12,380 bases of DNA from Candidatus Altarchaeum sp. Its GTDB lineage: Archaea > Altiarchaeota > Altiarchaeia > Altiarchaeales > Altiarchaeaceae. The DNA is taken from positions 1 to 12,380 of the forward strand of contig JAGWDQ010000026.1 of assembly GCA_018260615.1 (NCBI GenBank), given 5' to 3'. Numbering within the stretch: the stretch's first letter is position 1; every line of letters starts with the position of its first letter. A program made the translations under genes and the position numbers. This document shows, in pieces, positions 1 to 12,380 of this stretch. The notes under the pieces were generated by a model, which was not told where the DNA came from, did no database searches, and worked only from the letters and a program-made list of their open reading frames with translations.

Positions 1-13
1 GAAGTAATTTAGG

Positions 14-73
14 TTTCAGTATTTAAAAATCTTGCAGATTTTTAAAGATTGAAAACTTGTAGTTTTCAGTATA
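14..73. repeat. Intergenic palindromic repeat (A-tract hairpin family), sister of 8475-8536
   Basis: tttcagtatttaaaaatcttgcagatttttaaagattgaaaacttgtagttttcagtata aligns with 8475-8536 with only a few substitutions and 2 single-base gaps. It contains an 11-bp stem tttaaaaatct-tgc-agatttttaaa (22-46). Confidence 0.85.
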
Positions 74-211
74 GATTTTCAGTAATTCCTACCCGGGAGC
101 AGTTACCTATTTTTTTATTATTTAGCATTTAGTTCTTAATTGTTTTTTGATTATTTAAAATATAAATAACGAATTTTAATTATATGATAAGTTTTTGATA
201 AACCTTTAAAA

Positions 212-853
212 ATGACCGATATCGAAAAAAAATTCGGCTCAATAGAAAATGCTGTTAAGGAAGCAATAAAATTTCACGGGAAATGTAAGTATACGCCCGG
301 AATAATCATCGGTGTTTATATGCTTGATTTCGGATTAAAGAAATTTTATGAAGAATTTAAAGAAAAAGAAGGAAACCCTGTAAGATTTAATGTTGTCTGC
401 GAGACGGATTGGTGTTTGCCTGATGTCTTTCAAATACTGATGCATTTAACGCTTGGCAACAGATATATGCACATAGTAAAGGCAGATGGAAAATTTGCTT
501 ATGCATTATATGACAGAAAAGACGGAAATGGAGTAAGGGTTTTTATAAACCTGGAAAAATTGAACAAAGATGGTGAAATTTATAAATTTTTTACAAGAAC
601 AAGAGACAATATTGTACATACGGATGCAAAAATAAGGTCGTTAAGCAACAGAAAAATTTTCTATGAATACATGGACATTGCAGACAAATTTGAAATTTTC
701 GGTTATAAAAAGGTACATGTTAATATACCTGCAAAAGTAGAATATCTTCCTGCAAAAATTTGTAAAATTTGCGGAGAGTCATTTTTGAGTAAAGACAAAG
801 AAATATGTCTGACATGTTCAGGAGAGAAAAAGGCATACTTTACATATTTATAA
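212..853 (+). CDS. fmdE: FmdE-family protein (formylmethanofuran dehydrogenase subunit E-like) with C-terminal C4 zinc finger
   Basis: N-terminal FHG..PG motif, CETDWCLPDVFQ...TLGN, GKFAYALYDRKDGNGVRVF, and C-terminal CKIC...CLTC. These match the FmdE + Zn-finger subgroup as I recall it. Family-level call only; enzymatic role not established. Confidence 0.8.
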   Translation: MTDIEKKFGSIENAVKEAIKFHGKCKYTPGIIIGVYMLDFGLKKFYEEFKEKEGNPVRFNVVCETDWCLPDVFQILMHLTLGNRYMHIVKADGKFAYALYDRKDGNGVRVFINLEKLNKDGEIYKFFTRTRDNIVHTDAKIRSLSNRKIFYEYMDIADKFEIFGYKKVHVNIPAKVEYLPAKICKICGESFLSKDKEICLTCSGEKKAYFTYL

Positions 854-919
854 AATAAATAAAATAACAATATTTTCCTGACATTGATTTGACATTCTTT
901 ATATAATCCGAATTCTTAA

Positions 920-1004
920 TTATATAAAGTCATAACTCTTAATTATATAAATTCTCAATTATATAAAGTTATAATTATACAAGGTCATAATTATAAAGTC
1001 ATAA
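920..1004. repeat. 16-bp tandem repeat array (consensus TTATATAAAGTCATAA), candidate operator/promoter array
   Basis: Units at 920 ttatataaagtcataa, 943 ttatataaattctcaa, 959 ttatataaagttataa, 975 ttatacaaggtcataa, 991 ttataaagtcataa. The last four are phased at 16 bp and the array ends 24 bp before the ATG at 1029. Confidence 0.75.
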
Positions 1005-1028
1005 ATTAAACATAATTTAAATTTAAAA

Positions 1029-2477
1029 ATGTCCGATACAAAGATGCATTCTGAAAAAAGCAAGGTTATTTGTGTAAATGTTAACGAAGAAACATTAAAA
1101 ATATTATCCTTTATAAAGAATAAGTCAGAATTCATCAGAGAAGCAATAAAGGATAAATTCCTATATGAAAAATTCAGGGAAGAATATATGAACTTGAAAG
1201 AACAAGTTGAAAAACTCAAAGCGGAAAATGAAAAAATAAAGACAGAAAAAAAGACAAAAACAAAAAAAACGGATGAATATGAAAAGAAAATTAAAGAAAA
1301 AGAAATAACTATAGAAAAACCTGAAAAAACTATTGAAAAACAGAAAGAAGAAAGCAAAAATCTTCCGGAAGAAATTGAAAAAGCCAGAATAAAATTAAGT
1401 TACTTTACGCAAAAAGAAAAAGAATATGAGGAAAAAGAGAGAGTAGGAAAAGTGACTGAAAGAGTAAGAGAGATAAAGAAAGAGGAAAAAGCAGCAGAGC
1501 GGATAAATCTTCCAAAAATACCCGAAAAAACAGACATACTAATAAAACAAAAAGAAGAGGAATATGAAGATATGATAAAGAGTATAAAAAAAGAAAATGC
1601 CGTAGTTAAAGACAAACCTGCAAAAGAACCCGATAAAGAAATATTTGAACAAAAAATATTTGAAGATGACACATATAAAAAAATATTTAAATTTAAAGAA
1701 GATAAAATAAAAGATACAAAAGAAAATACAGGAGAAGTCATAGAAAAACCGGATAATAATAAAGAAGAAGAAAATAAACTGGAAAACATAATAAGATATC
1801 CTGAGCAAAAAGAAAAAGTAACAGAGCTGATAAATATTCCAAAAATTGCTGAAAAAAATGAAGTAATGCTAAAACAAAAACAGGATGAATATACTGAGAT
1901 AATAAAAGGAATGAAGGAAGGATGTGCTGTGACTGCGGAAAAACCAAAAGAGCTAAAAAAAGAAAAAAATGAGGTGGAAAATATAGAACCTGAAAAAACA
2001 ACTACGGAAAAAAAGAAAATAATACAGGAACCGGATAAAAAGATATCAGAAGATAATATAATAAAAGATACAACAGAAAAAAGAACAGATGTCGTAGAAA
2101 AATCAAAAGAAATAAGGAAAGAGGAAAAAGCAACAGAGCCGGTAAATCTTCCAAAAATTGCTGAAAAAAATGAAGTAATGCTAAAACAAAAACAGGATGA
2201 ATATACTAATATAACAAAGAGCATAAAGGAAAAGATTATGGTGGATGTGGAAAAACCAAAAGAGATGAAAGAAGATGAAAACGAATTTGAAGAAGTAAAA
2301 ATGGCGGGCTCCCGAAAAATATCCGAGGCGGATTTAATAAAAGGTGCAAAAGAAATTTATAACAAATACAAGAAGCATGGAAAGTCCGCAATTAAAATTA
2401 CGGAAAAATATCTGCAAAAAAGAGGAGTTACTGAGACAAACAAAATTATAGAAGAAGTAATTAAAAACAACAAGTAA
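1029..2477 (+). CDS. Ribbon-helix-helix (CopG/Arc/MetJ-like) protein with coiled-coil and K/E-rich internal repeats
   Basis: Residues ~13-45 KVICVNVNEETLKILSFIKNKSEFIREAIKDKF show an alternating beta strand, helix A and the SEFIREAI helix-B pattern typical of RHH. The rest is highly charged, with three copies of an (I/V)N(L/I)PKI.EK...L.KQK..EY unit. Confidence 0.7.
   Translation: MSDTKMHSEKSKVICVNVNEETLKILSFIKNKSEFIREAIKDKFLYEKFREEYMNLKEQVEKLKAENEKIKTEKKTKTKKTDEYEKKIKEKEITIEKPEKTIEKQKEESKNLPEEIEKARIKLSYFTQKEKEYEEKERVGKVTERVREIKKEEKAAERINLPKIPEKTDILIKQKEEEYEDMIKSIKKENAVVKDKPAKEPDKEIFEQKIFEDDTYKKIFKFKEDKIKDTKENTGEVIEKPDNNKEEENKLENIIRYPEQKEKVTELINIPKIAEKNEVMLKQKQDEYTEIIKGMKEGCAVTAEKPKELKKEKNEVENIEPEKTTTEKKKIIQEPDKKISEDNIIKDTTEKRTDVVEKSKEIRKEEKATEPVNLPKIAEKNEVMLKQKQDEYTNITKSIKEKIMVDVEKPKEMKEDENEFEEVKMAGSRKISEADLIKGAKEIYNKYKKHGKSAIKITEKYLQKRGVTETNKIIEEVIKNNK
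1837..2207 (+). repeat. Intragenic direct repeat: identical 59-bp copies at 1837-1895 and 2149-2207, with a diverged third copy near 1480-1570
   Basis: ttccaaaaattgctgaaaaaaatgaagtaatgctaaaacaaaaacaggatgaatatact is read at both positions and encodes PKIAEKNEVMLKQKQDEYT. Confidence 0.9.
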
Positions 2478-2479
2478 AA

Positions 2480-3712
2480 ATGATTAACAATACTCCCAAT
2501 AAAAACAATACTGAAAATAATGCAAAAAAGGAAAACTGGAAAAATGTATGGCTTTTAAGTACAACCTCTTTGTTAAATGATTTAAGTAAAACACTGCTGA
2601 TGATTGTATTGCCATTTTATTATGATAGTTTGGGATTCTCAAAGTCATTAATGGGATTAATTGAAGGTCTGATGGCAAGTATAGGCAGTTTGGCAAATTT
2701 TGGTACCGGGTATTTATCAGATAAAACAAAAAATGCAAGAAAATACGCAATAATGGGCTATGCCTTACTTCCAATAGCACGACTGTTGCTAATTCCGGTT
2801 CAGACATTATACGGAATAATATTTTTAAGAACGATGAACGGAATCGGAGAAGGAATGAAGGATGCTCCAAGAGATGTCATTCTTACAAATTCGGTAAACA
2901 AAGAAAACCGGGGCAAAGCTTATGGAATACACAGAACACTTCACCAAATCGGAGCAGTTATCGGAACAATTATCGCATTTTTTTTTATAACCTCTTTAAC
3001 ATTTCAGCAAATTTTTTTAATTGCCGGAATTGCCGTTTTTGCAGGTGTCATAATATTGTTCTTTGTAAAAGAAAAAGGAAAGGAAAATGGACAACAAAAC
3101 AAGACATTAAAAACGGCAAATTCAAAAGAAAATTTAATGACCTTGCTGAAAGAAAAAAATTTCAGAAATTTTATCACAATATCAGCAATCTTTTCATTAG
3201 CAAACATAGGTGTATTCTATTTAATGGTTAGAGTTGCAGAATTAGTAAAAACCGGGAATATTGAAATGGTATATGTTCCATTTATTTATCTGCTTTTTCC
3301 ATTGACATTTGCTATTACTGCATATCCTATGGGGTGGCTGTCAGATAAAATTTCAAGAAAGAATATAATAATTGCAGGTTATATTTTATTTGCCTTTTTA
3401 AATATTGGAATTGTCTTTGCAAATTCATTAATTCCAATGATGTTAATATTTGGTTTGTACGGATTATTTTGGTCATCAACACATGCTATGTTAAGGGCAT
3501 TTACAACAGATATTGTCGGAGTTGAAAACAGAGGAAAGGCACTTGGATTGTATCATGCCATAAGCGGATTATTTGTATTTCCGGGTTATATATTTGCTGG
3601 TATGCTGTGGGATAATTTCGGATATATTTACCCTTTTATTTTTGCGTCAACAATTGGAATTGTATGTGCTTTACTTATGTTTGTTTTTGTAAATAGTGAG
3701 AAAATAGATTAG
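2480..3712 (+). CDS. Major facilitator superfamily transporter
   Basis: 410 aa with about 12 hydrophobic segments. Motif A-like GYLSDKTKNARK in the first half and GWLSDKISRK in the second, plus APRDVILTNSV..ENRGKAYG and ENRGKALG loops. Starts 2 bp after the upstream stop. Confidence 0.92.
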   Translation: MINNTPNKNNTENNAKKENWKNVWLLSTTSLLNDLSKTLLMIVLPFYYDSLGFSKSLMGLIEGLMASIGSLANFGTGYLSDKTKNARKYAIMGYALLPIARLLLIPVQTLYGIIFLRTMNGIGEGMKDAPRDVILTNSVNKENRGKAYGIHRTLHQIGAVIGTIIAFFFITSLTFQQIFLIAGIAVFAGVIILFFVKEKGKENGQQNKTLKTANSKENLMTLLKEKNFRNFITISAIFSLANIGVFYLMVRVAELVKTGNIEMVYVPFIYLLFPLTFAITAYPMGWLSDKISRKNIIIAGYILFAFLNIGIVFANSLIPMMLIFGLYGLFWSSTHAMLRAFTTDIVGVENRGKALGLYHAISGLFVFPGYIFAGMLWDNFGYIYPFIFASTIGIVCALLMFVFVNSEKID

Positions 3713-3759
3713 ACCATAAAATGCGTTGAGGGCATATAATAAAAAAATCAGAAGAACAT

Positions 3760-3902
3760 TCACACAAAGTCACCAGGTTACAGAATATAACTCCTTTGTG
3801 TCTCTGTGTCTTGGTGCGATTTTCAAAACGCAGAGTTTTGAAAATATCCGAGCGTTAGCGATGTTAGGAACTAATAAAACGAACTTTCCTGTACGATAAA
3901 AA
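3760..3902 (+). repeat. CACAAAG-arm palindromic repeat plus AATAAAACGAACTTTCCTGT tail, copy A (interrupted); sister copy at 10198-10302
   Basis: cacaaagtcaccaggttacagaatataactcctttgtgtctctgtgtcttggtg and aataaaacgaactttcctgtacgataaaaaa align almost base for base with 10209-10262 and 10272-10302. Lies between convergent genes. Confidence 0.9.
3819..3865 (+). mobile_element. 47-bp double-hairpin unit inserted into repeat copy A
   Basis: attttcaaaacgcagagttttgaaaatatccgagcgttagcgatgtt is absent from the sister copy at 10264 and is homologous to 8284-8329. Confidence 0.7.
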
Positions 3903-3945
3903 ATTATATAATAAAATTCATTAAAATTATATAACAAATCATAAA

Positions 3946-5259
3946 TTAGGCAACTATCTTCACTCCCTTGCATGCCGCATTCGGTGCATAAATCCCGCCT
4001 CTGTTTTCAACATCTTTGTCAATTCCCAAAATTTCCATACCTATAACCTTTCCACTCAACAGAAAATTTTTCAGCGGAATTTTGTTGCCATTTTCAACAT
4101 AAAAGCCCCTGTCAACCTTAACGGAAAATTCAGTTGTTGAAGAATTAGCCGTGTGCATTCCGCTTACCGAACAGACATATATTGCCTTTTTATATTCGTC
4201 AAAAATTTCCTTAACTTTGTTTCTGCTGTCAATAACAATATTGTGAAACCCTGTGGAAGGACTACCTGCTCCTGATCTTGCTGCATTTCCTGTCGGCTCA
4301 GCATTAAATTTCTTTGCCATAGTCCAGTCATAAGCAAAATTTTGGACAACTCCGTCTTTCATCAGCAAATTTTCCCTTGTTTTGCATCCTTCACCATCAA
4401 AAGTTGCAGAATTAACGCCTTTTTTCATTAACGGCTCATCAGTTATTGTCAAATTTAAATTTCCTATACTTTTGCCAATTTTTCCCGCAAGCAATGACTC
4501 ACCTTTGTCAACCGCCTCCGCATCAAAATTATTAACAAACAATGCGAGCAATTCGCTGAATGTCTGCTGATTAAATACAACCACATCGGGAATTTTTTTG
4601 ATTTTTCCCGGATTTAACGAGTCCGTTGCTTTTGTTTTTAAATTTCCCATAAAATTTCCGACATCAAATAAAAACCGTTCTTCTTTTTCATCAATTGCCG
4701 TTGATTTGTCTTTGGCATTACAATTCCCGCTAATGCACAATCCGCTTACCCCGAAAAAAGAGGTCTCCTCCTCGCATTCAACACCCTCCGAATTTACAAT
4801 TTTGCCCGATGCAATTCCGTAATCAATAGACCCTTCGCTCAATGTATTCCTTTCATCAAAAATTTTAAGGTAATCCCTGACATCATCCGGCTCAAAATCC
4901 AGAATTTTTCTGTCAACATCTTTGTATTTTTCTTTATTCGCCTCCGGAAGCCCGTAAAAATCAACCGGCTTTGAGAGTTTGGCAATCGTAACCGCTCTTT
5001 TTACAATGCCATCATCTAATTTATTTGATAAGACATATCCCTGTTTTTTGCCAGTAAATATCCTGAATCCGACATTAAAACCGGTTGCACTTTCAACTGA
5101 ACTGACTGTGTTTTTATGTAAATTTGCCGTTGTGCCGTTTGCCTGATACACATAAATTTCACAGTCACCGAATTTACTGCCCTGTTTTATAATCTTTTCT
5201 ATTTTTTCGTCATCAAACGCAAAAGATGTTTCCTTCTCTTTTATTGTGCGATTCTTCAT
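3946..5259 (-). CDS. pmbA: TldD/PmbA family protein, PmbA (TldE)-type
   Basis: FDGEG motif, GNAARSG...PST, VSGMHTANSSTTEFSV and N-terminal EIYV...G..GFRIF. No HExxxH, which points to TldE/PmbA rather than TldD. ATG at 5259 chosen over the TTG at 5271 used by the ORF track. Confidence 0.85.
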   Translation of the reverse strand: MKNRTIKEKETSFAFDDEKIEKIIKQGSKFGDCEIYVYQANGTTANLHKNTVSSVESATGFNVGFRIFTGKKQGYVLSNKLDDGIVKRAVTIAKLSKPVDFYGLPEANKEKYKDVDRKILDFEPDDVRDYLKIFDERNTLSEGSIDYGIASGKIVNSEGVECEEETSFFGVSGLCISGNCNAKDKSTAIDEKEERFLFDVGNFMGNLKTKATDSLNPGKIKKIPDVVVFNQQTFSELLALFVNNFDAEAVDKGESLLAGKIGKSIGNLNLTITDEPLMKKGVNSATFDGEGCKTRENLLMKDGVVQNFAYDWTMAKKFNAEPTGNAARSGAGSPSTGFHNIVIDSRNKVKEIFDEYKKAIYVCSVSGMHTANSSTTEFSVKVDRGFYVENGNKIPLKNFLLSGKVIGMEILGIDKDVENRGGIYAPNAACKGVKIVA

Positions 5260-5309
5260 TCTATTTGACAATTATTATATAAAAATCACATACTTTGTTA
5301 TATAAAACA

Positions 5310-5924
5310 TTATTTAAATTTCATATTATTTTTAAATTTCAGATAAAACCATATAACAAATATTATTACTGCTAAAATAAATACATAGTCCAATATAGAT
5401 GTGTATTGCTCAATCATAGACCAGTTCTGATTTAAGAGGTATCCCAAATATACCAAAATACCGCACCATATAAATGAGCCGACAAAAGTATATAAGGAAA
5501 ATTTTTTAATGTCCATCCTCGCGATTCCTGCCGGAAAAGAAATCAGATGCCTGACAACGGGAACAAACCTCGCTATAAAGACCGCCTTTTCGCCGTGCTT
5601 TTGGAAAAAATTTTCTGTTGTCGTCAAATGCCCCCCGGTTATTAATACATATTTTCCATACTTTAAAATAAATGCCCGTCCAAAAATTTTGCCCACATAA
5701 TATGAAAATAGTGACCCTATAAGCGAACCAATCGCTCCTGTCAGTATAACTGCCAGCATATTTAATTTCCCGTCATAAACCAAAAATCCTGCAAAAGGCA
5801 TAACTACCTCGCTTGGAACCGGAAGTGCTGTTGATTCCATTGCCATAAGTATAATTATTCCCGCATATCCTGCCTGCTCAATAAAATTGACACAAAAATC
5901 AAATATTGGCTCTATAAGACTCAT
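5310..5924 (-). CDS. dedA: DedA family membrane protein
   Basis: MAMESTALPVPSEVVMPFAG, GSLFSYYVG, FFQKHGEKAVFIARFVPVVRHLISFPAG..RM are canonical DedA motifs. Confidence 0.93.
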   Translation of the reverse strand: MSLIEPIFDFCVNFIEQAGYAGIIILMAMESTALPVPSEVVMPFAGFLVYDGKLNMLAVILTGAIGSLIGSLFSYYVGKIFGRAFILKYGKYVLITGGHLTTTENFFQKHGEKAVFIARFVPVVRHLISFPAGIARMDIKKFSLYTFVGSFIWCGILVYLGYLLNQNWSMIEQYTSILDYVFILAVIIFVIWFYLKFKNNMKFK

Positions 5925-6068
5925 TATTTTTTAGTTATATATAATAAATTAAACCTTCAAACAAATAATTAACAAAATTTAAAAATTTTTTATTTAGTTT
6001 TTATTTAATATGGCGTTCTAATTTATTATATAGAAAATTTAAAACATAAAATCCTAAAAATTTTAAAA
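5925..6068. promoter_or_regulatory. Divergent AT-rich promoter region (dedA / dnaG)
   Basis: 144-bp gap between divergent genes with TATA-like ttatatataa (~5935-5944) and ttattatata (~6023-6032). Position-based inference. Confidence 0.45.
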
Positions 6069-7286
6069 ATGTCAAAAGCACCAGCAGATACGATAAAATA
6101 TATTATACACGCAGATGTGTCAATAGACGGAGTAGTTGATAAGCCGGATGTTGTAGGAGCAATCTTCGGACACGCCGAGGGTTTGCTTGGAGAGGATCTG
6201 GAACTCAGGGATCTGCAAAAAACAGGAAGAATCGGTAGAATTGAAGTAAACATAAATTCGGTTGCAGGAAAGTCAGTGGGAAAAATAATTGTGCCATCCA
6301 GTTTAGATGTTGTTGAGACATCAATTATTGCCTCTGCGGTTGAGATGGTTGACAGAGTCGGCCCATGCGGAGCGGCAATCAGAATTATAGATATTGAAGA
6401 TACACGGTCAGCCAAAAGAAAAAAAATAATTGAGCGGGCAAAAGAATTAGTTAAAAAAATGATTATTGAACAGATTCCGGACAGTCAAAAGATAGAAGAA
6501 GAAGTTAGAGGTATGGTTCAGACAAGTCAGATTATTACTTATAAAGGGCTTCCGGCGGGTTCTGAAATAGAAACATCTGAAATAATGATAATAGTTGAGG
6601 GCAGAGCGGATATTTTAAATCTTCTTAAAGCGGATATTAAAAATACAATTGCAGTTGAAGGTACAAATGTTCCCGATGTGGTTTCTGAATTAACAAAAAA
6701 GAAGTCCGCGATTGCGTTCTTAGACGGTGACAGGGGAGGGGATATTATATTGAAAGAGCTTCTTCAAAAAGCGGATATTGACTATGTTGCAAGAGCACCA
6801 AGAGGAAGAGAGGTTGAGGACTTAGGAAAGAAAGAAATAATAATGGCATTAAGAAAGAAAATTCCTGCAGCACAATTAAGACAGGAAGAAACAAACCGGA
6901 CCGAAACAGGAACCGGACAACGGGTAAGAGAACATTCATTTCCGTTACCTGTAAAACCACAGGAAAGACCACCTGTGGAAGAACCAAAGGAAGATCCCGA
7001 GATAAAAATAAAAAATATTCTGCTGGAACAATTACAGAAAACCAAAGGCAGTTTAATGGCAAAATTATTTGATAAGGAAATAAAAATGATAACGGAAATT
7101 GAAATTAAGGATATGCTGACAACAATTCAGTCCATAAAACCACATGCTATTGTTTTTGACGGGATAATAACCCAGCGACTAATAGACGGGGCTGCTGAAA
7201 ACGGAGTAAAATATATTGCGGGAATTAATCAGGCAATGATATCAAACGCAAAGGAGATAAGTATAATACTTGAGAAAAGGCAATAA
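6069..7286 (+). CDS. dnaG: Archaeal DnaG-like protein (TOPRIM; exosome-associated in studied archaea)
   Basis: [48 protein letters not shown]-terminus, [20 protein letters not shown]...AVEG and [21 protein letters not shown]. Confidence 0.96.
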
Positions 7287-7384
7287 GGAAATTTAATATT
7301 TAAGGACTAATTAATAAATTTAATATATAAAAATAAATTTAATAATAAGGAAATTTAATATTTAATATATAAGGACTAATTAAT
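7282..7384 (+). repeat. Local direct duplication spanning the dnaG stop
   Basis: aataaggaaatttaatatttaa at 7282-7303 and 7344-7365; taaggactaattaat at 7301-7315 and 7370-7384. Confidence 0.75.
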
Positions 7385-7424
7385 TAAAAAAAATATTAAT
7401 TAAAAAATTTAAAAAATATGTAAA

Positions 7425-8006
7425 ATGGGAGAACTAACAGAGTCGGAAAGGGTAGAGATTGAATCAAAAAGGGAAATTATAGATAGTGTACCAAAGGTTA
7501 TTGTCTATGGGGGAATATCAGTAATGGTTTGGATTTTTACAATGCTTGTATATATACCATTAGGCGGAAGTTTGATGCTTGCAGAGGGTTTAAGCGTGGC
7601 GAATATTATTATGATTGTTGGATTTGTGGCATTAGTATTTTTTACATACAAGATTTTAAGAGAAATAAGAGATATTGCCAATGCTATCGGAGGATTGATT
7701 GCGGTGAAAAGTGGCGCATCCGGAGCAAGTAAAGAAGAAGTTGAACATATGCAAACTGCTGTGAGAGGAGTTGTATATGCAATTGTTGGTACGATAATGT
7801 TTGTGTTCCTGACAAGTGTTCTTAGGGGCTTAAATATAGGTGGATATACAAATTTAGGGCAAATGATTGTAGGAATTGGTTTAGTTGTGATGTTTATATG
7901 GGTAATTTTCCTGCTATACAGATCCGGAATGGCGGTATCCAAGGAATTAGAGAAATCAGCACACGAAAAAGCGGCAAAGATGCTGGAAGAGGCAGCAAAG
8001 GACTGA
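7425..8006 (+). CDS. Uncharacterised 4-TM membrane protein
   Basis: 193 aa, aaaATG start, four hydrophobic segments arranged as two hairpins, each followed by an amphipathic helix. No family recognised. Confidence 0.8.
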   Translation: MGELTESERVEIESKREIIDSVPKVIVYGGISVMVWIFTMLVYIPLGGSLMLAEGLSVANIIMIVGFVALVFFTYKILREIRDIANAIGGLIAVKSGASGASKEEVEHMQTAVRGVVYAIVGTIMFVFLTSVLRGLNIGGYTNLGQMIVGIGLVVMFIWVIFLLYRSGMAVSKELEKSAHEKAAKMLEEAAKD

Positions 8007-8040
8007 TGAGATTAGGAGATGAGATAAAAACAGGCAATCT

Positions 8041-8110
8041 GTTTTTTATCTTTTTTCTTTATTTCTTTAAAACATTAAAAGGCAATAACTTTATTTTTAT
8101 ATTTTTTATT
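8041..8110 (+). terminator. Probable oligo-T archaeal terminator region
   Basis: Several T6-T7 runs (gttttttatcttttttctttatttcttt...tatttttatattttttattt) 35-100 bp after the stop at 8006. Confidence 0.45.
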
Positions 8111-8179
8111 TATTATTCGGGCAATTAAAATAATTTAGTTAGCACTCAAATATTTTTAATAAATTTAAAAAATAAGTTA

Positions 8180-8536
8180 AGTTCGTTTCACCCTCATTTT
8201 TAAATCGCAGAGATTTGAAAATCTCCGAACGAAGTGAGGTGAAGATTTAAAAATTTCCGAGCAATATCAAAAATGCTTCAAGCATTTTCAAATCGTAGAG
8301 ATTTGAAAATCTCCGAACGAAGTGAGGTGATTTTTGAATATCCCAAAAATCCTGTAGATTTTTGCGATAGTAAAAATGCTTCAAGCATTTTTAGTATCCT
8401 AAAAACCTTGAAGGTTTTTACGACAGCGAGGTGATTTAAAAATCTTATAAATTTTAAAGATTGAAAACTCATATTTTCAGTATTTAAAAATCCTGTGGAT
8501 TTTTAAAGATTGAAAATCTTGCAGATTTTCAGTATA
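8180..8536. repeat. Nested cluster of palindromic repeats (REP/BIME-like mosaic)
   Basis: Two 46-bp double-hairpin units (8196-8241, 8284-8329), a tandem ~56-bp two-hairpin unit (8268-8370 and 8371-8426), a split GAGC..GCGA module (8244-8263 + 8423-8437), and tandem A-tract units (8434-8481, 8482-8532). Confidence 0.9.
8284..8329 (+). mobile_element. 46-bp double-hairpin unit inserted into a pre-existing hairpin
   Basis: Flanked by ATTTT at 8284-8288 and 8330-8334. Removing 46 bp restores the perfect stem tcaaaaatgct-tca-agcatttttga, whose intact sister is at 8371-8393. Confidence 0.75.
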
Positions 8537-8553
8537 TTTTTAATAAACTAAAA

Positions 8554-8835
8554 ATGGTAAAAAGTTATAACCAAAGGATTAAAGGAATTTTAGTATATTC
8601 TGTCTTACTTGCAATAATCACCTTAATATACTTTTATTTTGGGAAATTTTGGGAATTTATGTCAAAAATTTCATTTTTAAATGTAAATATTGTTATTCCC
8701 GTAACAAATTTTGTAAATTTAAACGGCAAGGAAATAATAATTGCAGGACTATTATCCGCAGGACTTATAATAGGAATAATTTTACTTTACTTAATAGGAA
8801 ATCAAATTTTAAAACTATTAGAGAAACAAAAATAA
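8554..8835 (+). CDS. Small 2-TM membrane protein, unknown function
   Basis: 93 aa, aaaATG start, two hydrophobic segments, positive C-tail. Confidence 0.7.
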   Translation: MVKSYNQRIKGILVYSVLLAIITLIYFYFGKFWEFMSKISFLNVNIVIPVTNFVNLNGKEIIIAGLLSAGLIIGIILLYLIGNQILKLLEKQK

Positions 8836-8845
8836 AAAAAATAAG

Positions 8846-9040
8846 ATGAAAATAACCGTTGAAATTGGCGATAAAAATGCTAAATTAATAGGAAAATTTT
8901 TGTTTGCATTAGGGGGATTTTTTGTTTTGATGGCATTAATGTCGGTAGCAACAACATCACTTATATTTCCTTCCCTCATTCTTAGCGTATTGGGAGGAAT
9001 ACTGCTGCTTTCGGGACTTTTTCTGATGATGAAACATTAG
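8846..9040 (+). CDS. Small 2-TM membrane protein, unknown function
   Basis: 64 aa, 10 bp after the previous stop, two hydrophobic segments. Confidence 0.65.
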   Translation: MKITVEIGDKNAKLIGKFLFALGGFFVLMALMSVATTSLIFPSLILSVLGGILLLSGLFLMMKH

Positions 9041-9156
9041 AGGGGTTTTGTGAATAATTGGTTCCAGGTTAAATTTTAGCTGTTTTATTTAATTCTTTTA
9101 AAATTTCATGATTCAGAGTATAATTTTTAATATATAATTTGGTAAAATTTAGCAAA

Positions 9157-10158
9157 ATGGCAATAGAACAGGCAATAGGTGCAATAGGACTTGGATTGTT
9201 CCAGCTTGTAGTTGGATTGATATTAGCAATAGCATGTATATATGTCGGATTTAGTTTGTTTGATAAAATATTAAAAGAAATTGATCTGCAGGAAGAGTTA
9301 AAGAGAGGAAATATCGCAATTGGAATTGTAACTGTGGCAATAATGATAACACTTGCAGGAATAATTAGCGGAGGTGTTAGCGGAATTACATCTGGCATAT
9401 CCAATATATCGGGGATGAATGTTGCGGATATACTTGTTAAAGTCGTTGTCCCCGGAATTGTACAGCTGATCATAGGAGTTGTGCTTGCAGTGGCGGCAAT
9501 TTATATGGCATTTAAGATTTGGGGCAAGATAACTGCAAAAATAGAAGAAACCGACGAACTAAAAAAGAATAATGTTGCAATTGGTATTGTTATGGCAGGT
9601 GTATTAATAGCAGTCGGATTTGTTATTCAGAGAGCAATAGGTGGAATTGGAGCGGCTATTACAACATTGTCGGTTGTTGGGATAGTGCTTGGATTACTTC
9701 AACTCGCAATCGGATTAATATTGGCAATGGCATGCATATATCTTGGATTTAGTTTGTTTAATAAAATACTGACAGAAATTGATTTACAGGATGAATTAAA
9801 CAAAGGAAACACCGCAGTTGGAATTGTATCCGCAGCAATAATGATAACATTGGCAGAAGTGATTGGAAGTGCTGTTAGTGGCATTACATCAGGACTGTTG
9901 GGAAAAGAGATGAATTTTATTGGTGCGATAGTCGGAGGTGTTGCTCAGTTAATAGTCGGAATCATATTTGCAGTTATTGCGATATACATAGCATTTAAGA
10001 TTTGGGATAAGATAACTGCAAAAATAGAAGAAGCGAGTGAATTAAAGAAGAATAATGTTGCAGTTGGCGTCGTTATGGCAGGCGTATTGATATCAGTCGG
10101 ATTTGTTATTCAGGGAGCAATCGGGGGAATCGGAGCAGGAATTGCAGCAGCATTTTAA
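9157..10158 (+). CDS. DUF350 (YjfL/UPF0719-like) membrane protein with four repeat units
   Basis: Four (D/E)..(E/D)EL(K/N)(R/K)(G/N)N.A(I/V)GIV motifs, each followed by hydrophobic helices. Two ~161-166 aa halves are visibly duplicated at DNA level (offset 498 then 483 bp). ATG at 9157 (aaaATG) preferred to the TTG at 9139. Confidence 0.85.
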   Translation: MAIEQAIGAIGLGLFQLVVGLILAIACIYVGFSLFDKILKEIDLQEELKRGNIAIGIVTVAIMITLAGIISGGVSGITSGISNISGMNVADILVKVVVPGIVQLIIGVVLAVAAIYMAFKIWGKITAKIEETDELKKNNVAIGIVMAGVLIAVGFVIQRAIGGIGAAITTLSVVGIVLGLLQLAIGLILAMACIYLGFSLFNKILTEIDLQDELNKGNTAVGIVSAAIMITLAEVIGSAVSGITSGLLGKEMNFIGAIVGGVAQLIVGIIFAVIAIYIAFKIWDKITAKIEEASELKKNNVAVGVVMAGVLISVGFVIQGAIGGIGAGIAAAF

Positions 10159-10188
10159 AAATCTCCGAACATCTGAGAGTTGATTTTA
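10157..10188 (+). repeat. Degenerate copy of the mini-hairpin module abutting the DUF350 stop
   Basis: aaaaatctccgaacatctgagagttgatttta versus consensus aaaatctccgaacgaagtgaggtgattt. Confidence 0.55.
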
Positions 10189-10197
10189 AAAGAATGC

Positions 10198-10302
10198 TCA
10201 CACAAAGCCACAAAGTCACCAAGTTATAGAATATAACTCCTTTGTGTCCCTGTGTCTTGGTGTGAGAGAACAATAAAACGAACTTTCCTGTGCGATAAAA
10301 AA
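10198..10302 (+). repeat. CACAAAG-arm palindromic repeat, copy B (uninterrupted)
   Basis: Arms tcacacaaagccacaaagtcaccaag / ctttgtgtccctgtgtcttggtgtga around a 16-nt spacer (10224-10239), then the tail shared with 3873-3902. Confidence 0.9.
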
Positions 10303-10358
10303 GTATATTTTATCCCCCTTATCTTTTTTGTAATTGTTTAGATAATTAAAATGTAATT

Positions 10359-10563
10359 CCTCACACGGAGACACAAAGAACTATGATATATATACTCTGT
10401 CACCTCACTTCGTTCGGAGATTTTCAAATCTCTGCGATTTGAAAATAAATTCGCTTCGCTCTCATTTTTTAAATCTCAAAGATTTAAAAAATCTCCGAGC
10501 AACAGCGAGATGATATTTTCAAAACTCTCCGTTTTGAAAATGGCTCTGTGACTTTGTGTGAGG
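10359..10563. repeat. CACAAAG-arm repeat, copy C, carrying a 149-bp cassette of hairpin modules
   Basis: 20-bp arms 10359-10378 and 10544-10563 (16/20 inverted match). CTCTGT is duplicated at 10395-10400 and 10544-10549. The insert contains a reverse 46-bp unit (10401-10446), a GAGCGAAGCGA module, and hairpins at 10466-10490 and 10516-10540. Confidence 0.85.
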
Positions 10564-10600
10564 TTTTTTTAAAAGACTGATAAAAACAAAAATTAGACAT

Positions 10601-10678
10601 AAAATTATTGTAACTACTCACAGGTTAACAAAATTTACCTGTAATTTTTTGGGAGGGTGAGTAGTTACAAATTATTTT
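10601..10678. repeat. MITE-like inverted repeat (TTGTAACTACTCAC / GTGAGTAGTTACAA)
   Basis: Perfect 14-bp inverted repeat at 10608-10621 and 10657-10670, extendable imperfectly to ~21 bp. Related partial copies at 10720-10741 and 97-106 (gagcagttac). Confidence 0.75.
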
Positions 10679-10794
10679 CTCTGTGCCTCTGTGGTGCTAA
10701 ACAAATACTCTTTTTTTATTTGTAACTCTCATACAGGTAATTCACAGAAGTAGGTTATATAACCCTGTATGATGAATTTATATATTATTTCTTT

Positions 10795-12060
10795 TCACAT
10801 CCCCACCTCTATCTTCACATTCAACCTGTTTTCCAATCTTTCCTTTATTTCAGAAATTTCTATTTGCAGATTTAGAATGCCTTTCTCAAATCGTTCCGCA
10901 TCTTTTTTATTTTGTTCAGTCCTTATGTTTATATCGGCAATGCATGTTTCGGTCCTTTTTATTTCATCCCTGACATCGTATCTCTTAATATCCTCATTAG
11001 TCCTTTTTTCCTTTTCCAAAATTTCTTTATACCTTTTCTTTTCCTCAACAATGACTGAAAAGTCCTTTTCATAAGTCAAAATTTTCTCCTGCTCGTCTTC
11101 GTTCAAACCGGCAGGCAGTTTCAGGAAATTTAATAGTTCATTGTCATCCCTTTCAAGGAAAATCTTCGGATTGTCTATATAAAGAGAAATTTCCATTATG
11201 TTATTTTTCCTCCTTATCTTTTTCAATATCCTGCCGGCTGAAGAAATTTTTGAATAAATGCTGCTTTCTATTCTGTCCTTCTCTGTTAGAATTTTACTTT
11301 GCTCATTCAGTGCATCATTCATTAATTTAAATTTTTCCGATTCTTCCAGTTCTTTCTGTCTTTCCTGATGCTCTTGCAGTTCTCTCTCAAAGTCAATTAA
11401 TGAATTTTTTATTTCCGCAGTCGCTTTCTTCTCGCTGATGAATGTATTAAATTTGTCATCAAGAATTTTGTGTTCTTCATATTGTTCAATATTCATTTTA
11501 TTTAAATCCATCGCATTATTAGCAAGTATTTTTAAATTTCTCCTGAAATTTTCCATCTGGGAATGTGCAGCAGCAACATATCTGCCGTATTGTATATCCG
11601 TCTCTCCGCAGGTATGTGCAATTTTAAAAATTAACGACTTTATTTCGGAAATATTTGCATCTTTGTCTATCTCCGTATTCAGCACATTTTCCATAATTTT
11701 GATGAACATATTCTTATTGCTCTGCACAATTCTTTCTGCTCTTTTATTTGGCATATTACTAATTTTTTCTATTCTAATTTCTTCAACAATGTTTTTCATA
11801 TTTTTCATAGACCTCATACATTCGTCAATTAATGGCATTGCTTTCTCTTTTGTTGCATTTTCATCTTTTTCCTGCTTTTTCTTTATAAAAGCATCCAAAT
11901 TTTTATACAAAATTTTCTCCCTGTCTGATTTTTCTAAATTTTCATTGTTTTTATTTGTTTGTTCTGCCTGTTGTTTTCCTGCGTGCCTTTCTTCCGTTTC
12001 TTTTCCTTTTCCAAAAATTTTACCCAAATCTCCCAAAATCTGTGTGAATTTACCGCTCAT
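10795..12060 (-). CDS. Uncharacterised predominantly alpha-helical / coiled-coil protein (421 aa)
   Basis: Long K/E-rich ORF with heptad character. ATG at 12060 (aacaaacATG, MSGKF...) preferred because the upstream extension to 12237 crosses a TATA box, the IS end and tnpB. No Walker A or other catalytic motif seen. Confidence 0.8.
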   Translation of the reverse strand: MSGKFTQILGDLGKIFGKGKETEERHAGKQQAEQTNKNNENLEKSDREKILYKNLDAFIKKKQEKDENATKEKAMPLIDECMRSMKNMKNIVEEIRIEKISNMPNKRAERIVQSNKNMFIKIMENVLNTEIDKDANISEIKSLIFKIAHTCGETDIQYGRYVAAAHSQMENFRRNLKILANNAMDLNKMNIEQYEEHKILDDKFNTFISEKKATAEIKNSLIDFERELQEHQERQKELEESEKFKLMNDALNEQSKILTEKDRIESSIYSKISSAGRILKKIRRKNNIMEISLYIDNPKIFLERDDNELLNFLKLPAGLNEDEQEKILTYEKDFSVIVEEKKRYKEILEKEKRTNEDIKRYDVRDEIKRTETCIADINIRTEQNKKDAERFEKGILNLQIEISEIKERLENRLNVKIEVGM

Positions 12061-12175
12061 GTTTGTTGCGTTTAATTTTAGTATTGTTAGATGCAATTTA
12101 TGTTGAATTATATAATTGGCAAAACCTACTTTGAGTGATTTCGCTTTCTTTTCAGAATGCGAATTTGTCAGATTT

Positions 12176-12380
12176 TCAATATACCTCCAATCTAACCGGA
12201 TGACACCCTGCACCCTGTATTCCATTTGCGAACGCATTTGGAAATGCTTTCTTTATTATGTTGTAAGCACCATTTAAAAATCCTTTGAGGATTTTTAAAT
12301 CTCCGAACGAAGTGAGGTGATTTACATCAGCATTTATGATTTTGCCCGATAATGTTTTAAACAATCCTCTGCAAATTCTC
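12176..12380 (-). CDS. tnpB: RNA-guided endonuclease TnpB (IS605 OrfB/IS1341-type), C-terminal fragment with a 16-aa in-frame insertion in RuvC-III; possibly inactive
   Basis: Minus frame from 12379 reads RICRGLFKTLSGKIINADVN[HLTSFGDLKILKGFLN]GAYNIIKKAFPNAFANGIQGAGCHPVRLEVY*. Without the bracket this is the familiar R..RGLF.S..G..INADVNGAYNI..K.FP.AF..GI.G...HP TnpB tail. Confidence 0.88.
   Translation of the reverse strand, partial: RICRGLFKTLSGKIINADVNHLTSFGDLKILKGFLNGAYNIIKKAFPNAFANGIQGAGCHPVRLEVY
12272..12319 (+). mobile_element. 48-bp double-hairpin unit inserted in tnpB
   Basis: Flanked by ATTTA at 12272-12276 and 12320-12324. Contains a 12-bp stem (12273-12299) and a 27-mer (12297-12323) identical to 8307-8333. 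Confidence 0.85.

Follow-up and report, generated by a model that had tools for sequence, protein, structure and literature searches.

To our knowledge, a mover is known for only a few small hairpin repeats: for REP elements it is RAYT, and RPE and MJRE have none. REP and REPIN elements probably travel as single-stranded DNA and leave no duplication, and IS200/IS605 elements, which rely on TnpA, insert 3′ of four or five conserved nucleotides. The mobiliser of REP/REPIN elements (PMC2817692, PMC3733652) is RAYT, a Y1 HUH transposase. RPE of Rickettsia (Ogata et al. 2000) and MJRE1–3 of Methanocaldococcus jannaschii (Suyama, Lathe and Bork 2005), both summarised in PMC2229807, are short lineage-specific hairpin repeats of ~100–150 nt, built as one long palindrome with inverted ends, and classical prokaryotic MITEs have been reviewed (PMC10969869). 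Here we describe a smaller repeat from Candidatus Altiarchaeum, an uncultivated archaeon from groundwater. An earlier note on this DNA did not recognise it as a described family, and the literature we searched likewise yielded no description.

The DNA analysed (the window) is 12,380 nt long. The repeat unit is 42–48 nt of DNA and comprises two small side-by-side hairpins. Hairpin 1, the 5′ part, is AT-rich, with a near-perfect stem ATTT…AAAT and a variable interior. Hairpin 2, the 3′ part, is 19 nt long and almost invariant (N-TCCGA-NN-GNA-NN-GAGGT-N′), combining three covarying pairs with tandem G·A/A·G and T·T. With a covariance model (CM) built from 32 units, all five copies reported earlier in the window were recovered at 51–76 bits. 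Three are canonical 46-nt units, at 8196–8241 (+ strand, 72.7 bits, hairpin 1 stem with one T·G), 8284–8329 (+, 74.6 bits, hairpin 1 at 8284–8310 and hairpin 2 at 8311–8329) and 10401–10446 (− strand, 75.7 bits, followed by ACAGAG on its own strand). A 48-nt unit at 12272–12319 (+, 61.3 bits) lies antisense and in frame within tnpB. The remaining copy, at 3819–3865 (+, 50.8 bits), is a diverged 47-nt unit whose hairpin 2 (ATCCGAGCG..GCGATGTT) shows compensation at pairs 1:19 and 7:13. Exact matches to the 19-mer lie at 8223–8241(+), 8311–8329(+), 10401–10419(−) and 12301–12319(+), with none expected from shuffles. Lower-scoring copies include a variant at 10464–10512 (+, 41.6 bits) with a 4-nt loop in hairpin 2 (CTCCGAGC-AACA-GCGAGATG) and two degenerate or partial units at 10450–10491 and 10501–10541 (−, 37.5 and 37.7 bits) within a nested mosaic. 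Two intergenic repeat mosaics, neither assigned to a strand, hold many of these copies: 8115–8549, with two units, corresponds to a 61-nt orthologous spacer in the sister genome G003, and 10160–10807, with the minus-strand unit and variants, to one of 50 nt. Perfect head-to-tail arrays of the unit also occur.

The fold is conserved at the level of pairing. In the unit alignment 98.8% of cells are paired and both sides have changed at 9 of 16 pairs; none of 500 shuffles did as well, and slid controls collapsed. Pair 1:19 of hairpin 2 is found as CG 78, AT 46, GC 9 and TA 5 times, the G·A/A·G and T·T positions are invariant, and stems stay near-perfect even as copies diverge, with G·T mismatches in excess of A·C (11 versus 3). 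Under RNA energy parameters hairpin 2 with an AAAU/AUUU extension folds on the + strand only; under DNA parameters no hairpin 2 fold was obtained. The double hairpin proposed earlier is thus backed by covariation and RNA parameters as far as hairpin 2 is concerned, although that hairpin is irregular and DNA parameters do not reproduce it. A strand-specific fold with conserved G·A and T·T and excess G·T fits a single-strand intermediate. Searches of the window and related loci against Rfam 15 returned only chance microRNA matches far under threshold. Hammerhead, K-turn and sarcin–ricin readings of hairpin 2, compared by eye, disagree at conserved positions, and a likeness to loop C of 5S rRNA (CCCGAAC..GAAGU) was set aside, as its pairing differs and the Rfam 5S model gave no match.

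Genome-wide, hairpin 2 is present in 147 strict and ~170 relaxed copies against ~1.2 expected by composition. Among copies with at most one mismatch, A lies directly 3′ in 163 of 164, AAAT lies 5′ of nearly all, and no permuted unit was found. A few copies are 5′-truncated (on contigs C113, C105 and C68). Each of the four genomes of the genus contains the family, with 100 or more matches per genome. Outside it, among 56 genomes of the class, there were six matches in one other family and none in 55 others, and one more genome had a single marginal match (E 0.004). The unit is therefore lineage-specific and rare or absent elsewhere in the class. No two unrelated sites carry an identical unit sequence, so a very recent burst is not apparent. 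Four matches in viral contigs, all lacking the AAAT/A flanks, are at chance level, and a 17-mer found in Larkinella and further Cytophagales belongs to coding sequence, specifying the C-terminal …TSLRSE of ~800-aa paralogs unrelated to the unit. A 29-nt hairpin of the unit does recur in other organisms, within a ~150-nt structured element resembling a single-copy RNA gene.

Paralogous repeats provided 28 non-redundant filled/empty pairs. At 12272 the unit sits in the 3′ end of a tnpB element (12133–12380, − strand, including a 15-bp terminal inverted repeat), whose family has no relation to the unit. Precisely these 48 nt are missing from five paralogous tnpB copies, which confirms the empty state NADVN|GAYNI rebuilt earlier from the sequence; the insertion adds 16 stop-free codons, giving an ORF of 427 aa versus 409–414 aa in empty copies. 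The unit at 8284–8329 interrupts a host hairpin (arms 8269–8283 and 8330–8335), and 14 empty paralogs give back AAAAATGCTTCAAGC|ATTTTT exactly, again as reconstructed for the perfect hairpin near 8267–8337. For the host repeat of the 3819–3865 copy, an empty paralogous counterpart lies at ~10262–10300 in the window (u59 family, 16 empties). Orthologous genes give the same picture: the isoleucyl-tRNA synthetase (IleRS) junction GGCT|AT is empty in G001–G003, and the DNA polymerase D (PolD) orthologs of three congeneric genomes have no insertion. Different units were also found inserted at the same site. Together, these results demonstrate many independent insertions of the unit, with boundaries exact to the base, and they agree with the proposal of a very small non-autonomous element. 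With orthologous sites filled and empty between related genomes, boundaries sharp across the genome and independent assemblies in agreement, none of the findings that the earlier note would have taken as a refutation was made. Logan contigs of public runs skip 46 nt at 8283/8330 and 48 nt at 12271/12320; we do not take these skips as population polymorphism, because empty paralogs could produce them. We discarded a scheme in which the target serves to generate hairpin 1 afresh, given that the same site holds different units and that nearest-neighbour distances of 1–3 are in line with ordinary descent.

Insertion always occurs immediately 5′ of an A. This base follows the unit in 78 of 78 distinct contexts, extending a pattern first seen in a few window copies; ATTT is present at 31 of 78 targets, and position −3 is G in 55%. 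The target site bears a weak likeness to the head-to-tail junction of the unit itself (G-Y-N|ATTT), the left flank being similar to the unit's 3′ end and the right flank to its 5′ end. Junction repeats of 0, 1, 2, 5, 6 and 9 nt were found, in keeping with the variable duplications already suspected, and most insertions show neither target duplication nor deletion. At least one insertion carries a 7-bp ACAGAGC duplication with one extra base, seen when copies on contigs C15 and C124, related to the 10401 unit, are compared with the empty sites on C37 and C60. Terminal inverted repeats are absent, as had been claimed: the ATTT… and …GAGGTN ends are not inverted. In two tRNA genes the unit begins exactly at the discriminator A.

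Copies also lie inside genes for PolD DP2, IleRS, archaeosine TGT, prephenate dehydratase, DNA methylases and TnpB. All seven deep genic copies have a length of 3n, against 25 of 72 elsewhere (p=0.0012), and are therefore read through in translation rather than spliced. Genic copies thus persist only if their length is 3n and they are stop-free. The IleRS and PolD insertions fall in variable linkers. Orientation relative to genes is random (18/18/16/12), with no link between the unit and transcription, and copies do not cluster significantly by strand along contigs (P=0.19; few data). Essential archaeal enzymes (PolD, IleRS, tRNA-guanine transglycosylase) hence gain 14–16-residue inserts from selfish DNA, and one tandem insert in a protein reaches 96 residues; such inserts provide a path by which proteins acquire new loops.

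The search for a mobilising enzyme covered four genomes of the genus (G000–G003), which are 65–87% complete. Y1_Tnp (PF01797; RAYT/TnpA) had no match in any of them, with the control positive in 6 of 14 reference genomes, so the analogy to REP/RAYT drawn in the earlier note failed its defining test. GIY-YIG was absent from all four genomes with working controls; Y2_Tnp and Viral_Rep also gave no match in the four, but there the controls were silent too. RVT_1 was absent from three of the four genomes, and the only reverse transcriptase (RT), in G002, lies in a DGR with a bAvd gene. Three genomes each have one gene of the Phage_integrase family and none was found in the fourth; the four genomes have no extra tyrosine recombinase, with a working control here too, and a single one per genome is consistent with the housekeeping XerA. 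An enzyme encoded elsewhere in the genome, as had been supposed, was thus not found in the four genomes among the families searched, and no autonomous version of the unit was found. Multi-copy ORF families comprise archaeal ATPases, AAA_14/DUF4143, Schlafen-like, Bro-N, PIN, RadC and TnpB, and two further ones have no family or Atlas match. Two candidate sources were dismissed: an IS-end-like context of ~15 copies of one unit subfamily proved to be an unrelated ~205-bp TIR MITE carrying a unit, and the tnpB element has 15-bp inverted ends with nothing in common with the unit and no shared hairpin. With the searches for Y1/RAYT, Y2, viral Rep and GIY-YIG genes negative and the RT being that of a DGR, we can only infer how the unit moves. 

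We suggest that the unit is probably a lineage-specific, non-autonomous mobile DNA micro-element that moves as a folded single DNA strand. Hairpin 2 would be the recognition site of a nuclease or strand-transferase cutting at its 3′ foot (N19|A), and the AAAT 5′ of hairpin 2 would pair with ATTT, whether in the target or at the 5′ end of the unit itself; such pairing would account for both the preferred target and the tandem arrays. The strand-specific, hairpin-guided insertion enzyme would then lie outside the families searched. A bolder extension, which we offer tentatively and regard as doubtful, makes the 19-nt hairpin (tandem G·A, GNA triloop, T·T) the site of a novel archaeal transposase or recombinase that is directed by hairpins in single-strand DNA and has no relation to Y1/Y2 HUH enzymes, RT, GIY-YIG or integron integrases; the module shared with ~150-nt structured elements of small-genome groundwater organisms (DPANN and others) would then point to a wider uncatalogued system.

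It is unlikely that the unit spreads with no dedicated enzyme at all, through replication template switching or microhomology-mediated repair that takes tandem or nearby donors to AT-rich sites, hairpins provoking the polymerase jumps and quasi-palindrome correction maintaining the stems. Such a process would suit junction microhomology that varies from 0 to 6 nt, flanks that echo the unit's own ends, the perfect tandem arrays, stems near-perfect despite divergence and the failure to find a transposase. It fits poorly with the invariant register of A, AAAT and unpermuted units; moreover, the microhomology is frequently just 1 nt, and correction would remove the non-Watson–Crick positions kept in hairpin 2. 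Nor do random orientation to neighbouring genes, antisense copies within ORFs filtered for 3n, orthologous sites filled or empty among sister species and the lack of any Rfam family match favour a unit that is primarily a functional structured RNA or protein-binding site, serving RNA processing or stability or a conserved protein, and spreading only secondarily. We consider this quite unlikely, even with strand-specific covariation, G·U-type mismatches, a hairpin 2 that RNA parameters reproduce, the 29-nt hairpin common to an RNA-gene-like element of other organisms and units placed exactly at tRNA 3′ ends in its favour.

Single-strand recombination by a tyrosine recombinase, as at integron attC sites, would treat hairpin 2 with AAAT/ATTT as a mini attC and hairpin 1 as the 'cassette'. 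The missing duplication, a fixed crossover point beside a hairpin with unpaired bases and the shared ATTT start of unit and downstream flank are what it would lead one to expect; the lone XerA-like genes, the absence of RYYYAAC/GTTRRRY boxes from the unit and a 27-nt site far smaller than attC (57–141 nt) make it very unlikely. Most improbable is a retro-element whose transcript is copied by RT, which would recognise the 3′ hairpin, and is integrated through target-primed synthesis: the structure conserved at the 3′ end, the variable 3′-junction microhomology and the few 5′-truncated copies would agree with it, but RVT_1 occurs in one genome of four, in the DGR, and most insertions lack duplication or deletion. 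The single-stranded DNA or RNA route envisaged in the earlier note therefore narrows: the strand-specific fold fits a single-strand intermediate, and an RNA/RT route is disfavoured, because three of four genomes have no RT and the remaining one is that of a DGR. Overall, the earlier interpretation is partly supported: its core, a very small non-autonomous element with many independent insertions, holds, and its REP/RAYT analogy fails.

The micro-element is an unusually clean case, with a minimal length of 42–48 nt, a base-exact rule, dozens of filled/empty pairs and a strand-specific structure; with the usual enzyme families apparently missing from the genus, the question of its mover becomes directly testable. 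In practice, the unit also breaks up assemblies of these abundant subsurface carbon fixers.

Among known systems, integron attC sites differ from the unit, which has no R″/R′ boxes, is below 57–141 nt and is accompanied by one tyrosine recombinase gene in each of three genomes and by none found in the fourth. Like classical MITEs it is small, non-autonomous, high in copy number and found in nested insertions, but it differs from DDE-mobilised ones in lacking terminal inverted repeats and a fixed-length target duplication; the same genome holds, by contrast, a genuine TIR MITE of ~205 bp. With IS200/IS605 elements and their miniature derivatives (PATEs) it shares the absence of TIRs and of target duplication, hairpins at the ends and insertion beside a short specific sequence, possibly read by pairing with an internal guide; it departs from them in that, read along the folding strand, the conserved base of the target comes 3′ of the insertion point, a single base is obligatory and there is no TnpA. 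REP/REPIN elements are likewise very short, high-copy imperfect hairpins with conserved, strand-specific structure, yet the unit has no GTAG/CGTC head (GTAG is found in one loop variant only) and no inverted doublets, its genic copies are frequent, and Y1_Tnp is absent from the four genomes. RPE and MJRE, compared by description, resemble it in lacking a known mover and in combining intergenic copies with in-frame, non-disruptive ones in conserved genes. The unit is three times smaller than these, places two hairpins side by side instead of one palindrome, inserts base-exactly 5′ of an A, usually without duplication, and forms head-to-tail arrays.

Contig C26 (12.4 kb, taken in its entirety) belongs to a 2.23-Mb assembly with 33% GC and 87% completeness. 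Scanned with a covariance model built in this analysis, it returned all five units named in the earlier note, at 3819-3865(+), 8196-8241(+), 8284-8329(+), 10401-10446(-) and 12272-12319(+), with scores of 51-76 bits, together with three additional degenerate variants around 10450-10541. Each unit was then deleted in silico and the joined flanks were sought across the source genome, G000, which yielded 28 non-redundant pairs of filled and empty sites, all aligned without gaps. The unit has moved, and its boundaries are base-exact. Two empty states rebuilt in the earlier note were borne out: five empty tnpB paralogs exist, the filled copy remaining open (427 aa versus 409-414), and 14 empty paralogs were found for the host hairpin that carries the unit at 8284 (arms 8269-8283/8330-8335). 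One site in paralogous host repeats (AAAAATGCTTSAAGC|ATTTTT) has taken up at least five different unit types, and another (CGCCCGC|ATTTTC) two different units. The 48-nt unit in IleRS is missing in three congeneric genomes, where the nucleotide junction reads GGCT|AT, as is the unit in the DNA polymerase D large subunit. Where the window has repeat mosaics of 436 and 649 nt, the sister genome G003 has spacers of 61 and 50 nt. Further abundant repeats in the window (1-90, 8434-8545 and 10195-10265), comprising TTTAAAAATC..GATTTTTAAAGATTGAAAA..TTTTCAGTAT modules and long CACAAAG/CTTTGTG inverted repeats, occur in dozens of copies in every genome of the genus and are landing sites of the unit.

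Units measure 42-48 nt, most commonly 46 or 48, and consist of two hairpins. Hairpin 1 is AT-rich and near-perfect, with a stem of 9-13 bp and a loop of 3-5 nt; its outer ATTT/AAAT is almost invariant, and its interior varies among copies (66 distinct sequences, nearest-neighbour distance 1-3). Hairpin 2 follows the pattern N1-T-C-C-G-A-N7-N8-(GNA)-N12-N13-G-A-G-G-T-N19. Among 147 strict copies, pair 1:19 was CG in 78, AT in 46, GC in 9 and TA in 5, pair 7:13 was AT in 136 and GC in 6, and pair 8:12 was CG in 131 and TA in 14; the loop appeared as GAA, GGA, AAA or AGA, and G5.A15, A6.G14 and T2.T18 were unchanged throughout. In an alignment of 32 units, 98.8% of cells were paired and 9 of 16 pairs had changed on both sides; pairing as good arose in none of 500 shuffles, and the signal collapsed once the partner was slid. 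This fold is strand-specific. The opposite strand would carry C.T and A.A in place of the conserved G.A and T.T, stem mismatches were G.T in 11 cases versus A.C in 3, and RNA energy parameters reproduced hairpin 2 with its AAAU/AUUU extension only on the plus strand. With DNA parameters hairpin 1 folded and hairpin 2 did not; hairpin 2 therefore rests on covariation, not thermodynamics. The loop C region of the 5S rRNA of G000 itself (L240:1501-1616), CAUCCCGAACGCAGAAGUUAAG, resembles hairpin 2 (AUCUCCGAAC-GAAGUGAGG); its pairing is unlike that of hairpin 2, so the resemblance may be coincidence.

By the covariance model, each of the four genomes in the genus has at least 100 copies. Among the class genomes searched outside the genus, one genome of another family held 6 copies, a lone marginal match (E 0.004) came from one more, and 55 others gave none. 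Exact matches to the unit core in public genomes were from Candidatus Altarchaeum/Altiarchaeales, and the 22-base specified pattern occurred in 71 metagenome contigs. Metagenome contigs of 36-49% GC also contain a structured element of ~150 nt with three covarying helices and alternative CGAAA/TTTCG pairings, whose first arm is the unit's 29-nt hairpin, letter-for-letter hairpin 2 with its AAAAT flank (L178:4208-4360(-), L182:1440-1593(+), L186:5721-5872(-), L213:824-980(-), L214:788-941(-) and L227:5165-5317(+); shorter forms in L202 and L192). This element had no match in Rfam, often lies near or beside tRNA genes and has one or a few copies per genome in the three genomes queried. A 17-mer shared with the unit is borne by a ~120-nt non-coding repeat of rumen Alphaproteobacteria MAGs (L050, L080, L012, L022 and others), where it sits between the long-range complementary segments GAAGATGCCTTGAC/GTCAAGGCATCTTC and GAGGCATGAC/GTCATGCCTC; the genome G064 has 12 copies, some in tandem. 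Matches to the 17-mer in Larkinella were rejected as unrelated coding sequence.

Insertion obeys a sharp rule. In all 78 distinct flank contexts the unit was followed by A (78/78; background 34%), and in 31 of them by ATTT; position -3 was G in 55% and A was almost never found at -2. The target therefore looks like the junction that two units form head to tail, GGTN|ATTT. The variable junction duplications described in the earlier note recurred across the 28 filled/empty pairs, with repeats of 1 nt in 14, 2 nt in four, 5-6 nt in five, 0 nt in four and 9 nt in one, and there is therefore no fixed duplication. One exceptional event left a direct duplication of 7 bp (ACAGAGC) around the unit, with an additional C, a feature that the other events lack (filled, G000:C15:760-940 and C124:19340-19520; versus C37:3100-3260 and C60:49920-50060). 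Other hairpins, units among them, are frequent landing places, the insertion lying in the loop or at the foot, and some units form perfect head-to-tail arrays of 5-6 identical copies. At tRNA-Ser(CGA) and tRNA-Arg(GCG), units start exactly at the discriminator A (L116:160-290, L117:165-285; G000:C96), so that the 3' trailer of these tRNAs begins with the element.

Units were also found in frame within genes for PolD DP2, IleRS, archaeosine tRNA-guanine transglycosylase, prephenate dehydratase, two DNA methylases, an FAD protein and TnpB. An NYN-domain protein contains six identical 48-nt tandem units adding 96 residues (L112, G000:C124:1102-1971), and another in-frame array has five, adding 80 (L113, G000:C15:4691-5290). 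All seven copies deep in long ORFs were 42 or 48 nt; lengths were thus multiples of three in 7/7, versus 25/72 elsewhere (Fisher p=0.0012), and the IleRS and PolD units occupy linkers that vary among orthologs. Translation of the units, with selection purging the others, would be expected to leave this pattern, which argues against their removal from the RNA. Units were oriented at random with respect to neighbouring genes (18/18/16/12). The IleRS of the sister genome G001 (L147) has a separate 41-residue low-complexity Ser/Asn insert at alignment columns 229-270, which the other genomes lack.

The earlier note had proposed looking for a Y1, GIY-YIG or reverse transcriptase (RT) gene as the mover, and this search did not yield one. 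Y1_Tnp and GIY-YIG had no match in the four genomes of the genus, with working controls; RVT_1 was missing from three of them, and the sole RT, in the sister genome G002, lies in a diversity-generating retroelement adjoining a bAvd gene (L255, G002:C124:1-4725; RT of 345 aa, bAvd-like gene and a nucleotidyltransferase/HEPN pair between). Units follow closely after the stop codon of this RT. A tyrosine recombinase gene was present once in each of three genomes and absent from the fourth (control worked); Y2_Tnp and Viral_Rep were not found in the genus, though their control searches were also without a match. The multi-copy ORF families examined included no transposase candidate. A tnpB-only element of ~1.34 kb with 15-bp inverted ends (GAGTGATTTCGCTTT) is present in ~7 copies of 92-100% identity (window 12133-12380; L003-L008), and no TnpA (Y1) was found in the four genomes of its genus. 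A classical MITE of ~205 bp with ~30-bp terminal inverted repeats (GGTGCTGACCCACTAAAATTGGGATAATTA...) occurs at G000:C44:6719-6962 and ~14 other places; it contains one unit, or two in some copies.

We favour a model in which a single-strand, hairpin-guided cut-and-join reaction would act at the 3' foot of hairpin 2, with the AAAT 5' of hairpin 2 pairing either with target ATTT or with the ATTT that opens the unit itself. Such a reaction, if it occurs, would explain why certain targets are preferred, why the register is sharp and how tandem arrays arise. The main rival is template switching, which would need no dedicated enzyme; the invariant register of the unit weakens it. There is a real chance that the mover is of a new type.

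No description of the unit was found in the literature searched. Structurally it is like REP elements. By their defining tests it falls outside REP/RAYT, IS200/IS605 derivatives, classical MITEs and attC sites. Functionally, the unit is like RPE of Rickettsia and MJRE of Methanocaldococcus, which are selfish hairpin repeats tolerated in frame (PMC2229807).

Follow-up and report, generated by a model that had tools for sequence, protein, structure and literature searches.

The locus at 8267-8337 of a contig of the groundwater archaeon Candidatus Altarchaeum sp. (JAGWDQ010000026.1, C26 in our numbering; its positions 1 to 12,380 constitute the whole stretch analysed, hereafter the window) raises the question of whether the 46 bp at its centre have been inserted into an older hairpin and, if so, what determines the sites at which such insertions occur. 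The assembly comprises 2.23 Mb, has a GC content of 33% and is 87% complete, and the PmbA protein encoded in the window shares 80-81% identity with proteins of Candidatus Altarchaeum/Altiarchaeales MAGs. Tiny hairpin repeats that are mobile although no transposase can be recognised are turning up across many lineages. The Altiarchaeum units are a good test case, having base-exact boundaries in 32 targets, a simple target rule and a strand-specific tail. Besides disrupting tnpB genes and CRISPR repeats, the units cause assemblies of ecologically important subsurface archaea to break up.

A 46-nt unit inside a host hairpin

The segment 8267-8283 reads TCAAAAATGCT-TCA-AGC, i.e. the 5' arm of a host hairpin, its loop TCA and the first 3 nt of its 3' arm. 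The remainder of this arm, ATTTTTGA, has been displaced to 8330-8337 by the 46-nt block ATTTTCAAATCGTAGAGATTTGAAAATCTCCGAACGAAGTGAGGTG, which is composed of two parts, ATTTTCAAATCGTAGAGATTTGAAAAT and CTCCGAACGAAGTGAGGTG (Table 1). ATTTT is present at both 8284-8288 and 8330-8334, resulting in a 5-nt ambiguity in the cut point. As the first-pass annotation had claimed for this ATTTT-bounded unit, excision of 8284-8329 yields a hairpin, TCAAAAATGCT-TCA-AGCATTTTTGA, in which all 11 stem positions are paired (11/11) around the loop TCA, and the intact sister that it had pointed out at 8371-8393 is indeed an uninterrupted paralogue of the host hairpin, TAAAAATGCT-TCA-AGCATTTTTA. Hairpin restoration by itself is weak evidence, because the region is so palindrome-rich, and a scan in which any 40-52 nt of the window were deleted was unusable as a null, since it counted palindromes already touching the junction. 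The decisive evidence is instead the existence of the empty junction as real DNA: the unit-free junction of 8284-8329 was found at 14 other genomic sites, the best of which (C148) is 100% identical over 47-50 nt. Of the composite GAGCAATATCAAAAATGCTTCAAGC/ATTTTTGAATATCC (here and below, a slash within a sequence context marks the insertion point), the genome contains 6 copies with the unit and at least 11 copies lacking it.

The host hairpin belongs to a family of the form AAAATGCT-TNA-AGCATTTT, for which 87 matches were obtained with both strands counted. The position AGC/ATTTT in this family is a hot spot for units, because at least five different unit variants occupy it at different loci. 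The first 5 nt of ATTTTTGA are identical to the first 5 nt of the unit and can pair with the unit-internal AAAAT, lengthening the tail stem. In the predicted DNA fold of 8267-8337, both ATTTT copies are used in three hairpins arranged in series (-13 kcal/mol, z = -3.6). Logan contigs of two groundwater metagenomes are the only public-run holders of the stretch; the joint 8283 to 8330 that skips the 46 nt is present in them and is indistinguishable from paralogous empty sites. Among the public runs, no RNA run was listed as containing the stretch.

The right end of the unit had also been deduced from a copy in a tnpB gene, and this correspondence is borne out, as the units at 12272-12319 and 8284-8329 both end in GTGAGGTG. 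The five empty copies of the tnpB insertion site match at 100% over 50 nt.

The surroundings of the unit are themselves layered. The nested cluster 8265-8423 lies entirely within the loop of a single split tail module, 8255-8433, which occurs elsewhere in the genome in unsplit and partly filled forms and has the context CTCCGAGC/AACAGCGAGG, with about 80 empty copies. The first inner layer of the cluster is a double hairpin of ~57 nt (ATATCAAAAATGC...TTTTTGCG) that recurs in other tail loops, also before an A, and from this placement, one insertion machinery may be common to several module families. A further composite structure is an element of ~150 nt with the inverted motifs CACAAAG and CTTTGTG, present at 3757-3925, at 10198-10308 and in many other genomic copies; units are often found in it at GTGCG/AG, and it is missing 3' of pmbA in a relative. 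In two relatives, the orthologous intergenic region measures 60 and 143 bp and is without the entire cluster 8160-8535.

Table 1. Units, host hairpins and tail modules in the window
Feature	Position	Strand	Basis or context
46-nt double-hairpin unit	8284..8329	+	sequence; 14 empty-site matches; family structure and covariation
Hairpin 1 of that unit, ATTTTCAAATC-GTAGA-GATTTGAAAAT	8284-8310	+	sequence
Tail mini-hairpin of that unit, CTCC-GA-AC-GAA-GT-GA-GGTG	8311-8329	+	sequence
Host hairpin 5' arm, TCA and AGC; insertion point AGC/ATTTT	8267..8283	+	sequence; hairpin family matches
Remainder of host 3' arm, ATTTTTGA	8330..8337	+	sequence; DNA fold
Intact sister hairpin	8371..8393	+	sequence
Second 46-nt unit (96% identity), AAGATTT directly 3'	8196..8241	+	in loop of host hairpin ATTTTTAAATC...GATTTAAAAAT; context ATTTAAATCGCA/AAGATTT
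Outer tail module, 5' half, TTCCGAGC plus AA	8255..8264	+	read from sequence
Outer tail module, 3' half, CA plus GCGAGGTG	8424-8433	+	read from sequence
48-nt unit in tnpB gene (gene on minus strand), flanks ATTTA and ATTTA	12272..12319	+	2 filled (C26, C42) versus 5 empty copies
Diverged 47-nt unit in repeated ~150-nt element	3819..3865	+	target GTGCG/AGGAAC, only A common to unit; 13 empty copies, one at window 10251-10289
46-nt unit, reverse orientation, 98% identical to 8284-8329	10401..10446	-	sequence comparison
49-nt unit variant, ATTTTTTAAATCT-CAA-AGATTTAAAAAAT plus CTCCGAGCAACAGCGAGATG	10464..10512	+	target CTCTC/ATATTTTC; 13 empty copies

Structure and distribution of the unit family

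A structural scan of the assembly identified 417 tail-like motifs; in 284 cases, a hairpin is anchored immediately 5' of the motif, and these represent units, with lengths peaking at 46-48 nt. Each unit consists of a variable, covarying, AT-rich hairpin (hairpin 1) and a constant tail mini-hairpin, xTCC-GA-NN-GNA-NN-GA-GGTy, with a GNA or ANA triloop. With few exceptions, hairpin 1 is perfectly paired, but its sequence varies across 169 distinct units: stem positions 5, 6, 9, 10 and 11 each exhibit three Watson-Crick pair types with 85-94% pairing, and the stems show little G.T wobble (at most 6%). In the tail, x and y form a Watson-Crick pair in 90% of the units, with four pair types, and the inner two pairs covary (AT with GC, CG with TA) without pairing having been imposed in the scan. 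This covariation establishes the structure of the unit. Predicted by nearest-neighbour DNA parameters, the tail hairpin has no unusual stability (z = -1.2); because this energy is not outstanding, the case for the tail hairpin rests on covariation.

The tail also retains a T.T mismatch in 164 of the 169 units, as well as tandem G.A and A.G (151/169 and 159/169, respectively). On the opposite strand, G.A and T.T would read C.T and A.A, and the tail is thus strand-specific. Because these non-canonical features are present on one strand only, they point to folded single-stranded DNA (RNA less likely) as the recognised form, and the conserved mini-hairpin is probably where a protein binds.

The endpoints proposed for the two units of the window prove to be common genome-wide. 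ATTT is found at the start of 212 of 231 non-redundant units, and the ...GGTy end is followed by A in 186 of the 187 non-redundant units of up to 52 nt and in 30 of 31 units in relatives. For the internal AAAAT, two pairing partners are available, the ATTTT of the unit itself and a flanking ATTTT. Hairpin-only, tail-only and mixed module combinations are also present in the genome; therefore, recombination between modules also shapes the pattern. Head-to-tail arrays of five to six identical units were observed on the minus strand of C15 (9284-9524, 48 nt x5), C111 (22936-23124, 47 nt x5-6) and C124 (22500-22788, 48 nt x6), and the GGTy/ATTT junctions between the units of such arrays are themselves ideal targets.

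The unit family is confined to the genus Ca. Altiarchaeum, and the field for a comparative enzyme search is narrowed accordingly. Allowing at most one mismatch, the tail motif was found 134 times in this assembly and 102, 43 and 26 times in the other three genus genomes, compared with 0-2 times in each of 57 other genomes of the class and 0 for a reversed control pattern. Viral contigs contain four exact tail matches, none of them in a hairpin context, a number that we estimate to be about that expected by chance for a collection of this size. No match at the gathering score was obtained in Rfam 15, which returned only two sub-threshold plant miRNA matches, and a limited literature search yielded no description linking Altiarchaeales to such repeats.

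Target sites of the units

Non-self empty counterparts were identified for 97 units and were resolved into 32 independent target contexts, including tnpB coding sequence, the loops of other units and of tails (nesting), the ends of the ~150-nt element and a CRISPR repeat. Many filled copies have spread passively within larger repeats, and the independent events are therefore fewer than the copies. Comparison of the filled and empty sites demonstrates insertion with exact boundaries: exactly one unit is added per event, and there is no duplication beyond the common A or ATTT. The base following the unit (+1) is A in 32/32 contexts, against a local background of 32% (p = 1e-16). To the left of the insertion, position -3 is a purine in 27/32 contexts, -2 is never A and -1 is G or C in 23/32, the commonest trinucleotides being GTG, GCG, AGC and AGT. 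The requirement is therefore a purine/not-A/(G or C) trinucleotide to the left of the insertion and an A to its right, and matching of the ends is a preference, not a rule.

This result modifies the proposal of the first-pass annotation, namely that units insert at ATTT(A/T) matching their own left end and are thus guided by homology or base pairing. The bias towards ATTT, for which a check of the flanks had been suggested, is clear: ATTT lies 3' of the unit in 14/32 contexts (44%), compared with 8% of neighbouring background A's (p = 5e-8). Where unit and target both have ATTT, the fifth base agrees in 23 of 37 cases versus 15.4+-2.5 after shuffling (P = 0.003), and loci of three relatives point in the same direction (9/14 versus 6.7, P = 0.07). 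The preference for ATTT(N) thus stands, but matching does not extend to all targets, since 18/32 (56%) are non-ATTT (AGAG, AGCA, AACA, AAGT, ATGT and others) and have only A or AT (1-2 nt) in common with the left end of the unit, nor to the sixth base, at which unit and target show no agreement above chance. With 56% of the targets having no more than A or AT in common with the unit, pairing with the target cannot be a requirement. The left target motif is likewise not homologous to the unit, and in 20/32 contexts the left junction has no backward microhomology (0 nt); on the right side, microhomology ranges from 1 to 9 nt. Sequence cannot distinguish homology from base pairing: the 3' arm of the unit complements its left end, and any flank identical to the left end can therefore also pair with the internal AAAAT. 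Location in the 3' arm of hairpins, for which a test had been suggested, is not general. When the folds were read by eye, 3-4 targets were assigned to a 3' arm, and other targets to loops (~6), the 5' foot (~7), positions directly after another tail (4) and positions outside hairpins (~9).

Three unit variants (45, 42 and 45 nt) occupy one position, GTTTAAATCGCACT/ATGTAGTATGGAAAC, in a CRISPR repeat, at minus-strand offsets 7765 and 7887 of C109 and plus-strand offset 19470 of C136, respectively. Two of three consecutive repeats on C109 are split by units, and intact arrays of the same repeat are present on C73, C139 and C88. On the plus strand of C67, at ~1190, a unit was found by eye at GAGC/ATTT, which corresponds to the opposite-strand ATG of a P-loop gene (ParA/MinD-like, ...VVITGKGGVGKT), and the terminal AAAT of this unit rebuilds the start codon of the gene.

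Mode of spread and comparison with known elements

No Y1 transposase (PF01797) was detected in the four genus genomes (65-87% complete), whereas 6 of 14 control genomes matched. In this assembly, searches for the RVT_1 reverse transcriptase and for Rep_OBD were negative, as were those for Viral_Rep and Y2 (IS91-type), both of the latter being performed without a positive control.

On balance, 8284-8329 is probably a non-autonomous mobile micro-element of a 46-48-nt class that entered the 3' arm of an older AT-rich hairpin, following the target rule described above, by single-strand nick-and-join catalysed in trans. Such an element would be defined by its structure on one strand, i.e. the variable, perfectly paired AT-rich hairpin together with the constant tail mini-hairpin. 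An enzyme supplied in trans would bind the tail hairpin and cut 5' of an A, and the single-stranded nick-and-join would place one unit between purine/not-A/(G or C) and A. The internal AAAAT, located in the 3' arm of hairpin 1, could have the ATTTT of the unit itself or that of the target as its partner, which would align the target and favour such sites. Our inferences here concern the single-stranded nature of the intermediate, the guide-like role of the pairing and the type of enzyme. In our view, one-sided homology, exact boundaries and a structured tail abutting the right cut together favour an IS200/IS605- or REP-like nick-and-join over microhomology-mediated template switching.

Template switching would operate without an enzyme: after a stall at hairpins, the nascent strand would switch to an array or another copy via ATTT microhomology, copy one unit and return. 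The varying length of the right-side microhomology (1 to 9 nt), the exact unit-length tandem arrays that are possible donors (C15, C111 and C124) and the negative transposase search all count in favour of this route. We give it some weight but do not think it likely, as the boundaries are identical in 32 contexts with an invariant A at +1, the left junction shows a motif and not homology (0 nt of matching microhomology in 20/32), and the non-Watson-Crick features conserved in the tail hint that a protein recognises it. It is less likely still that the 46-nt unit does not transpose as such and that the pattern is a mosaic generated by recombination or gene conversion among larger composites with ATTTT/AAAAT junctions in common. 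Clean empty counterparts of units situated in non-repeat contexts (the coding sequence of tnpB, CRISPR repeats and sites close to genes) and the occupation of one target by different unit variants argue against such a mosaic, although the composite holding the 8284-8329 insertion is itself repeated 6 times, hairpin 1 is also found tail-less and joined to other modules (C87, C101 and C60), and one filled copy (C79) carries the same hairpin with a different tail type.

Spread through RNA, in which the unit would be transcribed, reverse transcribed from priming at an A/T-rich nick and inserted, draws on the resemblance of the one-sided microhomology at the ATTT end to target-primed synthesis. The assembly contains no RVT_1, the stems have little G.T wobble (at most 6%), and neither a poly-A or other RNA hallmark nor an Rfam match was found, making this route highly improbable. 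The reverse polarity is scarcely credible, i.e. that the ancestor carried the 46 nt and that the empty hairpins are products of deletion by slippage between the ATTTT repeats. A 5-nt direct repeat does flank the unit, and repeat-mediated deletion has been documented in haloarchaea (PMC3119063), but a deletion is not expected to leave a perfect 11/11 palindrome by chance, unit-free members of the host hairpin family are widespread, the same unit occurs in unrelated contexts, and many targets have just a 1-nt repeat.

On a further reading, the unit could be a minimal self-guiding DNA element, in which one 5-nt guide within it (the ATTTN/NAAAT arm of the variable hairpin) would set both its own end and the target through base pairing and the tail would recruit a nuclease/ligase of a new, non-Y1 archaeal family. 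We consider this reading unlikely. If true, it would make the variable hairpin a programmable address and would explain both the varied yet perfectly paired stems and the agreement between unit and target at position 5.

REP/PATE, SMR, SDR and mitochondrial double-hairpin elements are the closest analogues of the units. For the REP system, a structure of REP-TnpA is reported (PMC3479197). The REP/BIME and REPIN elements of bacteria and their RAYT (Y1 HUH) transposases have been described by Bertels and Rainey (2011, PMC3116915), a paper that also cites the small dispersed repeats of Nostoc. Like REP/REPIN, the units are short, hairpin-forming and mostly extragenic, occur in hundreds of copies, form mosaics and arrays, and presumably provide a single-stranded hairpin substrate. 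Unlike them, the units are archaeal, have no RAYT/Y1 in the four genus genomes (65-87% complete) and lack the conserved GTAG/CGTC tetranucleotide that marks the foot of the imperfect REP palindrome, GTAG occurring only by chance in the loop of the 8284-8329 copy. In addition, their stem varies while the separate tail hairpin is constant, and they insert precisely into genes and other repeats.

For PATEs, the IS200/IS605 background of the comparison is reportedly that of Barabas et al. 2008. These palindrome-associated transposable elements, which derive from IS200/IS605, have been described in Haloquadratum (PMC3119063). The units share with PATEs the lack of terminal inverted repeats and of target duplication, a hairpin at each end, and orientation-specific insertion beside a short target resembling or pairing with the element sequence. 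The units differ in being 46-48 nt long, in having hairpins that abut the cut sites and are not subterminal, and in their degenerate target (A, often ATTT). PATEs insert 3' of a fixed target of 4-5 nt that pairs with a guide in the element; for the units, A is the invariant base, with ATTT at 44% and fifth-base agreement at P = 0.003. The unit ends are also unrelated to the resident tnpB element (right end ...GAAATCACTC), and no TnpA was found. The SMR-A elements of Haloquadratum walsbyi (~110 bp) have prominent inverted terminal repeats, are >95% conserved, insert preferentially into palindromes of PATEs and IS605 elements, and are mobilised in a manner described as 'enigmatic' (PMC3119063). 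Similar to SMR-A, the units are archaeal and transposase-free, generate no target duplication and frequently insert into palindromes; unlike SMR-A, they measure 46-48 nt and have no terminal inverted repeats, and their stems are hypervariable.

SDR1-8 of Nostocaceae, reportedly described by Elhai et al. 2008 (Genome Res 18:1484), are said to be cyanobacterial mobile repeats of 21-27 nt that nest in one another and in hairpins. By this account, the units resemble SDRs as very small mobile repeats nesting in each other and in hairpins and differ from them in length, host and sequence. Double-hairpin elements of Allomyces mitochondrial DNA were reportedly the subject of Paquin, Laforest and Lang 2000. 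Among the GC clusters of yeast mitochondria, GC42 inserts at, and duplicates, an AG target (PMC4478555). These Allomyces and yeast elements and the units have in common a size of tens of nt, two hairpins, occurrence as singles and tandem arrays, a target of 1-2 nt and no assigned enzyme; the mitochondrial elements are organellar and, in yeast, GC-rich, whereas the units reside in an archaeal chromosome, are AT-rich and carry a conserved GA/GNA tail.

Several other identities and candidate mobilisers were rejected. The units are not MITEs, as ATTTT... and ...GAGGTG at their two ends do not form inverted repeats and there is no duplication beyond the common A or ATTT. They do not conform to an archaeal bulge-helix-bulge intron (two 3-nt bulges, 4-bp helix, intron start/3' exon), because ATTT at the unit start cannot pair with ATTT of the flank. 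The assembly encodes nine tnpB-like genes. The unit is not the end of a tnpB transposon: eight aligned right ends stop at ...GAAATCACTC, which is not unit-like, and no tail was found at a consistent offset from tnpB genes. The assembly has one IS110-type (DEDD) transposase gene (C73:1-1300), and nothing visible connects it to the units. Its end consists of a GTAAAGCAAAA tandem repeat extending across an assembly gap, and a 7-repeat CRISPR array is located on the same contig. The 480-aa ORF at 10795-12237 was likewise dismissed as a candidate transposase, being single-copy and coiled-coil-like with only its first 35 codons repeated. These codons (12133-12237, minus strand) are repeated because they belong to the tnpB element, at its right end (...GAAATCACTC), and the start of this ORF is therefore a chimera made by transposon insertion.

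Follow-up and report, generated by a model that had tools for sequence, protein, structure and literature searches.

The RuvC-III motif of a TnpB protein encoded at one end of the window is split in frame by a 48-bp unit of a hairpin micro-repeat family. The window is the whole stretch of DNA that was analysed (12,380 nt), and corresponds to the entire contig C26 of a 148-contig, 2.23-Mb, 33% GC assembly (G000). The same inserted unit is present at two loci and in several populations; the ends of the tnpB element that carries it are intact, and the same element has received a second disruptive hit. [quoted passage not shown] A preliminary description of this DNA held that a micro-element had parasitised a selfish nuclease. 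This was right: a repeat unit is nested in a tnpB element bounded by terminal inverted repeats. The case is a new instance of known events, namely nested mobile repeats and in-frame palindromic insertions. The features in the window are as follows.

12176..12380, minus strand: 3′ end of tnpB, 67 codons and the stop codon (12176-12178), cut by the contig end; the family was assigned from full-length paralogs.
12326..12328, minus strand: codon of the RuvC-III catalytic Asp (D373), an invariant column in a 102-sequence alignment, aligned to the Cas12f NADYNAARNI motif.
12272..12319, minus strand: 48-bp micro-repeat unit, lying in frame after N375 and before G376 as numbered in the uninserted paralog, and seen as a gap against five paralogs.
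12300..12319, minus strand: conserved 20-nt box of the unit, CACCTCACTTCGTTCGGAGA in the gene sense, with a 17-nt loop and closing pairs 1/19 and T-A 0/20.
12272..12299, minus strand: AT-rich hairpin that makes up the variable part of the unit; the predicted stem has 13 bp and the loop 3 nt (12 bp and 5 nt if only Watson-Crick pairs are counted).
12133..12147, minus strand: right terminal inverted repeat of the tnpB element, GAGTGATTTCGCTTT on the plus strand; the inverted 15-mer bounds all complete copies.
12126..12132, minus strand: 7-bp target-site duplication, AAAGTAG in the gene sense, found on both sides of the element in contig L009.
8195..8242 and 8283..8330, plus strand: two more units of the CACCTCACTTCGTTCGGAGA micro-repeat family (repeat families D6, I1 and I2; box search).
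10400..10446: a further unit of this family, inverted relative to the pair at 8195..8330.
3818..3865: a fourth, diverged copy of this family in the window.

On the minus strand, the frame from 12379 to 12176 is open to the contig end and reads RICRGLFKTLSGKIINADVN-HLTSFGDLKILKGFLN-GAYNIIKKAFPNAFANGIQGAGCHPVRLEVY. Around the insert, the TnpB C-terminus reads SGKIINADVN-HLTSFGDLKILKGFLN-GAYNIIKK...VY, with 16 codons between INADVN and GAYNI. The insert (12272-12319 in plus-strand coordinates) is 48 nt, that is 16 codons, and has no stop. Because ATTTA (TAAAT in the gene sense) is found at both of its edges, at 12272-12276 and 12320-12324, the insert boundaries are ambiguous by 5 nt. Thus, the in-frame, stop-free, ATTTA-flanked insert in the RuvC-III motif that the preliminary description had reported is confirmed by the minus-strand frame and by the paralog alignment. 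Its remark on the open reading frame listing is also correct: the listing begins this frame at an internal TTG (12364), and the real frame continues to the contig end. Because the window is the whole contig, the remainder of this tnpB is not assembled in G000, and D373 is the only residue of the catalytic triad visible in the window itself. Another contig of the assembly, C136, ends at the left flank of this tnpB copy.

The genome contains eight copies of one ~1.32 kb tnpB-only element, as judged by tblastn and DNA alignment. Five full-length paralogs (C70, C119, C13, C24 and C69) are uninserted. They have open frames of 404-406 aa, read INADVNGAYNI, and align base for base on either side of a clean 48-nt gap. 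One full-length copy, C42, has the identical 48-bp insert; its ORF of 422 aa is intact and encodes the D-E-D triad. The remaining copies are the 3′ end in the window and one that is split across C110 and C130. In the 102-sequence alignment, D193, E332 and D373 are invariant columns, all three of which are present in C42, and the RuvC-III motif is contiguous in all 101 aligned homologs (101/101). The insert is carried by only three near-identical proteins among 1638 database relatives. The closest named relative of this tnpB is from Candidatus Altiarchaeales archaeon A3.

An assembly artefact does not account for the insert in the window's tnpB: C26, C42, L009 and L010, the last two being from two independent metagenome assemblies, all carry it in identical form, and a 71-nt Logan unitig spans its GAYNI-side junction (12271/12272) with zero mismatches. 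Logan contigs also join 12271 directly to 12320, skipping the 48 nt. The comparison with other tnpB copies and raw reads that had been proposed earlier did reveal the uninserted junction, both in the five paralogs and in Logan contigs. A 22-mer across the inserted junction had no match in a metagenome scan, a count that is not usable as evidence of rarity.

The tnpB products match the NCBIfam profile guided_TnpB (NF040570) with 190.5 bits for the inserted and 196 bits for the uninserted protein (cut-off 100). They also match the Pfam families OrfB_IS605 and Cas12f1-like_TNB and have sequence similarity to Cas12f structures; an AF2 model matches ISDra2 TnpB (8h1j, TM 0.72 by target) and Cas12f. 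The profile match of the inserted copy ends at residue 375. The gene had been named as TnpB, and its Asp as the third RuvC residue, before any search was made; the profile scores, the Pfam matches and the model match bear out the former, and the invariant D373 column and the Cas12f alignment bear out the latter. A comparison of AlphaFold models with and without the insert, which had also been asked for, showed that the insert cuts a helix and that the confidence of the C-terminal lobe collapses. In the uninserted model, a helix spans residues 372-384, with D373 in second place, and residues 331-400 have a pLDDT of 90-96. In the inserted model, residues 372-390 are coil with pLDDT below 50, the helix resumes at N391, and the preceding TNB/RuvC segment (331-370) falls to pLDDT 54-61; the N-terminal two thirds are still modelled with high confidence. 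The contiguous RuvC-III motif and helix (DxNAAxNI type) is split in the inserted copy after DVN by 16 residues. A duplicated Asn allows the helix to start as ...LNGAYNI, yet Phe389 then occupies the Asp position. Although loss of AlphaFold confidence is not a measure of activity, these models suggest that the nuclease activity of the two inserted copies is most likely lost or severely reduced.

In the predicted RNA fold, the unit forms an autonomous stem and the adjacent predicted stems are unchanged. The insertion point is ~140 nt from the right end of the element, and may or may not fall in the scaffold of a guide (omega) RNA. No Rfam family matched, and a nucleotide-level comparison with the relative from Altiarchaeales archaeon A3, which is 72% identical, gave no clear omega-RNA signal.

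The carrier element has perfect 15-bp inverted repeats (GAGTGATTTCGCTTT) around all complete copies. Clear 7-8-bp target duplications are present in five of the eight copies (ATTATTT, AAAGTAG, ATGTTGTT, ATAAATTT and GTTTTAT(T)); they are imperfect in two more, and C24 has none. At the inserted loci, the duplications are ATTATTT (C42) and AAAGTAG (C26/L009). In two groundwater runs, X1 and X2, a ~1.8 kb Logan contig runs from position 12132 straight into the C136 flank, with AAAGTAG present only once; this is an empty site. This filled/empty pair directly shows one target duplication. Because the site is empty in the X1 and X2 populations, the window's tnpB copy is a recent arrival, or is at least polymorphic. 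Elements of the IS200/IS605 type have neither inverted repeats nor target duplications (PMC4810608). The tnpB element described here thus differs from the IS200/IS605 (IS1341-type) architecture: it has both, and no Y1_Tnp was found in the genomes G000-G003.

Alleles of the two inserted loci were found in other samples. L009 (JGI metagenome 3300029890) is the window's locus, because both of its flanks match: one side is a 99.7% match to the window's 3′ end and unique flank, and the other side matches the end of C136. Besides the identical 48-bp insert, its tnpB has been hit at codon 16 by a second unit, 46 bp long, from a sister family. This second unit, which was seen in L009 and lies in a part of the gene that is not assembled in G000, brings an immediate TAA and also shifts the frame; the gene caller starts again at about residue 70. 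L010 (ENA metagenome) is the C42 locus (99.7% over 8.5 kb) with the insert in an intact 420-aa frame. The preliminary description had named a broken upstream tnpB as the observation that would speak against its reading. Such a break exists at the window's locus in L009, in the form of the codon-16 unit, but not at C42, where the frame is intact. L012 (JGI 3300029891) is the C42 locus without the insert, and is the sole uninserted allele at an orthologous locus. It differs from the inserted allele by nine clustered substitutions in ~240 bp around the site and has TAAAC, not TAAAT, at the junction; over the ~1 kb of aligned tnpB before this patch, it differs from L010 by one substitution and a 171-bp in-frame deletion. 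Because the substitutions cluster around the site, L012 points to gene conversion from a paralog or to a chimeric contig, and not to clean excision.

The exact hairpin of the insert is restricted to the two tnpB copies: no other copy within one mismatch exists in the genome. No master copy that could have given two independent insertions was therefore found within that limit, and one insertion followed by spread is the economical reading. The tnpB paralogs are mosaic. For example, the body of L009 is C119-like, its 3′ end is C70-like and the surroundings of its insert are C42-like. Between C42 and L010 there are ~10 synonymous and ~3 non-synonymous changes, a pattern that resembles purifying selection. 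We rejected this dN/dS comparison as evidence for selection, because other paralogs have identical sequence in the tracts that hold the differences; the pattern probably derives from conversion tracts copied from selected paralogs. In X1 and X2, the depth of single-copy flanks in Logan contigs is ~3484 and 2584, respectively, and the uninserted junction has ~5.4-6x the single-copy depth in both runs. The inserted junction (the 71-nt unitig) has a depth of 5000, ~1.4x single-copy, and is listed in X1 only. Logan contigs in the repeat region are unitigs of 60-145 nt, which do not link a junction state to a locus, and the depths roughly fit 5-6 uninserted and 1-2 inserted copies, with the window's locus empty in those runs.

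The inserted unit belongs to a family dispersed through the genome. The box CACCTCACTTCGTTCGGAGA has 165 genome copies at up to three mismatches (256 at nhmmer E ≤ 0.1), including further copies in the window, and the earlier term, the genome's double-hairpin unit, was apt. Box positions 1 and 19 form a Watson-Crick pair in 155 of 164 copies (C-G 101, A-T 41, G-C 9, T-A 4), and the pair T0/A20 is present in 162 of 164. Because positions 1/19 covary and T0/A20 can also pair, the 17 conserved nucleotides form a loop whose closing pairs take in flanking bases. The AT-rich hairpin that follows the box is variable in sequence and keeps its complementarity. Unit length ranges from 39 to 49 nt (mode 46), and about one third of the units are divisible by three; therefore, 48 nt is not a fixed property of the repeat. 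A sister family of 48 copies, built on the box AGTTCGCTTCGCTCTCA, shares this design. The host organism is archaeal, and among the genomes searched, the CACCTCACTTCGTTCGGAGA repeat family is known only in this genus: the other three genomes of the genus contain it, and 37 from other genera in the class have no copy. Two of the three other repeat-bearing genus genomes have no match to this tnpB family. Ca. Altiarchaeum hamiconexum is reported to have the highest cMITE density among archaea (PMC11602168).

Relative to the gene strand, the units are split 59 to 55, that is, without bias, and across tandem, convergent and divergent gaps they occur in proportion to gap length. A terminator or functional-RNA reading of the repeat was rejected on account of this strand split and the lack of a preference for 3′ gaps. 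The units are strongly depleted in coding DNA: 32 of 256 lie in ORFs, and ~80% of the genome lies in ORFs of at least 150 codons. At contig edges, 44 of the 256 are found, and tandem 48-bp repeat arrays are present on C15 and C124. A Y1/RAYT transposase (PF01797, Y1_Tnp) was found in none of four genomes of the genus (G000-G003, 65-87% complete), in a search that matched control genomes, and no parent insertion sequence of the unit was identified. The repeat that flanks the unit is TAAAT in tnpB, GAAAAT at C53 and only AT at L009 codon 16. Because this flanking repeat also ends the unit's own hairpin, a duplication is indistinguishable from insertion 3′ of (A)AAT. The idea that the repeat targets tnpB was unsupported: its density in this insertion sequence is not above that in intergenic DNA, and where ~5 units would be expected in 10.6 kb of dispensable DNA, 2-3 were seen.

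The preliminary description implied that preservation of the frame would be rare. This is not supported. Because unit length varies, and because three of the six combinations of phase and orientation of tnpB's unit (3/6) are stop-free, an open frame after insertion is not unlikely. Units are also found in an open frame in the genes for IleRS (1141 aa), the DP2 large subunit of DNA polymerase D (1093 aa), a DNA methylase (837 aa) and RadC (414 aa), and all three sense phases occur (HLTSFGD, TSLRSEI and LTIVRRFS). The IleRS unit is antisense and lies in a variable linker, where the surrounding segment exceeds its counterpart in 1ile by ~29 residues. Because the repeat family is tolerated in the essential genes for IleRS and PolD, in-frame units are not always destructive. 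Units in an open frame are the expected survivors in genes; a dispensable gene would keep both kinds, and both were seen. One unit interrupts a tRNA-Val-like sequence in the D-loop; ARAGORN does not call this interrupted copy, and an intact tRNA-Val adjoins it.

If the insertion is tolerated, the 16 residues would loop out at the surface and TnpB would stay an active RNA-guided nuclease. The kept D-E-D triad, the intact ORF at C42 and L010, the occurrence of the family in frame in essential genes and the duplicated Asn, which permits the helix start ...LNGAYNI, are consistent with this. However, the site is not in a loop but in the first turn of the helix 372-384, two residues past the Asp, within the motif that is conserved best in the clade and is contiguous in 101/101 homologs; the predicted structure places Phe389 at the helix position of the Asp and loses confidence in the C-terminal lobe, and the IleRS example concerns a variable linker. 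Tolerance is therefore unlikely. The inserted copy might instead be an incipient exaptation, that is, a nuclease-dead RNA-guided binder that selection maintains, either as a TldR-like protein or as a dominant-negative control on the element's copy number. The preliminary description had raised such a binding-only outcome. If this were true, hairpin micro-repeats would provide a one-step route from nuclease to binder, as a brake on the element's own nuclease or as the first step towards a TldR. The recurrence of an open-frame inserted allele at one locus in two or more assemblies, and in Logan contigs of two further runs, fits this idea, as do the high-confidence N-terminal two thirds of the model, given that dead TnpBs can bind, as in TldRs (10.1101/2023.11.30.569447). 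TldRs are defined by fewer than two conserved DED residues or by loss of the C-terminal RuvC/ZnF region; they no longer lie in a transposon, and have acquired conserved gene partners as well as guides directed at promoters (Wiegand et al., 10.1101/2023.11.30.569447). Like a TldR, the inserted TnpB has a probably disabled RuvC site and an RNA-binding part that looks intact. In contrast to a TldR, it keeps the triad, the C-terminus, the TIRs and the 7-8-bp target duplications, and the neighbourhoods of the inserted copies are unrelated, with no conserved partner or new gene association. Because its transposon ends and target duplications are intact, the inserted tnpB is not TldR-like. Intactness of the ORF is uninformative, because the insert is identical everywhere and therefore young, and the sister copy at the window's locus is already broken again (L009 codon 16). 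Exaptation is thus unsupported and improbable. A weaker variant, in which the repeat family acts as an anti-transposon device, corresponds to what was proposed for SMR-A in Haloquadratum.

The insert could also be removed again, at the DNA or RNA level. Direct repeats flanking a hairpin are a geometry that favours slipped-strand deletion. Slippage between the 5-bp TAAAT repeats, aided by the strong hairpin that they surround, would precisely excise the unit and restore an active tnpB, and an uninserted allele does exist at the C42 locus (L012). This reversible switch had been suggested earlier, but L012, the only uninserted orthologous allele, looks converted or chimeric (nine clustered substitutions, TAAAC junction) and not cleanly excised. 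Moreover, the junction depths are within the range for fixed copy numbers, and one copy would have no obvious phenotype given 5-6 intact paralogs. We regard the switch as unsupported and very improbable. Removal from the RNA, for example as an archaeal bulge-helix-bulge intron, would leave a normal protein; the archaeal host and the unit that interrupts the tRNA-Val-like sequence speak for this. The structure of the unit argues against it. The unit is a perfect 13-bp predicted hairpin with a loop closed by a covarying pair, its boundaries are paired and are not 3-nt bulges flanking a 4-bp helix, and the flanking exon sequences are non-complementary. In addition, units are depleted from genes and the survivors within ORFs are in open frame, as expected if they are translated; the interrupted tRNA copy is not called by ARAGORN and has an intact tRNA-Val beside it. 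It is hardly credible that RNA processing rescues this gene.

We therefore return to the reading as neutral, collateral damage. According to this reading, a repeat unit would have inserted once into one copy of a multicopy tnpB-only insertion sequence of a Candidatus Altiarchaeales archaeon, beside a TAAAT and within the first turn of the helix bearing the third RuvC catalytic Asp. With a length of 48 nt and no stop in sense phase 0, the unit left the ORF open, roughly a 1-in-6 outcome for the repeat family and a 1-in-2 outcome for this unit. The inserted allele would then have reached a second locus via transposition of the element, gene conversion among the mosaic paralogs, or both. The insert would part Asp373 from the positioning helix NGAYNIIKKA, most likely abolishing or crippling the nuclease of two copies. 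Because five or six uninserted paralogs remain, the damaged copies would not be under selection, and they may persist as recently hit free-riders that can be mobilised through their intact ends.

Rickettsia palindromic elements (RPEs) reportedly insert in frame in protein genes. They are ~100-150 bp long, bacterial and typically located at protein surfaces. The unit described here resembles them as a dispersed palindromic repeat that survives in ORFs via frame and stop-free phases; the parallel drawn in the preliminary description is borne out by the units in frame in IleRS, the PolD large subunit, RadC and the methylase. In contrast to RPEs, the unit is three times smaller, archaeal and unrelated in sequence, and in tnpB it lies inside a catalytic helix. 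RPEs are reviewed in PMC10969869. In Haloquadratum walsbyi, IS605-type (tnpB) transposons and PATEs are targets of the small mobile repeats SMR-A (Dyall-Smith et al. 2011, PMC3119063). As with SMR-A, we see short archaeal repeats without a transposase, nested in tnpB elements, with no obvious long target duplication and with transposon copies inactivated. However, SMR-A is ~110 bp long, with prominent TIRs, and preferentially inserts in the subterminal palindromes, mostly outside the ORF; the units here are 46-48 bp, and the 48-bp insert is in frame in the ORF. The family is also like REP/BIME/REPIN sequences (PMC3733652) in being short, very abundant, extragenic and palindromic, often arrayed, with stems that are variable yet complementary. 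It differs from REP/RAYT systems in that no Y1/RAYT was found in the four genus genomes (65-87% complete), there is no GTAG/CGTC tag, and a 17-nt loop is conserved instead of the stem.

On present evidence, no new regulatory mechanism is revealed. One selfish element has probably disabled another here; as a natural example the case is clean and resolved to a single helix, and filled sites, uninserted paralogs, an uninserted orthologous allele, a second locus and a second independent hit are documented together. It is a natural test of insertion tolerance in the RuvC-III helix of TnpB/Cas12, which is relevant to the engineering of compact editors, and is also a marker of small-repeat activity in this lineage. 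Such insertions are concealed by ORF callers and contig ends in the MITE-rich genomes of Altiarchaeales, and open frames with 13-16 additional codons that read like HLTSFGD or TSLRSEI should be taken as repeat insertions.

The interrupted tnpB of the window belongs to an element that carries tnpB only. This element is bounded by perfect 15-bp terminal inverted repeats (TIR) and flanked by target-site duplications (TSD) of 7-8 bp in C42, C70, C119, C13, C69 and C110 plus C130 (contigs of G000, the same Candidatus Altarchaeum sp. assembly) and in L009, the window's locus in another sample (JGI 3300029890); the duplications are clear in five of eight copies and imperfect in two more. The right end in the window is as follows.

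Window 12126-12147: right end of the tnpB element and target duplication

In Logan contigs from two runs, a single AAAGTAG is present at the window's element site, which is an empty site. A Y1 TnpA was not found in the genus (four genomes were examined). The carrier is an apparently active element of the TIR/TSD type, and this architecture distinguishes it from both IS200/IS605 and IS607. A 72%-identical relative, the tnpB of Candidatus Altiarchaeales archaeon A3 (L037), possesses an unbroken RuvC-III motif and is flanked by an inverted repeat of another sequence, GCTTGTTGCAAA / TTTGCAACAAGC.

L037:1449-1460 and 2742-2753: inverted repeat bracketing the A3 tnpB

The gene beside the right end was listed as an ORF of 480 amino acids, which starts within the 3′ end of tnpB and continues through the right inverted repeat.

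Window 10795-12237, minus strand: listed 480-aa ORF

An ATG near position 12060 is probably its true start; this codon lies about 70 bp past the end of the IS. Because of this position, the IS, and any guide sequence drawn from its flank, would adjoin the promoter region of the neighbouring gene.

In residues 335-360 of the TnpB protein (P0002; all paralogs), this TnpB clade lacks the usual CxxC...CxxC zinc finger. In its place, C338, S339, F340, D342, E344, R356, R359 and G360 are invariant among 102 homologs, which span archaea, Chloroflexota and an Altiarchaeum virus.

In L009, a second micro-repeat of 46 bp at codon 16 of the same tnpB copy introduces TAA and a frameshift; it belongs to a sister family (box AGTTCGCTTCGCTCTCA) with 48 copies in G000.

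L009:290-335: 46-bp sister-family unit in tnpB

The L012 allele of the C42 locus (JGI 3300029891) does not contain the 48-bp insert. Its tnpB has an in-frame deletion of 171 bp, by which the strand preceding the RuvC-I Asp is lost, and a clustered patch of substitutions at the 3′ end, which is the product of either gene conversion or chimeric assembly.

Genome-wide, in 164 units of the family to which the 48-bp insert belongs, the 17-nt box loop is closed by a covarying pair (C-G, A-T, G-C or T-A in 155 of 164), and T precedes the unit in 162 of the 164 cases. The 5′ stem half is complementary to the unit's own 3′ end and also to the left flank. This pattern is consistent with a mechanism based on a hairpin or on ssDNA that places the unit 3′ of (A)AAT. 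Identical 48-bp units, each with box and hairpin, are arranged head to tail in two arrays of five to six, and these arrays give rise to spurious long ORFs.

C15:4903-5143: unit array
C124:1490-1755: unit array

Units are also present in open frame within large genes of G000, some of them essential. Each of the three sense phases is represented among them, and one unit is in antisense. In this they resemble Rickettsia palindromic elements, the host here being an archaeon.

C112:2011-2037: unit in IleRS
C78:2781-2807: unit in PolD DP2
C119:12572-12599: unit in a DNA methylase gene
C44:38679-38704: unit in RadC

Furthermore, a 48-bp unit splits the D-loop of a tRNA-Val-like 5′ part (D-arm and anticodon arm, CAC), which has no recognisable T-arm and was not called by ARAGORN.

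L005:911-1010 (G000 C84): tRNA-Val-like sequence with unit
G000 C59 around 6212, minus strand: tRNA-Val-like sequence with unit

In L005, the interrupted copy is followed downstream, at a distance of about 190 bp, by an intact tRNA-Val(CAC).
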